Below are positions 1 through 64,000 of a stretch of DNA of 64,000 bases, piece by piece (the first letter of the stretch is position 1; each line of letters starts with the position of its first letter). A model generated the notes under the pieces. It did no database searches and had not been told where the DNA came from. It saw nothing but the letters and a program-made list of their open reading frames with translations. The translations under genes were made by a program, and so were the position numbers. This stretch comes from Arenicellales bacterium (lineage in GTDB: Bacteria; Pseudomonadota; Gammaproteobacteria; Arenicellales; JBFEOO01): positions 1,865-65,864 of the forward strand of contig JBFEOO010000002.1 of NCBI GenBank assembly GCA_041550555.1, written 5' to 3'.

Positions 1-105
1 CTCGACCGGATCCCCGGCATCGCGAATGTCCACGAAGCGCACACCCTTGACCACGCGTCCGCGGTCCACATCGAGACAGGGGATGATTCGCTTGGCGAGC
101 GTCAT
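1..105 (-). CDS. hisF: Imidazole glycerol phosphate synthase cyclase subunit HisF, first 35 codons only (gene runs off the window start)
   Basis: The reverse complement of 1-105 reads [35 protein letters not shown], a canonical HisF N-terminus. Its ATG (105-103) overlaps the hisA stop as ATGA. Confidence 0.9.
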
Positions 106-872
106 GCGCCTGGACCGCGATCCTCCGCGCCGGCGGACGACCCGAGCTCGTCGGCCAGCTGCTGGCCCGCGGCGAAGTCCAGCGTCCCCTCGTAGAGAGC
201 GCGGCCGGTGATGGCGCCAAGAATGCCTGCCTCGGCCACGGCACACAGCGCGCGGATGTCGTCCAGAGTGTGGATGCCGCCAGCAGCGATGACCGGTATG
301 CGTATCGACGACGCGATCTCGGCGGTGGCCGCGGCATTGACGCCACTCAGCATGCCGTCGCGACCGACGTCCGTATAGATGATTGCCTCCACACCGTCGT
401 CCTCGAAGCGGCGCGCAAGGTCGACGACGTCGTGACCGGACAGCTTGGACCAGCCGTCAACGGCAATGCGGCCGTCCTTGACGTCGAGACCGACGAGTAT
501 GTGGCCCAGGAACTCGGAGCAGACGTCGCTTACGAAATGCGGCTCGTTGACCGCCTTGGTGCCGAGAATAACGAATTGGACACCGGCGTCGAGGTAGGCT
601 TGTATCGTATCCTCGTCGCGGATCCCGCCGCCGACCTGGATCGGAATATCGGGATGTGCTGCCGCAATACGGTGGATCAGCTCCGCATTGACGGGTTCCC
701 CGGTGCGGGCACCGTCGAGATCGACGATGTGCAGCCGTCGCGCTCCCTCGCCGACCCACCGATCCGCCATGGCAACCGGATCGTCCGAGAACACCGTCTC
801 GTCATCCATCCGGCCCTGCCGCAGGCGCACACATTTGCCGTCTTTGATGTCGATCGCCGGAATGAGAAGCAT
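102..872 (-). CDS. hisA: ProFAR isomerase HisA
   Basis: The 256-aa ORF starts [20 protein letters not shown] and contains VGGGIRD and GRALYEG motifs typical of HisA. It sits in his operon context. Confidence 0.95.
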
Positions 873-920
873 GGTGTCACGAAGCTCGTGGGGAAATTCA
901 GCGGCGCGGGGGCGCGACGC

Positions 921-1562
921 TCAGGCGCCGCCGTCCCAGCGCAGGAAGTTCGATAACAGTGTCAAACCTGACCGCTGGCTCTTTTCGGGGTGGAATTGTA
1001 CCGCGAAAACGTTGCCGCGAGCGGCTGCTGACGTAAAGGTGACGCCGTAGTCCGTCTCGGCGGCGATCTCGTCGGGGTCCTCGCCGTCGGCATAGTAGCT
1101 GTGGACGAAGTAAAAGCGGGCGTCGTTCTCTATCTCCCGCCACAGCCGATGTGGGCGCGTCTGACTCACCGTGTTCCACCCCATGTGCGGGATCTTCAGG
1201 AGTGCTCCGCCTCGATCACGTGCGACGCCGAAGTGACGCACGCGACCCCTGAGCACCCCTAGACACGCCGTACCGCCGTCCTCTTCGCTGTACTCATAGA
1301 GCGCCTGCAGCCCCAGACAAATGCCCAACACGGGCCGGCTCAGCAGCACGTCATCGACGGCTTCGCGCAAGGGCGGCTCGCGCAACGCGGCCATCCAGGT
1401 TCCGATGGCGCCCTGACCGGGCAGCACGACACGGCCCGCCGCGCGAATGACGGCGGGATCGCTGCTGACGGAGACGCGCGTGCCCGGCGCCACGTGCTCC
1501 AGCGCCTTGGCGACAGAGCGCAGATTCCCAGTTCCGAAATCGACGACCACAACGCTCGTCAT
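921..1562 (-). CDS. hisH: Imidazole glycerol phosphate synthase glutaminase subunit HisH
   Basis: The 213-aa ORF has VVDFGTGNLRSV, GICLGLQ (catalytic Cys) and FVHSYY motifs. It lies between hisB and hisA. Confidence 0.95.
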   Translation of the reverse strand: MTSVVVVDFGTGNLRSVAKALEHVAPGTRVSVSSDPAVIRAAGRVVLPGQGAIGTWMAALREPPLREAVDDVLLSRPVLGICLGLQALYEYSEEDGGTACLGVLRGRVRHFGVARDRGGALLKIPHMGWNTVSQTRPHRLWREIENDARFYFVHSYYADGEDPDEIAAETDYGVTFTSAAARGNVFAVQFHPEKSQRSGLTLLSNFLRWDGGA

Positions 1563-1637
1563 GGCGACTACCCGTACCGAAAAAGGTGATTCGCTCGAGA
1601 GGTGAAGGTTACGGCGCGCTGCAGTCCCGCCGTGCGT

Positions 1638-2234
1638 CTAGAGGACCCCTTTGGTCGAAGGTACGGTGTCCGCAAGTCGCGGATCGGCGCTGACAGCCAC
1701 GCGCAACGCCCGCCCCCACGCCTTGAAAAGCGTCTCTGCGATATGGTGCGCGTTGCGGCCTCGCAGACAGTCCACGTGCAGGGTCGCCTGCGCGTGGTTG
1801 CAGAACGCTTGGAAGAATTCGCGGATCAGGTCCACGTCGAAACTGCCGATGCGCGCCCGGGGGTAGGTCACGTGGTACTCGAGCGACGGTCGCCCCGACA
1901 GATCGACCACCACGCGGGTCAACGCCTCATCGAGCGGCACGTAGGCGTGCCCGTACCGGCACAAGCCGCGTTTGTCACCCACCGCCTGCGCCAGCGCCTG
2001 GCCGAACGCGATGCCGATGTCCTCCACCGTGTGGTGGGCATCGACATGCAGGTCACCACTTGCCTCGATATCGAGGTCGAATGCGCCATGCCGTGCAACC
2101 TGCTCCAGCATGTGCTCGAGAAACGGCAGCCCCGTCTCGAGGCGGCTGTTGCCGACGCCGTCGATGTCGAGACGAACGCGGATCCGCGTCTCACGCGTGC
2201 TGCGCTCTATCTGTGCGGCTCGCCCCGCCATCAT
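1638..2234 (-). CDS. hisB: Imidazoleglycerol-phosphate dehydratase HisB
   Basis: The ORF contains [28 protein letters not shown] and [12 protein letters not shown]. The track ORF extends to 2360, but its first 42 codons are Arg-rich and non-homologous. The start at MMAGR (2234 or 2231) is inferred. Confidence 0.9.
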
Positions 2235-2481
2235 CAACCCTGCCTGTTCTCGCGGTGCCCATCGAACGTGCCTCGCCGCACGGCTCCGAGAACGCTTGCG
2301 GCGCATCCGCCGCGCGTACGACGCCTTCCCGTCCGGAAGGTCAAAGCCGGATCGCTGCACTGCTAAATCAGCGGCGACGCTAACTGATCAAAGTATAACA
2401 GCCAACGGTGCTCGGCTCTTGCCGGAAACCCAACCCCCTTCTGCCGCCCGCGCCCCAACGCCAACGGCCGGTGTTCATTCG

Positions 2482-3576
2482 CTATGCGCTCAGCACCGCT
2501 CCGAGGGCGGCCAGGAATGCGTCATTCTCCTCTGCGAGCCCCACCGAGACCCGCAGACACCCTGCCAGGGCCGAGCCGGGCCTGCTCAGGTTCTTCACCA
2601 ACACGCCCCGCTCGCACAGACCGCGGAAAACGGCATCGACGTCCCGTTCTCTGACCCGCAGCAGCAGAAAGTTGGCTCGGCTCGGGTAGACCTCGAGCCC
2701 GTCGAGTCGCGAGAGCTGCCCGAACAGCCGATCGCGCTCGGCGCAGATCGCGCTGGCCTGAGCATTCAGGGCGTCGACGTGCCGTAACGCAACGGCCACA
2801 CTGAGCTGATTGAGCACCCCTATGTTGTAAGGCAGCCGCACTTTGTCGAACTGCTGCACCCAGCCGATCGGCCCGGCAAGCAGACCCACCCGCAGGCCGG
2901 CGAGCCCGATCTTGGAGAGCGTCCGCATCACCACCACGTTCTCGTACTGCCCGACACGCGACAGAAAGCTCTCCTTGGCGTAAGCGTGATACGCCTCGTC
3001 GATCACCACCAGGCCATCGGTCGCCTCGATCACCGCCTCGACAGCGTCGACGTCGAACAGATTACCGGTCGGATTGTTGGGGTAGGTCAGAAAAACGCAG
3101 GCAGGCGTGACCCGTTCAATCGCCTCGAGCATGGCAGGCACATCGAGGCCGAACCGCTCGTCCAGCGGCACTCCCTCGAAGCGTCCTCCGGTCACCGTCG
3201 CCGTCATCTCGTACATGGCGAAAGTCGGCACCGGCGCGAGCACGGCCCTGCCCGGCCCGCCGACAACCAGCTGCACGGTTTGGATCAGCTCGTCGGAGCC
3301 GTTACCGAGCACGACCTCGACATCGCTCGGGATCGACAGGACGTCGCGCAGCGCCTGTTGGAGCGCCGCCGCTGCGGCATCGGGATAGCGGTTGACCTGC
3401 GCGCGGGAGAGAGCCTCCAGCCACTCGCGCCGCATCGCTTCCGGCCAGGGGTAGGGATTTTCCATGGCGTCGAGCTTGATCATGCCGCGCGCGTCCGCGA
3501 CATGATAGGGTTCGAGGCCCCGGATCTCCGGCCGCACCCAGCGCCGGACGCGCCGCGTCGTTCCCGCCTCGCTCAT
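2482..3576 (-). CDS. hisC: Histidinol-phosphate aminotransferase HisC
   Basis: The protein resembles class-II aminotransferases (YPDAAAAAL, NGSDE, TLSKIGLAGLRVG with the PLP lysine). The start was moved to the ATG at 3576, which overlaps the hisD TGA as TGATG. The track ORF to 3696 is an upstream extension. Confidence 0.9.
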   Translation of the reverse strand: MSEAGTTRRVRRWVRPEIRGLEPYHVADARGMIKLDAMENPYPWPEAMRREWLEALSRAQVNRYPDAAAAALQQALRDVLSIPSDVEVVLGNGSDELIQTVQLVVGGPGRAVLAPVPTFAMYEMTATVTGGRFEGVPLDERFGLDVPAMLEAIERVTPACVFLTYPNNPTGNLFDVDAVEAVIEATDGLVVIDEAYHAYAKESFLSRVGQYENVVVMRTLSKIGLAGLRVGLLAGPIGWVQQFDKVRLPYNIGVLNQLSVAVALRHVDALNAQASAICAERDRLFGQLSRLDGLEVYPSRANFLLLRVRERDVDAVFRGLCERGVLVKNLSRPGSALAGCLRVSVGLAEENDAFLAALGAVLSA

Positions 3577-4895
3577 CAGCGCTGCTTGCGCCCGGCCATG
3601 CGAAGCTCCGCGGAGCGCGCGTGAGCGGTAAGCCGCTCGGCACGCGCGAGCACCGACGCGGTTTCCGCCAGGCGGGCTGCTCCCGGTGGCGAGCACATGA
3701 TGATGCTGGTCCGCTTCTGAAAGTCGTAGACGCCGAGCGGCGAGCTGAAGCGCGCCGTGCCCGCCGTGGGCAGCACGTGGTTGGGCCCCGCACAGTAGTC
3801 GCCGAGCACCTCGGCGCTGTGTGCGCCGAGAAATATCGCGCCTGCATGGCGGACCCGCGCCGCCAGCGTTCGCGGATCCGCGACCATCAGCTCGAGGTGC
3901 TCCGGCGCGATACGGTCGGCCACGGCAACGGCCTCATCGAGGTCGCGCACCCGTACCAGCGCGCCGTGATTCTCGAGCGCGGCGCGAACGATCTCGCGAC
4001 GCTCGAGGCTTGGAAGCAAACGCTCGAGCGCCTCGCGCACGGCGCTCAGCAGCCGCGCGCTCGGCGTAAGCAGAATCGACTGGGCCAGCTCGTCGTGCTC
4101 GGCCTGCGCGAACAAATCCATGGCCGCCCATCGCGGATCCGCCGTCTCGTCGCAGATCACCACGACCTCCGACGGTCCAGCGACCATGTCGATGCCGACG
4201 TGCCCGAAGACGAGCCGCTTGGCAACGGCGACGAAAATGTTGCCGGGACCGACGATCTTGTCCACGCGCGGCACCGTCTGCGTTCCGAAGGCAAGGGCCG
4301 CAACCGCCTGGGCGCCGCCGATCGTGAACACGCGGTCCACGCCTGCAACGTGCGCCGCTGCCAGCACCAGCGGATTGACGTCGCCTTCCGGGGCGGGCAC
4401 GACCATCACGACTTCGCCGACCCCCGCCACCTTGGCCGGTATCGCCGTCATGAGCACGGACGACGGGTAGGCGGCCCGCCCGCCGGGCACGTACAGTCCC
4501 ACACGCTCGAGCGGCGTAATCGTCTGTCCGAGCACATTGTCGTCGTCGTCCCGGTACTCCCACGACTGCTCCCGCTGTCGCTCGTGGAACGCCCTGATCC
4601 GTCCGGCTGCGATCTCGAGCGCGCTGCGCTCGTGGGAAGGCAAGGCGCCCAGCGCGGCGCTCAGCCGCTCGGCCCCCAGCTCGAGGTCACTGAGCCGCTC
4701 CGCGGCGAGACCGTCGAAGCGGCGAGAGTAGCTCAGCACGGCCTGATCCCCGTCGCGGCGCACCGCCTCGATGATGGCCCGCACCGCCGACTCGACCTCC
4801 GCCCCTGTCTCGCTCGATCGCTCCAGCAGCGCCGTCAGCGCCGCCTCGAAGCCGGGTCGGCTCGTGTCCAGCTCGGTTACCTTCAACGTCGCCAT
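3576..4895 (-). CDS. hisD: Histidinol dehydrogenase HisD
   Basis: The protein shows HisD-like sequence ([36 protein letters not shown]). The start is at [10 protein letters not shown] (4895), 8 nt after the hisG stop. The 501-aa track ORF includes a non-coding-looking extension. Confidence 0.9.
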
Positions 4896-4902
4896 CTGTC
4901 CC

Positions 4903-5547
4903 TCAGTGGACCCCGCGTTCGATGCGGTCGATAAGATGTCGCATCTGCGGCTGCTTGGTGCGCATCGCCGCGATGTTGGCCACCAGTCGTGCGCTGATGT
5001 GCGCGATGTGCTCGACCTCCACCAGGGCGTTGGCAGCGAGCGTCTGGCCCGTGCTAACGAGGTCGACGATACGGTCCGCAAGCCCCGACAGGGGCGCGAG
5101 CTCCATCGAGCCGTACAGCTTGATCACCTCGGTCTGAATCCCTTTGCTCGCGAAATGGCGCCGCGTCGTATGCGGGTATTTGGTGGCGATGCGCAAACGC
5201 GTCCAGCGGCTGGGATCGTCCGCCAGCGCCAACTCGCGCGGCTCGGCCACCACCATGCGGCAGCGTGCGATAGCGAGGTCGATCAGCTCGTAGAGCTCCG
5301 TCCCACCGTGCTCCATGAGGACATCCTTGCCCACCACGCCGAGATCGGCCGCTCCGAATTGAACGTAGGTGGGGACGTCGGCCGCCCGCACGATGACCAG
5401 CCTCACCGCTGCATCGCTCGACGGCAGGATCAGCTTGCGCGTGACGAGCGGATCCTCCAGGGGAACGATGCCGGCCTGGGCGAGCACCGGCAGGGCTTCC
5501 TCGAGGGTTCGCCCTTTCGACACGGCGATGGTCAGTGCGTTGGACAC
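4903..5547 (-). CDS. hisG: ATP phosphoribosyltransferase, short form (HisG-S)
   Basis: The 214-aa ORF starts [18 protein letters not shown] and has LVSTGQTL. Its length indicates the short HisZ-dependent form. It is the first gene of the his operon. Confidence 0.9.
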
Positions 5548-5673
5548 GCTGTCACCCTCGGCGTACGGCCGGTCGCCTCGTCAGGGGCGCAGCCGGCGAG
5601 TCGGGACCGTCGGGCGGCACCCGGCGGCGCCCGGTGGGCGCCCGCTTCACCACCGTCGGCTGCGTCGTGCGAC

Positions 5674-6975
<1,302 letters not shown>

Positions 6976-7493
6976 CTAAAGCGGTGAAGGTGGCGTGCAG
7001 ATCGTGTCGCTGTGGCCATCACCAGCGTGATGCGGAAAGGCCGGGGCGTGGCGGCGGGGCATGGTGTGGCGTTCTCCCGCCCATCGCCGCACGAGTCTCG
7101 CTGTCCACGACATCGCACGGTGGTTCCCGATCCCGCGTCCCGCAACCATGGCCGCTCAGCTGTACCTTGCCGACCGCCACACGCGTTCGCCAGCGGGGGA
7201 CGTTCGTGCGCAACGGGTAGCTCGGGGCCGGCAGCGGCGGATTATAAACGAAGGACACCCGGCGTGCAGAGAAGGCCGAGCAGTATGCGACCGCGATCAA
7301 CACGCCACCGGCAGGCCATCGCGGACAGGGGCGACGCCGAACATCCGCCGCGACCCGAGCGGCGCCGCCGGCCACTGCCACCAGCGCGCCGCCCAGGAAG
7401 GCGCGGGGCGGCACACGAATGAACGGCCCCGCTCGGCCGGTCACAGTCGGGGGACTCGCCGGGGGCGCCGCCGGCGATGGGAGACCTCGGCGC

Positions 7494-7805
7494 TTAGCTT
7501 GCCCCGCCGAGCAGCTTCTGCAGCTCCCCGTTCTGGTACATCTCCATCACGATGTCACTGCCGCCGATGAACTCGCCTTTGATGTAGAGCTGAGGAATGG
7601 TCGGCCAGTTGGAGTACTGTTTGATACCCTCGCGGATCTGCGGATCCGCCAACACGTCCACCGCGGCAAACTTGCTGCCGCAGGCCTGCAAGACCTGAAC
7701 GGTCCGTCCCGAGAAGCCGCACTGCGGAAACTGGGGCGTTCCCTTCATGAACAGGATCACCTCGTTGTTCTCGATGGCTTCCTTGATAGTCTCTTGCACA
7801 TTCAT
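7494..7805 (-). CDS. grxD: Monothiol glutaredoxin (Grx4 family)
   Basis: The CGFS active site (PQCGFSGR) and WPTIPQLYIKGEFIGGSDI are present. The start was moved to MNVQETIKE (7805), with GAGAGG 8 nt upstream. Confidence 0.9.
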   Translation of the reverse strand: MNVQETIKEAIENNEVILFMKGTPQFPQCGFSGRTVQVLQACGSKFAAVDVLADPQIREGIKQYSNWPTIPQLYIKGEFIGGSDIVMEMYQNGELQKLLGGAS

Positions 7806-7868
7806 TGTCGAAACCTCTCTGGTTAACTCCCGAAGCACCGCTGCGGACGCGCTCCCGGCCAGGCGTCG

Positions 7869-8114
7869 CTATGCCGCCTGCTCGCGGGCCCACTGCTCCG
7901 GTGTCAGCGTGCGCATGGACAGGGCGTGGATTTCGCCCTTCATTCGGTCACCGAGCGCGTCATAGACCATGCGATGCTGAGCAATCATGGTCTTTCCGGC
8001 AAATCCTTCACAGACGACCACCGCGGAGAAATGCGTTCCGTCCCCTTGAATTTCAACCCGGGAATTCTCAAGGTTTTGTTCGATCCAGCGCTTGATGTCC
8101 TGTGGGTCGACCAC
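7869..8114 (-). CDS. ibaG: BolA family protein (IbaG/YrbA-like)
   Basis: The 81-aa ORF contains FSAVVVCEGFAGKTMIAQHRMVY and IHALSMRT, a BolA fold signature. It has a GTG start preceded by AGGAGG. Its position between mlaB and murA matches ibaG in E. coli and Pseudomonas. Confidence 0.85.
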   Translation of the reverse strand: MVDPQDIKRWIEQNLENSRVEIQGDGTHFSAVVVCEGFAGKTMIAQHRMVYDALGDRMKGEIHALSMRTLTPEQWAREQAA

Positions 8115-8397
8115 GTCGGCCTCCTGCGTCGGTAGCTGATTCGATGACAGCAGATTCTATCGTCGAAGGCAACATCGACCCATGTCCCGGGGCGAAGCCC
8201 GGGCCAGCTCGGCCGGCGAGCGTAGAGCGCTAGCGCTGCGGGCGCGCGCCCCGCGCAACCCGCCGCCCCTCTGCGCGGGAGCGCGCGCCGCCGGGGCCTC
8301 CGCGAGAGCCGGCCCGTGGGAATCCTGCGTCTCGAGCGCCTGCGCGCGTCGGCGCCGCGCACGTCTCTGCGGCCGCGCGCCCGTGACCGCTGCCGGC

Positions 8398-8703
8398 TTA
8401 TGCCTCCGCGACAGAGAACAGGTGCGCCACACCGATGACCTTGATCAGGGCGCGCAGCTGCTCCGGCATGCCGACGAACTCGATGCGCCCGCCCGCCAGG
8501 CGTGCCGTGCGCTGCCACTCCAACATCAGCGCGAGGCCAGCGCTGTCGGCACGGGTCACGTGTTGAAGATCGATGCGCAGCCGCCCATCGTCGGCCAGCG
8601 GCGCCGACTCTCGGCGATAGAGCGTCGCCACCGTGGCGAAGGTCAGAGGCCCGCGGATCTCCAAGTGTCCCGGAGCGAGTCGGGTCACGCTGGGCGGTTG
8701 CAT
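8398..8703 (-). CDS. mlaB: STAS-domain phospholipid transport protein MlaB
   Basis: The 101-aa ORF has STAS-like sequence (DLQHVTRADSAGLALMLEW). It is the last gene of the mla operon. Confidence 0.75.
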   Translation of the reverse strand: MQPPSVTRLAPGHLEIRGPLTFATVATLYRRESAPLADDGRLRIDLQHVTRADSAGLALMLEWQRTARLAGGRIEFVGMPEQLRALIKVIGVAHLFSVAEA

Positions 8704-8770
8704 GTTCGCCCTAGAGGCGTCGCCGCGTCGGCGTCGCGCGTTTGCTTGAGCGGACGATCGCCCCCGCCGC

Positions 8771-9379
8771 TCATTGCGGCTGCTGGTTCTTCTCGGCGAG
8801 CGAGTCGATCAGTGCCTGCATACCCTGGCTTTGCACGACGCGCGAGTAGCTGGCCCGATAGTTCGTCACCAGGCTCACGTTGTCCACCGTGATGTCGTAG
8901 ACCTTCCAATGGTCGTCGTTCAGCGCCAGCCGGTAATGCATAGGTACCGCGGGCCCTGAGCCCGCGACGATCTCCGTTCTGACCAGGGCGCGATCGCCCT
9001 TGTCGTTGATCTGTACCGCCTTGTAGCGTATGGGCTGGCCCGTGTACTCGAACAACGCCGTCGCATAGGTGCGCACCAGCAGCGTGCGGAATTCGTCGAC
9101 GAAGCGCACCTGCTGGGCTTCACTGGCGTCGGACCAGTAGCGACCCAATACGAGACGGGACATGCGCTCGAAGTCGAAGTGCGGCAGCACCAGCTCATCG
9201 ACCAGTGCGTACAGGCGCATGTGGTCCTGCTCGAGCGCTGCCCGCTCAGCGGTGAAGCGCTGCAAGACCTTATCGGTGGTGTCGCGAACGAGCGCGTCCG
9301 GTGCCAAACCTGCGCCGGCCGTAGCGCTGCCGCCCAACGCGGTCACCAACATCGCCGTCAACGCCAACAATCGCTTCAT
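8771..9379 (-). CDS. mlaC: Periplasmic phospholipid-binding protein MlaC (Ttg2D family)
   Basis: The protein has a signal peptide (MKRLLALTAMLVTALGGSATA) and the Ttg2D-like core FDFERMSRLVLGRYW. Its ATG overlaps the mlaD stop as ATGA. Confidence 0.9.
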   Translation of the reverse strand: MKRLLALTAMLVTALGGSATAGAGLAPDALVRDTTDKVLQRFTAERAALEQDHMRLYALVDELVLPHFDFERMSRLVLGRYWSDASEAQQVRFVDEFRTLLVRTYATALFEYTGQPIRYKAVQINDKGDRALVRTEIVAGSGPAVPMHYRLALNDDHWKVYDITVDNVSLVTNYRASYSRVVQSQGMQALIDSLAEKNQQPQ

Positions 9380-9843
9380 TGCCCGCCACCCTCGCTTTGG
9401 CTGAATATGAGCTGCCCGATCAACTGCTCGAGAACGACCGCCGACTGCGTCAGGTCGAACTCGTCTCCGTCGTGGAGGAACTCGTCACTGCCGCCAGGCT
9501 CGAGTCCGACGTACTGAGCGCCGAGCAGCCCCGCCGTGAGAATCGACGCCGCCGTGTCGCGCGGAATATTGTCGAACTCCTTCTCGATCCTCATCGCCAC
9601 GACGGCGTTGAAATCGTCGGGGTCGACGTGAATGCCCGTCACGCGTCCGATGCGCACGCCCGCCATGGTGACGGGGGCCTTCACGTTGAGGCCGCCGACA
9701 TTAACGAACCGGCCGTAGACGGTGTAGCCTCCCTGAATCTCGGTGGTGTTGAGATTGCCGATCCTCAGTGCCAGCATCCCCAAGGCCAGTATGCCCGCGA
9801 GAACGAACAGGCCGACAGCCATTTCGATCGCCTTGCTCTGCAT
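9376..9843 (-). CDS. mlaD: MCE-domain protein MlaD
   Basis: The 155-aa ORF has an N-terminal TM helix followed by an MCE domain (VTMAGVRIGRVTGI). Confidence 0.9.
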   Translation of the reverse strand: MQSKAIEMAVGLFVLAGILALGMLALRIGNLNTTEIQGGYTVYGRFVNVGGLNVKAPVTMAGVRIGRVTGIHVDPDDFNAVVAMRIEKEFDNIPRDTAASILTAGLLGAQYVGLEPGGSDEFLHDGDEFDLTQSAVVLEQLIGQLIFSQSEGGGQ

Positions 9844-9847
9844 TGGT

Positions 9848-10627
9848 TCAGACTTCTCCGAACATTAGCGCCGTCAAAAGATAATCCAGGCCGAGCACCG
9901 CCAGCGATGCCGTCACCACGGTGCGGGTGGTCGCACGACTGACACCCTCGGCCGTCGGTGTCGCGTCGTAGCCTTCGAACACGGCGATCCAGGTCACGGC
10001 GAAACCGAACACCACGCTCTTTATAACACCGTTCAGTATGTCATCGTAGACGTCCACACCCTCCTGCATGGACGACCAGTACACGCCGGCGTCGACGCCG
10101 AGCTGCACGACACCGACGAAGTGCCCCCCGAATACCCCTATCACCGTAAACATTGCAGCCAGCAGCGGCAGGGCGATGATACCGGCGATGAATCGCGGCG
10201 CAACGACGCGCGCCACGGGATCGACCGCCATCATCTCCATGGCGGCGAGCTGCTCTGTCGCCTTCATCAGACCGATCTCGGCGGTCAGCGCAGAGCCTGC
10301 CCGCCCCGCGAAGAGCAACGCCGAGAGCACCGGCCCCAGCTCCCGGGTCAGCGTCAGCGCGACCACCAGGCCGAGCTGCGACTCGGCGCCGAAATCGACC
10401 AGCGTGTAGTAGCCCTGCAGGCCCAGCACCATTCCGACGAACAGTCCCGCCACGACGATGATCAGCAACGTCAACACGCCCACCGCGTAGACCTGCTGAA
10501 CCACCAACCCAAACCGCCGCAGGGCAAGGCTCGCGCTCGTCAGCGTGGCATAGAGGAACAGCCCGGCGCGACCTAGACCCGCAACTGCAGCGATACACCA
10601 AGCGCCGAGCGCTTGAACGCCCGTCAC
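9848..10627 (-). CDS. mlaE: ABC transporter permease MlaE
   Basis: The 259-aa polytopic membrane protein contains LTRELGPVLSALLFAGRAGSALTAEIG, the MlaE signature. Its GTG start overlaps the mlaF stop as GTGA. Confidence 0.9.
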   Translation of the reverse strand: MTGVQALGAWCIAAVAGLGRAGLFLYATLTSASLALRRFGLVVQQVYAVGVLTLLIIVVAGLFVGMVLGLQGYYTLVDFGAESQLGLVVALTLTRELGPVLSALLFAGRAGSALTAEIGLMKATEQLAAMEMMAVDPVARVVAPRFIAGIIALPLLAAMFTVIGVFGGHFVGVVQLGVDAGVYWSSMQEGVDVYDDILNGVIKSVVFGFAVTWIAVFEGYDATPTAEGVSRATTRTVVTASLAVLGLDYLLTALMFGEV

Positions 10628-11454
10628 GATGGGGGGCCCTGCAGCAGATCCTCGAAGAACGGCTTCGCGGGGTAGTGGAACGGTACCGGTCCGTCCGGCA
10701 GCCCGTCCATGAACTGACGCACCTGCGGCTCAGTGCTCGCCAGCAGCTCCGCGGGGCTGCCTTGAGCGATAACGCGGCCGCCCCCGAGCAGATAGACGTG
10801 CTCGGCGATGCTGCACCCCTCGGCAACATCGTGGGTGACGACGATCGACGTCAGTCCGAGCGCGTCGTTGAGCTCACGCACGAGCTTTGCGATGACACCC
10901 ATCGAGATCGGATCGAGCCCGGTGAACGGCTCGTCGTACATGACCAAGGCAGGATCCAGCGCGATCGCCCGCGCCAGCGCCACTCGGCGAGCCATCCCCC
11001 CCGAGAGCTGTGCCGGCATCAGATTACTGGCGCCGCGCAGCCCCACGAGCTCGAGCTTCATGAGCACCAGATGGCGGATCAGCGCATCGGGCATGTCCGT
11101 GTTTTCCCGAATCGGGAAAGCGACATTGTCGAAGACGCTCAGATCCGTCAGCAGCGCGCTAGTCTGGAACATCATGCCCATGCGCCGGCGCAGCGCGTAG
11201 AGCGCGCCTTGGCGCAGCTTGCCCACGACGGCGCCGTCGAATGACACCTCGCCGCCATCGGGCTTAAGCCGCCCCCCGATGAGGTTGAGCAGGGTGGACT
11301 TGCCGCACCCGCTGGGGCCCATCACCGCGGTGACCTTGCCGCGGGGAATGACCAGATCGAGACCCTCGTAGACCATGCGTGACCTGAACGAGAAGCGAAC
11401 GTTGCTCACCTCGATCAGATTGTCGGCGGAGGCCGGACGGCTGGGTGCGTTCAA
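10624..11454 (-). CDS. mlaF: ABC transporter ATP-binding protein MlaF
   Basis: Walker A (GPSGCGKST), the LSGGMARRVALARA signature and Walker B (MYDEPFTGLD) are present. The track ORF starts at 11559, but homology begins near LIEVSNVRF. A TTG at 11454 is proposed, and the start remains uncertain. Confidence 0.85.
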   Translation of the reverse strand: MNAPSRPASADNLIEVSNVRFSFRSRMVYEGLDLVIPRGKVTAVMGPSGCGKSTLLNLIGGRLKPDGGEVSFDGAVVGKLRQGALYALRRRMGMMFQTSALLTDLSVFDNVAFPIRENTDMPDALIRHLVLMKLELVGLRGASNLMPAQLSGGMARRVALARAIALDPALVMYDEPFTGLDPISMGVIAKLVRELNDALGLTSIVVTHDVAEGCSIAEHVYLLGGGRVIAQGSPAELLASTEPQVRQFMDGLPDGPVPFHYPAKPFFEDLLQGPPS

Positions 11455-11686
11455 GGAACTAGCTGTGCGATCGCGAGGACGCGCGATTCTAGCAGAGTTG
11501 CACGGCTGCGCCAGTGCCGCCTTCGCGCCGAGGGACGGCCGGCCACGACGGCACTGCACGACCGAGCGGCGCGCACCGCTACCGGCGATGTCACATCACC
11601 GGCACCGGCTTGCAGCGCAAGGGCTGCGTCACACTCCGCGCTCGGCCACTCCGCATCCGCCGCGCGTCGGCGCGGCCTTGGCTTCG

Positions 11687-12409
11687 CTAGGAGACGCCGA
11701 GCAGCTCCGCCAGCGTTCTGGCCTGCGTCGCCTGGCGATAGGCCGTGGAGAGGTCGTCGAAGTACAGCCCGCCACCGCGTCGTGCATCCATCCAGCGGAC
11801 CATGGTTTCGACAGCGCCGCGCAGCTGTCGCAGGTCACCCCCTCGCGTCAGCGCAACGAGAAACCGACCCCAGGGGTACGGTCTCGCGTCGCGCTCGGGT
11901 CGCCAGACCACGCTTACGCGGGCATCCGCCAGCCAGCGCGCGACAGCGGCTGACAACGGCCTGCCGTCAGCGTCCACGGCGAGGGGTGCCAGATCAGCGA
12001 GCGCCTCCACGAGCCGCGCGAGCCACGTCGGCTCGGCGTTGCGACGTGTCCATCCGCAGTCCGTGGGAAGTGGTCTGACGACAAAAGCGCACGTGAGGTG
12101 CGCGGCGGGCGCCAACGTCGCTAGGAAGCGCGCCAGCTCCTGGCGCCGATCGGATCGGCCCAGTCGGGGCCGGCAAAGAACCGCCGGCAGCTCGACAACG
12201 AAGCTGAACCCGGGATCACAGTCCTCGACCCAGCCGGCGACATCCTCGGCGCTGGCGCGCGTCCACGTCGAGGCCGGCACCACCACGCTGCGGTGCTCGT
12301 TGCTGTAGTAGCAGAGACGCCACTCGGCGGGCATCTCCGGGGGGAAAACGTCTGCCGCCCACTGGGCATGATCCCACCCCCAGCAGCCGATCAAGAGTGG
12401 CTCGACCAT
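11687..12409 (-). CDS. Divergent DUF72 (UPF0759)-like protein
   Basis: The 240-aa ORF has high GC3. Its N-terminus IGCWGWDHAQW..FPPEMPAEWRLCYYS and C-terminus GLYFDD...ARTLAELL parallel the DUF72 pattern (IGTSGWSY..W..FYP....L.YYA ... VYFNND...A..L.ELL). The match comes from recall only. Confidence 0.5.
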   Translation of the reverse strand: MVEPLLIGCWGWDHAQWAADVFPPEMPAEWRLCYYSNEHRSVVVPASTWTRASAEDVAGWVEDCDPGFSFVVELPAVLCRPRLGRSDRRQELARFLATLAPAAHLTCAFVVRPLPTDCGWTRRNAEPTWLARLVEALADLAPLAVDADGRPLSAAVARWLADARVSVVWRPERDARPYPWGRFLVALTRGGDLRQLRGAVETMVRWMDARRGGGLYFDDLSTAYRQATQARTLAELLGVS

Positions 12410-12723
12410 CGCCGTACCCGCTAAACCGTGCGTCCGCTAGCCACCACCGTCTACCCTACCGCCATCTGCTCGGTGCTTACCGCCAGAGAGGGTACCACCC
12501 TGATCAGTCTCGCGCTGCAGGCCGGCGGACCGTACCGCGGGGTGCTCATCGGGACGCTCTGCCGGTGCAGCACCAGCGCGTCGGCAACAGCCCGCACCTC
12601 GGCCCGTCCGCGCGGTTCCATCTGTTATACTGCGGCGCACCGTGCATCGTCGGGACAGCCGGTGTCGGTCTGCAGATTGCAGCACACCCGATAGCGAACA
12701 GCTTGGGCAAGCGCGACGAGATC

Positions 12724-13725
12724 ATGAGCTTGAGTGCGGCGAACCAATCAGAGATTTCCGAAGACGGCTTCGTGCGTGAGGGCCGCAGCGTGCTCGCCAT
12801 GGAGGCCGACGCGGTGACGCGCCTCGGCGACCGGCTCGGGACTGCATTCGCCGACGCGTGCCGGCTGATTCTGGCCTGTGAAGGCCGGGTCGTGGTGGTG
12901 GGCATGGGTAAGTCCGGCCACGTGGGCGGCAAGATCGCCTCCACGCTGGCCAGCACCGGCACCCCAGCGTTTTTCGTGCATCCCGGCGAGGCCAGCCACG
13001 GCGACCTCGGCATGATCACGCCGACTGACCTCGTTCTGGCCATTTCCAACTCCGGCGAGACCCCTGAGATTCTTACGATCCTGCCGGTCATCAAGCGCCT
13101 CGGGGTGCGACTGCTGGCGCTGACGGGAGCGCTGGACTCCACGTTGGCTCAGCAGGCCGATGTCGCCCTCGATGTCGGCGTCGAGCAGGAGGCCTGCCCC
13201 CTCAATCTCGCCCCCACCGCCAGCACCACCGTCACCATGGCCATGGGTGATGCCCTCGCCGTGGCGCTGCTCCGCTCGCGCGGCTTCACCACGGAGGATT
13301 TTGCCCGCTCCCATCCGGGAGGGGTGCTTGGGCGCCGCCTGCTGCTCTACGTCAGCGACGTCATGCACACCGGCGACCAGATTCCGCTGGTGAGCGAGAG
13401 TGCGACACTGCCCGATGCGCTGCTGGAGATGTCGAGCAAGGGTCTCGGGATGACCGGCGTCGTCGATGCCGACATGCGTCTAGTGGGTATATTCACCGAC
13501 GGCGATCTGCGCCGCGCCCTCGGCAATTCCATCGACGTGTACGCGAGCCGCATCGACCGGCTGATGACCCGCGGACCGGTGACGATTTCTCCGGACACGC
13601 TTGCCGCCGCGGTCGTGCAGATGATGCGCACCCGATCGATCAACGGCGTTTTCGTAACCGACACGCAGCGGCGCGTGCTCGGCGCGCTCAACACCCACGA
13701 TCTGCTGCGCGCCGGGGTCATGTAG
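12724..13725 (+). CDS. kdsD: Arabinose-5-phosphate isomerase KdsD (SIS + tandem CBS)
   Basis: The protein contains GRVVVVGMGKSGHVGGKIASTLASTGTPAFFVHPGEASHGDLGMI and C-terminal CBS repeats. The start is at MSLSAANQ (12724). The track ORF from 12397 is an upstream extension. Confidence 0.92.
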   Translation: MSLSAANQSEISEDGFVREGRSVLAMEADAVTRLGDRLGTAFADACRLILACEGRVVVVGMGKSGHVGGKIASTLASTGTPAFFVHPGEASHGDLGMITPTDLVLAISNSGETPEILTILPVIKRLGVRLLALTGALDSTLAQQADVALDVGVEQEACPLNLAPTASTTVTMAMGDALAVALLRSRGFTTEDFARSHPGGVLGRRLLLYVSDVMHTGDQIPLVSESATLPDALLEMSSKGLGMTGVVDADMRLVGIFTDGDLRRALGNSIDVYASRIDRLMTRGPVTISPDTLAAAVVQMMRTRSINGVFVTDTQRRVLGALNTHDLLRAGVM

Positions 13726-13737
13726 CAGGGTGTTTTC

Positions 13738-14199
13738 GTGAAGCTCTTCGAAAAAGTTCTGCTGCTCGGCGTCGTCGCGGCGCTCGCCACCCTGAGCTTA
13801 TGGATGCAGCTCGGCGTGCTGGAGCAGCCGGCCCCGCCGGTCGACGTCACCGAGCGCCACGATCCGGACTACTACATAGAGAACTTCACGGCGTACGGCG
13901 TCGACCAGACCGGCCAGCGGAAGTACGTCCTCGAGGCGGAACGCATGGTGCACTATCCCGATGACAACACGGCGTTGCTCGACAAACCCCACGTCATTCA
14001 GTACGAGTCGGGCCGGGGCCCGAAGCACGTTTACGCGGATTCGGGCTGGATGTCGATGGACGGCGACGAGGTACTCATGACAGGGAACGTCCGGGTGATT
14101 CGCGCCGAGGGCGAAGGGACCGCGCCGGCCGTGACGACCACTGACAAGCTGCACATCAATCTCGAGGAGGACAAGAACCGCAAGAAGTGGAGCGGTTAG
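13738..14199 (+). CDS. lptC: LPS export protein LptC
   Basis: The 153-aa ORF has an N-terminal TM anchor, then PDYYIENFTAYGVDQTG and DKPHVIQYE typical of LptC. It starts 12 nt after kdsD with GTG. Confidence 0.8.
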   Translation: MKLFEKVLLLGVVAALATLSLWMQLGVLEQPAPPVDVTERHDPDYYIENFTAYGVDQTGQRKYVLEAERMVHYPDDNTALLDKPHVIQYESGRGPKHVYADSGWMSMDGDEVLMTGNVRVIRAEGEGTAPAVTTTDKLHINLEEDKNRKKWSG

Positions 14200-14444
14200 A
14201 CGCCCCACCGCGGGGCCGACCTGTCACGTGTCGCGGTGGCGGGTCTGCAGGCGAGGGTGGCCAGAGCGTGCTGGGGCAGTGATCACGATCTTGGGCCCAC
14301 TGGCGGAGCACCGCGCTTGCCGCGTGGCGAGGTGTCGTGCAAATCAGATCGATGTGGGGCTTTTTCCGTCGCCGACGATCACCCGGACGGGCGGCTGGCG
14401 ATGAGAGCTGGATCAACTGCGTTTTTACTTGGATGGCTGGAGCA

Positions 14445-15026
14445 ATGAGTGCAGGAAACTTCAAAATTCTGGTATTGGCTATCGGGACACTGGTCATCAC
14501 CCCATTGCCGACGAGCGCGGTGGCGTTGAAATCGGACCGCGAGCAGCCCGCAGCCGTTGACGCCGATCAGATCGATTTCGACTTCAAGACCGGGCGCCGA
14601 ACCTACGAGGGCAACGTGTTCGCCAAGCAGGGCACCACCGAGTTGACGGCGGACAAGATCGTCATGGAGTACGTCGACGACAAGCTCGACAAGGCGGTTG
14701 CCTGGGGCAATCCGGCTGTGTTCAGGACACTGCCGGACGGCCAGGAGGACATCGTGACCGGGAAAGGCCAGCGTATCGAGCTGGACAACACCGGACAGGT
14801 GGTCACCCTCCACGAGAATGCCGTTATCCAGCAAAGAGAGGATACGGTCACCGGAGAGACCATCGTCTACAACCTGACCACCGAGCAGCTCCAGATCCGT
14901 GGTGGATCAAAGGTGCGCAAGATGCCCGACGCGACGGGGACATCCACAGAGCAGGACAGCTCGGGGGAGCGTTCGCGCGTCGTCATCCAGCCGCGGCCCA
15001 AGAAGGCACCTGTAACGACCGAGTAA
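14445..15026 (+). CDS. lptA: LPS transport periplasmic protein LptA
   Basis: A signal peptide is followed by an OstA-like core ([29 protein letters not shown]...LTADKIV). The start may be ATG 14445 or 14433. The track ORF from 14337 is an extension. Confidence 0.85.
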
Positions 15027-15130
15027 GCGGTGACGCACCGGCCAGCCGTTCGTCGCCACCCGCGCTCACGGACGATCCTCTTCCCGCTCGTACTGCCCGT
15101 GCGGCTATCGGCTCTGATGGGGCAAACGTC

Positions 15131-15856
15131 GTGAGCACGCTCGCAACGCGGGGGTTGGTGAAACAGTACAAGGGTCTGCGGGTCGTCGATGAGGTCGACG
15201 TCGACGTGGACAGCGGGGAGGTGGTCGGCCTGCTTGGGCCCAACGGAGCAGGTAAAACGACGTGCTTCTACATGATCGTCGGCCTGATTCGCAGCGATGC
15301 CGGTGCCATCCTGCTCGACGACACGGACATCAGCAATCTGCCCATGCACGAGCGGGCGCGTCTCGGCATAGGGTATCTGCCGCAGGAACCCTCGGTCTTC
15401 CGCAAGCTCTCAGTCGAGGACAATATCCTCGCCGTTCTGCAGGCCCAGCCGCGGCTCTCGGAAACCGAGCGTCGCCAACGGGCCGAGGAGATGCTCCGTG
15501 AGTTCAACATCGCCCACAAACGGGATTCGCTGGGTATCAGCCTCTCGGGCGGAGAGCGTCGCCGCGTGGAAATTGCGCGGGCCCTGTCGCTCGAGCCCTA
15601 TTTCATTCTCCTCGACGAACCTTTCGCCGGCATCGACCCAATCTCGGTCGTCGATATTCAACACATCATCTCCCATTTGCGCGACATCGGGATCGGCGTC
15701 ATCATCACCGATCACAACGTGCGCGAGACGCTGGGCATTTGTGACCGCGCCTACATTTTGAGCGAGGGCCGGGTGCTGACCTCTGGAAGTCCCGACGAAA
15801 TCCTCTACAACGAGGAAGTGCGCGAGATCTACCTCGGATCCGATTTCCGGCTCTGA
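15131..15856 (+). CDS. lptB: LPS export ABC transporter ATPase LptB
   Basis: The 241-aa ORF has [38 protein letters not shown] and [11 protein letters not shown]. Confidence 0.95.
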
Positions 15857-16295
15857 CGGCGCGGCCGCAGGTTTCTTCCAAGAGCCCACCCTGGCGTGCC
15901 CCTCCGCGGGGGTGCACCCGCGGCTGTCTGCGTCACAATCTCGGAGCTCGCAGCGTCGGGGGCCATTCGCGACGGCACAGCGGACGTGATCCCCCTCTTT
16001 CGTTCTCGGCCAACCGTTAGTGCGGCGGGCGACGCGAGGAGAAGCCTCTCCCATCGCCGGCGAGCCGCAGCGGCCGGACGAGATGCCCGACGACCGGCTC
16101 ACCCTCAGCCCTCCGAGTGCCTTCCATGACCGAAGAGCATCGCGAAGCATCCGCATTGACTACAATCCGGTAAAATCGTCGGCGCCGTTTGTCGAGGCCA
16201 CGGCGCAATCACGGCAGTCTTCCGCCGGTGTTCGCCGAGGGCACGTCACGCCGCGGCAGCGGCGCCGGCAGACGACGCTGCACGTCCCAAGGATC

Positions 16296-17828
16296 ATGAA
16301 ACAGTCACTCGAACTGAAGCTCGGTCAGCGTCTCACCATGACGCCGCAGCTGCAGCACGCCATTCGCTTGCTGCAGCTGTCCGCGGTGGAGCTCGCCAAC
16401 GAGATTCAGGAGGCTGTGCAGGCAAACCCGCTGCTCGAGGAGACAGACCCGGGGGACGAGGCGGACACCGATGCTGCGGCATCCGCGGAGCATGCTGCAA
16501 CGCGATCCGATGAAAACGGCGGCGATCTGTTCTCGAAGCTCGCCGAGGGAGACGATGACAGCGATGGGTCACCGGACAGCGCACGCGCCATCGACGAGCA
16601 GCTGACCGACGATGTCCGCAGCGATGCTCGCGACGGCGACGACGGCTGGGAGTCGGACGACGACGACTTCATCCAGCGTACCGATGCGCGCGGCGAAAGC
16701 GATGCCGCCGATTACGAGACCGACTGGCGCGACAGCGCCGCGACGACCCTGCAGGCGCATCTGCTGTGGCAGATGCGCCTGACCCCCTTCTCCGAGCGCG
16801 ACGCCTCGATCGCCCAGGCGCTCATCGGCAGCATCGACGCCGACGGCTACCTCAGAGCCAGTCTCCATGAAGTACGCGAGACGGTGCCGAACGGGGACGA
16901 TATCGACGTGGACGAGATCGAGGCTGTTCTGCACCAGATTCAGAACTTCGATCCGGCCGGGGTGGGGGCGCGCGATCTCGGCGAGTGTCTGGTGCTGCAG
17001 CTCAGGCAAATGTCCCTCGACCGGCCCGTGCTGGACAAGGCGATCGCGCTCGCTTCCACCCACCTGCAGCTGCTCGCCGACCACGACTTCGGGCGCCTGC
17101 GCAAAGTGCTGACGCTCGACGCGCAGCAGCTTCAAGAGCTCATCGACACCATCCGTGCTCTCAATCCACGCCCGGGCAATGCCATCGGGCCAAGCCCCAC
17201 CGTCTACGTTACCCCCGATCTCATCGTCAGAAAGGTGAACGGTCGCTGGCGGGCGGCGCTCCACACGAGCGCGCTGCCGGAGATTCGCATCACCCGCCGC
17301 TATCAGACCCTTTTGCGGCAGGCAAGCCGCAGCGCGGACCGCAAATATCTCCAGGACCAGCTCCAGGAGGCGCGCTGGTTCTTGAAGAGCCTTCAGAACC
17401 GGCACGACACGCTGCTGAAGGTGGCGCGGGAAATCGTAGCGAGGCAATACGGATTCTTCGATCACGGCGAGATCGCGATGCGTCCTCTCGTGCTGGCGGA
17501 CATCGCCCGTGCCCTGAGCATGCACGAGTCCACCATTTCCCGCGTCACAACGCAGAAGTACATGATGACGCCGCGCGGTATCTTCGAGCTCAAGTATTTC
17601 TTCTCGAGCAGCATCGGCACCACTGACGGCGGCTCATGCTCGGCCACGGCAATCCGGTCCCTGATCAAGAAAATGGTCGCAGCCGAGCAGCCCACGCAAC
17701 CGATCACCGACAGCGAGATCGCCCGTATTCTCGAGCAGCAAGGCATCCGGGTCGCCCGTCGCACCGTCGCCAAATACCGCGACCACATGAACATCCCGCC
17801 CTCAAGTCAACGCAAGTCTCTGGGATAG
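16296..17828 (+). CDS. rpoN: RNA polymerase sigma-54 factor RpoN
   Basis: The protein starts MKQSLELKLGQRLTMTPQLQHAIRLLQLS, has an acidic region II, and carries the RpoN box ARRTVAKYR near the C-terminus. The start is at ATG 16296. The track ORF from 16020 is an extension. Confidence 0.95.
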   Translation: MKQSLELKLGQRLTMTPQLQHAIRLLQLSAVELANEIQEAVQANPLLEETDPGDEADTDAAASAEHAATRSDENGGDLFSKLAEGDDDSDGSPDSARAIDEQLTDDVRSDARDGDDGWESDDDDFIQRTDARGESDAADYETDWRDSAATTLQAHLLWQMRLTPFSERDASIAQALIGSIDADGYLRASLHEVRETVPNGDDIDVDEIEAVLHQIQNFDPAGVGARDLGECLVLQLRQMSLDRPVLDKAIALASTHLQLLADHDFGRLRKVLTLDAQQLQELIDTIRALNPRPGNAIGPSPTVYVTPDLIVRKVNGRWRAALHTSALPEIRITRRYQTLLRQASRSADRKYLQDQLQEARWFLKSLQNRHDTLLKVAREIVARQYGFFDHGEIAMRPLVLADIARALSMHESTISRVTTQKYMMTPRGIFELKYFFSSSIGTTDGGSCSATAIRSLIKKMVAAEQPTQPITDSEIARILEQQGIRVARRTVAKYRDHMNIPPSSQRKSLG

Positions 17829-18028
17829 GGGCTGTCCGAGTGATCCTCGTCCACCTAAACGAATGCATCGGCGCCGGGCTGCCACGGCTGCAGTCGGGTA
17901 CGATGGGTGGGACGGCGCACGTCGAGCGCGGCAGCCCACCGCGCTGCCACCCCGGGCCCCGCGGCGTGTGGCAGCCGATCAGCCCGCAGAACGGCCTCGT
18001 GGGTTCGGCCGGCTGAGGAAACGAGACA

Positions 18029-18583
18029 ATGCCAAACAAGGAGCAACGCGTCGACGATGCCCGCTCGGACGCCGCGCCACGCGAAGCGATCGCACGGGAG
18101 CGCGATGGGACCCCGGACCTCGGCAGCCTGCTTGTGCCGGCCCGGGTAGCGGTCGATGTGCAGGTCTCGAGCAAGAAGCGGTTGCTCGAGGAATTGGCCG
18201 TTCTGTTGCTCAAAGACAATCCGAACCTGGATCGGAGCACCGTTTTCCAGATTCTCAACGAGCGCGAGCGGCTGGGCAGCACCGGCATCGGGGAAGGCGT
18301 GGCGTTGCCGCACGGCCGCCTGAACGGAATCGACGAGGCGATCGCTGCGGTGGTGAGACTCAAACGCCCGCTCGATTTCGACGCCGTTGACCAGGAGCCG
18401 GTGAGTCTCGTCTTCGGCCTGCTGGTTCCCGCGCAGGCCACCGAGACCCACCTGAAGCTCTTGGCGGCTCTCGCCAAGATGTTGAGTAACCCGCATCTGC
18501 GCGGGCAGATCATGCGCGCGCCCGACGCCGATACGCTTTACCGGTGCATCGTCGGCACGACGCGCGGCGCGGACACCGCCTAG
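18029..18583 (+). CDS. ptsN: PTS IIA-Ntr (nitrogen regulatory IIA protein) PtsN
   Basis: The protein contains ERERLGSTGIGEGVALPHGR, which holds the phosphorylatable His. It has a roughly 30-aa N-terminal extension relative to typical PtsN. GAGGAA lies upstream of the ATG. Confidence 0.88.
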   Translation: MPNKEQRVDDARSDAAPREAIARERDGTPDLGSLLVPARVAVDVQVSSKKRLLEELAVLLLKDNPNLDRSTVFQILNERERLGSTGIGEGVALPHGRLNGIDEAIAAVVRLKRPLDFDAVDQEPVSLVFGLLVPAQATETHLKLLAALAKMLSNPHLRGQIMRAPDADTLYRCIVGTTRGADTA

Positions 18584-18633
18584 GCCGAACGGTGCGCGAA
18601 GCGAACCAAGAGCGCAGAGAGCCCCGAACACTC

Positions 18634-19488
18634 ATGAACATCATCATCATCAGCGGCCTTTCCGGCTCCGGCAAGAGCATTGCTCTGCAGGCGCTGGAAG
18701 ACATGGGCTACTACTGTATCGACAACCTCCCCGCCACGCTGTTACCGCAGCTGGCGGACGAGCTCGCCACTCAGACGGACTGGCAGGTAACCCAGCTGGC
18801 GGTCAGCATCGACTCCCGCAATCGGGCCATGCTCGGGCGACTACCCGAAAAATTGCGCGACCTTGGCGCGCTGGGTCTCGACTATCGCATCATTTTCCTG
18901 GAGGCCGCCGAGCAAATTCTCATCAAACGGTTCAGCGAGACCCGGCGTCGACATCCGTTGACCGACGACAGCACACCGCTTGTGGAAGGAATCCGTCTGG
19001 AGAAGACGCTGCTCGCGCCGCTGCTCGAGAGCGCTTCCACGATCATCGACACTTCGAATGCCACGCCCCATGAGCTGCGTGGCCGGGTTCGCGATTTCGT
19101 CGGCGGTGGGGATGCCAAGGGACCATCGCTGCTCTTCGAGTCCTTCGGCTACAAGCACGGCACACCACCCGAGGCGAATTTCGTCTTTGACGTGCGCTGT
19201 CTGCCCAATCCCTACTGGGAGACGAGCCTGCGCCGCCTGTGCGGTCTCGACGACGAGGTAGTGGCTTTCCTCGAGAACGACGAGCGGGTGGCACAAATGA
19301 TCGAACACATCCGCGAGTTCATCGAGACCTGGCTTCCGGACTTCAGCGCCGAGAATCGCAGCTATATCACCGTCGCCGTTGGCTGCACGGGAGGTCGCCA
19401 CCGATCCGTCTACGTGACCGAACGGCTCGCGAGTCATTTTTCAGCAAAGCAGCTCAACGTGCAGACGCGACACCGGGAGCTGTCGTAA
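18634..19488 (+). CDS. rapZ: RNase adapter protein RapZ (YhbJ)
   Basis: The protein starts MNIIIISGLSGSGKSIALQALEDMGYYCIDNLP and has a C-terminal GCTGGRHRSV motif. The start is at ATG 18634. Confidence 0.93.
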   Translation: MNIIIISGLSGSGKSIALQALEDMGYYCIDNLPATLLPQLADELATQTDWQVTQLAVSIDSRNRAMLGRLPEKLRDLGALGLDYRIIFLEAAEQILIKRFSETRRRHPLTDDSTPLVEGIRLEKTLLAPLLESASTIIDTSNATPHELRGRVRDFVGGGDAKGPSLLFESFGYKHGTPPEANFVFDVRCLPNPYWETSLRRLCGLDDEVVAFLENDERVAQMIEHIREFIETWLPDFSAENRSYITVAVGCTGGRHRSVYVTERLASHFSAKQLNVQTRHRELS

Positions 19489-19523
19489 AGACAGCCCGGG
19501 CCATGTCCGCCTTCGCCTGATCG

Positions 19524-19796
19524 ATGAGCAAATCCTACGAGGTCGAGGTGATCAACAAGCTCGGATTACATGCCCGAGCGGCAGCCAAACTGGTCAAGCT
19601 GGCGACGGGGTTCGAGTCGCGCATCCGGCTGAGCTATCGCGGGCAGGTCGTCGACGCCAAAAGCATCATGGGCATCATGATGCTTGCCGCTGCGCAGGGC
19701 GCCCGCATAGAGATCGACATAGAGGGCACGGACGCCGAGGCGGCAGCTGGCCAGATAGAACGGCTGTTCGCGAATCGATTCGGGGAGGAGGAGTGA
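19524..19796 (+). CDS. ptsO: HPr-family phosphocarrier protein (NPr/PtsO-like)
   Basis: The 90-aa ORF has GLHARAAAKL (His15 region) and KSIMGIMML (Ser46 region). Confidence 0.9.
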   Translation: MSKSYEVEVINKLGLHARAAAKLVKLATGFESRIRLSYRGQVVDAKSIMGIMMLAAAQGARIEIDIEGTDAEAAAGQIERLFANRFGEEE

Positions 19797-19800
19797 AAGC

Positions 19801-21534
<1,734 letters not shown>

Positions 21535-21558
21535 GCGTACCCTCTGCGACCCGTACTC

Positions 21559-22905
21559 ATGCCTGCAATCGAACAAGGCGAACTTCGCGAGCGCGTGCTC
21601 GAAGCGCTCGAAGCCGGCTCCGAAACCGACATCCGCCACATCATCGCGGAGCTGCATCCAGCCGACGCGGCGGACCTGCTCGAAAGCCTGCCGCCTGACC
21701 AACGACGACCGGTATGGTCCGCGGTCGCGGAGGCGAAGATCGGCGAGACGCTCGCCGAGTTGTCGGACGGCGTGCGCAGGACGCTGCTCGCGGAGATGGA
21801 CGCACAGTCTCTGGTCGCAGCCGTCCGCACGTTGGACATAGACGACATCGCCGATCTCATTCCCGACCTTCCCGAGGAGGTGATCGCCGATCTGCAGCTC
21901 GCGGTCGACAAGCAGGCTCGCGAAGGCCTCGACGCCGTTCTGGCCTACCCTGACGATACGGCAGGGGGGCTGATGAACGTCGATACGGTGACCGTCCGGG
22001 AGAGTCTGTCGTTGGCTGTCGTGCTGCGCTATCTGCGCCTGCGCGGGGATCTACCCGAGTACACCGACAAGCTGTTCGGGGTCGACCGCAACAATCGCCT
22101 CACGGGTGTGCTGTTCGTGTCATCGCTGCTGACACGGGATGCTGCGACCCGGGTCGGCGAGCTGCTCGACAAGGAGCCGATACGATTCACGGCGCTGACG
22201 GCAGCCGCCGACGTTGCCGCTGCCTTCGAGCGCTACAACTTGATCTCCGCCCCCGTGGTGGACGACGAGAACAGGCTGCTCGGCCGGATCACCGTCGACG
22301 ACGTCGTCGACGTCATCCGTGGAGAGGCCGATCACGACGTCATGGCCCGCGCCGGTCTCGACGTGGAGGAGGACATCTTTGCCCCCGTCGCCCGCAGCAC
22401 CCGCGGCCGGGCGCTGTGGCTGGGCGTCAATCTGATCACGGCATTCATCGCATCGTGGGTGATCCTGCAATTCGAGCGGACCATCGAGCAGCTCGTGGCC
22501 CTTGCGGTGCTCATGCCCATCGTCGCCAGCATGGGGGGCAATGCCGGCACGCAGACGCTGACCATCGTCATCCGCGGGCTCGGTACCGGCACTATCCACC
22601 CCGCCAATGCCCGGCAGGTGCTGAAGAAAGAGTTCCTGGTCGGCGGCTTGAACGGCTTCATCTGGGCTCTTGCAGTCGCGGTCATCGCCATGCTGTGGTA
22701 CCAGAACACCGAGCTCGCCCTGATCGTCGGCCTGGCGATGATAATCAACATCATCGCCTCGGCCATCGCCGGCGTACTGCTGCCCGTGACATTGAATCGC
22801 ATCGGGATCGACCCGGCACTCGCCAGCGGCGTGGCACTCACCACGGTAACCGACGTGGTCGGGTTTCTCTCGGTGCTCGGTCTCGCTGCGCTGTTCCTGC
22901 TGTGA
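21559..22905 (+). CDS. mgtE: Magnesium transporter MgtE
   Basis: The 448-aa ORF has an N-domain, a CBS pair and a TM domain with MPIVASMGGNAGTQ and the DVVGF motif. Confidence 0.93.
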   Translation: MPAIEQGELRERVLEALEAGSETDIRHIIAELHPADAADLLESLPPDQRRPVWSAVAEAKIGETLAELSDGVRRTLLAEMDAQSLVAAVRTLDIDDIADLIPDLPEEVIADLQLAVDKQAREGLDAVLAYPDDTAGGLMNVDTVTVRESLSLAVVLRYLRLRGDLPEYTDKLFGVDRNNRLTGVLFVSSLLTRDAATRVGELLDKEPIRFTALTAAADVAAAFERYNLISAPVVDDENRLLGRITVDDVVDVIRGEADHDVMARAGLDVEEDIFAPVARSTRGRALWLGVNLITAFIASWVILQFERTIEQLVALAVLMPIVASMGGNAGTQTLTIVIRGLGTGTIHPANARQVLKKEFLVGGLNGFIWALAVAVIAMLWYQNTELALIVGLAMIINIIASAIAGVLLPVTLNRIGIDPALASGVALTTVTDVVGFLSVLGLAALFLL

Positions 22906-23012
22906 TGCCGTAACCCGCGTCCGCAACCCGGCCGTGGGGTGTGGGTGACCCGTGCTCCGTCGCAGCGGCGCAGGCGGCAGTTCCGTGCGCAGCGTGCGCG
23001 AGGGCTCAGCCG

Positions 23013-24503
23013 CTATCGGCGTCGGCGACGCGCTGACAGCACCACCAGCAACCCGAGCCCGCACAGCAACAGCGCCGGGCCGTGCCCCCAGCGGACGAAC
23101 GGGGTGGTGCCCTGCATCGGCTGCACAGCCGTCACCAAGACGAGCCGCTCGAATTGCGGCGATCGCGCCAGCACATCGCCGCGGTGGTCGACGGCCGCAG
23201 AAATGCCGGAATTCGCCGCGCGCAGCATTGGCCGACCGGTTTCCCGGGCGCGCATACGGCCCATCTGCAACCGCTGGTGGGAGGCCAGCGAATCTCCGAA
23301 CCATGCGTCTTCGCTCACGTTCACGAGCACCGTGGCGCCCGGCAGCGCCGCCGTGACCTCCTCGACGAAGGCATCTTCGTAGCAGATCGACACGCCGATC
23401 AGCTCGCCGGCGAGGCGCATGGGCGACTGGGTGTCCTCCCAGCGGGCAAAATCCGACATCGGGATATGCAGATAGCGCAGCAGCCAGCCGAGCAGCGGCT
23501 TGAGCGGTAGAAACTCGCCGAAGGGGACCAAATGGCGCTTGCGGTACAACTGGCGCTGTTCCCCGACGCCGACCGCGCTGTTGTAGACCTGCTCACCCTC
23601 TGCCCGCGTCTGGCGCTCGAGGATGCCGAACACGAAATCGGCCGGGTGGCGCTCGAGCGTCTCCCAGAACGTCTGCGGCAGGGTGTCCAGGTAAGTCGGT
23701 AGCGATGCCTCCGGCCACACTATGAGGTCGAGGTCGTCGTGCGGCGCACTGAGATCGAGGTAGAGCTGGGTAATCGCGTCCTTGCCGCCAGGGGCCCATT
23801 TCTGCCCGAGCGAGATGTTGGCCTGGACCAGGCCGGCCGTGAGAGGCGCGCCCGCCGGCCGCACCCACTCGAGTCGTGCCAGCGGCACGCCCGCTAGCCA
23901 GGCGGCGCCGAGCGCGCCGATCGCAACCCAGGTCAGCGCATCGCGTCTGCGCCACAGCGCCGCCAGGGCGCCGGCCGTGAAAGCGACGATCACGCTCACG
24001 CCGTAGACGCCGACGACCGGCGCGTAGGCGAGGAGCGGCGACTCGGTCTGACTGTAGCCGAGACTCAACCAGGGAAAGCCCGACAGCGCCCACTCGCGTG
24101 CCCACTCGGCCAGCACCCAGAGCGCAGGGCTCGCGCAGAGCAACCGCAGCGGTGTATCCGGCGCCGTCAGCCTGCCCTGCACATAGCCCGCCAGCGCGGG
24201 GAACAGGCTCATCAAGCCGACGAAGATGATCACCGCAACGACGGCCAACGCCCCCGGCATGTTCCCGTAAGTGTGCAGGCTGACGTATACCCACGACACA
24301 CCCACCCCGAACAGCCCGAAGCCGAACAGGAACCCGCGCCACGCAGAACGCGCCGCGGTGGCCCCAGACCACATCGCAAAGAGCACCGCCACTGCCGCGG
24401 GCGCGATGAGCGCCAGATGAAACGGCGCGAAGGCCAACGGCAACGCGGCCCCGGCCAGGAGAGCGCCAGCGTCACCGAGGCGGGTGCGCGTGAGGGGGGT
24501 CAT
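23013..24503 (-). CDS. lnt: Apolipoprotein N-acyltransferase Lnt
   Basis: A multi-TM N-terminal part is followed by a CN-hydrolase domain (LIVWPE, VSICYED). The start is at MTPLTRTRLGD (24503). lnt-corC-ybeY-ybeZ-miaB synteny is conserved. Confidence 0.9.
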   Translation of the reverse strand: MTPLTRTRLGDAGALLAGAALPLAFAPFHLALIAPAAVAVLFAMWSGATAARSAWRGFLFGFGLFGVGVSWVYVSLHTYGNMPGALAVVAVIIFVGLMSLFPALAGYVQGRLTAPDTPLRLLCASPALWVLAEWAREWALSGFPWLSLGYSQTESPLLAYAPVVGVYGVSVIVAFTAGALAALWRRRDALTWVAIGALGAAWLAGVPLARLEWVRPAGAPLTAGLVQANISLGQKWAPGGKDAITQLYLDLSAPHDDLDLIVWPEASLPTYLDTLPQTFWETLERHPADFVFGILERQTRAEGEQVYNSAVGVGEQRQLYRKRHLVPFGEFLPLKPLLGWLLRYLHIPMSDFARWEDTQSPMRLAGELIGVSICYEDAFVEEVTAALPGATVLVNVSEDAWFGDSLASHQRLQMGRMRARETGRPMLRAANSGISAAVDHRGDVLARSPQFERLVLVTAVQPMQGTTPFVRWGHGPALLLCGLGLLVVLSARRRRR

Positions 24504-24623
24504 GGCAGCGGCCGCGCGGCGGCGCCCGTTCAGTGCACCGATCGCCTGCCCGCCGGGGAGCAGGCGCGGCCCGCCGCCGGGCGATCGCCATAGAGGGCAC
24601 CGACGCCGCGACACACGGCGCCG

Positions 24624-25502
24624 CTACTCACTCGGCGATGAAGAGCCGGTCGATTCCTCGCCGAGCTGTCGGAGTCTCAACAGGTGCACCCGCCGGCTGT
24701 CGGCGTGGAGAACCTCGAACTCGATGCGGTCGATGACCACCCGCTCCCCGCGACGCGGCATGTGACCGAACCTGCTGAGCACCAAGCCGCCGATGGTGTC
24801 GATGCCTTCTGACTCGAAATGGGTGCCAAAACGCTCATTGAAATCTTCGATCTCGAGCAGCGCTTTGACGACGAAGTCGTTCTCGCCGCGCTGCATGACC
24901 ATACCGGCCTCCTCGTCGATGTCGTGCTCGTCCTCGATCTCGCCCACGATCTGCTCGAGCACGTCCTCGATGGTCACCAGACCGGCCACCCCGCCGTACT
25001 CGTCGACCACGATCGCCATGTGGTTACGACTGGCACGAAACTCGGTCAACAGCACGTTGAGGCGCTTGCTCTCGGGAATGAAGACAGCCGGCCGCAGCAT
25101 TTCGCGCAAGTTGAATCGCGAGCGGTCCTCTCCGTGAAAGTATCTGAGCAGGTCCTTCGCCAGCAGGATGCCGATGACCTTGTCTCTGTCCGTATCGACC
25201 ACCGGAAAGCGCGAGTGCGCGGTGTCGATGACCACGGGCAGAATCTCGTCGGGGGAGGCATCGCGCGCTATCACGGCCATCTGCGAGCGTGGAATCATGA
25301 CGTCCCGAACGCGCAGCTCGGAGACCTGGATTACCCGTTCGATCGTGTCGAGCGCATCACGGTCGAGCAGATCCCGCTGCTGGGCGTCGCGCAGAACCTC
25401 GACGAGCTGATCCTGCGTAACCGGCTCGCGCCCGAGCAGCTGGGCGATCTTGTCAACCCACAGCGACCACGTCGTCTGTCGGTTTTCAGCATCCCGCGTC
25501 AT
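24624..25502 (-). CDS. corC: HlyC/CorC family Mg/Co efflux-associated protein (CBS pair + CorC_HlyC)
   Basis: The 292-aa ORF has VRDVMIPRSQM, a CBS pair and a C-terminal transporter-associated domain. Confidence 0.9.
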   Translation of the reverse strand: MTRDAENRQTTWSLWVDKIAQLLGREPVTQDQLVEVLRDAQQRDLLDRDALDTIERVIQVSELRVRDVMIPRSQMAVIARDASPDEILPVVIDTAHSRFPVVDTDRDKVIGILLAKDLLRYFHGEDRSRFNLREMLRPAVFIPESKRLNVLLTEFRASRNHMAIVVDEYGGVAGLVTIEDVLEQIVGEIEDEHDIDEEAGMVMQRGENDFVVKALLEIEDFNERFGTHFESEGIDTIGGLVLSRFGHMPRRGERVVIDRIEFEVLHADSRRVHLLRLRQLGEESTGSSSPSE

Positions 25503-25508
25503 GGTCGA

Positions 25509-25982
25509 TCAGCGAGCCAGTGCCGCCTCACTCCGATAGGGGTCGGGAAGGCCGAGGCGCGCCAGAATGGCGGTCTCGAGCCGCTCCATGGTGCGTGCCT
25601 GAGCCCGCTCGAGGTGATCGTAGCCACACAGGTGCAGCACCCCGTGAACGACCATATGGGCCCAGCGCACCGTGGGCTCGACGGCGAAGCGAGCGGCCTC
25701 CCGGGCAACCACCGGGGCGCACACCACGACGTCCCCCAGAATCTCGGTCTGTACGCCCGGCGGATCCTGAAACGGAAACGACAGCACATTGGTCGCCGCA
25801 TCCTGTCTGCGAAAACGTCGGTTGAGGTCCATCATCTCCTGCTCATCGACCACGCGCACGGTCACCTCGCCGGCCGGCCGGCCGACATGCTCGAGCGCTA
25901 CGCGCACCCATCGTGCGATATCCGCCGCGGACGGATGCTCGGCAGAGACCGTGTGCAGCTGCACCGCGGTATCGATACTCAC
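25509..25982 (-). CDS. ybeY: rRNA maturation endoribonuclease YbeY
   Basis: The HGVLHLCGYDH zinc-binding motif is present. The GTG start overlaps the ybeZ stop as GTGA. Confidence 0.93.
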   Translation of the reverse strand: MSIDTAVQLHTVSAEHPSAADIARWVRVALEHVGRPAGEVTVRVVDEQEMMDLNRRFRRQDAATNVLSFPFQDPPGVQTEILGDVVVCAPVVAREAARFAVEPTVRWAHMVVHGVLHLCGYDHLERAQARTMERLETAILARLGLPDPYRSEAALAR

Positions 25983-26965
25983 TCTCCCTCCCGCTCGGAG
26001 CGACTGTCGGCCTCGTAGGCCTCTACGATCTTCTGCACGAGTGGATGACGCACGACGTCCTGTGGCTTGAAGCGGGTGACACTAATCCCTTGCACTCCGT
26101 CCAGAATCTTGATGGCGTGTGCAAGCCCCGATTTCGATCCGCGTGGGAGGTCGATCTGGGTGATATCGCCGGTAATGACCGCCTTGGAGTCGAAACCGAT
26201 GCGTGTGAGGAACATCTTCATCTGCTCGACGGTGGTGTTTTGCGCCTCGTCGAGAATCACGAAGGAGTCGTTCAGCGTTCTGCCGCGCATGTAGGCAAGC
26301 GGCGCCAGCTCAATCACGCCGCGCTCGAGCAGCTTGCCTACACGATCGAAACCGAACATCTCGTAGAGGGCGTCGTAGAGCGGGCGCAGGTACGGGTCCA
26401 CCTTCTGGCCGATATCGCCGGGCAGAAAACCGAGCCGTTCACCGGCCTCCACCGCCGGTCGCACCAGCACGATGCGCGTCACGCGATCGTCGACGAGTGC
26501 CTGCGCCGCACAGGCCACGGCCAGGTAGGTCTTGCCCGTTCCCGCCGGTCCCACCCCGAAGCTGATGTCGTGCTCGAAGATCTGGCGCAGATACCGGCGC
26601 TGGCGACTGTTCTGGCCGCGGACCACCGCCTTGCGCGTCCGCACGACCCGCTCGTCGCTCTCGTCGGCGCCGGCCGGCTCATCTCGGCCGGCGCCGGCCT
26701 CGGCCACCGCCATGTGTACGCGGCTGGGCGCGAGCGCTTCGGACTCCGCCGTGTCGGCGTAGAGCGTGCGCAGCACGCGTTCCGCTTCCCGGGCGCGCTC
26801 CCCATCGCCGGCGACGCTGAAGACGTTACCGTGGTGACTGATGCGGACGCCGAATGACTCCTCGACGTGCTTGATATTCTCGTTGAGCTGGCCGCACAAC
26901 CCCGCCAGCCGGCGATTGTCCGCGGGCGTAAGAACGAACGTTAGGGGCGGGTCGCTGGAGCTCAA
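25979..26965 (-). CDS. ybeZ: PhoH-like ATPase YbeZ
   Basis: The 328-aa ORF has Walker A GPAGTGKTYLAVA and the FVILDEAQN motif. Confidence 0.93.
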   Translation of the reverse strand: MSSSDPPLTFVLTPADNRRLAGLCGQLNENIKHVEESFGVRISHHGNVFSVAGDGERAREAERVLRTLYADTAESEALAPSRVHMAVAEAGAGRDEPAGADESDERVVRTRKAVVRGQNSRQRRYLRQIFEHDISFGVGPAGTGKTYLAVACAAQALVDDRVTRIVLVRPAVEAGERLGFLPGDIGQKVDPYLRPLYDALYEMFGFDRVGKLLERGVIELAPLAYMRGRTLNDSFVILDEAQNTTVEQMKMFLTRIGFDSKAVITGDITQIDLPRGSKSGLAHAIKILDGVQGISVTRFKPQDVVRHPLVQKIVEAYEADSRSEREGE

Positions 26966-27006
26966 AACTCGGCGGCGTGGGGTGATAGGATCGGACGAGG
27001 CTGCGG

Positions 27007-28362
27007 TCAGACCACCATCGCCCCGGCCTTTGCCCAGCGGCCGAAGGCGCGACCCCGCAGGGAGTTGGGGAGAGCCTCTGTGATGGTGACGTCCACGAAC
27101 TGGCCAATCCAGCTCGCTGGACCGTCGAAGTTCACGACACGATTGTTCTCCGTGCGTCCGGCAAGCTGGACGGCGCTCTTGCGCGACGTCCCGTCGACCA
27201 GCACGGCCTCCCGGCGACCCACCATGGCGGCACTAATCGCCGTGCTCCTCGCCGTGATGCGGGACTGCAGCAATCTGAGCCGGCGGGATTTCTCCGCCGT
27301 CGGAACGTCGTCGGGCAGCGCCGCCGCCGGCGTCCCGGGTCGCGGGCTGTATATGAAGCTGAACGACTGGTCGAAACCGACCTCTTCGATCAGGCGCAGG
27401 GTCGCCTGGAAATCGTCGTCGCTCTCGCCCGGAAACCCGACGATGAAATCCGATGATATGGAGATACCCGGACGCCGCTCGCGCACCCGACTCACGATGT
27501 CGATATAGTCGCGCACCGAGTAACGCCGCTTCATGAGACCCAATATGCGATCGGAGCCGCTCTGCACCGGCAGGTGCAGATGGTCTACCAACTTGGGCAG
27601 CTCGGCGTAGCAGTCGATCAACGCATCGGTGAATTCCACCGGATGCGAGGTCGTGTAGCGAATCCGCTCGATCCCGTCGACTTCGGCCACGTAGTGAAGC
27701 AGCAGCGCGAAATCGACGTCGGTGCCGCCGTGCAGCGGAGCGCGGTAGGCATTTACGTTCTGTCCCAGCAGCGTCACCTCTCGCACGCCCTGCTCGGCCA
27801 GCTCGACAATCTCGGTGATTACGTCGTCGAACGGTCGGCTGTACTCCATGCCGCGGGTGTAGGGCACCACACAGAATGTGCAGTACTTGCTGCAGCCCTC
27901 CATGATGGACACGTAGGCACGAGGTCCGTCGACCCGCGGCGGCGGCAAGTTGTCGAACTTCTCGATTTCGGGGAACGAAACGTCCACCGCCGGCGTGCGC
28001 GTGCGCAGAGCCTGCTCATACAGGGCGGGCAGACGGTGGTATGTTTGGGGACCGAAGACGAGATCCACGTACGGCGCTCGCGCCAGGATGGCTCTGCCTT
28101 CCTGGCTCGCCACGCAGCCGCCGACACCGATCACGAGGGCAGGGTTCGCCCGCTTCCACTGCCGCCAGCGGCCGAGCTCGGAGAACACCTTCTCCTGGGC
28201 CTTGTCGCGGACCGAGCACGTGTTGAGCAGCAGCAGGTCCGCGGTCTCGGGGTTGGTGGTAGCCTCGAAGCCATGGGAGCGCGCGAGCAGCTCCGCCATG
28301 CGGGCGGAGTCGTACTCGTTCATCTGGCAGCCGAACGTCTCGATGTAGACTCGGGGGGACAT
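27007..28362 (-). CDS. miaB: tRNA-2-methylthio-N6-dimethylallyladenosine synthase MiaB
   Basis: The 451-aa ORF starts [10 protein letters not shown], has a radical-SAM CSKYCTFC motif and a C-terminal TRAM domain. Confidence 0.95.
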
Positions 28363-28477
28363 GGACCTCGCTGTTTCGCTGCGAGCGCCTAAGCTACCTA
28401 CATCGGGATGAAATTTCTAGCCCGCGGGACGCCGCGCCGCGGGCGGTGGCGTCGACGATTCGCCCCGGGGAGTTGCT

Positions 28478-29587
28478 CTATTGGCCGGCGGTGGCCTGGA
28501 TTCGCTGCAGCATCTCACGCGAGAGGCGCTGGCTGTCGGCAATCTGACGCGCTGTCATCAACTGCTCGAGCTCGTCGCGCTCGCTACGCGCCGCCGCGTC
28601 GCCCTGAGCGGCGGCGAGGTTATACCACAGGTACGCCTGGACGTAGTCTTTCGGCACCCCGATGCCGCGACCGAACATGCGCGCGACCTTGAGCTGCGCC
28701 TCCACGGATCCCTCTTCGGCGCGCCGCATGTCGGCGGCCCGTGTCGCGATATCGGGCACCTTGAGCGCGCCCGCCGGTGCCGGCGACTGCTCGTGCTCCA
28801 TCACCTTGTACTGAGCCTCGACGAGACCCTGCTCAGCCGCTTTCTTGTACCACTTCAGGGCACTCCCGTAGTCGCGCCCCGTGCCGCGGCCGTCCTCGTA
28901 CATGCGTCCCACCTGAAGCTGGGCTGCGGCGTGGCCGGCCTGGGCGGCCTTCAGGAACCACTCGAAGGCGATCTCGTCGTCCTGCTTGACCGTCTGCTGA
29001 TGGGCAGTGCGCGTTCGCTCGCGGCACTTGGCCGGTGACGGTGAACGCGTGCACAGCACGGACTCCAGGCCCACCTCGTAATAGCGGCCAAGCTCGTACT
29101 GCGCCAGCACGTAGCCCTGTTCAGCGGCCAGCTTGTACCACTCGAATGCCTTCTCGTAGTTCTGCGGGACCTGTACCCCATCGGCGTACAGATTGCCGAT
29201 GGCAAACTGTGCCTCGACGTGCCCCTGCGCGGCCGCCGCCTTGTACCACTTGTAGGCGACCATCGGATTCGACTCCCGCATCGAGGCGACGCGGAACTGC
29301 GCGTCGGCGTGGCCCCCCTCGGCGGCCAGCGTGAACCACCGCAGGGCATCGCCGTCGTTCGCGGGCACGGACTGCCCGCTGGCGTACATCACGCCCAGCA
29401 TGTACTGGGCCTCTGTGACGCCCCGCTTCGCCGCCGTGCGAAATTCGTCGAATGCGACCGCATATTCCTCGCGCCCATACGCCACGAGCCCCTCTTCGAG
29501 GCCCGCGCGTGCGGTGCCCACCAACACTGTTGCCGTCAACAGACTCAGCAGTAATCGCGCCATGGTAGCCCGTAGTCCTGATCGCAT
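28478..29587 (-). CDS. Sel1-like repeat protein, probably exported
   Basis: The sequence has repeated A.AQ..LG.MY..G.GV..D...A..W..KAA..G units (at least 6) and a signal-like N-terminus (MARLLLSLLTATVLVGTARA). The alternative start is at 29563. Confidence 0.8.
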   Translation of the reverse strand: MRSGLRATMARLLLSLLTATVLVGTARAGLEEGLVAYGREEYAVAFDEFRTAAKRGVTEAQYMLGVMYASGQSVPANDGDALRWFTLAAEGGHADAQFRVASMRESNPMVAYKWYKAAAAQGHVEAQFAIGNLYADGVQVPQNYEKAFEWYKLAAEQGYVLAQYELGRYYEVGLESVLCTRSPSPAKCRERTRTAHQQTVKQDDEIAFEWFLKAAQAGHAAAQLQVGRMYEDGRGTGRDYGSALKWYKKAAEQGLVEAQYKVMEHEQSPAPAGALKVPDIATRAADMRRAEEGSVEAQLKVARMFGRGIGVPKDYVQAYLWYNLAAAQGDAAARSERDELEQLMTARQIADSQRLSREMLQRIQATAGQ

Positions 29588-29681
29588 GCTCGGTTGTCCT
29601 CGTCAAAGTATAGACGCCGACCTATGCATTGCGAATGCCGCCGGTCGACCCCCGCGGCCGCGACAGCGAGCCGCGGAGGGT

Positions 29682-30470
29682 TCACGATGTCCGCATCGCG
29701 ACCAGATGGGTGACGGCGAACAGCACGACCGCGGCGACGACGATCGCCGGCCCCGCCGGTGCGTCCCAGGCGAGCGAGGCGAGCAGGCCTGCGCCGACCG
29801 AGGCGCAGCCGCCCAACCCGGCGAACACCGCCATCTGCTCGGGCGTCACGGCCAATTTGCGGGCCGTCGCCGCCGGTATGATGAGCAGCGAAACAATGAG
29901 CAGTACACCCACGATCTGCATCGCGACGGCGATCACCAGGCTGAGCAGCAGCAGAAACGCGACGTCAACGAAGTGGGTGGGCACGCCCTCGACCCGGGCG
30001 ATATCCTCATGCACGGTGCTCGCCAGTAGCGGGCGCCACAACGCGGCCAGGGACCCCAGACAGACGGCACCGCCCGCATAGATCCATATCAGATCGATAG
30101 GCGCCACCGCCAGGATGTCGCCGAACAGGTAGCCGAGCAAATCCACCCGCAGCGACTCCATGGTCGAGATGACGATGAGTCCGAATGCCAGCGTGCCGTG
30201 CGCCAGGATCCCGAGCAGCGTATCGGTGGGCAGCTGACGCTGGCGCTGCAGGGTGAGCAGCAGCAGCGCGACCGCTGGGCTGACGACGAGGATACCCAGC
30301 CGCACGTCGATACCGATGACGAGTCCGACGGCAATCCCCAGCAGAGCGGAATGGGAGAGCGCTGCGCCGAAATAGGCCATTCGGCGCCACACCACGAAGC
30401 AGCCCAGCGGCGCAGCGATCAGGGCCACCCCCACGCCGGCGACCAGAGCGCGCAGCAGAAAGTCATGCAC
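29682..30470 (-). CDS. znuB: Zinc ABC transporter permease ZnuB
   Basis: The 262-aa polytopic ORF is of ABC-3 family type. It overlaps the znuC stop by 8 nt. Confidence 0.88.
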   Translation of the reverse strand: MHDFLLRALVAGVGVALIAAPLGCFVVWRRMAYFGAALSHSALLGIAVGLVIGIDVRLGILVVSPAVALLLLTLQRQRQLPTDTLLGILAHGTLAFGLIVISTMESLRVDLLGYLFGDILAVAPIDLIWIYAGGAVCLGSLAALWRPLLASTVHEDIARVEGVPTHFVDVAFLLLLSLVIAVAMQIVGVLLIVSLLIIPAATARKLAVTPEQMAVFAGLGGCASVGAGLLASLAWDAPAGPAIVVAAVVLFAVTHLVAMRTS

Positions 30471-31338
30471 GGTGGTCGTCTCCCGGCGGCTCGGCGAGCT
30501 TCACCTCCCCGCCGAGATCGTGCCGGTGATCGTGACGGTGGCGGTAGACCGCGAGGCGATCCTGCAGGCCGGTGCCGAACAGCGCCAGATACTCCGGATG
30601 CCGGCTCACCGCATCGGGACGACCAGCGCAGCAAACATGATGGTTGAGACACACGACGCGATCCGTGGCCGCCATGACGAGGTGCAAATCATGGGAGACG
30701 ATCAGCACACCGGGTCGACGCCGATCGCGCAGCGCCTGGATCAGCTCGTAGAGCTCGGCCTGCCCGGTGACGTCGACACCCGCCGCCGGCTCATCGAGCA
30801 CGAGCAAATCCGGCTCACGCAGCATGGCGCGCGCCAGGGCGACACGCCGCGCCTCGCCCCCCGACAGCGTCTGAAACGGCGCATCGGCCAGACTCAGGCA
30901 GCCCACTTCGCGCAGGGCTTGCTCGACGCGCTCCGACTCGACCCCCCCTGCCAACGCCAGGAAGCGCCCTACGTTGAGGGGCAACGTGGGGTCGACGTGA
31001 ACGTGCTGGGGAACATAGCCCAGCCGCAGGCCGGGGCCGCGGACGACGGATCCTGCCGCCGGCGCGAGCAGCCCCAGCACGAGCCGTACCAGCGTGGTCT
31101 TGCCCGATCCGTTGGGTCCTATCAGCGACACGATCTCGCCGCGATGCACCGCCAGATCGACGCTGTCGAGAACGCGCCGGCGCCCGAACTCAACCGTGGC
31201 ACCCTGAACCTCGACCAAGACGTCCGCTGCGCGGTCCGGCGCGGGCTGCTCCAAGACGCGCCCCGCCTCGGGCTCAGCGCGCCGGCGCGGCACGGCGCCG
31301 GCTCCCGCCGCAGCTCGGACACAACCCCTCGAGCTCAA
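30463..31338 (-). CDS. znuC: Zinc ABC transporter ATP-binding protein ZnuC
   Basis: The protein has GPNGSGKTT, LSGGEARRVALARA, LVLDEPAAGVD and a C-terminal His-rich tail (HRHDHRHD). The ATG at 31338 overlaps zur by 64 nt. A TTG at 31254 is an alternative start. Confidence 0.85.
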   Translation of the reverse strand: MSSRGCVRAAAGAGAVPRRRAEPEAGRVLEQPAPDRAADVLVEVQGATVEFGRRRVLDSVDLAVHRGEIVSLIGPNGSGKTTLVRLVLGLLAPAAGSVVRGPGLRLGYVPQHVHVDPTLPLNVGRFLALAGGVESERVEQALREVGCLSLADAPFQTLSGGEARRVALARAMLREPDLLVLDEPAAGVDVTGQAELYELIQALRDRRRPGVLIVSHDLHLVMAATDRVVCLNHHVCCAGRPDAVSRHPEYLALFGTGLQDRLAVYRHRHDHRHDLGGEVKLAEPPGDDHRA

Positions 31339-31789
31339 CCGTCTGGCGCTCCGTGCGGAAGCCTATGGCACCGGCTTTCTGCGCCAATATGCCCGTGATG
31401 TCGGTATCGGCGAGCTCCGCGACGGCCTGGCAACGCTTGCAGATCAGAAACTGGCCGCTGTGATCCGCCTCGGGGACCGTGCAGCCGACGTAGGCGTTGA
31501 GCGACTCGATGCGGTGGACGAGGCCGTTTTCTGACAGAAACGTGAGCGCCCGGTAGACAGTCGGGGGAGCGGCCCGCGCGCCTTCGAGCCGCAGCCGCTC
31601 GAGCAGGTCGTAAGCAAGCACTGGGCCGTGCTGCCCCCAGATCATCTCGAGCACCCGGCGCCGCATCGGCGTCAGCCGGACGTTGCGGGCGGCGCATAAC
31701 CGCGCCGCCTTGTCCAAGGCCTCGAGGACACAGCGCTCGTGATCGTGACCCTGGGTCGGAAAACTGGCGCGCATCAGCGGGCTGGCCAT
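31274..31789 (-). CDS. zur: Fur-family zinc uptake regulator Zur
   Basis: The 171-aa ORF has a winged-helix region (TVYRALTFLSENGLVHR) and CxxC pairs (CKRC, CPSC). It is the first gene of zur-znuCB, divergent from znuA. Confidence 0.88.
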   Translation of the reverse strand: MASPLMRASFPTQGHDHERCVLEALDKAARLCAARNVRLTPMRRRVLEMIWGQHGPVLAYDLLERLRLEGARAAPPTVYRALTFLSENGLVHRIESLNAYVGCTVPEADHSGQFLICKRCQAVAELADTDITGILAQKAGAIGFRTERQTVELEGLCPSCGGSRRRAAPAR

Positions 31790-31821
31790 GAGCGGCGATG
31801 CCTCTTGCTCCGTGGGGTTTC

Positions 31822-31841
31822 TGTTATGTTATAACATTATA
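31822..31841. promoter_or_regulatory. Zur box in the zur-znuCB / znuA divergent promoter region
   Basis: A perfect 12-bp palindrome ATGTTATAACAT (31826-31837) sits inside a 20-bp imperfect palindrome TGTTATGTTA|TAACATTATA (8/10 arm matches). It resembles the proteobacterial Zur consensus (GTTATA..TATAAC core) and lies in the 78-bp intergenic region. Confidence 0.8.
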
Positions 31842-31867
31842 CCACCACACCCGACGACAACCGCCCG

Positions 31868-32836
31868 GTGCTCAGCTCACTCCGCCGCACGCGGCGCATC
31901 GCCGCCGCTCTCGCCGTCAGCGCAGCCGTGCTGCCCGCTGCCGCAGCCGCCGTCTCGCCTCGCGTGGCGGTGACCATAAAGCCTGTTCACTCGCTGGTGG
32001 CGGGGATCATGGGGGACATCGGCGAGCCGGCGCTGCTGCTACATGGTGCGGCGTCACCGCACACGTACACGATGCGGCCGTCGGACTCCCGTCGCCTGGG
32101 CGAGGCAAACCTCGTCATTTGGGTCGGCGAGGCACTGGAGACCTTCTTCGCGCGCACGGCGCGTGTGCTGGCGCAGCGTGTCAACGTCGTCGCGCTCATG
32201 GACGCCGAAGGCCTGAGCCTTTTGGGGGCCCGCCATGCCGGCGCCTTCGCCGTGGCCGGGCCCGACGCGGACGACCATGCCCACGGGCACCGCTATGATC
32301 CGCATTTCTGGCTCGACCCCACCAACGGCCAGGTCATCGTGAAGGTGGTCGCCCGTTCGCTGGCCGAGCAGGACCCCGACAACGCCGGCCGCTACGAGGC
32401 CAACGCCGCCTCCCTGGTGCTGGCGCTCGAGCGCCTCGACGCGGAGCTCGAGCTCCGCACGGCGCCCGTCCGCAGCATTCCCTACGTCGTGCTGCACGAC
32501 GCCTACCAATACTTCGAGCGCCGTTACCGACTCAACGCGGTCGGCGCGCTGAGCGTCGGAACCGATCGCGCCATCGGTGCCCGTCGGGTCACGGAGATTC
32601 GCGCCGCAATTGCGAGCAGCGGGGCCGTGTGCGTGTTCGTCGAGCCGCAGTTCGAGCCGCGCCTGGTGCACACCGCCCTCGCAGGCACCGGCGTCAGCAT
32701 CGGCGTGCTCGATCCGCTCGGCGGCGAGATCCCCGCCGGTCCGTCGGCCTACTTCACACTGCTGCGGCGACTCGCAGACGCGCTCGTCGGCTGTCTGAGC
32801 GACCCGTCGGCCGCCGGCCCGCGGCAGCACGGCTGA
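31868..32836 (+). CDS. znuA: Zinc ABC transporter substrate-binding protein ZnuA
   Basis: The protein has a signal peptide, a PHTYTMRPSD motif, a His/Asp-rich loop (DADDHAHGHRYDPHFWLDP) and a GTG start. Confidence 0.9.
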   Translation: MLSSLRRTRRIAAALAVSAAVLPAAAAAVSPRVAVTIKPVHSLVAGIMGDIGEPALLLHGAASPHTYTMRPSDSRRLGEANLVIWVGEALETFFARTARVLAQRVNVVALMDAEGLSLLGARHAGAFAVAGPDADDHAHGHRYDPHFWLDPTNGQVIVKVVARSLAEQDPDNAGRYEANAASLVLALERLDAELELRTAPVRSIPYVVLHDAYQYFERRYRLNAVGALSVGTDRAIGARRVTEIRAAIASSGAVCVFVEPQFEPRLVHTALAGTGVSIGVLDPLGGEIPAGPSAYFTLLRRLADALVGCLSDPSAAGPRQHG

Positions 32837-32893
32837 CACGTTAGCGGCGCGAGGCTGGATTCCGGCCGCTTCGATGCCCTACCATCGCGGGCT

Positions 32894-33511
32894 ATGAGCG
32901 CGGGGCAACACGACCACGACGCGCCGCTGCCGGAGACGGTGCTGCGGGTGAAGGCGCTCGAGTCGCTGCTCGTCGAGAAGGGGCTCGTCGACCCCGCCGC
33001 GCTCGACGTCTTGATCGATACCTACGAGACGAAGGTGGGGCCGCGCAACGGGGCGCGCGTGGTGGCCCGCGCCTGGGCGGACCCCGCGTACCGACGCCGG
33101 CTGCTGGAAGACGCCAGCGCGGCCATCGCGGATATGGGCTTCTGCGGACGTCAGGGCGAGGACATGGTCGTGGTGGAGAACACGGACCGTGTGCACAACA
33201 TGGTGGTGTGCACGCTGTGCTCGTGCTACCCGTGGCCGGTGCTCGGCCTGCCGCCGGTGTGGTACAAGTCGGCCCCCTACCGGGCGCGCGCCGTCGCCGA
33301 TCCGCGCGGCGTGCTCGCCGAGTTCGGCGTCACCCTCGGCGACGACGTGGAGATACGGGTCTGGGACAGCACTGCCGAGGTCCGCTACCTGGTGCTGCCT
33401 CAGCGCCCGGCCGACACGGACGGCTGGAGCGAGGAACGACTCGCCGAGCTCGTCACGCGCGACTCGATGATCGGCGTCGGTCTGCCGGCGCGGCCCCCGC
33501 AGGCAGCGTGA
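32894..33511 (+). CDS. nthA: Nitrile hydratase alpha subunit, cobalt type
   Basis: The 205-aa ORF carries the metal-binding motif [10 protein letters not shown] at 33209-33226. Thr in C-T-L-C-S-C marks the Co type. Flanking NHase-alpha sequence is present ([19 protein letters not shown]). Confidence 0.92.
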
Positions 33512-33828
33512 ACGGCGCCCACGATCTCGGCGGCATGCACGGCTTCGGACCCATCGAAGCGGAGCCCGACGAGCCCGTGTTCCACGCCGAGTGGGAGCGG
33601 CGCGCCTTTGCGCTGACGCTCGCCATGGGCGCCCACGGCGCATGGAACATCGACATGTCGCGTTACGCCCGCGAACGTATGGCGCCAGGCGCCTACCTCG
33701 CGACGAGCTACTACGAGCACTGGCTACACGGCCTCGAGCTCTTGCTCGTCGAGAAGGGTTTTCTCACCCGCCAGGAGATCGACAGGCGCATGGCGGAGAT
33801 CGCGGCACAGGAGGCACAGGAGGCGTAG
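33508..33828 (+). CDS. Nitrile hydratase beta subunit, N-terminal half as a separate ORF
   Basis: A GTG at 33508 overlaps the alpha stop (GTGA). The product reads [35 protein letters not shown]...[17 protein letters not shown], the conserved N-domain of NHase beta. It ends with a TAG at 33826-33828 in the interdomain linker. Confidence 0.85.
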
Positions 33829-34184
33829 TGCCCGTCTTGACTGCGGATCGGGTCGAGGAGATGCTGCGCCGCGGCACCAGCGCGCGGCTGCCCGAGAATG
33901 GCCCGCCACGTTTTCGCCGCGGCGAGCGCGTCGTCGCGCGCAACATCAACCCGGTCACCCACACGCGCGTGCCACGCTACCTGCGGGGACGTGTCGGCAC
34001 CATCGAGCGTTGTCACGGCGTGTTCATCTTCCCCGACGCACACGCACACGACGGAACCAAGGAGCCGCAACAGCTCTACAGCGTGCGCTTCGAGGCGGCC
34101 GAGCTGTGGGGACCGGATGCGCCGGTCGCAACCGATGCCGTATACGTCGATCTGTTCGAACCTTACCTGGCGCCAGCGCCCTAG
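33828..34184 (+). CDS. Nitrile hydratase beta subunit, C-terminal half as a separate ORF
   Basis: A GTG at 33828 shares one nucleotide with the preceding TAG (TAGTG), and AGGAGG lies 4 nt upstream. The product has PRFRRGERVVARN...HTRVPRYLRGRVGTIERCHGVFIFPDAHAHD...LYSVRFEAAELWG...VYVDLFEPYL, the conserved beta C-domain. An in-frame ATG at 33861 is an alternative start. Confidence 0.8.
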   Translation: MPVLTADRVEEMLRRGTSARLPENGPPRFRRGERVVARNINPVTHTRVPRYLRGRVGTIERCHGVFIFPDAHAHDGTKEPQQLYSVRFEAAELWGPDAPVATDAVYVDLFEPYLAPAP

Positions 34185-34276
34185 GGCGGTGTCGCCGCGC
34201 ACCGCCGCCGCAGCGCCGCCTGGTGCGCTTCCGCCTGACGCCAGCTGTGCCATCCGGCGCCGCGGCGACGCTCGCC

Positions 34277-34639
34277 ATGCCCGCTGCGCCTGATCTCCGC
34301 TCGCTGCCGACGCTACCGCAAGACCGCGACGGGCCCGTGTTCGCCGAGCCGTGGCAGGCCCAGGCCTTCGCGCTCACCGTCAAGCTCCACGAGGCCGGTC
34401 ATTTCACCTGGAGCGAATGGGCAGACGCGCTCGGTGGAGAGATCGCCGCCGCCCGGGCCGCCGGCGATCCCGACCTTGGTGACACCTACTACCTGCACTG
34501 GCTGCGCGCGCTCGAAAACCTTGTCGCCCGCAAAGGACTGGCGTCGGCCGCCGAGCTGGCGCGGCGCCAGGCGGAGTGGGACGAGGCGGCGCGGCGCACC
34601 GAACACGGGCGACCCATCGAGCTGCCGGGGCGGCGTTAG
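34277..34639 (+). CDS. Nitrile hydratase accessory (activator) protein, P14K/NhlE-like
   Basis: The 120-aa product contains GPVFAEPWQAQAFALTVKLHEAGHFTWSEWADALGGEIA...YYLHWLRALENLVARKGL, the pattern of Co-type NHase accessory proteins. The start at ATG 34277 lies within the longer track ORF. Confidence 0.8.
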   Translation: MPAAPDLRSLPTLPQDRDGPVFAEPWQAQAFALTVKLHEAGHFTWSEWADALGGEIAAARAAGDPDLGDTYYLHWLRALENLVARKGLASAAELARRQAEWDEAARRTEHGRPIELPGRR

Positions 34640-34925
34640 GCGGCCGGCAACGTCACCGCAGCGCGGCGCACCAGGCAGAGCCTGGACAGCGGCGCGGCGC
34701 TGGTCGCACGCCGCCGCCGTCATGGCTCTGGGGGGCGGCGTGCTCGCACGCCGCGCGAGCGCGGCAGCTGCCCGGCGCGAGGGCCCGAGGCACCCGCGAC
34801 CCGGCGGTGCGAGCGGTGGGTCGCTGCATCGCGGCCAGGCAGCCCGCACGCGCCCTGGCCCGCGCTGTTACCTGAGGCTTTCCGGTCGCGCGACGGTTAT
34901 CGTCGGACGGGGGGACGCCACCCGC

Positions 34926-36323
34926 TCACGCGCTGTCTCCGCCTCCCCCGCCCGTGAAGCGCCAGCGCGTGCCTTGCGCCCCGTCCTCGAGGGCGACCCC
35001 GCGCTCCAGCAGCTCGTCGCGAATGCGGTCGGCCGTGGCGAAGTCTTTCGCACTGCGCGCCGCGCCGCGGGCCGCGATCAGACGCTCGATCTCATCGATC
35101 TCGATCTGCGCGTCGCCGCGCCGCTCGAACCACTCCTCGGGCCTCTGCCCCAACAGACCGAGCACCTCGCCGGCCGCGAGCAGCTGGGCCTTGTAGCGGG
35201 CCCGCTCCGCGGAGTCGGCGGCGGCGTTGGCGGCGCGCGTCAGCTCGTGCAGCTCAGCGAACGCCTGCGGCGTGTTGAGGTCATCCTCGAGCGCGGCCAT
35301 GACGGCCGGGGGCGGCGCCGCATCCGGCGCCGGCGCCACGTCACCGAGATCCCGCAGCGTGCCGTAGAGCCGGTCGAGGCTGCGCTGCGCGCGGGGCAGC
35401 GTCTGCGCCGACCAGTCGAGCGGCTTGCGGTAATGAGCGCCCAACAGGGCCGCGCGGACCGTCTCGCCCGGTGCCTGCGCCAACAGGTCCCGCACCAGCA
35501 GAACGTTGCCGAGAGACTTGGACATCTTCTCCTGATCGACGTTGACGAAACCATTGTGCACCCAGTGTCGGCAAAACAGTTTGCCGCCGTGCGCGCAAGT
35601 GCTCTGCGCGATTTCGTTCTCGTGATGGGGAAAAACCAGATCCTGCCCGCCGCCGTGGATATCGATGGTCTGGCCCAGGTGCGCCTCGATCATGCACGAG
35701 CACTCGAGGTGCCAGCCCGGGCGCCCGCGCCCCCAGGGGCTGTCCCAACCGGGGAGATCGTCGGTGGACGGCTTCCAGAGCACGAAGTCGGCCGGGTCGC
35801 GCTTGTAGGGGGCCACCTCCACGCGGGCCCCGGCGATCATGTCCTCTCGCGCGCGGCCCGACAGCCGGCCGTAAGCGGCAAACGACGGCACGTGGAACAG
35901 CACGTGGCTTTCGACCTCGTAGGCGTGACCTTGCGCGATGAGGCGCTCGACCATGGCGATCATGCCGTCGATGTGGTCGGTCGCCCGCGGCTCGAGCGTA
36001 GGCGGCAGGACTGCGAGCGCCTCCATGTCGTGGTGGTAGATCGCCGTGTAGCGGTCACTGACGGCGGTAATCGGCACCCCGGCCTCGGCGGCGGCCGCAT
36101 TGATCTTGTCGTCGACGTCCGTGATGTTGCGCGCGTAGACGACGCCGTAGTGACGCCGCAACACCCGGAACAGAACGTCGAACACCACCGCCGGACGCGC
36201 ATTGCCGATATGCGGGTGGCTGTACACGGTCGGCCCGCACACGTACATCGTCACCCGCCCGGGGTCCGCCGGCACCAGCGGCTCCTTGCGACGCGTGAGC
36301 GTGTTGTAGAGCTGTATGGCCAT
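34926..36323 (-). CDS. cysS: Cysteine--tRNA ligase
   Basis: The 465-aa ORF has [19 protein letters not shown] (HIGH) and KMSKSLGN motifs. Confidence 0.95.
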
Positions 36324-36442
36324 GGCGGCGGATTATAATGGCGGCACACGACGTTTCACGAGCCGGTCCGCGGCCGGGCGCGGCGGCGTGACACCGCCAT
36401 GCGAACAGGGCACGTCCGCCCGCCGGCGCGCAGCGCACGTTT

Positions 36443-37030
36443 GTGACGGTCCCATTCATGGATAACTCGCACGTGCCCGCGGTGCTCGCGGACGGCACAA
36501 CACCGCTCTCTGTCGCGGCACTCCTCTGTATGCTCGACGAGCTCGGTGTGGCCCACAGCACCGTCAGCCATCCCCCCCTGTTCACCGTGGAGCAGTCGAA
36601 GGCGCTGCGCGGTGAGCTGCAAGGCGCCCACACCAAGAACCTCTTCCTGCGTAACAAGAAGGGCACCATGTGGCTGGTCACCTGCCGCGAGGACTGCCAA
36701 ATCGACCTCAAACGCCTGGGTGCCGACCTCGGCGCCGGCCGCTTGTCCTTTTGCAGCCCGGAGCGGCTGATGAAGTTCCTCGGCGTCACGCCGGGCGCCG
36801 TCTCTCCCTTCGCGGTCGTCAACGACAGGACCGGCTCGGTGCAGGTCGTGCTCGATCGCCGACTGCTGCAGCAGGACCCACTCAACCTGCACCCGCTCGA
36901 CAACACCCGGACCACCGCCGTGTCCGGCGCCGACCTGCTCAGGCTTCTGGACGCGGTAGAGCATACGCCGCTCGTGCTCGACCTCGACGCGCAGGTCGAC
37001 GGCGGAACGGCCGCCGCGTCGGCCCGCTGA
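36443..37030 (+). CDS. YbaK/ProX-family aminoacyl-tRNA deacylase (prolyl-tRNA synthetase associated domain)
   Basis: The protein contains HTKNLFLRNKKG and GVTPGAVSPFAVVND motifs typical of ProX/YbaK trans-editing proteins. The start is either GTG 36443 or ATG 36458. Confidence 0.75.
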   Translation: MTVPFMDNSHVPAVLADGTTPLSVAALLCMLDELGVAHSTVSHPPLFTVEQSKALRGELQGAHTKNLFLRNKKGTMWLVTCREDCQIDLKRLGADLGAGRLSFCSPERLMKFLGVTPGAVSPFAVVNDRTGSVQVVLDRRLLQQDPLNLHPLDNTRTTAVSGADLLRLLDAVEHTPLVLDLDAQVDGGTAAASAR

Positions 37031-37092
37031 CCACAGGCCGTCGCCGACCACGGCCCCCGACGCGGAACCAGGCTGCCTTGCAATGCCTCGTC

Positions 37093-37121
37093 TTGCGTTT
37101 TGGCAGGCAGACGGCTAGATT
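37093..37121 (+). promoter_or_regulatory. Candidate sigma-70 promoter for the ileS leader
   Basis: TTGCGT (37093-37098), a 17-nt spacer and TAGATT (37116-37121) lie about 10-20 nt before the first T-box Stem I nucleotides. The hexamers are weak. Confidence 0.35.
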
Positions 37122-37138
37122 TCGGCGAAATCGAGCAA

Positions 37139-37447
37139 GGCGTTGATAGGGACGAGTAGCCGCGTCGATACAGCGACAGCGAGCGGGGGACGGTGGAAGC
37201 CCCGCGCTGTAGCGCGGCGAAAATCACCCTGGAGCCGCTGACCGAACCGCGCCACCGGCGCTGCGCCGGGGTTCGCAGTAGGATCAGCCGGTCGGCCACC
37301 GTTATCGGGCCAGGGTGTCGAGCGGGCCGAACCGTCCGTCGTCACCCGCAGAGGCCACCGACTCGTGAGAGGGTGGCGAAACCGGGTGGTACCGCGAACG
37401 TCTCGCCCCGGGGATTCCAGCAACGGACCCCGGGGCGTTTTGCTTTT
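37139..37447 (+). promoter_or_regulatory. T-box riboswitch leader, isoleucine (AUC) specifier
   Basis: - Stem I has a GA/K-turn region (TTGATAGGG paired to CCCTGGAG) and the helix GCCGCG 37159-64 / CGCGGC 37213-18.
- An AG-bulge-like ACAGCGAG lies at 37176-83, and the distal loop is GACGGTGGAAG.
- The specifier loop is GAAA-ATC-A, with ATC at 37223-25.
- The F-box CCGTTA is at 37299-304, and Stem III is GCCACC/GGTGGC at 37354-77.
- The T-box sequence GGGTGGTACCGCG is at 37384-96.
- The antiterminator carries the 7-nt bulge TGGTACC.
- An overlapping terminator follows. Confidence 0.88.
37404..37447 (+). terminator. Intrinsic terminator of the T-box leader
   Basis: A perfect 10-bp stem CGCCCCGGGG (37404-13) / CCCCGGGGCG (37428-37) with a 14-nt loop is followed by TTTTGCTTTT. 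Its 5' arm is shared with the antiterminator 3' strand (CGC 37404-06, CCCGG 37407-11). Confidence 0.85.
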
Positions 37448-37460
37448 GAGGCACGAGCCG

Positions 37461-40400
37461 ATGAGCTTCAAGGAAGTGTCCGGCCGCTACGACGGCCCGC
37501 AACTCGAACAGGAAATTCTCGAACTGTGGCGCGAGCACGATGTCTTCGAGGCGACGCTCCGGCACAGCGAAGGACGGCCGCTTTTTACCTTCAGTGAGGG
37601 TCCGCCGACCGCGAACGGACGGCCGGGAATTCATCACGTGCTGGCGCGCACCTTCAAGGACATCTACCCGCGTTACAAGACCATGCGCGGCTATCACGTC
37701 CCCCGTAAGGCGGGCTGGGACACGCACGGCCTGCCCGTCGAGCACGAGATCGAGAAAGAGCTGGGCATCTTCGACAAGTCCCGTATCGAAGCGGAGGTCG
37801 GCATCGCAGAGTTCACACGGCGCTGCCGCGAGTCCGTGCTTCGCTACATCGGCGACTGGGAGAAGATGACCGAGCGCATGGGTTTCTGGGTCAACATGAA
37901 GCAGGCCTACTACACGCTCGACAACGATTACATCGAGTCGGTGTGGTACCTGCTCAAGACGATCTGGGACAAGGGGCTCATCTACCAGGGCTACAAGGTG
38001 GTGCCCTACGATCCCCGCATCGGCACCACGCTCTCCTCGCACGAGGTGGCACTCGGCTACAAGGAGGTGGATGACCCCTCGGTCTACGTCCGCTTTCGGC
38101 TCATCGAGGAACCCGACACCTCGTTGCTGGTCTGGACGACGACGCCCTGGACGCTGCCGTCGAACCTGGCGCTCGCCGTGCACCCCGACGTCGACTACGC
38201 ATTCGTCGAGACGGCGGGAGAGGTGCTGGTAATGGCCGCGGAGCGGGTGGACGCCGTGGTGGGCGACACCGAGCGCCCCGTGCGGACCCAGCGCACGGTG
38301 AAAGGCAGCATGCTCGTGGGTCAGCGCTACCAGCGCCTGTTCGACTATCTGCCCGTCGAAGGCGACGTCTGCCGGGTGCTGCCTGCGGAGTTCGTCAGCA
38401 CCGCGGATGGCACGGGCATCGTGCACATCGCGCCCGCCTACGGCGAGGACGATCTCGAGCTCGGACAGCGTTACGACTTGCCGGTGCTGCACGGTGTCGG
38501 TCTCGACGGTCACTTCCTGCCAGAGGTCACACCGGTCGCGGGAAAGTTCTTCAAGGATGCCGACCCCACGCTGATCGGGCTGCTCGATGAGCGCGGGCTT
38601 CTGTTCCGCGCCGAGACCCACCGGCACAACTATCCCTTCGGGTGGCGCACCGGCGATCCCTTGATCTACTACGCCAAGAACGCCTGGTACATCCGCACCA
38701 CTGCTTTTCGCGACCGCATGGTCGAGTTGAACAAGACCATCAACTGGGTTCCGGAGTCCATCCGCGAGGGTCGTTTCGGCAATTGGCTCGAGCACAACGT
38801 CGACTGGGCGCTGTCCCGCGAACGTTTTTGGGGCACACCGTTGCCGCTGTGGACGGACGGCGCGGGCAGCTACGTGTGCATCGGTTCGGTCGCCGAACTC
38901 GAGCAGCTGGCGGGCCGATCCCTCGAGGGGCTCGACCTGCACCGGCCCGCTGTCGACGAGGTGACCTTTCACAAGGACGGCAAAGAGTACCGCCGCGTCG
39001 CCGAGGTGATCGACTGCTGGTTCGACTCGGGAGCGATGTCCTACGCCCAGTGGCACTACCCTTTCGAGAACGAGGGCAGTTTCCGCAGCCATTTTCCGGC
39101 CACGTACATCTGCGAGGCCATCGACCAGACGCGGGGGTGGTTCTACACCCTACACGCGATCGCCACCATCGTCTCGGACAGCGTGGCATACGAGAACTGC
39201 GTGTGCCTGAGCCACATCGTGGATAAGCACGGCAAGAAGATGTCGAAGTCGCTCGGCAACATCGTCAATCCCTACGATGTGTTCGACACCATCGGCGCCG
39301 ATCCGCTGCGCTGGTATTTTCTGGCCCGCGTAGCCCCCGAGGGCCAGAAGCGCATCTCCGTCGACATCGTCGCCGACGTCGCCAGCTCGTTCCTGAACAC
39401 GCTTTGGAATGCCTATGCCTTCTTCGTGCTCTACGCGCGCCTCGATCGGGTCGATCTCAGCCACGCCGTTCCGCTTGCCCATCGACCGGAGATCGATCGC
39501 TGGGCGTTGGCACTGCTCGAGCAGACCGTGACGACAGCGACCGAGGCGCTCGACCGTTACGACGCCAAGACGGCCGGCGAAGCCATCGAGTCGTTCGTCG
39601 ACCAGCTGAGCAACTGGTACATCCGCCGTAACCGGCGACGCTTCTGGAAGGCGGAGGCAGGCGCCGACAAGCAGGCCGCCTATCTGACGCTCTACGAATG
39701 TCTCGACGTCATCGAGCGCCTGATCGCGCCGTTCATGCCGTTTCTGGCCGAGGCGATGTACCAGAACCTGGGCCGCGCCGCAGCCGCCAGCGTGCACATG
39801 ACGTCATGGCCTGCACCGGTGGCCGAGCGGCGCAATCCGGCCCTGGTGGAGGAGATCGACATCGTGCAGCGGGTGGTAGGCCTCGGCCGCGCTGCCCGAG
39901 AACAGTCGCGGGTGCGCGTGCGTCAGCCGCTCGCCCGACTCCTGCTCCGCGTGCCCGACGATGCCTCAGCCCGGGCGGTCGAACGCCATCGGGGGCAAGT
40001 GCTCGAGGAGCTCAACGTCAAGGCGCTGGAATTCATCGCTCGCGACGACGAGTTCGTCAGCTACCGCATCAAGCCCAACTTGCCGCGGCTCGGTAAACGC
40101 CTGGGAAAACGTATCCCGGCGATTCGCAGCGCACTCGAGCAGGCCGCCGGCAGTACCATCGCAGCGGCCGTAGCGCTCGGCGAGGGGTTTGCCCTCGAGA
40201 TCGACGGCGAGTCGCTGGTGTTCGAGCCGGAGGACGTGCTCGTCGAGACCACGTCGGCGCCGGGGTTCGCCTGTGCCGAGAGCGCCGGCTATCTGGCGGC
40301 CCTCGATACGACCGTGACGCCTGCGCTGCGGCGCGAAGGGTTGGCGCGGGAGCTCGTGCGCACGGTGCAGGACGCCCGCAAGCAGGCCGGCCTGACGGTG

Positions 40401-40592
40401 TCCGATCGCATCAGGCTGCGCGTCGACGGTAGCGAAGCGGTGCAGCAGGCGCTGCGCGAGTACCGCCCTTTGATCATGGGGGAGACGTTGGCGTCGGAGT
40501 GGGTCGACGGCGAGTTCGAGCCGCACTTCGAAGTCGACCATCGACTCGACGACGAGCACTGGTCCATCGCACTGGCGCGAACGACCCCCTGA
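37461..40592 (+). CDS. ileS: Isoleucine--tRNA ligase, type 2 (about 1043 aa)
   Basis: The protein starts MSFKEVSGRYDGPQLEQEIL and has PPTANGRPGIHHV (HIGH) and KMSKSLGN. Its length and the C-terminus lacking the type-1 zinc-finger Cys cluster indicate type 2. GAGG lies 9 nt upstream of ATG 37461. The track ORF from 37365 reads through the terminator. Confidence 0.93.
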   Translation: MSFKEVSGRYDGPQLEQEILELWREHDVFEATLRHSEGRPLFTFSEGPPTANGRPGIHHVLARTFKDIYPRYKTMRGYHVPRKAGWDTHGLPVEHEIEKELGIFDKSRIEAEVGIAEFTRRCRESVLRYIGDWEKMTERMGFWVNMKQAYYTLDNDYIESVWYLLKTIWDKGLIYQGYKVVPYDPRIGTTLSSHEVALGYKEVDDPSVYVRFRLIEEPDTSLLVWTTTPWTLPSNLALAVHPDVDYAFVETAGEVLVMAAERVDAVVGDTERPVRTQRTVKGSMLVGQRYQRLFDYLPVEGDVCRVLPAEFVSTADGTGIVHIAPAYGEDDLELGQRYDLPVLHGVGLDGHFLPEVTPVAGKFFKDADPTLIGLLDERGLLFRAETHRHNYPFGWRTGDPLIYYAKNAWYIRTTAFRDRMVELNKTINWVPESIREGRFGNWLEHNVDWALSRERFWGTPLPLWTDGAGSYVCIGSVAELEQLAGRSLEGLDLHRPAVDEVTFHKDGKEYRRVAEVIDCWFDSGAMSYAQWHYPFENEGSFRSHFPATYICEAIDQTRGWFYTLHAIATIVSDSVAYENCVCLSHIVDKHGKKMSKSLGNIVNPYDVFDTIGADPLRWYFLARVAPEGQKRISVDIVADVASSFLNTLWNAYAFFVLYARLDRVDLSHAVPLAHRPEIDRWALALLEQTVTTATEALDRYDAKTAGEAIESFVDQLSNWYIRRNRRRFWKAEAGADKQAAYLTLYECLDVIERLIAPFMPFLAEAMYQNLGRAAAASVHMTSWPAPVAERRNPALVEEIDIVQRVVGLGRAAREQSRVRVRQPLARLLLRVPDDASARAVERHRGQVLEELNVKALEFIARDDEFVSYRIKPNLPRLGKRLGKRIPAIRSALEQAAGSTIAAAVALGEGFALEIDGESLVFEPEDVLVETTSAPGFACAESAGYLAALDTTVTPALRREGLARELVRTVQDARKQAGLTVSDRIRLRVDGSEAVQQALREYRPLIMGETLASEWVDGEFEPHFEVDHRLDDEHWSIALARTTP

Positions 40593-40685
40593 TCGGGACG
40601 ATCCGCCGCAGCATCCTCGCACCACCCGCCGCCGCGGCGGTCCCACTGCTGGACTCCCACGGGCCCCGCTTGGCTTGCGGCGGTG

Positions 40686-40718
40686 CCTTCGCTCGCGCCT
40701 GGCGGCCGCGAGCGAAGG
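40686..40718. repeat. Perfect 12-bp inverted repeat (hairpin) downstream of ileS
   Basis: CCTTCGCTCGCG (40686-97) and CGCGAGCGAAGG (40707-18) are separated by a 9-nt loop. No U-tract follows. It lies 94 nt after the ileS stop. Confidence 0.6.
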
Positions 40719-40795
40719 CCAACACCCCAGGTTGCACAGGGTTGGACAGGGATGGTTGAAAAAAGAGGATGTATAATTATTTTCTAAAAAATATA

Positions 40796-40823
40796 TTGAC
40801 ATTATCTGAATATTCTGTAGAGT
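40796..40823 (+). promoter_or_regulatory. Candidate sigma-70 promoter inside the AT-rich island upstream of the fasciclin gene
   Basis: TTGACA (40796-801), a 16-nt spacer and TAGAGT (40818-23) lie about 70 nt upstream of ATG 40895. A perfect TATAAT at 40772-77 lacks a good -35. Confidence 0.35.
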
Positions 40824-40894
40824 ACAGGATGTGGGTAGTAGACAATTCTGGAAATTTTAACGACTGTCTAAAAAAATCTCGAGGAATCAACGCC

Positions 40895-41404
40895 ATGCGC
40901 AAACTCATCGCTCTCGCACTCGTCGTAGCCAGCACCGCCGGCGGCCTCTCCGCGCTGGCCAAGGTCGGTTCGGCCCCGGATACCCCTGTCGACGTCGCCA
41001 GCGCCGTCCGCGGCTCCGGCGAGCTGGGTCTCTTTGCCGGCGTGCTGCGCGACACGGACGTGAATGCAACGCTCCGCAGCGACAGCGGCTGGACGCTGTT
41101 CGTCCCCTCGGACAGCGCGCTGCGCAACGAAGGCGCCGCCTTCCTGCTCGAAGAGGTTCTGCGCGCGCCGGCGAATGCCGGTCGACTGCTCGACCTGGCG
41201 AAGTCGCATGTCGTGAAGGGAACGCTGAGTGCCCGCGAGCTCGAGGATCGTGTCGACGTCCCCACCTTGGCTGGTGCGCGGCTGTCGATCGAGCGGGTCG
41301 GTGAAGGCCTGCGGGTGGGTGGTCACGCCATGGTCGTCGACCGCGTCGAAACCGCCAACGGTACGGTATACGTTGTCGACCGCCTGCTCTGGCCGCTCGG
41401 TTGA
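40895..41404 (+). CDS. Fasciclin (FAS1) domain protein, secreted
   Basis: A signal peptide (MRKLIALALVVASTAGGLSALA) is followed by FAS1 motifs (WTLFVPSDSAL, NGTVYVVDRLL). GAGGAA lies upstream of the ATG. The track ORF start at 40769 lies in AT-rich non-coding sequence. Confidence 0.85.
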   Translation: MRKLIALALVVASTAGGLSALAKVGSAPDTPVDVASAVRGSGELGLFAGVLRDTDVNATLRSDSGWTLFVPSDSALRNEGAAFLLEEVLRAPANAGRLLDLAKSHVVKGTLSARELEDRVDVPTLAGARLSIERVGEGLRVGGHAMVVDRVETANGTVYVVDRLLWPLG

Positions 41405-41545
41405 CCACGCCGCCATGCCGATAGCCTTGCAGCTCCAGCTCATGCGGCAAGGCTCGGGATAACCCCTGCGACGGGTGTGGTGCGACAGCGGCACCCCACT
41501 CGGTCAGGAATGTAGGAGCTTTCGGCCGGCGTCGGCGGGATCGAA

Positions 41546-41587
41546 AGCGACGGCGCCTGTGGCAGCAGCACAGGCGTCGCTTTTCTT
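41546..41587 (+). terminator. Candidate intrinsic terminator after the fasciclin gene
   Basis: The stem AGCGAC(GGC)GCCTGTG / CACAGGCGTCGCT has 13 bp with a 3-nt bulge and a 7-nt loop. It is followed by TTTTCTT. Confidence 0.5.
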
Positions 41588-41673
41588 GATCAGTTTACTC
41601 AGGTATTATCGCTGGCGGGCTTACGTCCGCTCAGCCTCTCCAGCCTCGAGCCCAGCCCGGGACATCCGCCAAG

Positions 41674-42165
41674 ATGCTGCACCCGACATTGACCATTGAG
41701 CGAGTTACCGAAGGCTTCGCCCTGATACAGGACTGGGACCAGCGCTACCAGTTCATCATCGACCTCGGCGCCAAGCTGTCGCCCATGGACGAGGATGCGC
41801 AGAGCGAGCACAACCGCGTCCAAGGCTGCATGAGCAAGGTCTGGATCAGCGCGCAGCGTGACCCGCGGGATGCCGCGCGGATCGTGCTGCAGGGAGAGAG
41901 CGAGACCAGCACCGTCAAGGGCATCGTGGCGATCTTGGTGGCGGTCTACTCTGGCAAGACGCCGGCGGAAATCCAGGCGCTCGACGCCGACGCAGTCTTC
42001 GATGGCCTCGGCCTCTTCGACCACCTGAGCCCGACGCGGCACGTCGGCGTGTATGCCATGGTCGAGCACATCAAGCAGCGCAGCGCGGAGGCGGCCACCG
42101 GCGACTGCGTGCCATCGGTCGCGGCCAGCGCCTCCCTGCCCACTGGGGCACTTGCCGCCGAGTAG
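41674..42165 (+). CDS. sufE: SufE/CsdE-family sulfur acceptor protein
   Basis: The protein contains DWDQRYQFIIDLG, NRVQGCMSKVWI (conserved persulfide Cys) and LSPTRHVG motifs. Confidence 0.85.
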   Translation: MLHPTLTIERVTEGFALIQDWDQRYQFIIDLGAKLSPMDEDAQSEHNRVQGCMSKVWISAQRDPRDAARIVLQGESETSTVKGIVAILVAVYSGKTPAEIQALDADAVFDGLGLFDHLSPTRHVGVYAMVEHIKQRSAEAATGDCVPSVAASASLPTGALAAE

Positions 42166-42481
42166 ACTCCCCGGCCCCAGCCCGTGTCGTAATCGGCGCG
42201 GGCGCCGCCCAGGCGCCTCAGCGGCTGTCGACCGATGCCGCTCTGCCGTACCCGCCCCCTACGGTTTCGATAGCCCGGTGCTAGACTTGTAGGGAGTCAA
42301 CGGCAAAAACACACAACCGAAAGCCGGTCCGGCACTTTGTCGCCTAACGCGTCGGACGGGCTACAGCGTGGTCGCGGGCGCATCCGCCTCGCCGCGATGC
42401 GGCGAGCCGCGGGAGGCTGTCTTTCGCCACGCGCCTGGTCGCGGCCTCGGCCACGAGACCGCACCGGACGGAGGGTAGCGA

Positions 42482-45199
42482 ATGCTTAAGCGTTTGGGGC
42501 TCGTCCTCGCCCTGGCGCTCGCCTGCGCGACCGGCGCCTATGCCGGCGATGGCCGATTCCGTTTACTCGTCGCCAACACCGCGGCGGAGACCGGGGTCAT
42601 GGCACGGCTCGTCGCCGAGTTCGCGAAGCGCCACCCGCAGTATGACGTCGAGATGGAGGTCGCCGGCGGGCTGGTTGTTCTCGAGCGCGCCCGCGAGGGC
42701 CGCGCCGACGCCGTGGTGACGCATCATCCGCCCAATGAGCAGCTGTTCATCGCTGACGGCTACGGCGTATCGCGCACGCTCTTCATGTTCAACGATTTCG
42801 TGCTGCTCGGTCCACCGGACGATCCGCTCGAAATCCAGCGTGAACGCGATCTCGTTCGGGTACTGAACACCCTCGCCGACGCCGAGGTGAGCTTCATGGT
42901 CCAGGGCGAGCGTTCAGGAACCTATCAGAAGCTGGCAGAGCTATGGTCGCTCGCGCAGATCGAGCCTGACTGGATCGGCTACGAGCCCATCGGTACGAGC
43001 TCGGCGAGCACGCTGCACGCAGCCGCCGCCATGGGTGCGTACGCATTCGCCGACATCGGGACCTACCTGGCAAACCGCGCGGAGATTCAGGACCAATTGG
43101 TGCCGCTCTATCGCGATCACCACGCCCTGCGCAACTTCTACCACTACCTCGTCGTCAACCCGGAGACGATCCCCGCCGCCAACCGAGAGGCCGCAGTGCG
43201 CTTCAAGGAGTTCCTCGTATCCGCCGACGGGCAGTCGCTCATCGAGCAGTTCGGCATGGAGGAATTTCAGACGGCGGTCTTCGCGCCCGCCGCTCATCTC
43301 GATCCCGGCCTGCAGGCCGAACAAGCCGCCGCCGAGATCCGGCGCCAGCAACGCACCCTCTACACGGTTTCCTCGCTGGCTCTGGTGCTGGCGCTCTCCG
43401 GCATCATGACCACGTTCCTCTACGTCCGCGCGCGCAGGGCCGAACGCCGTCGCCATGCCAGCGAACAGCGCTTCAAACGGGCGGTAGCCGGCACCAACGA
43501 CGGCATCTGGGACTGGGACCTCACGCGGGATCACGCCTATTTCTCTCCCCGCATGCTGCGAATTCTGGGCCTCTCCTCCGATAGCCAGGTCGCGGAGCCG
43601 CTTCGTCTATTGCTCGGTGCGGCGCACCCCGATTTTCGTGACGCCCTCGAGCAGACGCTGACGCACCAGCTCGACGACGGCGACCGTACCCTGTTCAGCA
43701 CCGAGTTCCGCCTGTGCGACGCGGTCAGCGGCGAGACCTGGGTCATGCTGCGCGGGCGCGTGCTGCGCGACGAACAGAGTCGTGCCTTGCGGATGTCGGG
43801 CTCGCTGAGCGACATCTCCGCGGCTAAACACCAGCAGGCCGCCATCGAACACCAGGCGCTTCACGACGCCCTCACGGACTTGCCGAACCGCCTGCTGCTC
43901 CAGGACCGCCTCGAGCAGAGGATCGGCCAGACGCGCCGCAGCGGCGGCACCTTCGCCCTGCTGATGATGGATCTCGATCGGTTCAAGGAAATCAACGACA
44001 CCCTCGGTCATCAGATCGGCGACGATATCCTCCAGCAGGTGGCGTTGCGCCTGACGACGATCTTGGGCGACTCGGGCACCGTCGCGCGGCTCGGCGGCGA
44101 CGAGTTCGCGGTCCTGCTGCCGGAAGTCAGCGAGCGGCGTGCGAAGCACACCGCCGAGAAGATCCGCCTGGCGCTCAAGCGCACCTTCAGCATCAAACAC
44201 CACAACCTCGTCATCGGGGCCAGCGTCGGCATCGCGATGTACCCCGAGCACGGCGAGACGGTGAACGCATTATTTCAGCATGCCGACGTCGCCATGTATC
44301 AGGCCAAGCACAGCAACACCGGCAGCGCCTTCTACGACGTGGCGGTCGATCCGTACAGCATCCAGCGGCTGACGCTCGAGAAAGATCTGAGCGACGCCAT
44401 CGAGGCGGATGAGCTCGACATCCACTTTCAGCCCAAGATCAACCTGCGTACCAACATGCTCGTTGGCGCCGAAGCGCTGGTGCGCTGGACTCATCGCTCA
44501 CGCGGTGCCGTCCCGGCCGGGGAGATCATCGAGCTCGCAGAGAAGACGGGTCTCATCAAAAACCTTACCTACTGGATGATCGACAAGGTCTTTCGCCAGT
44601 GCGCCGACTGGGCCAAGGAGGGATTCTATCTGCCCGTGGGAATCAACCTCTCGGCGTGGAACGTCCAGGACGCGGCACTCGCGTGGAACGTCGAGAACAA
44701 GCTTTCGCAATGGAAGATACTGCCCGACCAGGTGGAGTTCGAGATCACCGAGAGCGCCATGATCTCGGATCCCGCCAGCGTAGAGCAGACGCTCGAACGT
44801 TTGAACGACATCGGCATCCGCCTGGCGGTCGACGACTTCGGAACCGGTTTCTCCTCGCTGGCGTACCTGAAGCGTCTGCCGGTGCAAAGCGTCAAGATCG
44901 ACAAATCCTTCGTCCAGAACATGTGTGCCGACGACAGTGATCGGTCGATCGTGCGATCCACCATCGAGATGTCTCACAGCCTCGGGCTGAACGTCGTCGC
45001 GGAGGGCGTAGAGACGGAAGAGACGCTGCGACTGCTTAGCGAGCTCGGCTGCGACATTGCACAGGGCTTCCACATCTCCCACCCCCTCCCCGCCGGGGAG
45101 TTCGCGCGCTGGGCTGCGGGCTCCGCCTGGGGATCCCAACCGCTGCACAGCGTTTCGGGAACCGCCTCCTACCGATCAGGAAAAAACCGACTACATTGA
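42482..45199 (+). CDS. Membrane c-di-GMP signalling protein: periplasmic TupA-like solute-binding domain, TM, PAS, GGDEF, EAL
   Basis: - The 905-aa ORF begins with a signal/TM segment.
- A PBP domain follows, resembling tungstate-binding TupA (RLLVANTAAETG..., GYGVSRTLFMFNDFVLLGPPDDP).
- A TM helix lies near aa 296-318, followed by PAS (GTNDGIWDWDL).
- GGDEF is intact (RLGGDEFAVLL).
- The EAL domain is intact (EALVRW, DDFGTGFSSLAYL, KIDKSFV, EGVET). Confidence 0.85.
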   Translation: MLKRLGLVLALALACATGAYAGDGRFRLLVANTAAETGVMARLVAEFAKRHPQYDVEMEVAGGLVVLERAREGRADAVVTHHPPNEQLFIADGYGVSRTLFMFNDFVLLGPPDDPLEIQRERDLVRVLNTLADAEVSFMVQGERSGTYQKLAELWSLAQIEPDWIGYEPIGTSSASTLHAAAAMGAYAFADIGTYLANRAEIQDQLVPLYRDHHALRNFYHYLVVNPETIPAANREAAVRFKEFLVSADGQSLIEQFGMEEFQTAVFAPAAHLDPGLQAEQAAAEIRRQQRTLYTVSSLALVLALSGIMTTFLYVRARRAERRRHASEQRFKRAVAGTNDGIWDWDLTRDHAYFSPRMLRILGLSSDSQVAEPLRLLLGAAHPDFRDALEQTLTHQLDDGDRTLFSTEFRLCDAVSGETWVMLRGRVLRDEQSRALRMSGSLSDISAAKHQQAAIEHQALHDALTDLPNRLLLQDRLEQRIGQTRRSGGTFALLMMDLDRFKEINDTLGHQIGDDILQQVALRLTTILGDSGTVARLGGDEFAVLLPEVSERRAKHTAEKIRLALKRTFSIKHHNLVIGASVGIAMYPEHGETVNALFQHADVAMYQAKHSNTGSAFYDVAVDPYSIQRLTLEKDLSDAIEADELDIHFQPKINLRTNMLVGAEALVRWTHRSRGAVPAGEIIELAEKTGLIKNLTYWMIDKVFRQCADWAKEGFYLPVGINLSAWNVQDAALAWNVENKLSQWKILPDQVEFEITESAMISDPASVEQTLERLNDIGIRLAVDDFGTGFSSLAYLKRLPVQSVKIDKSFVQNMCADDSDRSIVRSTIEMSHSLGLNVVAEGVETEETLRLLSELGCDIAQGFHISHPLPAGEFARWAAGSAWGSQPLHSVSGTASYRSGKNRLH

Positions 45200-45588
45200 A
45201 AAAAAGCGCTGCTATAACAGGCGTCACCGACGCCTGAGCGCGACGAAAACAATATCTAGCGCGAGCCCGCAACCGCCGGATCACAGGGTCCCGCGGAGCA
45301 AAACGGCGGGCATGTCGGCGATGGCGCGGTAACGGGCTGTTCGTTGTCGACGACTCCGGCCGAACGCCGGATGGGGTAAGCGGTGGCAGATTGTTATGCG
45401 ACCGGCAGTAGGGTGCCGCCAGCTCCATGGGGGAGTGGGCGGCGCCGAGCTATTGCCGGTGGCAGCGCCGTGCTTCCCCCCTGCGCGACCACCCATTTCT
45501 ACAACTCAGCAGCAGCTTCAATTACGTCAATTCGCAGCTACAACGAGATCCAAAGCAGCAATCACATACAGCAACAGGAGAAGCAGAA

Positions 45589-46704
45589 ATGTTGGACAAC
45601 ACTGGTGTGTTCGAGACCAATTCGACGTGTTCCGTCTCCCTCGGCGAAATCGAGGCGAAACCCCTGACCAGTTTTTCACACGGCGGCGGCTGCGGCTGCA
45701 AGATCGATCCTACTCAGCTCTCGCAGATTCTCGCCAACGTACCCAGGACGACCCCCGATCCGCAGCTGCTGGTCGGTATCGAAAACAGCGACGACGCTGC
45801 CGTATACCAGATCAGTGACAGCGAGGCGCTGGTCTTCACCAACGACTTCCACACCCCCACCATCGACGATCCGTATGTCTACGGGCGCGCGGCGGCGGCT
45901 AATGCGCTATCCGACATCTACGCCATGGGGGGTCGACCCATCATGGCCACGGCGATCGCCGGCTTTCCCGTCAACGAACTCCAGACCGAGACGCTGCAGG
46001 AGGTCATGCGGGGCGGAGTGGATGCCTGCACGGAGGCCGAGGTTGCGCTGAGTGGAGGCCACAGCATCGACAATCCGCAACCGATCTTCGGCTTGGCGGC
46101 AATCGGCCGCGTCCACCCGAAACGTATCAAGACGAACGCCGCGGCGAAGCCGGGCGACGAGCTCATCCTCACGCAGCCGCTGGGGATCGGCGTGCTGGCC
46201 AGCGCCTACCGCGTCGATATGCTCGACAGCGCTGCCTACGACGAGTTCGTTCGCGCGCTCATGCACATGAACAAGCAGGGCTCTTGGCTCGGGGAGATCG
46301 ACGACGTTCATGCGATGACGGACGTCACCGGCTTCGGGTTGGCGGGGCATCTCGTGGAGATGGCCCGCGGCGCCCGCGTGACCATGGAGATTGCGGCCGA
46401 CGTCGTGCCGGTGCTGCCCAGTGCGCTACCGCTCGCCGAAGAAGGCGTCTTCCCCGGCGGCGCGTATCGCAACATGGAGAGCTACAGCGCCGTGCTTTCG
46501 TTCGGCGAGGACTGGGACTTAGACCATCAGCTGCTCTTCACGGACCCGCAGACCAATGGCGGGCTGTTGATCGCGGTCGACCCCGGTGCGACCCGCGACG
46601 TGCTCAAACGGCTTGCCGACCAGGGCTGCCCGTCGGCCACCGTCATCGGCAGGGTGGCGGCGAAGAGGACCACTGAGCAGCCGCACGTAGCGTTCGTGCG
46701 CTAG
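45589..46704 (+). CDS. selD: Selenide, water dikinase (selenophosphate synthetase) SelD, Cys type
   Basis: The protein has LTSFSHGGGCGCKIDP (the catalytic Cys/Lys loop), DDAAVY, an AIR-synthase-like fold and TDVTGFGLAGH. AGGAG lies 8 nt upstream of ATG 45589. The track ORF from 45427 is an extension. Confidence 0.9.
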   Translation: MLDNTGVFETNSTCSVSLGEIEAKPLTSFSHGGGCGCKIDPTQLSQILANVPRTTPDPQLLVGIENSDDAAVYQISDSEALVFTNDFHTPTIDDPYVYGRAAAANALSDIYAMGGRPIMATAIAGFPVNELQTETLQEVMRGGVDACTEAEVALSGGHSIDNPQPIFGLAAIGRVHPKRIKTNAAAKPGDELILTQPLGIGVLASAYRVDMLDSAAYDEFVRALMHMNKQGSWLGEIDDVHAMTDVTGFGLAGHLVEMARGARVTMEIAADVVPVLPSALPLAEEGVFPGGAYRNMESYSAVLSFGEDWDLDHQLLFTDPQTNGGLLIAVDPGATRDVLKRLADQGCPSATVIGRVAAKRTTEQPHVAFVR

Positions 46705-46722
46705 GAGGCGAGTCACCCTCGA

Positions 46723-47502
46723 ATGGAATTCGCGCTGTATTCGACGCTGTTCGGGCTCGGCTTCGTCGGAGGCCTGTTCTCCGGCCTGCTCGGCATCGGC
46801 GGCGGCATCCTGATGGTGCCACTGCTGCTCTACGTGCCGCCGCTGTTCGGCGTGACCGCGTTGGGCATGAAGGTGGTCGCCGGCATGACGGCGGTGCAGA
46901 GCTTTGTCGGCGCACTTACCGGCGCCGTTGGCCATCATCGTTACAAGCGCATTCATTTGGGGCTCGCGCTGCATCTCGGCGTGCCTATGGCGATCACCTC
47001 GTTGGTCGGATCGATGGCGTCGAAGTACCTCTCCGACACGGTCATACTGATCGTGTTCGCCGCAATGGCTCTTGCGGCAGCGCTGTTGATGTTGGCACCC
47101 CCCCGAGCGGAGAGCACCGACGTTCCGCTGGAAGAGGTCGCGTTCAGCCGTTCACTAGCGGTCCTCGTCGGGGTCGTTATCGGCACCCTGTCTGGCATCG
47201 TGGGCCAGGGCGGTGCGTTTCTTTTCATTCCTGCTATGCTGTTGTTGCTGCAAATTCCCACCCGGGTCGCGATCGGGACCGCACTGGCGGTCGGGATCGC
47301 GGCTTCGGGTGCCGTTTTTTTGGGACGCGTCGGCACGGACCAGATACCATGGGGTTGGTCACTGGCTGTGGTCGCAGGTGTCGTCATCGGCGCACAGCTG
47401 GGAAGCAGGCTCAGCCAATACACGCCGCGAACGGTGCTGCGCGAGATACTGGCTGTCATCATCACCGGTTCGGCGATCAAGATCTGCCTGGAAATCGTCT
47501 AG
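46723..47502 (+). CDS. TSUP (TauE/SafE, DUF81) family anion permease
   Basis: The 259-aa polytopic ORF has an internal repeat with G.GGG motifs (LLGIGGGILMVP and IVGQGGAFLFIP). It starts 19 nt after selD, and the selD stop is embedded in TAGGAGG. Confidence 0.85.
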   Translation: MEFALYSTLFGLGFVGGLFSGLLGIGGGILMVPLLLYVPPLFGVTALGMKVVAGMTAVQSFVGALTGAVGHHRYKRIHLGLALHLGVPMAITSLVGSMASKYLSDTVILIVFAAMALAAALLMLAPPRAESTDVPLEEVAFSRSLAVLVGVVIGTLSGIVGQGGAFLFIPAMLLLLQIPTRVAIGTALAVGIAASGAVFLGRVGTDQIPWGWSLAVVAGVVIGAQLGSRLSQYTPRTVLREILAVIITGSAIKICLEIV

Positions 47503-47583
47503 GTGTGCGGCGTCAGCGGGCCGGACAACGAGGCCGACTTCACCGCCATACGCTGATGGGTCCCTGCGGCGCTAGGTGACGCA

Positions 47584-48225
47584 GTGGCTCAGCGAGGAGA
47601 ACGCAAACCGATACTGCTCACCGGCTTCGAGCCCTTCGGCCGTCACCGCACCAATTCGAGCTGGGAAGCGGTACGCATCGCCGGAGCGGCGCTGGGCCCA
47701 GCGGCACACGTCGCCTGCCTGCCGGTTCACCACCACCACGCGCGCGAGCGTCTGCTCTCACTGCTGCATGAACTTCAACCCCCGATCTGCCTGTTGACCG
47801 GGCTGGCCACGGGCAGCGCTGTTCGCATCGAGCGACAGGCACGCAAGCCCTCCGAATTCGACATCCTTTCGGGCTCAACGCGTATGAGCGGCCACTGGCC
47901 CTGGCGCGAGATGCACCGTGCGGTGCGCCGCGTATTCTCGCCGGTGCGCTTCTCCGACGACGCCGGCGGCTACGTGTGCGAGAGCACCTACTGGTCGCTG
48001 CTCGCTCACCGCACAGACTGCGGTGTCCCACACGACGCCGCCTTCGTCCATTTACCGCCGCTCAGCCGCCGCGCGAGTGCTGAGACGCTGGCGAACGTCC
48101 TGCTCAGCATCCTCGACGAACACCGCTCGCCCTCTCGTCGTCGACCCAACGCCGCCCTTGGCGGGCAGCGCTCCGCCACCATCCGCTACGCCATCGCGTC
48201 ACCGCGGCCACACGGCCGATCATGA
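47584..48225 (+). CDS. Pyroglutamyl-peptidase I (C15) family protein, divergent
   Basis: ILLTGFEPFG...NSSWEAV, RIERQA (Glu), DDAGGYVCESTYW (Cys) and AAFVHLPP (His) align to the Pcp catalytic triad regions. The start is GTG. Confidence 0.65.
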   Translation: MAQRGERKPILLTGFEPFGRHRTNSSWEAVRIAGAALGPAAHVACLPVHHHHARERLLSLLHELQPPICLLTGLATGSAVRIERQARKPSEFDILSGSTRMSGHWPWREMHRAVRRVFSPVRFSDDAGGYVCESTYWSLLAHRTDCGVPHDAAFVHLPPLSRRASAETLANVLLSILDEHRSPSRRRPNAALGGQRSATIRYAIASPRPHGRS

Positions 48226-48277
48226 CGACGCCCGACGCGCTGTGGGCGCGTCGCCGACCCGGCGCGCACGGCGGCGC

Positions 48278-48985
48278 TTAGCGCTTTGCGGTGCCCGGAC
48301 CTGATCCGGCCGCCCGCTCGTCGCGACCGTAGCGGGCGAAACGCTCGAGCACCTCGCTCATCTCTCGCTGCGACAGCAGTACCGGCCGACCCGCCTGCGA
48401 AGCGTGCCAGAACTGGCGTGCCAGCGTCTCGACCTCAACGGCAAGCTCGAGGGCCTCGTCGAGATCGCTACCGAAGCAGATCATCCCGTGATTGGCCAAC
48501 AGACACGCTCTGCGATCGGACATCGCCTTGAGCATATTCCGCGACAGGGCTTCGGTTCCGAACGTGGCGTAGGCCGCGCAGCGAATGTCAGGGCCGCCGG
48601 CGACGGCGACCATGTAGTGAAAGGCCGGGATCCCTCGTCGCAGACACGCAAGGGCCGTGCAGAAGATCGCATGTGCATGCACGACAGCGCCCGCCTCCGG
48701 CCGTTCCTGGTAGATGTCGCGATGCATGCGCCACTCGCTCGACGCACGATGCGGACCGTCGACGCGGCCATCCATGTCCACGCGCACGATCTGTGCCGGC
48801 AGCATGTCGCCGTAACGGAGCGCGGAAGGTGTGATCAAGAAGCCGTCCTGAACGCGGGCGCTCACGTTCCCTGCCCGGCCCTGGTTGACGCCGAGCGCAT
48901 TCATGCGCTGCGCGGTCGCAATGACCGCTTTGCGCAGTCGGATGTGTCGCAGCCGCGGCATATCGTCCAACCCACCGTCGATCAA
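48278..48985 (-). CDS. Class II aldolase/adducin family protein
   Basis: The protein contains GNVSARV, GFLITPS, SSEWRMHRDIY, VVHAHA and LLANHG motifs. Confidence 0.85.
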   Translation of the reverse strand: MIDGGLDDMPRLRHIRLRKAVIATAQRMNALGVNQGRAGNVSARVQDGFLITPSALRYGDMLPAQIVRVDMDGRVDGPHRASSEWRMHRDIYQERPEAGAVVHAHAIFCTALACLRRGIPAFHYMVAVAGGPDIRCAAYATFGTEALSRNMLKAMSDRRACLLANHGMICFGSDLDEALELAVEVETLARQFWHASQAGRPVLLSQREMSEVLERFARYGRDERAAGSGPGTAKR

Positions 48986-49126
48986 CGCGCTTCACCATAG
49001 CACAAGACGACGCCCGGCGAGGCGCACGAGCCGGCATCGGCAACACACCCCGCGCGCCGTATCGCGGTCGGGCTGCTGGACCGTCGCCGGCTACAATACC
49101 GGCTCGCTAACCACGGAGGCGCTTGA

Positions 49127-49933
49127 GTGATGACGGACGGCCCGGTGTTGACCCATCTCGACGAGCGCGGCGTCGCGACGCTCACGCTGAACCGACCCGA
49201 CGCCGGCAACGCCTACAACAGCGAGATGATCGACGCCTTGATAACCGCCTGCGCGCAGGCCTCGCTCGACGACGCCGTGCGGGTCGTCGTGCTGCGCGGC
49301 AGTGGCGACCATTTCCAGGTCGGCGCAGATCTCAAGTGGCTGCGCGCGGTGGGACTGCTCGACGAGGCGCACAACGCCGAGGTGTCGCGTCGAACGGCGC
49401 TGGCCATGAAGGCGCTCAACGCCTTGCCGAAACCCACCCTGGCCCTGGTCCACGGCGGCTGTTTCGGCGGCGGTGTCGGTCTCGTCGCCTCGTGTGACGT
49501 CGTTATCGCCACCCACGACGCCGTGTTCGCCATCACCGAGGTTCGCTGGGGCCTCATCCCCGCGATCATCGTCGCCCAACTCAACGATGCAATCGGCGTG
49601 CGCAACGTGCGCCGCTATGCCCTGTCCGGGGAGCGCTTCGACGCCGACACCGCAAAGCGCATCGGCTTGATCCATGAAGTGGCCCGAAGCGGGGCGCTGG
49701 ACAGCACTGCCTCAGCGCTCATCGACCAGTTTCTGTTGAGTGCGCCGCACGCCGTGGCGCAAACCAAACGCATTGCGCTCGCTCATGCGGACATCCGCCA
49801 CGACGATGAAGGGTACACCGAGGCGCTGGTCGCCCAACATGCGGCCAAACGCCGCACGGCGGAGGCCGCGGAAGGGCTCAACAGCTTCCGCGAGAAACGC
49901 CGGCCCGCCTGGTACCCGGGCGGCACATGCTGA
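49127..49933 (+). CDS. Enoyl-CoA hydratase/isomerase (crotonase) family protein
   Basis: The protein has TLNRPDAGNAY, VVVLRGSGDHFQVGADLKW and GGCFGGGVGLVASCD. The start is GTG 49127 or ATG 49130. Confidence 0.85.
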   Translation: MMTDGPVLTHLDERGVATLTLNRPDAGNAYNSEMIDALITACAQASLDDAVRVVVLRGSGDHFQVGADLKWLRAVGLLDEAHNAEVSRRTALAMKALNALPKPTLALVHGGCFGGGVGLVASCDVVIATHDAVFAITEVRWGLIPAIIVAQLNDAIGVRNVRRYALSGERFDADTAKRIGLIHEVARSGALDSTASALIDQFLLSAPHAVAQTKRIALAHADIRHDDEGYTEALVAQHAAKRRTAEAAEGLNSFREKRRPAWYPGGTC

Positions 49934-50030
49934 GCCGGAGAAGCCGCATCGCGCCGCCGCCCCCTCCGGGGGACAACAGCGCTGAATCCACGCATAATAA
50001 GGCGACCCGGAACCGCCGCAGGAGACCACC

Positions 50031-50501
50031 ATGGCAATCGAGGAAGGCAAGGCTGCCCCCGCATTCACTTTGCCCGACGCCGACGGCAAAAAGGTCAAGC
50101 TCGCTGATCTGCGCGGCAAGGACGTGATCGTCTATTTCTATCCACGCGACGATACGCCGGGGTGCACCAAGGAGGCCTGCGGCTTCCGCGATCTGTGGCG
50201 GGACATCGAGCGCGCCGGCGCCGTCGTCGTCGGCGTGTCGCCCGACGACGGTGCCTCGCACCGTAAGTTCGCGTCCAAGTACGAGCTGCCCTTCACGCTG
50301 CTCTCCGACCCCGACCGGAAGGTGATGACGAGCTACGGCGCCTGGGGCGAGAAGACCATGTATGGCAAGAAGACGACGGGCGTCATCCGCTCGACGGTGT
50401 GGATCGGACCCGACGGCAAGGTCAAGAAGCACTGGAAGCGCGTTGCCCAGGCCGCTGACCACCCGCAGCAGGTGCTCGAGGCCCTGACCGCTGAGGCCTG
50501 A
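50031..50501 (+). CDS. bcp: Thiol peroxidase Bcp (peroxiredoxin)
   Basis: The protein contains APAFTLPDADGKKVKLADLRGKDVIVYFYPRDDTPGCTKEAC. Confidence 0.93.
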   Translation: MAIEEGKAAPAFTLPDADGKKVKLADLRGKDVIVYFYPRDDTPGCTKEACGFRDLWRDIERAGAVVVGVSPDDGASHRKFASKYELPFTLLSDPDRKVMTSYGAWGEKTMYGKKTTGVIRSTVWIGPDGKVKKHWKRVAQAADHPQQVLEALTAEA

Positions 50502-50558
50502 GACCGAAATCCGGGCCGCACCGCTTCGAAAAGACGGGGTCGGCGGCGACGAAACGGG

Positions 50559-52205
50559 CTAGCTTGCCGGCAGTATCGAGTGCTCGCGGGCGATGCGCAG
50601 CTCGATGAGCGCCGGACGTCCGGCGGCGGACGCGCGCTCGAACGCGGCGGCGAACTGCTCGGTGCGCGTTACCACCTCCCCGTGGGCGCCGTAGGCTTCC
50701 GCGAGACGCGCGAAGTCGGGATTCACCACCTCCGTGGCGATGACGCGTCCGGGATAAAGACGCTCCTGGTGTAGCCGTATCGTGCCGTAGGCGGCATTGT
50801 TCACCACGATGACGATGACGTTGGCGCGATACTGAACCGCGGTTGCCAGCTCTTGGCCGTTGATCAGGAAACAGCCGTCGCCCGCGAGCGCCACCGCCAT
50901 GCGCTCCGGGAACAGCCGTTTTGCGGCCACCGCCGCCGGCAGGCCATAGCCCATCGAGCCGGCGGTCGGCGCCAGCTGGGTGCGCCAGCGGCGGAAGCGG
51001 TAAAAGCGGTGCAGCCAAGCGCTGTAATGACCGGCACCGTTGCAGACGATGGCGTCTGCGGGCAACGTCTCGCGCAGCCACGTGAACACCTCAGCGAGTT
51101 CGAGCTCACCGCCCACGCGCCGCGGCGCGGTCCAGGCCAAGTAGTCCTCGCGGGCCTCCCTGACGCGCGCCGGCAGCGACGCCCGTCCACGCGGTGTCAG
51201 CTCTCTGGCCAACCCCGTGAACGCCGCCATGCCGGCATTGACCGCGAGCTCGGCCTGATAGACGCGACCCAGCTCCTCCATGCCCGGATACACATGAATC
51301 AGGCGCTGGGAGGTACGCGGAACGCTGAGCAGGGTGTAGCCGGCGGTGGTCATCTCGCCAAGCCGCGCCCCCACTGCGAGCAACACATCGGCCGACCGTA
51401 TCCGCTCGGCGAGCTTGGGATCGACGCCCAGACCGAGCGTGCCGGCGTAGTTGGGATGCGCGTTGTCGAAGTAGTCCTGGCAGCGGAACGCACTGACCAC
51501 CGGCAGATCAAACGCCTCGGCGAAGCGCCGGAAATCGTCGCACGCCCCGGCGCTCCACCCCCCTCCGCCGACGATGGCGAGAGGACGCTCGGCGCCGGCG
51601 AGCAGATCGACCATGCGTTCGAGATCCGCCGCGGACGGCTGAGCCTCGATGGGGCGATAGGCGTCGGCAGCAGGGGCCAGCACCGCATCGCTCAGCATGT
51701 CCTCGGGCAGCGCAACGACGACGGGGCCGGGCCGGCCGTTGCTCGCCGTGTGAAAGGCGCGGCTCATGAGCTCTGGGATCCGCTCGGCGGCGTCGATCTG
51801 CGTCACCCACTTGGCCAGCTGACCGAAGGCACGCCGGTAGTCGATCTCCTGAAACGCCTCGCGGTCGGTGGCGCCGCGTTCCACCTGACCGACCAGCAGA
51901 ATCATCGGGGTGGAGTCCTGAAACGCGATGTGCAACCCGGCGGAGGCGTTGGTTGCACCGGGCCCGCGCGTGACCAGGCAAATGCCGGGTCGGCCGGTAA
52001 GCTTGCCGTAGGCGTCGGCCATCATCGCGGCCGCCCCCTCGTGGCGGCAGACCGTCAGGGCGATCTGCGGAGCGTCGTAGAGCGCGTCCAGCACGGCCAG
52101 ATAGCTTTCGCCGGGCAGGCAGAAGGCGTGCGTGGCGCCATGCGTGCCGAGCGCGTCGACGACGAGCTGGCCGCCGGTCCTGGTGCTAACGGTGCGGTCT
52201 TCCAC
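50559..52205 (-). CDS. Thiamine pyrophosphate-dependent enzyme (acetolactate synthase-like)
   Basis: An N-terminal TPP-Pyr domain (GICLVTRGPGATNA) and a C-terminal TPP-binding GDGCF...NN motif are present. A GTG start at 52205 is proposed (548 aa). The track ORF to 52352 adds an Arg-rich extension. Confidence 0.8.
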   Translation of the reverse strand: MEDRTVSTRTGGQLVVDALGTHGATHAFCLPGESYLAVLDALYDAPQIALTVCRHEGAAAMMADAYGKLTGRPGICLVTRGPGATNASAGLHIAFQDSTPMILLVGQVERGATDREAFQEIDYRRAFGQLAKWVTQIDAAERIPELMSRAFHTASNGRPGPVVVALPEDMLSDAVLAPAADAYRPIEAQPSAADLERMVDLLAGAERPLAIVGGGGWSAGACDDFRRFAEAFDLPVVSAFRCQDYFDNAHPNYAGTLGLGVDPKLAERIRSADVLLAVGARLGEMTTAGYTLLSVPRTSQRLIHVYPGMEELGRVYQAELAVNAGMAAFTGLARELTPRGRASLPARVREAREDYLAWTAPRRVGGELELAEVFTWLRETLPADAIVCNGAGHYSAWLHRFYRFRRWRTQLAPTAGSMGYGLPAAVAAKRLFPERMAVALAGDGCFLINGQELATAVQYRANVIVIVVNNAAYGTIRLHQERLYPGRVIATEVVNPDFARLAEAYGAHGEVVTRTEQFAAAFERASAAGRPALIELRIAREHSILPAS

Positions 52206-52279
52206 GGTCGAAGTCCCTATGCCAGCGCGCCAGCGGGGAGCTAGCGCCGGTCTCGCGCGCGGCAGCCGGCGCCGAACGC

Positions 52280-52808
52280 TCAAGCTTCGGCGAGAAACAC
52301 CTTGCGAATGCGCTCCTCGAGCTTTTCGTGGTGCCGCTCCAGAGCCTGCCACTGATCGGCATCGAGCGCGTCCTCCAGCTTCCGGCGGCTCTCTTTGCGC
52401 AGCGCCTCGAAGTCGCGCTGAAACTGCTCGAACGACTTCGCGGTCCGCCTCGCGCAGCGGCTCAGGCGCTCACTCAGCTTCGCCAAATCCTCATCGAGAA
52501 TTGGGCGCAGCCGCTCGATCTGCTACTGCGTGAGCTCGAGGATCTTCGTCAGCTCCTCGACGATCGCTTCCCGCGCCGCCTCGATGGCCTTCGCGTCCGG
52601 CCCGGCGAGAAAGCGCTCGAGCTCCTGCATCTGTTCACGGTTGAGCGCGTCGTTCAGCCGCGCCTCGGCCTCGGCTGCCGATGGATGCGCGAGGCTCTTC
52701 GGACATCGCCTCCAGCTCGACGAAACCCTGCTCGACTCGCTTGTCGATGGCGTTCTTGAGATCCTGGCTCTGTTTCTCGATCAACGCTTTGAGAAGGTAA
52801 CACGCCAT
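52280..52808 (-). pseudogene. Helical LTXXQ-like (Spy/CpxP-like) gene interrupted by one frameshift and one in-frame TAG
   Basis: - Three collinear minus-strand pieces have high GC3.
- The first piece, MACYLLKALIEKQSQDLKNAIDKRVEQGFVELEAMSEE, starts at 52808.
- A frameshift falls near 52670-52690.
- The second piece is AEAEARLNDALNREQMQELERFLAGPDAKAIEAAREAIVEELTKILELTQ.
- A TAG lies at 52523-52525.
- The third piece is QIERLRPILDEDLAKLSERL...LDADQWQALERHHEKLEERIRKVFLAEA. Confidence 0.5.
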
Positions 52809-52941
52809 CGACCCGCTCGCGGTCGATCGCGGGCTGTGACCATGGTGCGCGCCCGCGAGCGCAGCGCCAGGCACCCGATGATCGAACGACGCGACACCCG
52901 TACACCACAGGCGAGCGCAGATCGACCGCTCTTCGCGGACG

Positions 52942-54186
52942 CTAGAGCGTGATGCCCTCCTTAATCGTCCACCCGCGCTTGCGCATCTCCTCACGCGTGC
53001 GATTGCTGGCGGCGCCGGTGATCCAGAGCTCGCGGGCCGACGGCCCCTCACCCTGCTCCGGCGACCCCTCGAAGAGAGCGACGAAACCGTCGAGCGGCCG
53101 CGTCCAAGCGAGATAGTCGACCGGCGCCGCAATCAGCAGCTTGCCATCACCGGTGACAGCGGCCACCATCTTGCCGCGGCTTATGAATCGTGCGATCGGT
53201 CCGACCTCTCGGTGGTAGTCCGCATAGATCTGCGCCGCACGCGTTCGGAATATGGCGACCTCCTCATCGGTAGTGGGGATGGCGTACTTGACGAATTCCC
53301 GGCGCCCCTGCGCACCGGCTATTTGCTCCAGTGCGCCGGCGAGATAGGTCTGGTAGGTGGGGGTGAACGCCGGATTGTCGATGAACAGCTCGGCGAGGTC
53401 GGGGTCGACACCCATGGCCTGCAGCTTGTCGCGGTTGATGATGCGCAGCTCGGTCGGCGACGTGGTGATCACCAGCTCGTTGAGCGATTGCGTCCATCCC
53501 GCCGCACCGACCATCAGACCCAAGCCACCCGGCACCAGCATCTTGGCGAATGTCACCGCGAGGCCACCCTGCGTCGCAGCCGTAGCAACGCGATCGAGCT
53601 CCGCCTGCAGGGCGGCGTTGCTCGAGTACGGGTCCACTCCGACCTCGCCGGCGAGCTCCCGCTTGAGCTTGCTGTAGCCGGTGAAGGTCTTGGCCAAGTC
53701 GCTTACGCCAGTGTCCTGAGTGTCGCGACTGCGCCACGCCTCCCCGGCGAGGTCGAACATCTTGCGTACGCCGGACGCAGCGCCTTTGACCGCTCCGCCG
53801 GGATTCTGGGCGATGCGTTTAAACCCTTCCGCCACCTCGTTGACACTGTCGCTCATGGCCCCCTTGAGCTCCTCCGACTCCTCGAGCGCCTTGATCTTGG
53901 CGATGGCCTCCGCCTCATTGGCCCGCAGCCGCAGCATGACCGTCGAGCGCACCGACATGTCGCCGAACGGTGTTCGCAGGGTGTACGTATTCATGAATCC
54001 GTCGTTGACCACCTTGTCGGCGACGCTGTGCTGCGCACTCTTGAGAAGCGCTGCGGGCAGCACGGCTTCGGCGCGCAGCACCGGCGGCTCTTCCCACTCG
54101 TTCGCCGTCGCCAACGCCGGCACGACAGCGAGCGCGGTCGAGAGCATCGCGAGAACGGCAGCGGCGTCGTGTTTACCGATGTGCAT
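52942..54186 (-). CDS. Exported protein of unknown function
   Basis: The product is 414 aa from ATG 54186, with AGGAGA 7 nt upstream. The signal peptide is MHIGKHDAAAVLAMLSTALAVVPALATA. GC3 is high. I recognise no family. Confidence 0.7.
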   Translation of the reverse strand: MHIGKHDAAAVLAMLSTALAVVPALATANEWEEPPVLRAEAVLPAALLKSAQHSVADKVVNDGFMNTYTLRTPFGDMSVRSTVMLRLRANEAEAIAKIKALEESEELKGAMSDSVNEVAEGFKRIAQNPGGAVKGAASGVRKMFDLAGEAWRSRDTQDTGVSDLAKTFTGYSKLKRELAGEVGVDPYSSNAALQAELDRVATAATQGGLAVTFAKMLVPGGLGLMVGAAGWTQSLNELVITTSPTELRIINRDKLQAMGVDPDLAELFIDNPAFTPTYQTYLAGALEQIAGAQGRREFVKYAIPTTDEEVAIFRTRAAQIYADYHREVGPIARFISRGKMVAAVTGDGKLLIAAPVDYLAWTRPLDGFVALFEGSPEQGEGPSARELWITGAASNRTREEMRKRGWTIKEGITL

Positions 54187-54691
54187 GCAAGATTCTCCTG
54201 GGCTTCGAGGGTCAGCGCCGTGCACACAAGGGCAGCGATCGCACCCGAAGGGCCGTGCGACAGCCGCTCCGGGCGGTGACGGTCGACGACGGCAGCAATC
54301 GGCCGAACGTCGCGGCCAGGCGCAAGCCGCGGGCGGCACCGCGTCAGTCGCGGCCCTCGTCGGGATCGTGGTCGGCGCGGCATGCGCTGCCGCGTCGTCG
54401 GCAAGGCGCGCAGCCTATCGCTGTTGCAGGGTCGACTGCAAGCGCAGACCGGGCGTCGAGGCGACGTCTCGCAGCGAGGCTGGATTCGGCGGCGCCGAGG
54501 GTCGAGAATCCTGTTAACGCAGCGGGTAGCGTCTCGAGCAGGTCGGCCGGGCCCGGCTCGGCCAGCGCCGGGCGCGACCCGAGTCCCGAGCAACGTGACT
54601 GAGAGCGTGTGCCATCGCGATGAGCGCAGCGACGACCCCGAGAGCACCGTCCACCGCGTGCCAGCGGCGCGCCGCAGGGTGACGCGCCGCC

Positions 54692-55330
54692 GTGCGTCTT
54701 GCCGCCGTCTTCGCTGCTCTGGTCCTGCTGGTGGTCGTGCCGTTCTGGATCTGGGGCGAAGCGCTGGAACGTCTGTTCAGCCAAGACGGCGCCGCGAGCT
54801 GGCTGAACAGCTACGGAGAGTGGGCGTGGGTTGCCGGGATCTGCCTGCTGATGCTCGACCTCGTGCTGCCGGTTCCCGGCACGGCGGTGATGGCGGGGCT
54901 GGGGCTCGTCTACGGTCCCGTGGCAGGCGGCCTGATCGCCTTCGTCGGCTCCTTGGCCTCCGGCAGCCTGGGCTACCTCGCGTGCCGCATAGCCGGGCGA
55001 CGCGCGGCCCGCTTTCTGCTCGGCGCACGCGAGCTGCAGCGCGGCGAGCAACTGTTCGCGCGTGCCGGCGGCTGGCTGGTGGTGCTCTCGCGCTGGCTGC
55101 CCGTGTTTCCCGAGGTCATCGCCTGCATGGCCGGTCTCACCCGCATGCCCGGCCGGACCTTCGCACTCGCGCTCGCCTGCGGCTCGCTGCCGCTGGCGTT
55201 CGCCTTCGCTGCCGTGGGTCACCTCGGCGCCGAGCGTCCGGCACTGGCGCTGACGCTGAGCGCGTGCGCACCCCCCGTCCTGTGGGTCGTCGTACAGCCT
55301 CTGTTCAACCGTGTGCGCCACGCGCCGTGA
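54692..55330 (+). CDS. DedA/TVP38 (VTT domain) family membrane protein
   Basis: The 212-aa polytopic ORF has the LSRWLPVFPEVIACMAGLTRM motif characteristic of SNARE-associated/DedA proteins. The start is GTG. Confidence 0.75.
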   Translation: MRLAAVFAALVLLVVVPFWIWGEALERLFSQDGAASWLNSYGEWAWVAGICLLMLDLVLPVPGTAVMAGLGLVYGPVAGGLIAFVGSLASGSLGYLACRIAGRRAARFLLGARELQRGEQLFARAGGWLVVLSRWLPVFPEVIACMAGLTRMPGRTFALALACGSLPLAFAFAAVGHLGAERPALALTLSACAPPVLWVVVQPLFNRVRHAP

Positions 55331-55404
55331 GGGCATCCCGCGCCCACCGGGCTCAAGGTTACGATCATGGTTGAAATGCATCCGTCTTCCTGGGAGAAAT
55401 CGAC

Positions 55405-55854
55405 ATGCCGAAACCACAGCCCAAACCGCTGTCGCCCGATGAGGTTCCCGCCGCGGCGCGCGCCGTCGTGCGCAACGCGCGCTTTCCCTTTCTGGCGACG
55501 CTCGACGGCGCGCAGCCCCGGGTGCGTCCCGTCTCGCCCGTCCGCACCGACGAGTTCACCGTCTATGTCGCCAACCTGCGCCGTTACCACAAGACCACCG
55601 AGATCGCGCACAACGACCGGGTCGAGCTCTGCTATATGGATGACGAGCACGACCAGGTGCGCATCACCGGTACTGCAGAGGTCGTGCGCGACGCGGCGCT
55701 GCTGCGCGCCATCTGGGACAGCAACAATCTGCTGCGGCACTATCTCGGCACCATCGACAACCCCGAGTTGGTGGTGTATCGCATCGTGCCCGATCGAGTG
55801 CGGTTCATGCGCGAGTGGGCACTGGATTACCAGGAGGTGCCGTTGCCCGCGTAG
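55405..55854 (+). CDS. Pyridoxamine 5'-phosphate oxidase-like FMN-binding protein
   Basis: The 149-aa ORF has the PNPOx split-barrel pattern (FLATLDGAQPRVRPVSP, VELCYMDDEHDQVRITGTAEVV). GGGAGA lies upstream of the ATG. Confidence 0.7.
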   Translation: MPKPQPKPLSPDEVPAAARAVVRNARFPFLATLDGAQPRVRPVSPVRTDEFTVYVANLRRYHKTTEIAHNDRVELCYMDDEHDQVRITGTAEVVRDAALLRAIWDSNNLLRHYLGTIDNPELVVYRIVPDRVRFMREWALDYQEVPLPA

Positions 55855-55908
55855 ACGCTGCACGCCGGCCTGCGCGTCGTTGGACGAGCGCCGCACGGGC
55901 GCGGGGCC

Positions 55909-56631
55909 GTGAAACCGCGCCGGCTCAGCAGGCGGCAGCACCGCCATCTGGTGCTGGCGGCCACCGCTGCCCTGACGTTCACGACGGTGTACGTGGTGCT
56001 CGGTTTCTCGCCGGAGCGTTGGGTCGACACACCATCGCTCAAAGCCGAGAGCGTGCAGTGGCGGGCGAGCATGGCCTTCGCCAACAGCGCCCTGCTGCTG
56101 CTGGCGGCCGCGCTGCTCGTCGGGCCTTGGCACGTCTTGCGCGGGCAAAAGCCGCTGACCAACAGTCTGTGGCGCCGCGACGTGGGTATCTGGGCTGGCG
56201 GGCTCGCCCTTGCCCACATGTCGATAGGTTTGTTCGTCCATACCGAGGGGTGGGCGTTCTGGTGGCTGTTCGTCGCCCGCTCGCCGCAAGCACATGACGA
56301 GCTCATCGTTCGCACCGGACTGTTTGGCTTGACGAATTTCGCCGGCGTTTTTCAAGCGCTGCTTATCGGTATGCTGCTGTCCATCTCCAACCGCCGCGTT
56401 CTGGCGCGCCTCGGTGCAGCGCGCTGGAAGTGGCTGCAGCGGCTCACCTATCTTGCCTTCGCCTCGATCGTCTTTCATGCCTGGGTCTACCAGCGCGTCG
56501 AGCAGCGCATCTGGCCGAACGTCGCGCTGTTCTTCCTCATCGTCGCAGTGGTGATCGTCGCCCAGGCGTCGGCGGCGCTGCGCGTGTTGGTACGGTGGTA
56601 CGGGCGGCGAGGCGCCGAGCGCCGCCGATGA
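55909..56631 (+). CDS. Ferric-reductase-like transmembrane (MsrQ/YedZ-like) protein
   Basis: The 240-aa ORF has about 6 TM helices with conserved His in TM helices (LAHMSIGLFVH, IVFHAWVY), suggesting heme b ligation. The start is GTG. Confidence 0.45.
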   Translation: MKPRRLSRRQHRHLVLAATAALTFTTVYVVLGFSPERWVDTPSLKAESVQWRASMAFANSALLLLAAALLVGPWHVLRGQKPLTNSLWRRDVGIWAGGLALAHMSIGLFVHTEGWAFWWLFVARSPQAHDELIVRTGLFGLTNFAGVFQALLIGMLLSISNRRVLARLGAARWKWLQRLTYLAFASIVFHAWVYQRVEQRIWPNVALFFLIVAVVIVAQASAALRVLVRWYGRRGAERRR

Positions 56632-56802
56632 GCCGCCGAGGGCGCCGCCGTCGGTTGGCCGAACAGGCGCCCTCGCTGCGCAACTGCCGCCCTGCACGGC
56701 CCCCGCCTGCATCGACGAGCGCATGCACGCGTCGTGACGGGGCCAGTGCTATGATCGCCGAAGCATTCTCCGCATCCACCAACCGAGGCAGGGAGCAGCC
56801 CT

Positions 56803-57435
56803 TTGATCGATCTCTACACCTGGACGACCCCCAATGGGCGAAAGGTCTCCATCATGCTCGAGGAGCTCGCGCTGCCGTACCGAGCGATAGCCGTCGACAT
56901 CGGCAAGGGCGAGCAGTTCGACCCGGAGTTTCTCAAGATCAGCCCCAACAACAAGATTCCGGCGATCGTCGACCACGACAACGGCCGAGCCATGATGGAG
57001 TCGGGCGCCATCATGCTGTATCTGTCGGAGAAGACCGGCGGCAAGCTGGTACCGGCCTCGGACGACCGCCGTTGGACCATGATGGAGTGGCTCATGATGC
57101 AGATGGGCCACGTCGGTCCCATGCTCGGGCAGACGCATCACTTCGTCCGCTACAACGCCGGCAAGGCACCGTATGCCGAGGAGCGCTACCTCAAGGAGAA
57201 TCGGCGTATCTACGCGGTGCTCGACAAGCGCCTTGCCGATCATGAATATCTTGCCGACGATTATTCCATCGCCGACATCGCAACCTGGCCCTGGATCTCT
57301 CGCTTCGAGTGGCAGACCATGGACCTCAACGAGTATCCGAACCTCAAGCGCTGGTACGTCACCATCGCGAAGCGGCCCGCCGTGCAGCGCGGCTATATCG
57401 TGCCCAAGAAGGTACAGGACATACCGATGCCTTGA
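56803..57435 (+). CDS. Glutathione S-transferase (YfcG-like)
   Basis: The protein contains DLYTWTTPNGRKVSIMLEEL, NNKIPAIVD, ESGAIMLYL and DYSIADIATWPW. The start is TTG. Confidence 0.85.
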   Translation: MIDLYTWTTPNGRKVSIMLEELALPYRAIAVDIGKGEQFDPEFLKISPNNKIPAIVDHDNGRAMMESGAIMLYLSEKTGGKLVPASDDRRWTMMEWLMMQMGHVGPMLGQTHHFVRYNAGKAPYAEERYLKENRRIYAVLDKRLADHEYLADDYSIADIATWPWISRFEWQTMDLNEYPNLKRWYVTIAKRPAVQRGYIVPKKVQDIPMP

Positions 57436-57538
57436 GCGGCGCTCCCGGCCGCACGAACGGCGGCGCGCCGCGACCCGCCTGCGCGCCCGGCGGAGAGCCC
57501 CCTTGCAGTGCTCGCCGCCCGCCGGTAGCTTGTGCAGC

Positions 57539-59062
57539 ATGACTCTCGACAGCCTCCACGCAGCGCAATGGATCACGGTCGGCCCGCGGACCCGCCGGCG
57601 GCGATCCGCTCTCCGCGGGCTCGCGCTCGCCGCCGCGCTCGCGTTCGCTGCCGCCGGCTGCGCCACCAATCCGGTCACTGGCAAGAGCGATTTCGTCATG
57701 CTCTCCGAGAGCCAGGAGATCGAAATGGGTCGCGAGGCCGATCCGGAGATCCGGCGCGAGTTCGGCGTCTACGACGACCCCGCGCTTTCCGCCTACGTCC
57801 AGCGCGTCGGTGCCGAGCTCGCCGCCAAGAGCCACCGCACCGATCTCGTCTACCGCTTCACCGTGCTGGACAGCCCCGACGTCAACGCTTTCGCGTTGCC
57901 GGGCGGCTACATCTACATCACCCGCGGTCTGCTCGCCTACCTCAACTCGGAGGCCGAGCTGGCGGCGGTTCTCGGTCATGAGATCGGCCACGTGACGGCC
58001 CGCCACTCGGTGCGGCAAATCTCCGCGGCCCAGGCCGCCGGCGTCGGCTACACGATCGGCGCGATCTTTCTACCGGAGCTGCGCACACAGAGTGCTCAGC
58101 AGCTCTTCGACGTACTGGGCACATCGCTGATCCGCGGCTACGGCCGCAGCCACGAGCTCGAGGCCGATCGGCTCGGCGCGGAGTATCTGGCGCGCACGGC
58201 CTACGACCCCGACGCCATGATCGAGGTCATCGCCGTACTCAAGAACCAGGAGCTCGCCGAGACACAGATCGCCTCCGCCGAGGGACGTGAGCCCCGCGTC
58301 TATCACGGCCTGTTCGCCACGCACCCGAGCAACGACCAACGCTTGCAGGAGGTGGTCGGCGAGGCGCGCAAGTACGCGGTGGCGGAGCGGCGCGTCGGCG
58401 TCGATGCCTACCTGCAGCGGATCGACGGCATGCTGTTCGGGGACAGCCCGAGCCAGGGCATCCGCCGCGGCAACAGGTTCTACCACGAAGGGCTCGACCT
58501 CACGCTGACGTTCGCCGAAGGGTGGCGGCTCGAGAACTTTCCCAATCGGCTGGAGGCGAGCAGCCCCGACAACCAGGCCAGGATGTGGGTGTTCGTCGAG
58601 GACCGTAACCGCCGTATCTCGCCCGCAGAGTTCATCCGCGATCGCATCGGTCTGCGATCTCTCGCCGCCGGCCGTGAGCTCGATGTCGGCGGTCTCGAGG
58701 CTTACACCGGTATCGGTCGCGTCAACACCCCGTTCGGGCGACGCGACAGCCGCGTAACCGTTGTCTACTATCACGACAAGGCCTATATCTTTCTCGGCAC
58801 GACCAGGTCCGGCCCGATCGGCGCGTACGACCGTGACTTTCTCTCGGCGGCACAAAGCTTTGCGCCACTCGCCGAGAGCGATCGCCGCTACGCGCGGGGG
58901 TTACGCCTCGGCGTCGTCACCGCGGAGCCCGGCGACAACATAGCCGGCCTCATCGCGAGGTCGGTTCAAGTCAATTATCCCGAGATGCAGCTGCGCCTGA
59001 TCAACGATCTCTACCCGCGGGGCGAGCCGCGAGCGGGGCAGAAGCTGAAGATCATTCAGTAG
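57539..59062 (+). CDS. M48 family zinc metallopeptidase, lipoprotein, with LysM-like C-terminus
   Basis: The protein has a lipobox-like AFAAAGC, NAFALPGGYIYITRGLL and the zinc site HEIGHVTARH. The C-terminal GDNIAGLIAR...LRLINDL...GQKLKII resembles LysM. The start is at ATG 57539 within the longer track ORF. Confidence 0.85.
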   Translation: MTLDSLHAAQWITVGPRTRRRRSALRGLALAAALAFAAAGCATNPVTGKSDFVMLSESQEIEMGREADPEIRREFGVYDDPALSAYVQRVGAELAAKSHRTDLVYRFTVLDSPDVNAFALPGGYIYITRGLLAYLNSEAELAAVLGHEIGHVTARHSVRQISAAQAAGVGYTIGAIFLPELRTQSAQQLFDVLGTSLIRGYGRSHELEADRLGAEYLARTAYDPDAMIEVIAVLKNQELAETQIASAEGREPRVYHGLFATHPSNDQRLQEVVGEARKYAVAERRVGVDAYLQRIDGMLFGDSPSQGIRRGNRFYHEGLDLTLTFAEGWRLENFPNRLEASSPDNQARMWVFVEDRNRRISPAEFIRDRIGLRSLAAGRELDVGGLEAYTGIGRVNTPFGRRDSRVTVVYYHDKAYIFLGTTRSGPIGAYDRDFLSAAQSFAPLAESDRRYARGLRLGVVTAEPGDNIAGLIARSVQVNYPEMQLRLINDLYPRGEPRAGQKLKIIQ

Positions 59063-59096
59063 CGATCGGCGTCGGCACAGCGCGCGATGAAGCACA

Positions 59097-60086
59097 GTGA
59101 GGCGCCCCACTCATACCGAGAAAGCCGAGCTCCTGATGCGGTTGGCCGTGCTGCTCGACGCGTCCTTCGCGGTGGACCGTGCGCTGGCGACCTGCGCCCG
59201 CGAGACGCGGCGCCCGGCGATCACGGCCGTGTGCGGGCGCACCGCCGAGCTGGTGGCACGCGGGCGCGACCTCGCTGCCGCCGGCCGCGCGACGGGGCTG
59301 CTCAACGCGCTCGACGCCGCGCTCGTGGCCGCGACGTGGCAGACCGGCCGCGCGGCTCACACCCTGCACCGCCTGGGCGCTTACCATCGGGAACTCGCCG
59401 AGACGAGGCGGCGGATGCTCGGCCACCTGCTGCTGCCCGGGCTTTTCCTTACCGTCGCCGTCGTGGTTGCGCCGCTGCCCGCTCTCGTTGCAGGCCGCAT
59501 CGCTCGCGACGCCTATCTGCTGCAGACGGTGTCGTCGCTGGCCGTCCTCGGCGCCCTCGCCTTGATCGTGGTACGCACGCCCGAGTGGCTGCGAGCGCCG
59601 CAGGCGCCGTTTGGCGTGGGTCGGATCGTCGACTGGCTGCTGCCGAAGGTGCCGCTGTTCGGTCGTGTGGAGGTACGGCGTAACGTCGCGCGTTGGGCCA
59701 CCGCGCTGTCGTTGCTGGTGGAGGCCGGCGTTCCGCTGTCGCAGGCCGTCGACCGCGCCGCGGCCACCATCAGCAACGCGGTGCTACGAGAGCGGTTCGG
59801 ACGCATTGCGCCGCGGCTGGCGGCCGGACAGGCCCTGGAGCAGGCGCTTGACGACAACCCGTATGCCGCCCCCGAGCTGCGTCGCCTCACCGCATCCGGC
59901 GAGCAGAGCGGACGGCTGCCGGAGCTGCTCGAACACTTCGGGCGCCGGGCACACAGTCACGTTCAGCAATTCGACCGCGCGGTCGTCGTCTGGCTGCCGC
60001 GTCTGGTCTATCTCCTGGCGGCGGGCTGGAGCGCATGGCTACTCGTCCGCCAGGCCCGGCTGCTGCTCGCCGCCGAGCCCTTGTAA
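59097..60086 (+). CDS. Type II secretion system F-family (GspF/PilC-like) membrane protein, orphan and short
   Basis: The 329-aa ORF has two T2SSF-like repeats, each ending in a TM helix (...WQTGRAAHTLHRLGAY... and ...SGEQSGRLPELLEHFG...). No other T2SS or T4P genes are in the window. The start is GTG. Confidence 0.65.
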   Translation: MRRPTHTEKAELLMRLAVLLDASFAVDRALATCARETRRPAITAVCGRTAELVARGRDLAAAGRATGLLNALDAALVAATWQTGRAAHTLHRLGAYHRELAETRRRMLGHLLLPGLFLTVAVVVAPLPALVAGRIARDAYLLQTVSSLAVLGALALIVVRTPEWLRAPQAPFGVGRIVDWLLPKVPLFGRVEVRRNVARWATALSLLVEAGVPLSQAVDRAAATISNAVLRERFGRIAPRLAAGQALEQALDDNPYAAPELRRLTASGEQSGRLPELLEHFGRRAHSHVQQFDRAVVVWLPRLVYLLAAGWSAWLLVRQARLLLAAEPL

Positions 60087-60274
60087 GCCCAGCTTGTCCG
60101 TGCGGACGCGCCGCCGTCGAGCTGGCGCGACCGTTGCTCAATCGGCTGGCAAGAGCGACGCCGGGATCAGCCGGCATCCGGCGCGGCCGTCTCCGAGGGC
60201 GAGGACGCATAGTTGGTGTGACCTGACATCGCGGCCTTCACTGTCACAGTGCCCGCAAAGCGAGCGAGGTCCTT

Positions 60275-61330
60275 TCACCGGGGGTGCGCGGGGCGCTCGA
60301 ACAGGTAGTGGCTCACCCACCACTGCTGACCCTCATCGTAGCCGAACAGCTCAGCGCAGGCCATGAAGAAGATGCGCCAACGCGAGCGCCAGCGCTGCGC
60401 ATGCTCGCGGCCGTAGGTCTGGGCGAGCACGTGCTCGACCCGCTGGCGATGCCGATCGAGGTTGCCCAGCCACGCGTTTGCCGTGCGCTCGTAGTGCGTC
60501 CCGTCCCAACGCCAACGGTCGACGAGCTTGAGTCGATCCTGGAAATTGAGCGGCAGCGTGTCGCTCGGCATCATGCCGCCAGAGAAGAAATGACGACTCA
60601 TCCAATCGCTCGCGCCGGCGTCGACGAACTCGTACGGCGTGCTGCGATGACAAAAGATGTGCATGAAGAATCGACCTCCGGGGCGCAGCCAGCCGGCGAT
60701 GCTCTCGAACAGAGCGCGATAGTTGCGCATGTGCTCGAACATCTCCACCGACACCACGCGGTCGAACTGCCGATCGATGTGGAACGCGTTCATGTCTGCG
60801 GTGAGGACCTCCACGTTGCCGAGCCCCCGCCGCGCGGCCTCGCCGTCGATGTACTGTTTCTGCAACCGGGAGTTGGACAACGCCGTGACGTGGCTCGCCG
60901 GGAACCGCTCCGCCACCCACAGCGTCAGCGACCCCCAGCCGCAGCCGAGCTCGAGGATGCGCATGCCGTCGTCAATCCCGGCGTGCTCCACGGTCAGCGC
61001 CAGAGCGTCGGCCTCCGCCTCGTCGAGATCGCTGACGCCGGGGCGCCAGTAGCAGCTGCTGTACTTGCGATGACGGCCAAGCACCAGAGCGAAGAATTCG
61101 ACGGGCACCTCGTAGTGCTGCTCGTTGGCTTTCTCGGGCAGGGGCGCCAGCGGGGAGCCGTCCATGCGGGCGATGAAGCGCCGTTCCGCCGTGGCGCGCG
61201 CCTCGCTGTCGTCGCGATGGAGCTCGGCGAGGCGCTGACGGAGCAGATGCCGGATGCCGCGCCTGACCAGGGGATCGGGCAGCCAGCCTCGCTCCATCAG
61301 GTCGATGCCCAGCGCTGTCGGCGCCTTCAT
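60275..61330 (-). CDS. Cyclopropane-fatty-acyl-phospholipid synthase-like SAM methyltransferase (short paralog)
   Basis: The 351-aa protein has HYEVPVEFF, ILELGCGWGSL and SVEMFEHM motifs. The ATG at 61330 overlaps the upstream stop as ATGA. Confidence 0.85.
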   Translation of the reverse strand: MKAPTALGIDLMERGWLPDPLVRRGIRHLLRQRLAELHRDDSEARATAERRFIARMDGSPLAPLPEKANEQHYEVPVEFFALVLGRHRKYSSCYWRPGVSDLDEAEADALALTVEHAGIDDGMRILELGCGWGSLTLWVAERFPASHVTALSNSRLQKQYIDGEAARRGLGNVEVLTADMNAFHIDRQFDRVVSVEMFEHMRNYRALFESIAGWLRPGGRFFMHIFCHRSTPYEFVDAGASDWMSRHFFSGGMMPSDTLPLNFQDRLKLVDRWRWDGTHYERTANAWLGNLDRHRQRVEHVLAQTYGREHAQRWRSRWRIFFMACAELFGYDEGQQWWVSHYLFERPAHPR

Positions 61331-62124
61331 GGTCGCTCTGCCGGCGTGGCCTTCGGCGGCATCGGAACGAAGACGCTGGTCGTCGCCTGGTAGGCGCGAT
61401 AAGCGTCGCCCCGGCTGCGCAGCGCCTGTCGCTCGGTATGCGGCACCCCCGTCACTTTGAGCAGGAAGACGAGCATGACGCCCACACCCGCGACGGTGAC
61501 CCACCACCAGGGCGAACCCCAGCCGATCAGCACGTACGCCCACCAGTGCACCCACTCGAAGAAATAGTTGGGATGCCGCGAGTAGCGCCACAGACCGCTG
61601 GCGCACACGCGGGTGCGGTTGGCCGGATCGCGGCGGAACCGGCTCAGCTGGGCGTCGGCAAGGGCTTCACCGCCCATGGCCGCCGCCCACACCAGCACAC
61701 CGAGCAGATCCAGCCAGCGCGGCCCGCCGGGCGCCTGGGCGGCCGCCCACATCGGCAATGCGAACATCACCGCCCACAGCGCCTGCACCTGAAAAAACCC
61801 GAACAGCACGGGCTGGACGCGATCGCCGAGCGTCTCGCGCAGAGCACGGTAGCGACCGTCCTCGCTCTCGCGGAACACACGCCGCACCAGGAATACCCCG
61901 AGCCGCGCGCCCCAAAAACCGACCATCACCGCAACCAGCCATTGCCGCCATGGCTCGCCGTGTTCGGCGGCGAGCGCCAGCACCACCCCCAGCAGACCCG
62001 TCGCGAAGGCCCAGGCCACGTCCACGATGCCGGCATTGTGGCGCCGATACTGTTGCCACCACAGCAACGCCATCAAGGCGGCCGCGCCCAGCCAGCCCGA
62101 CAGCACAAGCCAGCCCGCCGTCAT
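61327..62124 (-). CDS. DUF1295 (steroid 5-alpha-reductase/ICMT-like) membrane protein
   Basis: The 265-aa protein has the GLWRYSRHPNYFFEW motif. The start is at MTAGWLVL (62124), overlapping the upstream stop as ATGA. Confidence 0.8.
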   Translation of the reverse strand: MTAGWLVLSGWLGAAALMALLWWQQYRRHNAGIVDVAWAFATGLLGVVLALAAEHGEPWRQWLVAVMVGFWGARLGVFLVRRVFRESEDGRYRALRETLGDRVQPVLFGFFQVQALWAVMFALPMWAAAQAPGGPRWLDLLGVLVWAAAMGGEALADAQLSRFRRDPANRTRVCASGLWRYSRHPNYFFEWVHWWAYVLIGWGSPWWWVTVAGVGVMLVFLLKVTGVPHTERQALRSRGDAYRAYQATTSVFVPMPPKATPAERP

Positions 62125-62705
62125 CGGCCGCCGTCGCCGGCGTCGCGCATCTCCGCCGTCTCTCGCTCCGAGAGCGAAGGCGCCAGCCCGACCCGTCGGC
62201 CGACGAAGGCTGCCAGCGCCGATAGCAGCGGCAAGCTGAGCGCCCACTCGAGGGCGATGGCCGCTGTCGCCAATTCCGGCTTGATCAGCGTAATTGCGCC
62301 CAGACGGCTTCCCGCCAGGTACGCGAGCGGCCCCGCCACCGCGCCAAGCAGCGCGGCGAGCCCCGCTCGCCCGCGCAGCCAACCCAGACCGTGCCGCAGC
62401 GTTGCCGCGAGGTTCACCCACAGGGCCACCATCCACAGCGTCGTCGGCGCGCCGAGGCGCGCGTCATCGGGAAACGCGATCAGGCCGCCGAGCACGAGCG
62501 CAGAATCTGCGGCGAACCCGAGCACAGCGGCACTGAGCAGGAGCCTTACCTCGACGCCGCGCGCAGCCGCGCAGGCACGCAGGTGCAGCGCCAGCCACAG
62601 CGCCGTGTAGAGCGGTCCCAGCAGCGGCCAGCCGGCGGCGGCGCCGACTACGCCCGCGAACCAGCCGAGCTGGAAGGCGAGCAGGTTGGCGACGGGGTGC
62701 AACAC
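62121..62705 (-). CDS. DUF2878-like membrane protein
   Basis: The 194-aa ORF has about 5 TM helices. Its position between two CFA-synthase paralogs matches the conserved cluster. Family assignment is from recall only. Confidence 0.6.
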   Translation of the reverse strand: MLHPVANLLAFQLGWFAGVVGAAAGWPLLGPLYTALWLALHLRACAAARGVEVRLLLSAAVLGFAADSALVLGGLIAFPDDARLGAPTTLWMVALWVNLAATLRHGLGWLRGRAGLAALLGAVAGPLAYLAGSRLGAITLIKPELATAAIALEWALSLPLLSALAAFVGRRVGLAPSLSERETAEMRDAGDGGR

Positions 62706-62717
62706 GACGCGCGGGTG

Positions 62718-63992
62718 TCAGAGCGGGGCCAGCAGCGGGGCGGCCCGGCAGGCGGGTTTGTTGAGCAGCATTTGCACATCGCCCAGATAGCGCTCGGCGA
62801 AACCCGCCTCGCAGTAGCCCAGGTAGTAGCGCCAGAGGCGTATGAACTCCTCGCCGTAGCCAAGCGCCCGGACCTGCTCCGCGTTCGCCTCGAACGCCTC
62901 GCACCAGCAGCGCAGCGTGCGCGCGTAGTGCGGGCCGATGTCCTCGAGGTGCGTGATGCGCAGGTCACTGCCCGACGTCGCGGCGTCGGTGAGGGCGGTC
63001 AGCGAAGGCACGCAGCTGCCGGGAAACACGTAGCACTGGATGAAGTCGCTGCGACGGCGATACTGCTCGTAGCGCTGATCCGAGATGGTGATGGCCTGCA
63101 GCAGCATCTGACCGTGGTCGCGGAGCAGCGCAGAGCACTTGCCGAAGTACACCGGCAGGTAGTCATGTCCCACGGCCTCGACCATCTCAATGGAGACCAG
63201 CTTGTCGTAGCGCCCGGAGAGATCCCGATAGTCGCGGCGCAGCAGCGCGACGCGATCGTCGAGACCGGCGGCAGCGACGCGCGCGCGCGCCTCCGCGTAC
63301 TGGGCTTCGGAGATTGTGGTCGCAGTGACGCGGCAGCCGTAGTGCGTTGCTGCGTGGATGGCAAAGCTCCCCCAGCCGCAGCCGATTTCGAGGACGTGGT
63401 CGTCTGGCCGCAGAGCGAGCTTGCGGCAGATGCGGTCGAGCTTGGCGATCGACGCCTGCCTGAGCGTGCTGTCGGCACACTCGAAGATGCCCGACGAGTA
63501 CGTCATCGTCTCATCGAGGAACAAGGCGAAGAACGCGTTGCCGAGATCGTAGTGAGCGTGAATGTTGCGCCGGCTGCCCGCTCTCGTGTTGGCGCGCAGG
63601 CGGTGTCGCCACGCCTGGTACGCGCTGGCGAGGCGCGCCCCACCGGAATCGAACGCGTCGGCCTGTTCGGCGTTCGCGGCGAAGAAGCGCAGCAGCGCAG
63701 TGAGATCGTCGCTCGACCATTTGCCTTCGATGTAGGCATGCGCCGCGCCCAGACTGCCCTCGAGAACGAGGTCGAGGTAAAAGCTCGCGTCGTGCACGGT
63801 CAGCTCCGCGGCCGGCGATACGCCGCTGCCCGTCTCCCACGTACCCCAGCGATCGCGCACCCGCAGCCGGCCCGTCTGCAGCCCCGCGCTGCGCCGCACA
63901 ACGAGCCGTCGCGCGCGCTCCTCGATCCAGCGGCGCCAGGCACGATCACCCTTGCCGCTCATCGTCGTCAGCGCGTCGCTTTTCGTGTTCAT
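62718..63992 (-). CDS. cfa: Cyclopropane-fatty-acyl-phospholipid synthase family protein (long paralog)
   Basis: The 424-aa protein has HYDLGNAFFALFLDETMTYSS, VLEIGCGWGSF, SIEMVEAVG and the C-terminal YLGYCEAGF motif. Confidence 0.9.
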   Translation of the reverse strand: MNTKSDALTTMSGKGDRAWRRWIEERARRLVVRRSAGLQTGRLRVRDRWGTWETGSGVSPAAELTVHDASFYLDLVLEGSLGAAHAYIEGKWSSDDLTALLRFFAANAEQADAFDSGGARLASAYQAWRHRLRANTRAGSRRNIHAHYDLGNAFFALFLDETMTYSSGIFECADSTLRQASIAKLDRICRKLALRPDDHVLEIGCGWGSFAIHAATHYGCRVTATTISEAQYAEARARVAAAGLDDRVALLRRDYRDLSGRYDKLVSIEMVEAVGHDYLPVYFGKCSALLRDHGQMLLQAITISDQRYEQYRRRSDFIQCYVFPGSCVPSLTALTDAATSGSDLRITHLEDIGPHYARTLRCWCEAFEANAEQVRALGYGEEFIRLWRYYLGYCEAGFAERYLGDVQMLLNKPACRAAPLLAPL

Positions 63993-64000
63993 GGATTGAC

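Follow-up and report, generated by a model that had tools for sequence, protein, structure and literature searches.

Organization of the nitrile hydratase locus

The window, by which we mean the whole 64 kb stretch of DNA analyzed, contains four genes on the forward strand between positions 32894 and 34639, identified from open reading frames and profile searches. They encode a nitrile hydratase (NHase) alpha subunit, the N-terminal and C-terminal domains of a beta subunit (beta-N and beta-C), and a P14K-type accessory protein, and each lies where an earlier note on this DNA had placed it. The features of the locus are:

32894-33511, + strand: NHase alpha gene, 205 aa (PF02979, 4.3e-91; TIGR01323, 315.2 bits; 324 bits to 3QXE_A)
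33206-33235, + strand: 10-residue metal-binding motif in alpha, with CTLCSC at 33209-33226 (direct sequence reading)
33508-33828, + strand: beta N-terminal domain gene, 106 aa (PF21006, 3.7e-45; TIGR03888 positions 1-102)
33805-33823, + strand: tandem 9-nt duplication, GCACAGGAG x2 (sequence)
33826-33830, + strand: TAGTG junction, one base common to the beta-N stop and beta-C start (sequence)
33828-34184, + strand: beta C-terminal (SH3-like) domain gene, 118 aa (PF02211, 1.9e-33; TIGR03888 positions 117-226)
34277-34639, + strand: accessory (P14K/NhlE-type) gene, 120 aa (TIGR03889, 101.7 bits; PF21006, 1.9e-12)

Very probably, the locus is a translationally coupled four-gene operon for a cobalt (Co)-type NHase predicted to be made from three polypeptides. 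This agrees with the earlier reading of a Co-type alpha subunit, a beta subunit split at its linker into two coupled ORFs, and a P14K-like accessory protein.

The alpha score against TIGR01323 is above the 249.85 cut-off, and the solved structures closest to alpha are all Co-type, including P. putida 3QXE_A. The sequence VCTLCSCY is read at 33206-33229 and fits the pattern C-(T/S)-L-C-S-C; its Thr, and the Tyr that follows the motif, are the residues that mark a Co-type site. The Co-type motif reported earlier is therefore present, although the coordinates 33209-33226 given for it cover CTLCSC only and the full motif extends over 33206-33235. CTLCSC would form the Co(III) site.

The accessory product scores well above the TIGR03889 cut-off of 46, in agreement with its earlier assignment as a P14K/NhlE-like protein, and its PF21006 match identifies it as a paralogue of the beta N-domain. 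Its gene follows beta-C in nearly all related loci. The gap between beta-C and the accessory gene is 92 nt, exceeding that of most relatives, and the accessory gene has no obvious Shine-Dalgarno (SD) sequence.

The divided beta subunit

The GTG start of beta-N overlaps the alpha stop codon as GTGA, and the GTG of beta-C is in the -1 frame relative to beta-N. The motif AGGAGG at 33818-33823 is 4 nt before the beta-C GTG, such that the one-base TAGTG overlap, the change of frame and the upstream AGGAGG described earlier are all confirmed, and the two beta domains have the start signals of separate genes. The tandem duplication codes for the QEAQEA tail of beta-N and also yields two AGGAGG motifs for beta-C, the first of them at 33809-33814. 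An SD-to-start spacing of 4 nt is short, and counts against the coupled-operon reading.

Neither half reaches the 152.2 bits cut-off of the single-polypeptide model TIGR03888 (beta-N 142.7 bits, beta-C 129.1 bits), as expected because each is only half of the subunit. Both PF21006 and PF02211 are present, and the conserved Arg and Tyr residues, which contact the oxidized cysteines, are retained: beta-N R52 and Y68/Y69 line up with the P. putida beta subunit, and in beta-C the residues H45, R47, P49 and Y51 do not vary in the family alignment, bearing out the claim that both halves keep the conserved beta motifs. We take the Arg of the beta-C H-x-R-x-P-x-Y motif to correspond to beta-Arg157 of the Pseudonocardia thermophila enzyme. 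Residues 1-93 of beta-N align to residues 1-93 of P. putida beta and residues 2-117 of beta-C to residues 104-219 (E about 7e-29 in each case). The interdomain linker is variable, and it is here that the subunit is cut, at a point equivalent to the 103/104 boundary of the P. putida NRRL-18668 beta. Most close homologues of beta-C are stand-alone proteins of 113-121 aa. The predicted masses are about 22.6 kDa for alpha, 11.9 kDa for beta-N and 13.3 kDa for beta-C, whose N-terminus would read Met-Pro-Val-Leu.

By homology, beta-N would be the helical arm that wraps alpha, carrying the equivalents of beta-Arg52 and beta-Tyr68, and beta-C would be an SH3-like barrel bearing the invariant Arg of H-x-R-x-P-x-Y; together they would stand in for the usual single beta of ~220 aa. 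Ribosomes ending beta-N at the TAG may re-initiate at the overlapping GTG, aided by the adjacent AGGAGG, and termination-reinitiation of this kind would give roughly equimolar beta-N and beta-C.

Relationships to known enzymes

Judged by sequence similarity, the enzyme is of the Pseudomonas putida NRRL-18668 type (alpha-beta-P14K; PDB 3QXE), whose Co-NHase is the closest solved structure to alpha, beta-N and beta-C alike. The two systems agree in gene order (alpha, beta, accessory) and in Co-type motif, and in both the accessory protein is a paralogue of the beta N-domain. They differ in beta, a single 219-aa chain in P. putida but two genes at the locus, where a 13-residue beta-N tail takes the place of the linker. 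P14K is the activator of the P. putida NHase (PMC3680314). By analogy with other Co-NHases, the accessory protein and alpha would form a complex that receives cobalt and permits Cys oxidation, with the matured alpha then swapping into the apo-enzyme.

Split-beta NHases have already been published (ToyJKL, Streptomyces canus AnhDEA and that of Microvirga flocculans); the locus differs in its order of alpha, beta-N, beta-C and activator and in its retention of the activator. In the open-access papers searched, this order is not described and no experimental data on such a cluster were found. The published three-subunit NHases are active enzymes, and in S. canus AnhDEA three polypeptides, all of them needed, assemble into the active form (PMC7329996). 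We predict an active enzyme here too, probably assembled as (alpha, beta-N, beta-C)2.

S. canus AnhDEA, compared by description, resembles the locus in being Co-type and in having beta as N- and C-terminal partial peptides (about 10-11 kDa in AnhDEA), but its order is beta-N, beta-C, alpha, whereas alpha is first here. It is described as similar to the eukaryotic-type NHase and has no activator gene, AnhD acting as both metallochaperone and swapping chaperone, whereas the locus keeps a dedicated accessory gene. The M. flocculans NHase likewise has three subunits and two beta-derived genes; these are separated by the alpha gene, whereas the beta genes of the locus adjoin with a 1-nt overlap.

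It is very improbable that this is a specialized split-beta enzyme by descent, orthologous to either thiocyanate hydrolase (SCNase) or ToyJKL, and not a general NHase, even though in each of those two polypeptides make up the beta equivalent. In the SCNase of Thiobacillus thioparus (2DD4), the beta (157 aa) and alpha (126 aa) subunits are the counterparts of the N- and C-domains of NHase beta, and the split is in the same linker region as at the locus. The enzyme is distant, however, with a different substrate chemistry: chain B matches beta-N at 6.8e-6 and chain A matches beta-C at 1.2e-4, compared with 7e-29 for the P. putida NHase, and alpha, which clears the NHase alpha cut-off, reaches 189.7 bits with the SCNase gamma model TIGR03887, for which the cut-off is 291.45. 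With that model failed and the SCNase matches weak against those to P. putida, we reject an SCNase identity. ToyJKL of Streptomyces rimosus is likewise a three-subunit enzyme in which two polypeptides make up beta (PMC7329996). It lies in a deazapurine antibiotic cluster and its alpha is catalytically competent alone. In ToyJKL, as at the locus, alpha is encoded first, which favors a relationship. The toyocamycin/sangivamycin context is nonetheless absent here: the neighbors are housekeeping genes with no deazapurine biosynthesis genes among them, and the locus has an accessory gene, which neither ToyJKL nor the S. canus NHase is reported to have (PMC7329996). The comparison with SCNase and ToyJKL made earlier is thus one of analogy and not of orthology, the enzyme being P. 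putida-type and far from SCNase, and ToyJKL being set apart by description.

Conservation of the split in related genomes

We surveyed the 78 nearest species-level genomes and compared junctions in 35 split loci. Beta is split at the same linker in 34 of the 78 (about 43%) and is a fused protein of 214-227 aa in 44. The four-gene order is also present on plasmids of cultured bacteria (Aminobacter sp. MSH1 pUSP2, Agrobacterium vitis and Burkholderia sp.), where RefSeq annotates the beta halves as two 'SH3-like domain-containing protein' genes. The split proposed earlier is therefore upheld and its implied rarity is not.

Two ORFs are also seen in close relatives sampled independently (96%, 78% and 68% identity), in which the junction sequences differ. 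In the 96% relative (L081), beta-C starts with ATG, the beta-N stop is 12 nt further on, and one copy of the 9-nt duplication is absent; the two relatives at 78% (L082 and L083) have the junction TGATG, and one further locus (L047) has an identical TAGTG. Of the 35 split loci, 26 have a 1-nt stop/start overlap (TGATG, TAATG or TAGTG) with beta-C opening at a homologous M-P-x-L, and 28 have an SD-like motif upstream of beta-C. All split loci have ATG or GTG at the homologous residue. The overlaps range from -20 to +2 nt, and the offset in frame from beta-N to beta-C may be -1 or +1 depending on the locus; there is therefore no single frameshift site.

Two Arenicellales-like metagenome-assembled genomes (MAGs; L022 and L028) have in common with the window the arrangement znuBC-zur / znuA / NHase / tRNA-edit gene, and both are also split, with flanking proteins only 50-62% identical. 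The earlier note's reading would have been refuted by a single contiguous beta in relatives; the nearest ones and these syntenic genomes are all split. Compared with a relative whose beta-C is 78% identical, the dN/dS ratios are 0.14 (beta-C), 0.18 (beta-N) and 0.19 (accessory gene), and both beta halves are under purifying selection. Relatives, synteny and dN/dS agree that the split is heritable and selectively maintained.

These data bear on whether an ordinary single beta gene was broken by an indel introduced in sequencing or assembly, or by a recent pseudogenizing frameshift. Gain or loss of 1 nt in the linker would convert a fused beta into a split one or back, the fused form occurs in the 44 related genomes noted above, and some long-read MAGs contain obvious frameshift errors, for example within beta-N of L021. 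Against this, two ORFs with differing junctions recur in the independent samples, a precise start codon with an SD is at the homologous position in 35 loci, dN/dS is 0.14-0.18 across both halves, and the split is common to syntenic relatives with diverged flanking proteins. The indel or pseudogene explanation is largely refuted by these observations, and we regard it as extremely unlikely.

An SD-like element near an in-frame stop resembles the prfB and dnaX recoding sites, and the AGGAGG might stimulate programmed -1 frameshifting or hopping to give full-length beta and an ordinary two-subunit NHase; we reject this scarcely credible alternative, as 33815-33830 contains no slippery heptamer, every locus has a proper ATG or GTG at the homologous residue, gene callers and RefSeq annotate two proteins, and the mixed -1 and +1 offsets and variable overlaps are incompatible with one conserved recoding signal.

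The split is thus inherited and common among relatives and not an artefact, and the locus is therefore an uncharacterized variant of the known three-subunit NHases. A rough estimate from neighbor-joining bootstrap gene trees gives about 7-11 changes between the fused and split states.

Implications of the split

The literature treats three-subunit NHases as rare oddities, represented by ToyJKL, S. canus and M. flocculans, whereas split beta subunits are common in the P. putida-type clade, occurring in Proteobacteria, Rokubacteria, Acidimicrobiia and others, with a conserved translationally coupled junction alongside a dedicated activator. For annotation, RefSeq either gives the halves the SH3-like name or leaves them out, and they escape the equivalog models. 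In enzyme mining, active NHases may be thrown out as pseudogenes. For engineering, the position of the natural break identifies a place in the beta linker that tolerates interruption. Knowledge of NHase chemistry is unchanged by the locus.

Genomic context and regulation

The neighbors in the window include znuABC, zur, cysS, ileS, miaB, phoH, lnt and similar genes. tblastn searches found no amidase-signature enzymes across the whole 64 kb, supporting the amidase absence reported earlier for this class, and no matches to CbtA or CbtB in the window; the Pfam content of ten genes flanking the locus on either side, at 21.5-29.6 kb and 36.4-46.7 kb, fits the absence of amidase. The lack of an amidase or cobalt transporter near the NHase genes was counted against the coupled Co-type operon. 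Clustering of the neighborhoods of 80 loci revealed no conserved partners beyond the four NHase genes, and an amidase adjoins the NHase genes in only about 6 of them; the context therefore gives no clue to the substrate.

A broader proposal, which we consider unlikely, is that beta fission and fusion is recurrent and easily reversible in the NHase clade, with a 1-nt linker indel producing the stereotyped overlap, and that free beta-N is an intermediate to the P14K-type self-subunit-swapping chaperones; separately, it holds that the NHase genes are expressed by operon readthrough from a Zur-controlled znuA in the Arenicellales-like lineage. If free beta-N were the chaperone ancestor, it might take on part of the chaperoning alongside the accessory protein, much as AnhD acts in S. 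canus, and readthrough from znuA, which is separated from alpha by 57 nt, would tie a cobalt enzyme to the zinc-starvation response. The open-access papers searched contain no link between Zur and NHase.

An Rfam scan of the whole window returned zero RNA families, hence no riboswitch or rRNA. Within 31200-35200, the promoter scan found no promoter-like site and the terminator scan gave one terminator-like match, inside beta-C and at chance level. The GC content is uniform at ~0.68-0.72 over most of the region, and the NHase genes form no compositional island; it reaches 0.75-0.76 only in the downstream intergenic stretch at about 34400-35400.

Organization of the nitrile hydratase operon

The window carries a cobalt-type nitrile hydratase (NHase) operon of four consecutive, coupled genes at 32894-34639 (forward strand), each of established family, in which the beta subunit is divided at a defined point into two ORFs, beta-N and beta-C; this division is conserved, with selection acting on each half. 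The features are:

32894-33511, forward: alpha, 205 aa; ATG start; PF02979 4.3e-91; TIGR01323 315 bits (cut-off 250)
33206-33235, forward: alpha metal-site motif, 10 residues; its CTLCSC part is 33209-33226
33508-33828, forward: beta-N, 106 aa; GTG start overlapping the alpha stop (GTGA); PF21006 3.7e-45; TIGR03888 positions 1-102 of 226
33828-34184, forward: beta-C, 118 aa; GTG start sharing the G of the beta-N TAG; PF02211 1.9e-33; TIGR03888 positions 117-226
34277-34639, forward: accessory protein, 120 aa; ATG start; TIGR03889 101.7 bits (cut-off 46); weaker PF21006 match

Every element of this locus described in an earlier note is found in the sequence, including the GTGA coupling of beta-N to alpha and the P14K/NhlE-like accessory gene; the alpha metal-site motif is also present, but the coordinates given for it (33209-33226) cover CTLCSC only. 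The PF21006 match of the accessory protein is expected, since P14K/NhlE-type proteins are paralogues of the beta N-domain. The 92-nt spacer between beta-C and the accessory gene (34185-34276) is unusually long, those of relatives being mostly 0-40 nt. The accessory gene and cysS are convergent, and the ~76% GC segment between them (34640-34925) contains an inverted repeat (34706-34743) that may act as a bidirectional terminator.

Relationship to characterized enzymes

Among solved structures, PDB 3QXE (Pseudomonas putida NRRL-18668 Co-type NHase) is closest for every part, and alpha matches it with 324 bits. Beta-N residues 1-93 are colinear with P. putida beta 1-93, including R52 and the YYEHWLH segment, and beta-C residues 2-117 align to 104-219, including NPVxHTRxPRYxRG (E ~7e-29 for each); both halves keep the conserved beta motifs, as had been claimed. 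Whereas the P. putida beta subunit is one chain, here it is two genes, and these alignments place the cut at the position corresponding to residues 103/104, within the variable interdomain linker where the earlier note had located the beta-N stop. Thiocyanate hydrolase (SCNase) is far more distant: the gamma model TIGR03887 gives alpha 189.7 bits (cut-off 291.45), and SCNase chains match the beta halves only at 6.8e-6 and 1.2e-4. That the locus is orthologous to SCNase, or to the toyocamycin nitrile hydratase ToyJKL, is highly improbable.

The beta split and its junction

The frame of beta-C is -1 with respect to that of beta-N, and the reported one-base sharing of stop and start holds, as does the AGGAGG (33818-33823) 4 nt upstream of the GTG. 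A tandem 9-nt duplication (GCACAGGAG x2, 33805-33822), encoding the beta-N tail QEAQEA, gives a double AGGAGG ahead of beta-C, with the second copy supplying that at 33818-33823. The 96%-identical relative L081 has a single copy of the repeat, an ATG start for beta-C, and a beta-N extending 12 nt further to TGA; the 78%-identical relatives L082 and L083 have the junction TGATG.

Four lines of sequence evidence indicate that the split is real: stand-alone homologues, independent relatives, species-representative genomes and purifying selection. In a search of 5.8 billion proteins, close beta-C homologues (96% down to ~45% identity) are almost all stand-alone PF02211 proteins of 113-121 aa, beginning at a homologous M-P-x-L. 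The contigs of the closest relatives, from independent samples, retain two beta ORFs with differing junctions, a pattern that an assembly error would not reproduce. A scan of species-representative genomes recovered relatives in more than 588 genomes; nearly all of the best 80 loci have the order alpha, beta-N, beta-C, accessory, with beta fused in 44 (214-227 aa), split in 34 and truncated in two. Counting the window, stop and start overlap by exactly 1 nt in 26 of 35 split loci (TGATG, TAATG or TAGTG, the last also in L047, another of these loci), and 28 have a Shine-Dalgarno-like purine tract upstream of beta-C. Programmed frameshifting at the junction would make the two ORFs one product, but frame offsets are -1 in some split loci and +1 in others and overlaps range from -20 to +2 nt, which excludes a single conserved recoding site and leaves this explanation very little probability. 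The dN/dS values of 0.14 (beta-C), 0.18 (beta-N) and 0.19 (accessory gene), relative to a locus 78% identical in beta-C, point to purifying selection on both beta halves; together with the two-ORF relatives, these values make a pseudogene or assembly error most unlikely. The interpretation in the earlier note, a Co-type NHase with a two-ORF beta and an accessory protein, is supported by the family matches, the split in relatives and the beta dN/dS of 0.14-0.18.

Evolution of fused and split states

When alpha, beta-N and beta-C of 71 loci are concatenated, the neighbor-joining tree places the window within a mostly split gammaproteobacterial clade. Fitch parsimony over 100 bootstrap trees gives 7-11 fused/split changes (median 9; ~23 with shuffled labels), and the root is fused in 92; neighbor-joining on ~400 columns inflates such counts, and 'several' is firmer than the exact number. 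The state is heritable, yet has changed several times, which fits 1-nt indels in a tolerant linker. Fused relatives almost never have a Met at the junction, the exception being L016, sister to the split locus L080. Against a library clustered at 50% identity, beta-C matches the representatives of 794 clusters (E <= 1e-10), the best 150 comprising ~20 complete stand-alone beta-C proteins, ~60 full-length fused betas and fragments.

Several relatives depart from the common arrangement. An Acidimicrobiia MAG (L066:794-1424) carries beta-N twice in tandem, the paralogues sharing 68% and 52% identity with that of the window, giving the five-gene order alpha, beta-N, beta-N', beta-C, accessory. A Minwuiaceae MAG (L004) has two complete split-beta clusters within 6 kb in opposite orientation (137-1431, minus; 5047-6717, plus), the accessory gene following only the second within the stretch fetched. 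In one Methylomirabilia MAG the accessory gene (L054:11820-12152) is not adjacent to the fused beta but ~5.5 kb downstream. In library proteins P0129 and P0169 a weak NHase_beta_N-like domain comes after an NHase_beta_C domain, which may reflect fusion of beta-C to the accessory protein or a frameshift artefact; P0077 and P0085 are extended at the C-terminus by ~80-95 residues without a Pfam match.

Proposed mechanism and known three-subunit enzymes

Known NHase biochemistry, together with the systems of S. canus and P. putida, leads us to propose that beta-C would be translated by termination-reinitiation at TAGTG, and that alpha, beta-N and beta-C would form a heterohexamer equivalent to alpha2-beta2. 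A complex of accessory protein and alpha would be the site of cobalt insertion and cysteine oxidation, the matured alpha then being swapped into apo-enzyme. The enzyme would hydrate nitriles to amides.

Published three-subunit NHases are ToyJKL, S. canus AnhD-AnhE-AnhA and that of M. flocculans, in which alpha separates the beta halves (PMC11573777). The S. canus genes are ordered beta-N, beta-C, alpha, without an activator, and AnhD acts as swapping chaperone (PMC7329996), whereas the window has alpha, beta-N, beta-C, activator, an order for which we found no description in the open-access literature. The locus is a widespread, uncharacterised variant of the three-subunit NHases already known; its split beta can serve annotation and enzyme mining and is of mild evolutionary interest, but would not surprise a specialist.

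Plasmids of cultured bacteria have the four-gene arrangement too, with CbtB and CbtA downstream. Aminobacter sp. MSH1 pUSP2 has the order amidase, nthA, two 'SH3-like domain-containing protein' CDS overlapping by 1 nt, and accessory; nitrile hydratase goes unmentioned in the MSH1 genome papers. On a Burkholderia sp. PAMC 26561 plasmid (L086:1435-2609) an inserted IS3-family transposase separates nthA from beta-N in a split-beta cluster, and in Agrobacterium vitis both beta halves are missing from the RefSeq gene table. RefSeq annotation of split betas is inconsistent (L087:2543-3351, L088:2663-3330); the Aminobacter and Burkholderia halves are both named SH3-like, though beta-N is not.

Genomic neighborhood

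The flanking genes are core housekeeping genes: mgtE, lnt, corC, phoH, miaB, a Sel1-repeat gene, znuB, znuC, zur and znuA upstream, and cysS, a tRNA-editing-domain gene, ileS, sufE and a GGDEF-EAL gene downstream. GC is ~0.68-0.72 over most of the region, reaching 0.75-0.76 only in the downstream intergenic stretch at ~34400-35400, and there is no compositional island over the NHase genes. Homologues of amidase-signature amidases, CbtA and CbtB are absent from the entire 64-kb window, which supports, for that amidase family, the absence stated in the earlier note. Apart from the four NHase genes, the 80 loci share no conserved partner gene, and an amidase adjoins the cluster in only ~6.

A block of znuB-znuC-zur, znuA, the NHase cluster and the tRNA-editing gene is shared with an Arenicellales MAG (L022) and a gammaproteobacterial MAG (L028), whose flank proteins are 50-62% identical to those of the window and whose betas are also split, with TAATG junctions; the split therefore goes back a long way in this lineage and has been passed on vertically, and the window probably comes from an Arenicellales-like gammaproteobacterium.

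Between the divergent zur-znuCB and znuA (within 29682-32836) lies a perfectly palindromic Zur box at 31822-31836, TGTTATGTTATAACA; chance predicts 0.03 such sites in 64 kb, and this is the only one. The alpha gene follows on the strand of znuA, starting 57 nt past the znuA stop, and no terminator-like site intervenes, so readthrough from a Zur-controlled promoter might transcribe the NHase operon. Both syntenic MAGs keep the Zur box and have znuA next to the NHase genes, and in the fused-beta locus L078 a znuA-like gene lies directly past the accessory gene.

Follow-up and report, generated by a model that had tools for sequence, protein, structure and literature searches.

A type-2 isoleucyl-tRNA synthetase gene under a predicted transcription-attenuating T-box in an environmental gammaproteobacterial clade

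The ileS gene at 37461-40592 of the window (the whole 64-kb stretch of DNA analysed here; all features given coordinates below lie on its plus strand) is probably a chromosomal, long-resident gene for a type-2 isoleucyl-tRNA synthetase (IleRS2), likely a housekeeping one, that was anciently imported from a Chloroflexota-like source and is controlled by a classical transcription-attenuating T-box. Sequence features, covariation, phylogeny and synteny carry this reading, and they are presented first; the response to tRNA, the use of the promoter, the status of sole IleRS copy and drug resistance are predictions that follow from them.

Results

The ileS product has 1043 residues, with a GIHH motif at residues 56-59 (nt 37626-37637) and a KMSKS motif at residues 593-597 (nt 39237-39251) both located in the translation, much as a sequence-only reading of this DNA had described it. 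That reading had also called the enzyme type 2, lacking the type-1 zinc finger, and here domain content, cysteine count and structural matches agree. Pfam finds tRNA-synt_1, Anticodon_1 and, at residues 847-1040 (nt 39999-40580), the DUF5915 C-terminal domain (PF19302), with no match in this protein to the IleRS zinc-finger family, and the last 200 residues hold a single cysteine. Matches to IleRS2 structures in the PDB (8c8w, 907 bits; T. thermophilus 1ile, 859 bits) score well above those to IleRS1 structures (8c9f, 376 bits; 1ffy, 337 bits); the protein is 29% identical to E. coli IleRS, and the NCBIfam ileS model gives 933 bits. The DUF5915 C-terminus, the missing zinc finger and the greater closeness to IleRS2 structures together mark it, on its sequence, as a type-2 enzyme.

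The NCBIfam models for MupA and MupB give 797.3 and 782.9 bits, both below their exception-model cut-off of 1900 bits, so the gene does not class with the MupA/MupB acquired resistance genes. MupA and MupB of Staphylococcus plasmids and the plasmid IleRS2 of Pseudoalteromonas sp. SANK 73390 are likewise type 2 and align with the window IleRS over its full length, but MupA/MupB and the producer or plasmid self-resistance IleRS2 are at most 39% identical to it, and the window gene, in contrast to all of these, lies on the chromosome, has a native composition and has been passed on vertically. The GIHH sequence, the first class-I signature, stands in place of HXGH, conforms to the G/AXHH motif as defined in PMC10485003, and is identical in all members of the gammaproteobacterial clade described below that cover the site. 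G/AXHH IleRS2 enzymes, from Deinococcus radiodurans and Streptomyces griseus, have mupirocin Ki values of up to millimolar and are hyper-resistant (Brkic et al. 2023, PMC10485003). The window enzyme shares their non-canonical signature, type-2 architecture and intact KMSKS, and differs in belonging to a host clade that is expected to carry IleRS1; by analogy with the biochemistry of other IleRS2, it is predicted to bind mupirocin very weakly.

A putative sigma-70-type promoter lies upstream of the gene at 37093-37121 (TTGCGT at 37093-37098, a 17-nt spacer and TAGATT at 37116-37121). It is too weak to be detected in a consensus promoter scan, and its candidate role is suggested by conservation, since CTTGY...TAnnTT recurs at equal spacing upstream of Stem I in other gammaproteobacterial loci. 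Beyond it, an isoleucine-specific T-box leader extends from Stem I through the end of the terminator U-run (37134-37447). The earlier proposal that ileS has a T-box leader of its own is thereby borne out: RF00230 matches 37134-37413 over the full model (1-219; 85.2 bits, E 4e-19), the hallmark motifs are legible, and antiterminator and terminator overlap. The curated gathering score is 93 bits, and this T-box, scoring lower, was therefore missed by a gathering scan; the homologous leader of another locus, L002, exceeds the threshold at 99.4 bits.

Stem I (37137-37237) contains a K-turn region, a specifier loop, an AG bulge (AGCGA) and a distal loop (GGUGGAA), and scores 107.8 bits with our Stem I model, R1. 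Across 16 gammaproteobacterial sequences 95.8% of cells are paired, with compensatory changes in 18 of the 21 pairs; none of 500 shuffles did as well, and slid controls pair at no more than 53%. The specifier codon, AUC for isoleucine (37223-37225), is followed by the conserved purine A37226 in the context GAAA-AUC-A-CCC, and GAAnAUCA(C/U)CC is kept in all 16 aligned leaders. The T-box sequence and antiterminator occupy 37382-37413 (fold -12.3 kcal/mol), with a 7-nt bulge, UGGUACC, at 37387-37393, of which UGGU (37387-37390) is the predicted pairing partner of the tRNA 3' ACCA end. The T-box core GGUGGUACCGCG is invariant across the gammaproteobacterial leaders, as is the T-box sequence AACCGGGUGGUACCGCG with its UGGN bulge in the antiterminator helix. 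In the intrinsic terminator (37404-37447), CGCCCCGGGG (37404-37413) pairs with CCCCGGGGCG (37428-37437) and is followed by UUUUGCUUUU (37438-37447); this structure folds at -27.9 kcal/mol (z = -3.05; 1 of 200 shuffles as stable). The segment CGCCCCGG is common to the terminator (37404-37437) and the 3' arm of the antiterminator, the 5' arm of the one thus overlapping the 3' arm of the other. The base of the terminator helix and the U-run are kept in 13 of 14 aligned leaders (the L043 terminator is cut off in this alignment) and also in L082 and L083, the closest relatives of the window locus. The Shine-Dalgarno sequence, GAGG, follows the terminator at 37448-37451.

Counting the window, 17 gammaproteobacterial loci have this leader upstream of ileS2. 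It is missing from L003, L012 and the whole lineage with ileS2 between ribF and lspA, implying that the T-box is dispensable. No tRNA genes were found within the 64-kb window. The transcriptional ileS T-boxes of Firmicutes and Chloroflexota (RF00230) likewise combine a Stem I with AUC specifier, AG bulge and distal loop, an F-box-like CCGUUA, a UGGUACC bulge, overlapping antiterminator and terminator, and a U-run; the window leader differs from them in being gammaproteobacterial, very GC-rich and under the Rfam gathering threshold. The ileS T-boxes of Actinobacteria (such as Mycobacterium and Nocardia) are also isoleucine-specific and upstream of type-2 ileS, and are described as translational. 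They act by Shine-Dalgarno sequestration and have a shortened Stem I. In contrast, the window leader has a full-length Stem I, a terminator with U-run, and its Shine-Dalgarno sequence beyond the terminator.

The gene upstream, earlier described as ProX-like, is a tRNA_edit gene of the YbaK/ProX family (36458-37030; PF04073, E 7e-30) that encodes an aminoacyl-tRNA editing-domain protein; in L082 and L083, as in the window, it is paired with a divergent cysS. Downstream is a fasciclin-domain gene (40895-41404; PF02469), again as first described, with its own terminator of hairpin and U-run at about 41551-41590 (fold -21.3 kcal/mol). With these two genes as its flanks, ileS lies outside the ribF-ileS-lspA arrangement, in keeping with the sequence-only reading. 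In L082 and L083 (82-83% identity), the same promoter, T-box and ileS2 stand between cysS / tRNA_edit and sufE / GGDEF-EAL, and synteny is also seen among Woeseiaceae-type loci.

A perfect GC-rich hairpin begins 93 nt past the ileS stop codon. It had been given as 12 bp at 40686-40718; the hairpin is real, but it measures 13 bp and spans 40685-40719 (arms 40685-40697 and 40707-40719, with a 9-nt loop). It folds at -31.9 kcal/mol (z = -4.2; 0 of 200 shuffles as stable), is followed by no U-run on either strand, and is not a repeated element within the window; at this position, relatives carry another hairpin, one with a U-run. It may serve as a 3'-end structure or stabiliser, or terminate transcription in an atypical way. 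The sharply AT-rich stretch reported after the hairpin is also present, at 40703-40928; its GC falls to 0.26 at the lowest, compared with 0.67 overall, and no other strongly AT-rich island occurs in the window. It includes a probable promoter/5'UTR part (40745-40894), with a promoter-like site, TTGACA-16-TAGAGT, facing the fasciclin gene (40796-40823) and a palindrome (40839-40870); there is no Rfam match in the island. Both island and fasciclin gene are missing from L082 and L083, implying that the island is part of a later, window-specific fasciclin insertion between ileS and sufE, genes that are 1081 nt apart in the window and 184 nt apart in these relatives. We therefore assign the island to the fasciclin gene, as its promoter and 5'UTR, and not to the ileS unit.

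Twenty-three gammaproteobacterial IleRS2 proteins form one clade, with 100% bootstrap support in two trees. Its members, all metagenome-assembled genomes (MAGs), are labelled Woeseiaceae, Arenicellales, Acidiferrobacteraceae and 'Chromatiales', and their loci range from 43% to 68% GC. Outside the Gammaproteobacteria the nearest relatives are about 50% identical and belong mostly to the Chloroflexota, but the trees are neighbour-joining only and their deep nodes have 31-63% bootstrap, so they do not fix the donor phylum. T-boxes with hairpin and U-run terminators are found ahead of Chloroflexota ileS2 as well; with the Stem I model, however, one Clostridia and one Actinomycetota leader outscore every Chloroflexota leader, and the leader itself thus gives no pointer to Chloroflexota. 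A sister gammaproteobacterial lineage (L014, L084, L085) has its ileS2 flanked by native-type ribF and lspA and carries no T-box ahead of it. It keeps exactly the gene order of the E. coli ribF-ileS(type 1)-lspA operon, and its LspA is 44% identical to that of E. coli, compared with 32-38% to Chloroflexota LspA, but the slot holds a type-2 enzyme only 29-30% identical to E. coli IleRS. The window ileS departs from the E. coli operon in another way, standing outside it with its own putative promoter and T-box.

Discussion

The organisation of the leader suggests how the gene would respond to tRNA. A transcript starting from the conserved promoter near 37093-37121 would carry a leader of ~330 nt, in which Stem I would offer the AUC specifier to the anticodon of tRNA-Ile. 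When tRNA-Ile is uncharged, its 3' ACCA would pair with the UGGU bulge and stabilise the weak antiterminator (about -12 kcal/mol), allowing RNA polymerase to enter ileS; charged tRNA-Ile would instead leave the overlapping terminator (about -28 kcal/mol, with its U-run) to form, halting transcription. As the antiterminator would form only with uncharged tRNA-Ile, synthesis of IleRS should rise when charging of tRNA-Ile falls.

Is this ileS2 the housekeeping IleRS of its host, or a second copy? Indirect evidence favours a housekeeping role with type 1 displaced, and its basis is the sister lineage, in which ileS2 occupies the ileS1 slot itself. It is possible, though in our judgement unlikely, that a housekeeping ileS1 exists beside it and that an IleRS1 inhibitor or isoleucine starvation induces the GIHH enzyme through the T-box. 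The logic of a T-box suits induction by uncharged tRNA-Ile, the GXHH motif is tied to hyper-resistance (PMC10485003), a plasmid of Pseudoalteromonas sp. SANK 73390, itself a gammaproteobacterium, provides a precedent for a second-copy IleRS2, and of this genome our comparison covered the window. Against a second copy, ileS2 has been retained at conserved loci over family- to order-level divergence, and the window contains no second ORF of at least 900 aa able to encode an aminoacyl-tRNA synthetase. The retrieved Chloroflexota and Actinomycetota ileS2 loci also have upstream T-boxes, showing that a T-box alone is no mark of a second copy.

That the T-box is a decaying relic which arrived with the gene, expression now being constitutive, is very unlikely. 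Its score below the Rfam threshold and its loss from several lineages are what such decay might produce, but Stem I has been maintained by compensatory changes, and deep divergence has left the specifier, T-box core and terminator base unchanged.

The sequence-only reading went further on origin, proposing lateral acquisition of a cassette whose limits are the hairpin and the AT-rich island. Both borders are real and unusual, yet a recently acquired mobile cassette is now highly improbable. The GC3 of ileS, 0.855, falls within the range of its neighbours (0.77-0.92), and none of the other genes in a 21-gene comparison deviates less in codon usage, so that the comparison which that reading had itself proposed speaks against recent acquisition. 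No flanking repeats, integrase, transposase or other mobility genes were found around ileS, and the closest plasmid copies of IleRS2 are at most 46% identical to it. Occupancy of the same locus in close relatives, which the reading had named as evidence against its own idea, is largely what the T-box-ileS2 synteny of L082 and L083 shows, in relatives that lack the AT island; in the window the island bears a promoter-like site directed at the fasciclin gene. Atypical composition, repeats or mobility genes, and absence from relatives, the marks of a recent island, are thus all lacking. What stands of the proposal is an ultimate lateral origin, supported by the gammaproteobacterial clade and its nearest outsiders, mostly Chloroflexota. 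That the gammaproteobacterial label is a binning artefact on a truly Chloroflexota contig is barely credible, since the clade, though known from MAGs throughout, is found on contigs 0.2-5 Mb long, no Chloroflexota sequence exceeds about 50% identity to the window protein, and the clade includes L084 and L085, with E. coli-like LspA and RibF in the order rplU-rpmA-obg-rpsT-murJ-ribF-X-lspA, its rpsT-ribF-ileS-lspA core as in E. coli.

We conclude that ileS2, as judged from sequence comparison, is an old, domesticated import common to an environmental gammaproteobacterial clade and most similar to Chloroflexi genes. It would have entered the ancestor of this clade from a Chloroflexota-like donor, the T-box perhaps being transferred together with it, and would then have been inherited vertically while shifting to host composition.

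Surveys place T-boxes in Firmicutes, Actinobacteria, Chloroflexi and Deinococcus-Thermus, and the proteobacterial cases they list all precede leuA, in Geobacter and Pelobacter (PMC2494555, PMC3766115); the use of T-boxes in Gammaproteobacteria is not reported in the literature searched, these surveys included. It is also conceivable, but quite unlikely, that a drug-sensitive ileS1 is kept elsewhere and that the T-box-ileS2 unit is an antibiotic-sensing resistance switch. A pseudomonic-acid-like natural compound would then inhibit IleRS1, uncharged tRNA-Ile would accumulate, the T-box would flip and the GIHH enzyme would be induced. If true, this would be a riboswitch-based inducible resistance circuit in Gammaproteobacteria.

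A type-2 isoleucyl-tRNA synthetase

The ileS gene (37461-40592, forward strand) encodes a protein of 1043 residues to which Pfam assigns tRNA-synt_1, Anticodon_1 and DUF5915; no IleRS zinc-finger domain was found in the same search. The product scores 933 bits against the NCBIfam ileS model, and 797 and 783 bits against the MupA and MupB exception models, far under their 1900-bit cut-offs. Among solved structures it best matches the IleRS2 of P. megaterium (8c8w, 907 bits) and the IleRS of T. thermophilus (1ile, 859 bits), with IleRS1 structures at 337-376 bits, and it is 29% identical to E. coli IleRS. GIHH occupies residues 56-59 and KMSKS residues 593-597. Pfam, NCBIfam and structure matches thus agree with the sequence-only reading, which had described a type-2 enzyme with both motifs and without the type-1 zinc finger, and the assignment is sound. 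The GIHH motif corresponds to the G/AXHH signature described by Brkic et al. 2023, which is confined to IleRS2 and raises the mupirocin Ki up to 1000-fold (PMC10485003). It is common to all members of the gammaproteobacterial (gamma) clade that cover the site, and to most of their Chloroflexota relatives.

The T-box leader

An Rfam scan of the whole window at gathering threshold, which for the T-box family RF00230 is curated at 93 bits, gave no match; an E-value scan of 36950-37520 places RF00230 at 37134-37413 with 85.2 bits (E 4e-19), spanning the full model (1-219). The specifier AUC can be read directly from the sequence at 37223-37225, in the context GAAA-AUC-A-CCC, and further hallmarks are legible in the leader: an AGCGA bulge, a GGUGGAA distal loop, CCGUUA and AACCGGGUGGUACCGCG. 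The antiterminator carries the UGGUACC bulge, has a fold energy of -12.3 kcal/mol and is overlapped by a terminator at 37404-37437 (-27.9 kcal/mol, z = -3.05), followed by UUUUGCUUUU; GAGG stands 9 nt ahead of the ileS ATG. The full-model match and readable hallmarks bear out the proposal that ileS has its own T-box leader, and judged by its layout this is a transcription-attenuating T-box. Its default state would be off; if the established mechanism of the family applies, uncharged tRNA-Ile would stabilise the antiterminator and so allow read-through.

When the terminator region is folded to minimum free energy, GUCUC at 37400-37404 pairs with GAGGC at 37448-37452, which holds the Shine-Dalgarno sequence; the pairing is absent from the centroid structure. 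As modelled, it hints at an additional translational effect.

Most gamma and most Chloroflexota loci have the exact core GGTGGTACCGCG 70-140 nt ahead of ileS2. A covariance model of gamma Stem I matches ahead of ileS2 at 17 gamma loci, the window included, and also matches some 33 non-gamma loci; searches of two other gamma loci (L003, L012) and of the three loci of a sister gamma lineage (L014, L084, L085) gave no match. Over 16 gamma sequences, pairing holds in 95.8% of Stem I cells and compensatory changes occur in 18 of 21 pairs, a result that none of 500 shuffles matched, with slid controls reaching at most 53% paired. All 16 aligned gamma leaders keep the AUC specifier, and all keep the terminator base and U-run except that of L043, the terminator of which is truncated in the alignment. 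The leader of L002, at 99.4 bits, lies above the Rfam gathering score. A hairpin and U-run also end the Chloroflexota leaders. Leader and gene were most likely transferred together, which is the economical, if unproven, reading of these sequences.

Several loci depart from the common arrangement. The base of the terminator helix, CGCCCCGG / CCGGGGCG, is nearly invariant (L043, ~9585-9672; L065, ~9905-9982; L002; L009), and lineage-specific insertions in the upper helix at these loci lengthen the hairpin to at most ~100 nt. Stem I of the Arenicellales MAG L016 (9058-9158) lies ~850 nt upstream of ileS2 (start 10001), with an ORF of ~235 aa between them, and the T-box there may control a two-gene operon. 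L003 and L012 are nested in the T-box sub-clade yet lack a T-box upstream of ileS2, implying independent losses of the leader. L003, an Acidiferrobacteraceae MAG, also carries a SAH riboswitch (RF01057, 48.4 bits) at 5732-5814, ~1.4 kb downstream of ileS2.

Origin and copy number of ileS2

With one genome scanned per species, 595 relatives were recovered. Every one of the 18 nearest (64-74% identity) is by its label a gammaproteobacterial MAG (Woeseiaceae, Acidiferrobacteraceae, Arenicellales or 'Chromatiales'), and the next tier, at ~50% identity, is mostly Chloroflexota. A protein search added nearer relatives at 82-83% identity, together with numerous further environmental members, and some of these are carried by contigs as long as 5 Mb. 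A contig of 106.5 kb encodes a protein identical to that of the window. In neighbour-joining trees the gamma sequences form a clade (100% bootstrap) among Chloroflexota branches, and the deep nodes are weak (31-63%). The lateral origin proposed earlier therefore survives at depth, given the fully supported gamma clade and its mostly Chloroflexota nearest outsiders, but not as the arrival of a recent cassette. The evolutionary picture is clear: the clade's gene goes back to an ancient xenologous transfer that probably displaced type 1, and the T-box regulator most likely came with it.

A further gammaproteobacterium, Oceanococcus sp. (L068), has an IleRS2 that shares only 47% identity with the window protein and clusters with Rhodothermales; no T-box was detected at its ileS2. 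Judged by this grouping, it is a separate, independent acquisition.

In the sister lineage (100% bootstrap) ileS2 occupies the canonical slot, in the gene order rpsT-murJ-ribF-ileS2-lspA (L014, 9029-13652; L084, 7001-11638; L085, 7001-11632). The ribF-ileS gap is 38-55 nt and holds no T-box. LspA and RibF here are proteobacterial in type, sharing 44% and 42% identity with their E. coli counterparts, and LspA shares 32-38% with the Chloroflexota proteins. Only ileS is swapped, the surrounding LspA and RibF being E. coli-like, and with type 2 standing in place of type 1 in this slot it is the housekeeping enzyme of that lineage. A search for RibF homologues returned this lineage alone and no T-box lineages. 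No second ileS candidate was found in the window, and no ribF or lspA in the window or the T-box loci, so that ileS does lie outside the ribF-ileS-lspA context, as had been claimed. On balance it is probable that ileS2 is the sole IleRS copy in the window's genome.

In L014, a long-read MAG, ileS2 (9998-13652) is split over two reading frames, with one ORF running into lspA; this is probably a sequencing frameshift, because the genes in L084 and L085 are intact and separate. In many Chloroflexota loci (L021, L022, L028, L031, L032, L035, L036, L037, L040) lspA directly follows ileS2, and the ileS-lspA link thus exists outside Proteobacteria too.

The borders of the locus

The view of ileS as a recently acquired cassette is contradicted by its composition: its GC3 of 0.855 is inside the 0.77-0.92 range of its neighbours and no other gene in the region deviates as little in codon usage, both being native traits. 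It is also contradicted by the loci of the two closest relatives (L082, L083), which share with the window a neighbourhood of znu, nitrile hydratase, cysS, tRNA_edit, T-box-ileS2, sufE, GGDEF-EAL, AIRS and TauE, both the T-box and the promoter-like CTTGCGTTTT-N-TAGATT being common to all three. Synteny emerged solely with these closer relatives from the protein look-up; none was seen with the 18 gamma loci of the genome scan, save a nearby cysS in L016, and Woeseiaceae-type loci are mutually syntenic in a different neighbourhood. No plasmid copy of ileS2 exceeds 46% identity. Native composition, conserved synteny and the lack of a close plasmid copy together lead us to reject a recent cassette.

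The divergent pair formed by cysS and the YbaK/ProX-type tRNA-editing-domain gene is kept in all three loci (window 34926-37030; L082 6221-8281; L083 6229-8289). A minus-strand GSDH gene lies between this pair and the T-box in L082 and L083, and the window has none.

The hairpin downstream of ileS is present and perfect, although of 13 bp and not 12 as first read; it folds at -31.9 kcal/mol, and none of 200 shuffles folds as well. A REP-like repeat was rejected, since matches in the window equal chance expectation, as was a canonical terminator, since neither strand has a U-run. Relatives carry a different hairpin with a U-run at this position. We take the hairpin to be the 3'-end structure of ileS, and assign it a role in ending transcription only with low certainty.

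The AT-rich stretch reported after the hairpin was recovered as an island at 40703-40928, where GC falls as low as 0.26, the sole such island in 64 kb. It holds a promoter-like TTGACA-16-TAGAGT (40796-40823; 10 of 12 consensus positions) and, in the fasciclin 5'UTR, a palindrome (TAGACA...TGTCTA, 40839-40870); the scanned region yielded three promoter-like sites against 0.3 expected by chance, and an Rfam search of the island matched no known RNA. The ileS-sufE gap is 184 nt in L082 and L083, without fasciclin gene or AT island, and 1081 nt in the window, where it comprises the island, the fasciclin ORF and that gene's own terminator. Neither of the two closest relatives has any part of the fasciclin unit (40720-41600; promoter island, palindrome, terminator); its ORF has a host-like GC3 of 0.805, and no target-site duplications or shared intergenic sequence marking the insertion borders were found. 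We conclude from this comparison that the AT island is part of a later fasciclin insertion, not of ileS, and island and hairpin cannot be retained as borders of an ileS cassette. Overall, what the sequence-only reading observed is confirmed and its interpretation holds in part (type 2, T-box, deep lateral origin), without the cassette borders.

Implications

T-box riboswitches are treated as a trait that Gram-positive bacteria share with a few other phyla. The surveys consulted record them in Firmicutes, Actinobacteria, Chloroflexi and Deinococcus-Thermus, and their proteobacterial T-boxes come from Geobacter and Pelobacter only, upstream of leuA (PMC2494555, PMC3766115, TBDB preprint). No report of a gammaproteobacterial T-box was found in the literature searched, the coverage of which was incomplete. 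The ileS T-box and the GXHH IleRS2 are already known; what is new is the host clade. An Ile T-box of conserved structure across a widespread environmental gamma clade that includes Woeseiaceae widens the known host range, and offers a proteobacterial setting for testing T-box function. These loci also document cleanly how a foreign type can displace an essential synthetase: one lineage holds the foreign ileS2 inside the native ribF-lspA operon, and in another it forms a self-regulated unit that has probably taken over from type 1. Finally, with GIHH in their IleRS2, these abundant bacteria are predicted to be naturally insensitive to mupirocin-type IleRS inhibitors.

Follow-up and report, generated by a model that had tools for sequence, protein, structure and literature searches.

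T-box riboswitches are usually called a Gram-positive trait, and they have been pursued as antibiotic targets specific to Gram-positive bacteria. A survey from 2008 that covered 125 Proteobacteria recorded T-boxes in only 2, the deltaproteobacterial Geobacter and Pelobacter, with the element upstream of leuA in each (PMC2494555), and a 2020 paper on Xanthomonas describes T-boxes as 'restricted to Gram-positive bacteria' (PMC7270179). The T-boxes that precede ileS in Actinobacteria are class II elements, which act on translation (Sherwood et al. 2015, as cited in PMC7778990). In the literature that we searched, no T-boxes were tied to Woeseia and, judged by title and abstract, none of nine papers that name both the T-box riboswitch and Gammaproteobacteria appears to report one in this class; entries may nevertheless already exist in Rfam or TBDB. 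An earlier note on the DNA studied here had called a T-box in such a host unexpected, in agreement with both the count of 2 in 125 (PMC2494555) and the stated Gram-positive restriction (PMC7270179).

Here we describe a leader RNA upstream of ileS in a contig labelled Arenicellales, analysed as one stretch of 64,000 nucleotides (64 kb; hereafter the window). We read this leader as a class I, transcription-attenuating T-box for tRNA-Ile(GAU) that controls a type-2 ileS, and we give this reading, together with the joint entry of gene and switch proposed below, a probability of about 0.88.

The ileS gene and its leader RNA

The open reading frame downstream of the leader encodes an isoleucyl-tRNA synthetase (IleRS; TIGR00392, 933 bits), as expected from the earlier proposal of a T-box in front of ileS. 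Its alignment to MupA and MupB, which spans almost the entire protein, marks this IleRS as the type-2 form. The gene and the leader as a whole lie as follows.

37461-40592, + strand: ileS, type-2 isoleucyl-tRNA synthetase, 1043 aa (TIGR00392 933 bits; MupA 797 bits, MupB 783 bits)
37134-37447, + strand: whole T-box leader RNA, comprising aptamer, antiterminator/terminator and U-run (RF00230 match to 37413; the terminator carries the element on to 37447)

Upstream of ileS are a divergent cysS and a gene for a YbaK/ProX-type aminoacyl-tRNA editing protein. The backbone of the window is diderm and proteobacterial, and comprises hisA/H/B/D/G, murA, the Grx4 glutaredoxin, mlaF/E/D/C, lptC/A, rpoN, ptsN, rapZ, NPr, ptsI, mgtE and lnt. 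GC content is 64-66% over ileS and 66.6% over the whole window, and the GC3 of ileS (0.85) is like that of its neighbours; neither measure breaks at ileS, which makes a chimera, or a transfer of very recent date, less likely. The gammaproteobacterial synteny that had been noticed from the sequence holds up, the backbone genes being gammaproteobacterial or proteobacterial; the closest IleRS relatives are all labelled Gammaproteobacteria. What the earlier note had not recorded is that ileS is of the type-2, MupA/MupB-like form, that the element is common to a gammaproteobacterial clade, and that its score falls below the Rfam gathering threshold.

An E-value scan of 37000-37520 matches the leader to RF00230 (T-box leader) over the whole model, positions 1-219 of 219, at 37134-37413 on the + strand, with 85.2 bits and E=4e-19. 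This E-value is far beyond chance, and the match is the sole T-box match in the 64-kb window, whether the search uses Rfam or R1, a covariance model of our own trained on the window leader and 13 gammaproteobacterial leaders. R1 returns exactly one match in the window, at 195.9 bits. With the Rfam consensus structure mapped onto the window, 43 of its 45 consensus pairs are canonical. Further weak Rfam matches near the leader (37000-37520), NiCo among them, had E-values of at least 0.39 and were dismissed as chance.

The curated Rfam gathering score for RF00230 is 93, and because the window leader scores 85.2 bits, a default gathering scan of the 64-kb window returns zero matches. The scan with RF00230 that had been suggested as a check therefore succeeds in its statistical form, with a significant match at E=4e-19, while a default pipeline run at the gathering score would appear to show no match. 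The gathering score is an annotation cut-off and no biological feature. It is passed by two of the 12 gammaproteobacterial relatives scanned, L002 (99.4 bits) and L015 (98.8 bits), and the scores below it probably reflect high GC together with the sequence inserted into the loop of Stem II and ahead of Stem III. Because the window and 10 of these 12 relatives fall short of it, annotation probably misses many T-boxes of high GC, and a taxonomic survey that relies on this threshold understates the range of the T-box.

The aptamer is made up of the following parts, in which CM denotes alignment to the covariance model.

37140-37235, + strand: Stem I (CM and mapped pairs; 21 of 21 pairs canonical in the window)
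37145-46 (GA) and 37232-34 (GAG), + strand: Stem I K-turn (CM)
37155-58 (AGUA) and 37219-26 (GAAA-AUC-A), + strand: Stem I S-turn/specifier loop (CM)
37159-64 (GCCGCG) with 37213-18 (CGCGGC), + strand: Stem I helix (CM)
37175-82, + strand: AG bulge (CM)
37183-88 with 37200-05, + strand: Stem I distal helix (CM)
37189-99, + strand: distal loop GACGGUGGAAG (CM)
37223-37225, + strand: specifier codon AUC (Ile), with the conserved purine A37226 directly 3' of it (CM; the downstream gene encodes IleRS)
37238-37287, + strand: Stem II with S-turn, CCGAA ... AGUAGG (CM)
37289-37311, + strand: Stem IIA/B pseudoknot (IIA from CM; IIB inferred by eye, with a cross-pairing test)
37289-91 with 37299-301, + strand: Stem IIA (CM)
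37299-304, + strand: F-box CCGUUA (CM)
37294-97 (loop GGCC) with 37308-11 (GGCC), + strand: Stem IIB (by eye, then cross-pairing test)
37354-37377, + strand: Stem III (CM; compensatory changes in all 6 counted pairs)

The earlier note had called a complete isoleucine (AUC) T-box, and the covariance-model alignment and mapped structure recover each feature that it listed, at the same positions. The alignment also agrees that AUC occupies the specifier position, where the triplet is invariant in the 15 gammaproteobacterial leaders and in every other leader that covers it (52 related leaders in all). Each Stem I helix carries compensatory changes, both among 14 gammaproteobacterial leaders and among 53 leaders from several phyla. 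Stem II, whose loop holds a 24-nt lineage-specific insertion, has compensatory changes in 5 of 6 pairs in the gammaproteobacterial set.

The Stem IIA/B pseudoknot lies outside what a nested covariance model can encode. A per-sequence shuffle test, which has too little power on a 4-bp GC helix, did not reach significance for its pairing, and we replaced it with cross-pairing permutations. Native helices average 4.2 bp, against 3.0 bp when a loop is matched to a non-native partner, and none of 5000 permutations reaches the native value. Distinct helix sequences at this site number 11: the pairing is GGCC/GGCC in the window, and other leaders have, for example, GATCC/GGATC, GATCT/AGATC, GCTC/GAGC or ACCC/GGGU.

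Across the 14-sequence gammaproteobacterial alignment, the helices vary while the motif residues stay fixed: the whole T-box sequence is invariant, as are AUC, the residues of the K-turn and S-turn, AGCGA in the AG bulge and GUG..AG in the distal loop. On the structure derived from Rfam, 89.9% of cells in these 14 leaders pair, compared with 32-47% for partners displaced by 1-3 columns; changes on both sides have occurred in 31 of 45 pairs, and not one of 500 shuffles reaches the observed value of any of five measures. RNAalifold, given no structure, recovers Stems I, II and III and the antiterminator. In the broader, multi-phylum set of 53 leaders, pairing extends to 90.6% of cells and compensatory change to 41 of 45 pairs, in an alignment that was fitted to the model and so leans towards the structure. 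Judged by these sequence comparisons, the leader RNA is conserved and evidently under selection, and is no relic.

Expression platform and proposed mechanism

Downstream of the aptamer are two helices that share a strand, with signals for transcription and translation on either side of the leader.

37382-37411, + strand: antiterminator, CCGGG 37382-86 with CCCGG 37407-11 and GCGA 37394-97 with UCGC 37403-06 (CM; minimum-energy fold)
37387-93, + strand: 7-nt bulge UGGUACC (CM)
37384-96, + strand: T-box sequence GGGUGGUACCGCG (CM)
37404-37447, + strand: intrinsic terminator, CGCCCCGGGG 37404-13 with CCCCGGGGCG 37428-37, a perfect 10 bp (read from sequence)
37438-47, + strand: U-run TTTTGCTTTT, directly 3' of the terminator helix (read from sequence)
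37093-37121, + strand: putative sigma-70-type promoter, -35 TTGCGT 37093-98, 17-nt spacer, -10 TAGATT 37116-21 (conserved motif; function inferred)
37448-37451, + strand: Shine-Dalgarno-like GAGG, 9 nt 5' of the ileS ATG and outside the terminator (read from sequence)

Of the folds open to 37378-37413, the antiterminator has the lowest energy (-12.3 kcal/mol). Its sequence, including the whole T-box sequence, is invariant across the gammaproteobacterial set, and UGGU lies in the bulge of every aligned T-box that covers this position. Because 37404-11 serves both as the 3' strand of the antiterminator and within the 5' strand of the terminator, the two helices are mutually exclusive, and because the terminator hairpin (-27.2 kcal/mol) is much stronger than the antiterminator, the default state is predicted to be termination, as in canonical T-boxes. 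The antiterminator/terminator platform with its 7-nt bulge UGGUACC had been read from the sequence before, and the comparison of energies then proposed (-27.2 against -12.3 kcal/mol, on a shared strand) bears it out. Further, the GAGG and the ATG at 37461 both lie 3' of the U-run, and the GAGG is unpaired in the fold, so that the Shine-Dalgarno-like site is not sequestered.

The same architecture recurs among the relatives. In 15 of 15 gammaproteobacterial leaders, the antiterminator is overlapped by a terminator with a T-run after it, with hairpin energies of -22 to -80 kcal/mol, compared with about -10 to -20 kcal/mol in Chloroflexota and Clostridia. Four of the gammaproteobacterial terminators carry long palindromic insertions. 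The motif TTGnnT-N17-TAnnTT is found at the site equivalent to the putative promoter in 14 of 15 leaders, and most keep GAGG or GAG at the Shine-Dalgarno-like site. A simple promoter and terminator scanner called nothing over 36500-38000; it missed the terminator because the loop is 14 nt long and the scanner's limit is 8, and the promoter because the -35 matches the consensus at only 3 of 6 positions. An unconstrained minimum-energy fold of the whole leader is long-range and unlike a T-box, and was set aside as uninformative for an RNA that folds co-transcriptionally and bound to tRNA.

The match in sequence and structure, the covariation, the mutually exclusive helices, the agreement between codon and gene, and the clade-wide conservation are what we observe; tRNA binding, the response to charging state and the use of the promoter follow by analogy with known T-boxes. 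Transcription would start from the sigma-70-type promoter about 10 nt upstream of the T-box element. Stem I would then hold tRNA-Ile, its specifier AUC pairing with the anticodon GAU and the platform of AG bulge and distal loop stacking on the tRNA elbow, while Stem II, the IIA/B pseudoknot and Stem III would place the 3' domain. When the tRNA is uncharged, its free 3' ACCA would pair with UGGU of the 7-nt bulge and stabilise the weak antiterminator, allowing read-through and expression of ileS. When the tRNA is charged, the antiterminator would not be stabilised, the terminator and U-run would form, and transcription would end before ileS. Bacterial tRNA-Ile(GAU) has the discriminator base A73, and we assume both the GAU anticodon and A73 for this host, where A73 would be complementary to U, the fourth base of the bulge; tRNA scans for a tRNA-Ile with A73 found no tRNA genes in the window or in 19 related loci.

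Relatives, origin and alternative readings

Compared with one genome per GTDB species, the IleRS protein has no identical sequence. Its 18 closest relatives (64-74% identity) all come from metagenome-assembled genomes (MAGs) labelled Gammaproteobacteria, of the Woeseiaceae, Acidiferrobacteraceae, Chromatiales and Arenicellales; because all are MAGs, these taxonomic labels depend on binning. Beyond them, identity falls to about 50% in Chloroflexota and to 43-50% in Ignavibacteria, Bacteroidota, Poribacteria, Actinomycetota and Clostridia.

We searched the window and 80 loci with R1. A full-length T-box lies upstream of ileS in 14 gammaproteobacterial loci, and T-boxes also precede ileS2, the type-2 gene, in most Chloroflexota loci, in seven Clostridia and in one Actinomycetota locus. 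Among the 80 loci, the search found none in those of Ignavibacteria, Bacteroidota, Poribacteria, Rhodothermales or Acidobacteria. Within the gammaproteobacterial clade, R1 found no T-box in L003, L012 and L014, so the element is dispensable in some lineages. In L014, the type-2 ileS begins 43 nt after ribF. The ribF-ileS arrangement is the classical proteobacterial position of the gene, and L014 shows a T-box lost after ileS2 took that slot. In a synteny search, the only ileS neighbour held in common across gammaproteobacterial loci was cysS, in L016, where it is 65% identical to the cysS of the window.

In a neighbour-joining tree of 80 IleRS2 sequences with 60 bootstrap replicates, the gammaproteobacterial proteins form one clade in 60 of 60 replicates. 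Only Oceanococcus L068 falls outside it, among the Rhodothermales, and has no T-box. The clade joins Chloroflexota in 33-36 of 60 replicates, which points weakly to a Chloroflexota-like donor. The RNA itself does not settle the donor as far as sequence comparison goes: outside the Gammaproteobacteria, R1 scores highest on a clostridial leader (L069, 133 bits), with Chloroflexota behind it at about 107 bits, and the base after the codon is a purine (AUC-A) in the gammaproteobacterial leaders, as in Clostridia, whereas most Chloroflexota have AUC-C.

The most economical reading of these data suggests that ileS2 and its T-box were acquired together, once and long ago, and then inherited vertically, with a loss now and then. 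We infer that an ancestor of this gammaproteobacterial group received the two jointly, the donor being Chloroflexota-like or some other carrier of T-boxes, and that they were retained thereafter. Because the genes that flank ileS differ between lineages, later rearrangement or transfer within Gammaproteobacteria may also have taken place. A bolder version of this history is one to which we give a little less than even odds: in a clade of Gammaproteobacteria known from MAGs only (Woeseiaceae and related uncultured lineages), the housekeeping ileS would have been replaced by a Chloroflexota-like type-2 ileS with its T-box, kept functional for long under a sigma-70 promoter with reinforced, GC-rich terminators, as the first natural T-box described in Gammaproteobacteria. 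If this is true, it would show clearly that a tRNA-sensing riboswitch and its gene can move between phyla as one cassette, and scores below the Rfam threshold would hide most of the clade from databases.

Three other accounts of the locus have to be weighed. Most of the well-known ileS T-boxes outside Firmicutes, those of Actinobacteria, act on translation (literature cited in PMC7778990), and the window, like actinobacteria, comes from a high-GC host; the leader might accordingly be a class II element of the actinobacterial type, which sequesters the ribosome-binding site and leaves transcription unterminated. Its architecture speaks against this. Stem I has its full length, AG bulge and distal loop included, where the actinobacterial type has a truncated one; the helix in competition with the antiterminator is a GC hairpin of 10 bp with TTTTGCTTTT directly behind it; and the GAGG at 37448-51 lies downstream of that helix and unpaired, where a class II element would cover it with a sequestrator. 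Hairpin and U-run recur, moreover, in all gammaproteobacterial relatives, and we consider translational control very unlikely. Less likely still is that the T-box is a decaying relic that came in with the transferred ileS2 and regulates nothing in its gammaproteobacterial host. A score below the Rfam gathering threshold would suit a relic, as would the loss of the element from three related gammaproteobacterial loci, including L014 after ileS2 moved into the ribF-ileS slot, but 15 leaders keep every functional element although their IleRS proteins are only 64-74% identical. AUC, the T-box sequence and UGGU do not vary among them, all 15 have the terminator and U-run, and covariation, which a relic would not show, is seen both in the pseudoknot and as compensatory change at 31 of 45 pairs.

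The third account, which we regard as the least credible, is an error of assembly or binning that joined a T-box and ileS from a Chloroflexota or Firmicutes genome to a gammaproteobacterial contig. That the gammaproteobacterial relatives are all MAGs, and that the nearest IleRS relatives outside this group are from Chloroflexota, lends it some colour. Within one 64-kb window, however, proteobacterial genes flank ileS on both sides, with GC and GC3 continuous across the gene, and the IleRS is 64-74% identical to 18 sequences labelled Gammaproteobacteria and only about 50% identical to those of Chloroflexota. Independent contigs also place such genes beside proteobacterial neighbours (ribF in L014, and in L016 a cysS 65% identical to that of the window), and the leaders have a sigma-70-type promoter motif in common. 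We therefore retain the reading of a class I T-box that belongs to its gammaproteobacterial host.

Comparison with known T-box systems

By every structural defining feature tested, the leader belongs to the T-box family as judged from its sequence, and it falls short in one respect, the annotation cut-off of Rfam; its host range is unusual, and its mechanism appears ordinary. The value of the locus thus lies in distribution and evolution, the mechanism being that of the textbooks. A conserved and apparently functional gammaproteobacterial clade would indicate that the switch can work in a Gram-negative cell, and that a T-box can cross phyla together with an aminoacyl-tRNA synthetase gene. The clade also offers a natural series in which the T-box has been kept, extended or lost, the loss in L014 following insertion into the ribF-ileS slot.

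The closest likeness is to the class I T-boxes of RF00230, such as those of Bacillus subtilis tyrS and ileS and of ileS in Chloroflexota and Clostridia, all of whose canonical parts are present: the Stem I modules, the Stem II S-turn, the IIA/B pseudoknot with its F-box, Stem III, the 14-nt T-box sequence within an antiterminator that bears a UGGN bulge, and a competing terminator with a U-run. As in those elements, the specifier (AUC, Ile) matches the aminoacyl-tRNA synthetase gene that is regulated (IleRS). Unlike the known class I T-boxes, this one has a gammaproteobacterial host, a very high GC content (70%) and lineage-specific insertions at two sites, the loop of Stem II and the stretch from the pseudoknot to Stem III. 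The gammaproteobacterial clade further differs from the T-boxes of Chloroflexota and Clostridia in its much stronger terminators, and from most Chloroflexota ileS T-boxes, which have AUC-C, in its AUC-A.

With the ileS T-boxes of Actinobacteria, the leader shares a type-2 ileS as the regulated gene, an Ile specificity of the AUC type and a high-GC host; those elements, however, carry a truncated Stem I and sequester the site of ribosome binding, whereas the leader keeps Stem I at full length and ends in an intrinsic terminator. With the deltaproteobacterial T-boxes (leuA of Geobacter and Pelobacter; PMC2494555), it shares a Gram-negative, proteobacterial host. Those precede the biosynthetic leuA, with another specifier and in the delta class, whereas the T-box described here precedes an aminoacyl-tRNA synthetase gene of foreign type and extends across a gammaproteobacterial clade.

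Gene neighborhood of the ileS T-box in the window

The T-box leader and the type-2 ileS behind it lie among the following features of the window (strand given where assigned):

31835-33511: gene for a ZnuA-like metal-binding protein, then one that matches TIGR01323 (315 bits) and encodes the alpha subunit of a nitrile hydratase; the ORFs behind it may code for the beta subunit or for an activator
34926-36332, minus: cysS, divergent
36392-37030, plus: gene for a YbaK/ProX-type aminoacyl-tRNA editing-domain protein (PF04073, E=8e-30)
37134-37447, plus: T-box leader
37461-40592, plus: type-2 ileS
40769-47502: genes for a fasciclin-domain protein, SufE (sufE), a large GGDEF-EAL protein, selenophosphate synthetase (selD) and a TauE/SafE exporter, in that order

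Three aminoacyl-tRNA-related genes (cysS and the editing-domain gene at 34926-37030, and ileS) follow one another consecutively, with the T-box just before ileS; 63 nt separate the end of the editing-protein gene from the leader's putative -35. On the other side, the fasciclin-domain gene stands next after ileS in place of lspA, the usual gene in this position in Proteobacteria. The large GGDEF-EAL protein further downstream carries a TupA-like binding domain at its N-terminus.

Type-2 ileS loci in other Gammaproteobacteria

As in the window, cysS lies upstream in the Arenicellales MAG among the relatives (L016, 5055-6001). There, the T-box with its terminator (5055-5323) is separated from ileS by an ORF resembling a glutathione S-transferase gene (5238-5987), which is therefore predicted also to come under Ile-tRNA control. 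In L014 (4972-6001), a locus on a 2.4-Mb contig of a gammaproteobacterial MAG, ribF, identified by its FAD_syn and Flavokinase domains, lies 43 nt upstream of a type-2 ileS with no T-box. A foreign ileS2 appears here to have taken the ileS slot of the classical ribF-ileS operon, with loss of its riboswitch. The type-2 IleRS of an Oceanococcus MAG (L068, 6001-9072; Gammaproteobacteria) belongs to a separate lineage that groups with Rhodothermales/Balneolales, and its locus has no T-box; this indicates a second ileS2 acquisition in Gammaproteobacteria, independent of the first.

Leader variation and T-box detection

Four loci of the relatives' set have terminator hairpins with long palindromic insertions:

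L043: 5881-5981
L009: 5886-5990
L065: 5906-5977
L002: 735-791

These near-perfect palindromes (57-105 nt, -35 to -80 kcal/mol) may have arisen by insertion of a small repeat, or they may strengthen termination in a lineage-specific way. When 12 orthologous gammaproteobacterial T-boxes, drawn from L001-L015 and L065, were scored against the Rfam T-box family RF00230, two reached its gathering score (93); that of the window scored 85.2. Systematic under-calling appears to affect T-boxes that combine high GC with insertions.

A purine conserved 3' of the specifier is a canonical T-box feature. In the corresponding column of our leader alignment (A3), AUC-A is kept in gammaproteobacterial and most clostridial leaders, and a pyrimidine (AUC-C) follows the specifier in most Chloroflexota ileS T-boxes.
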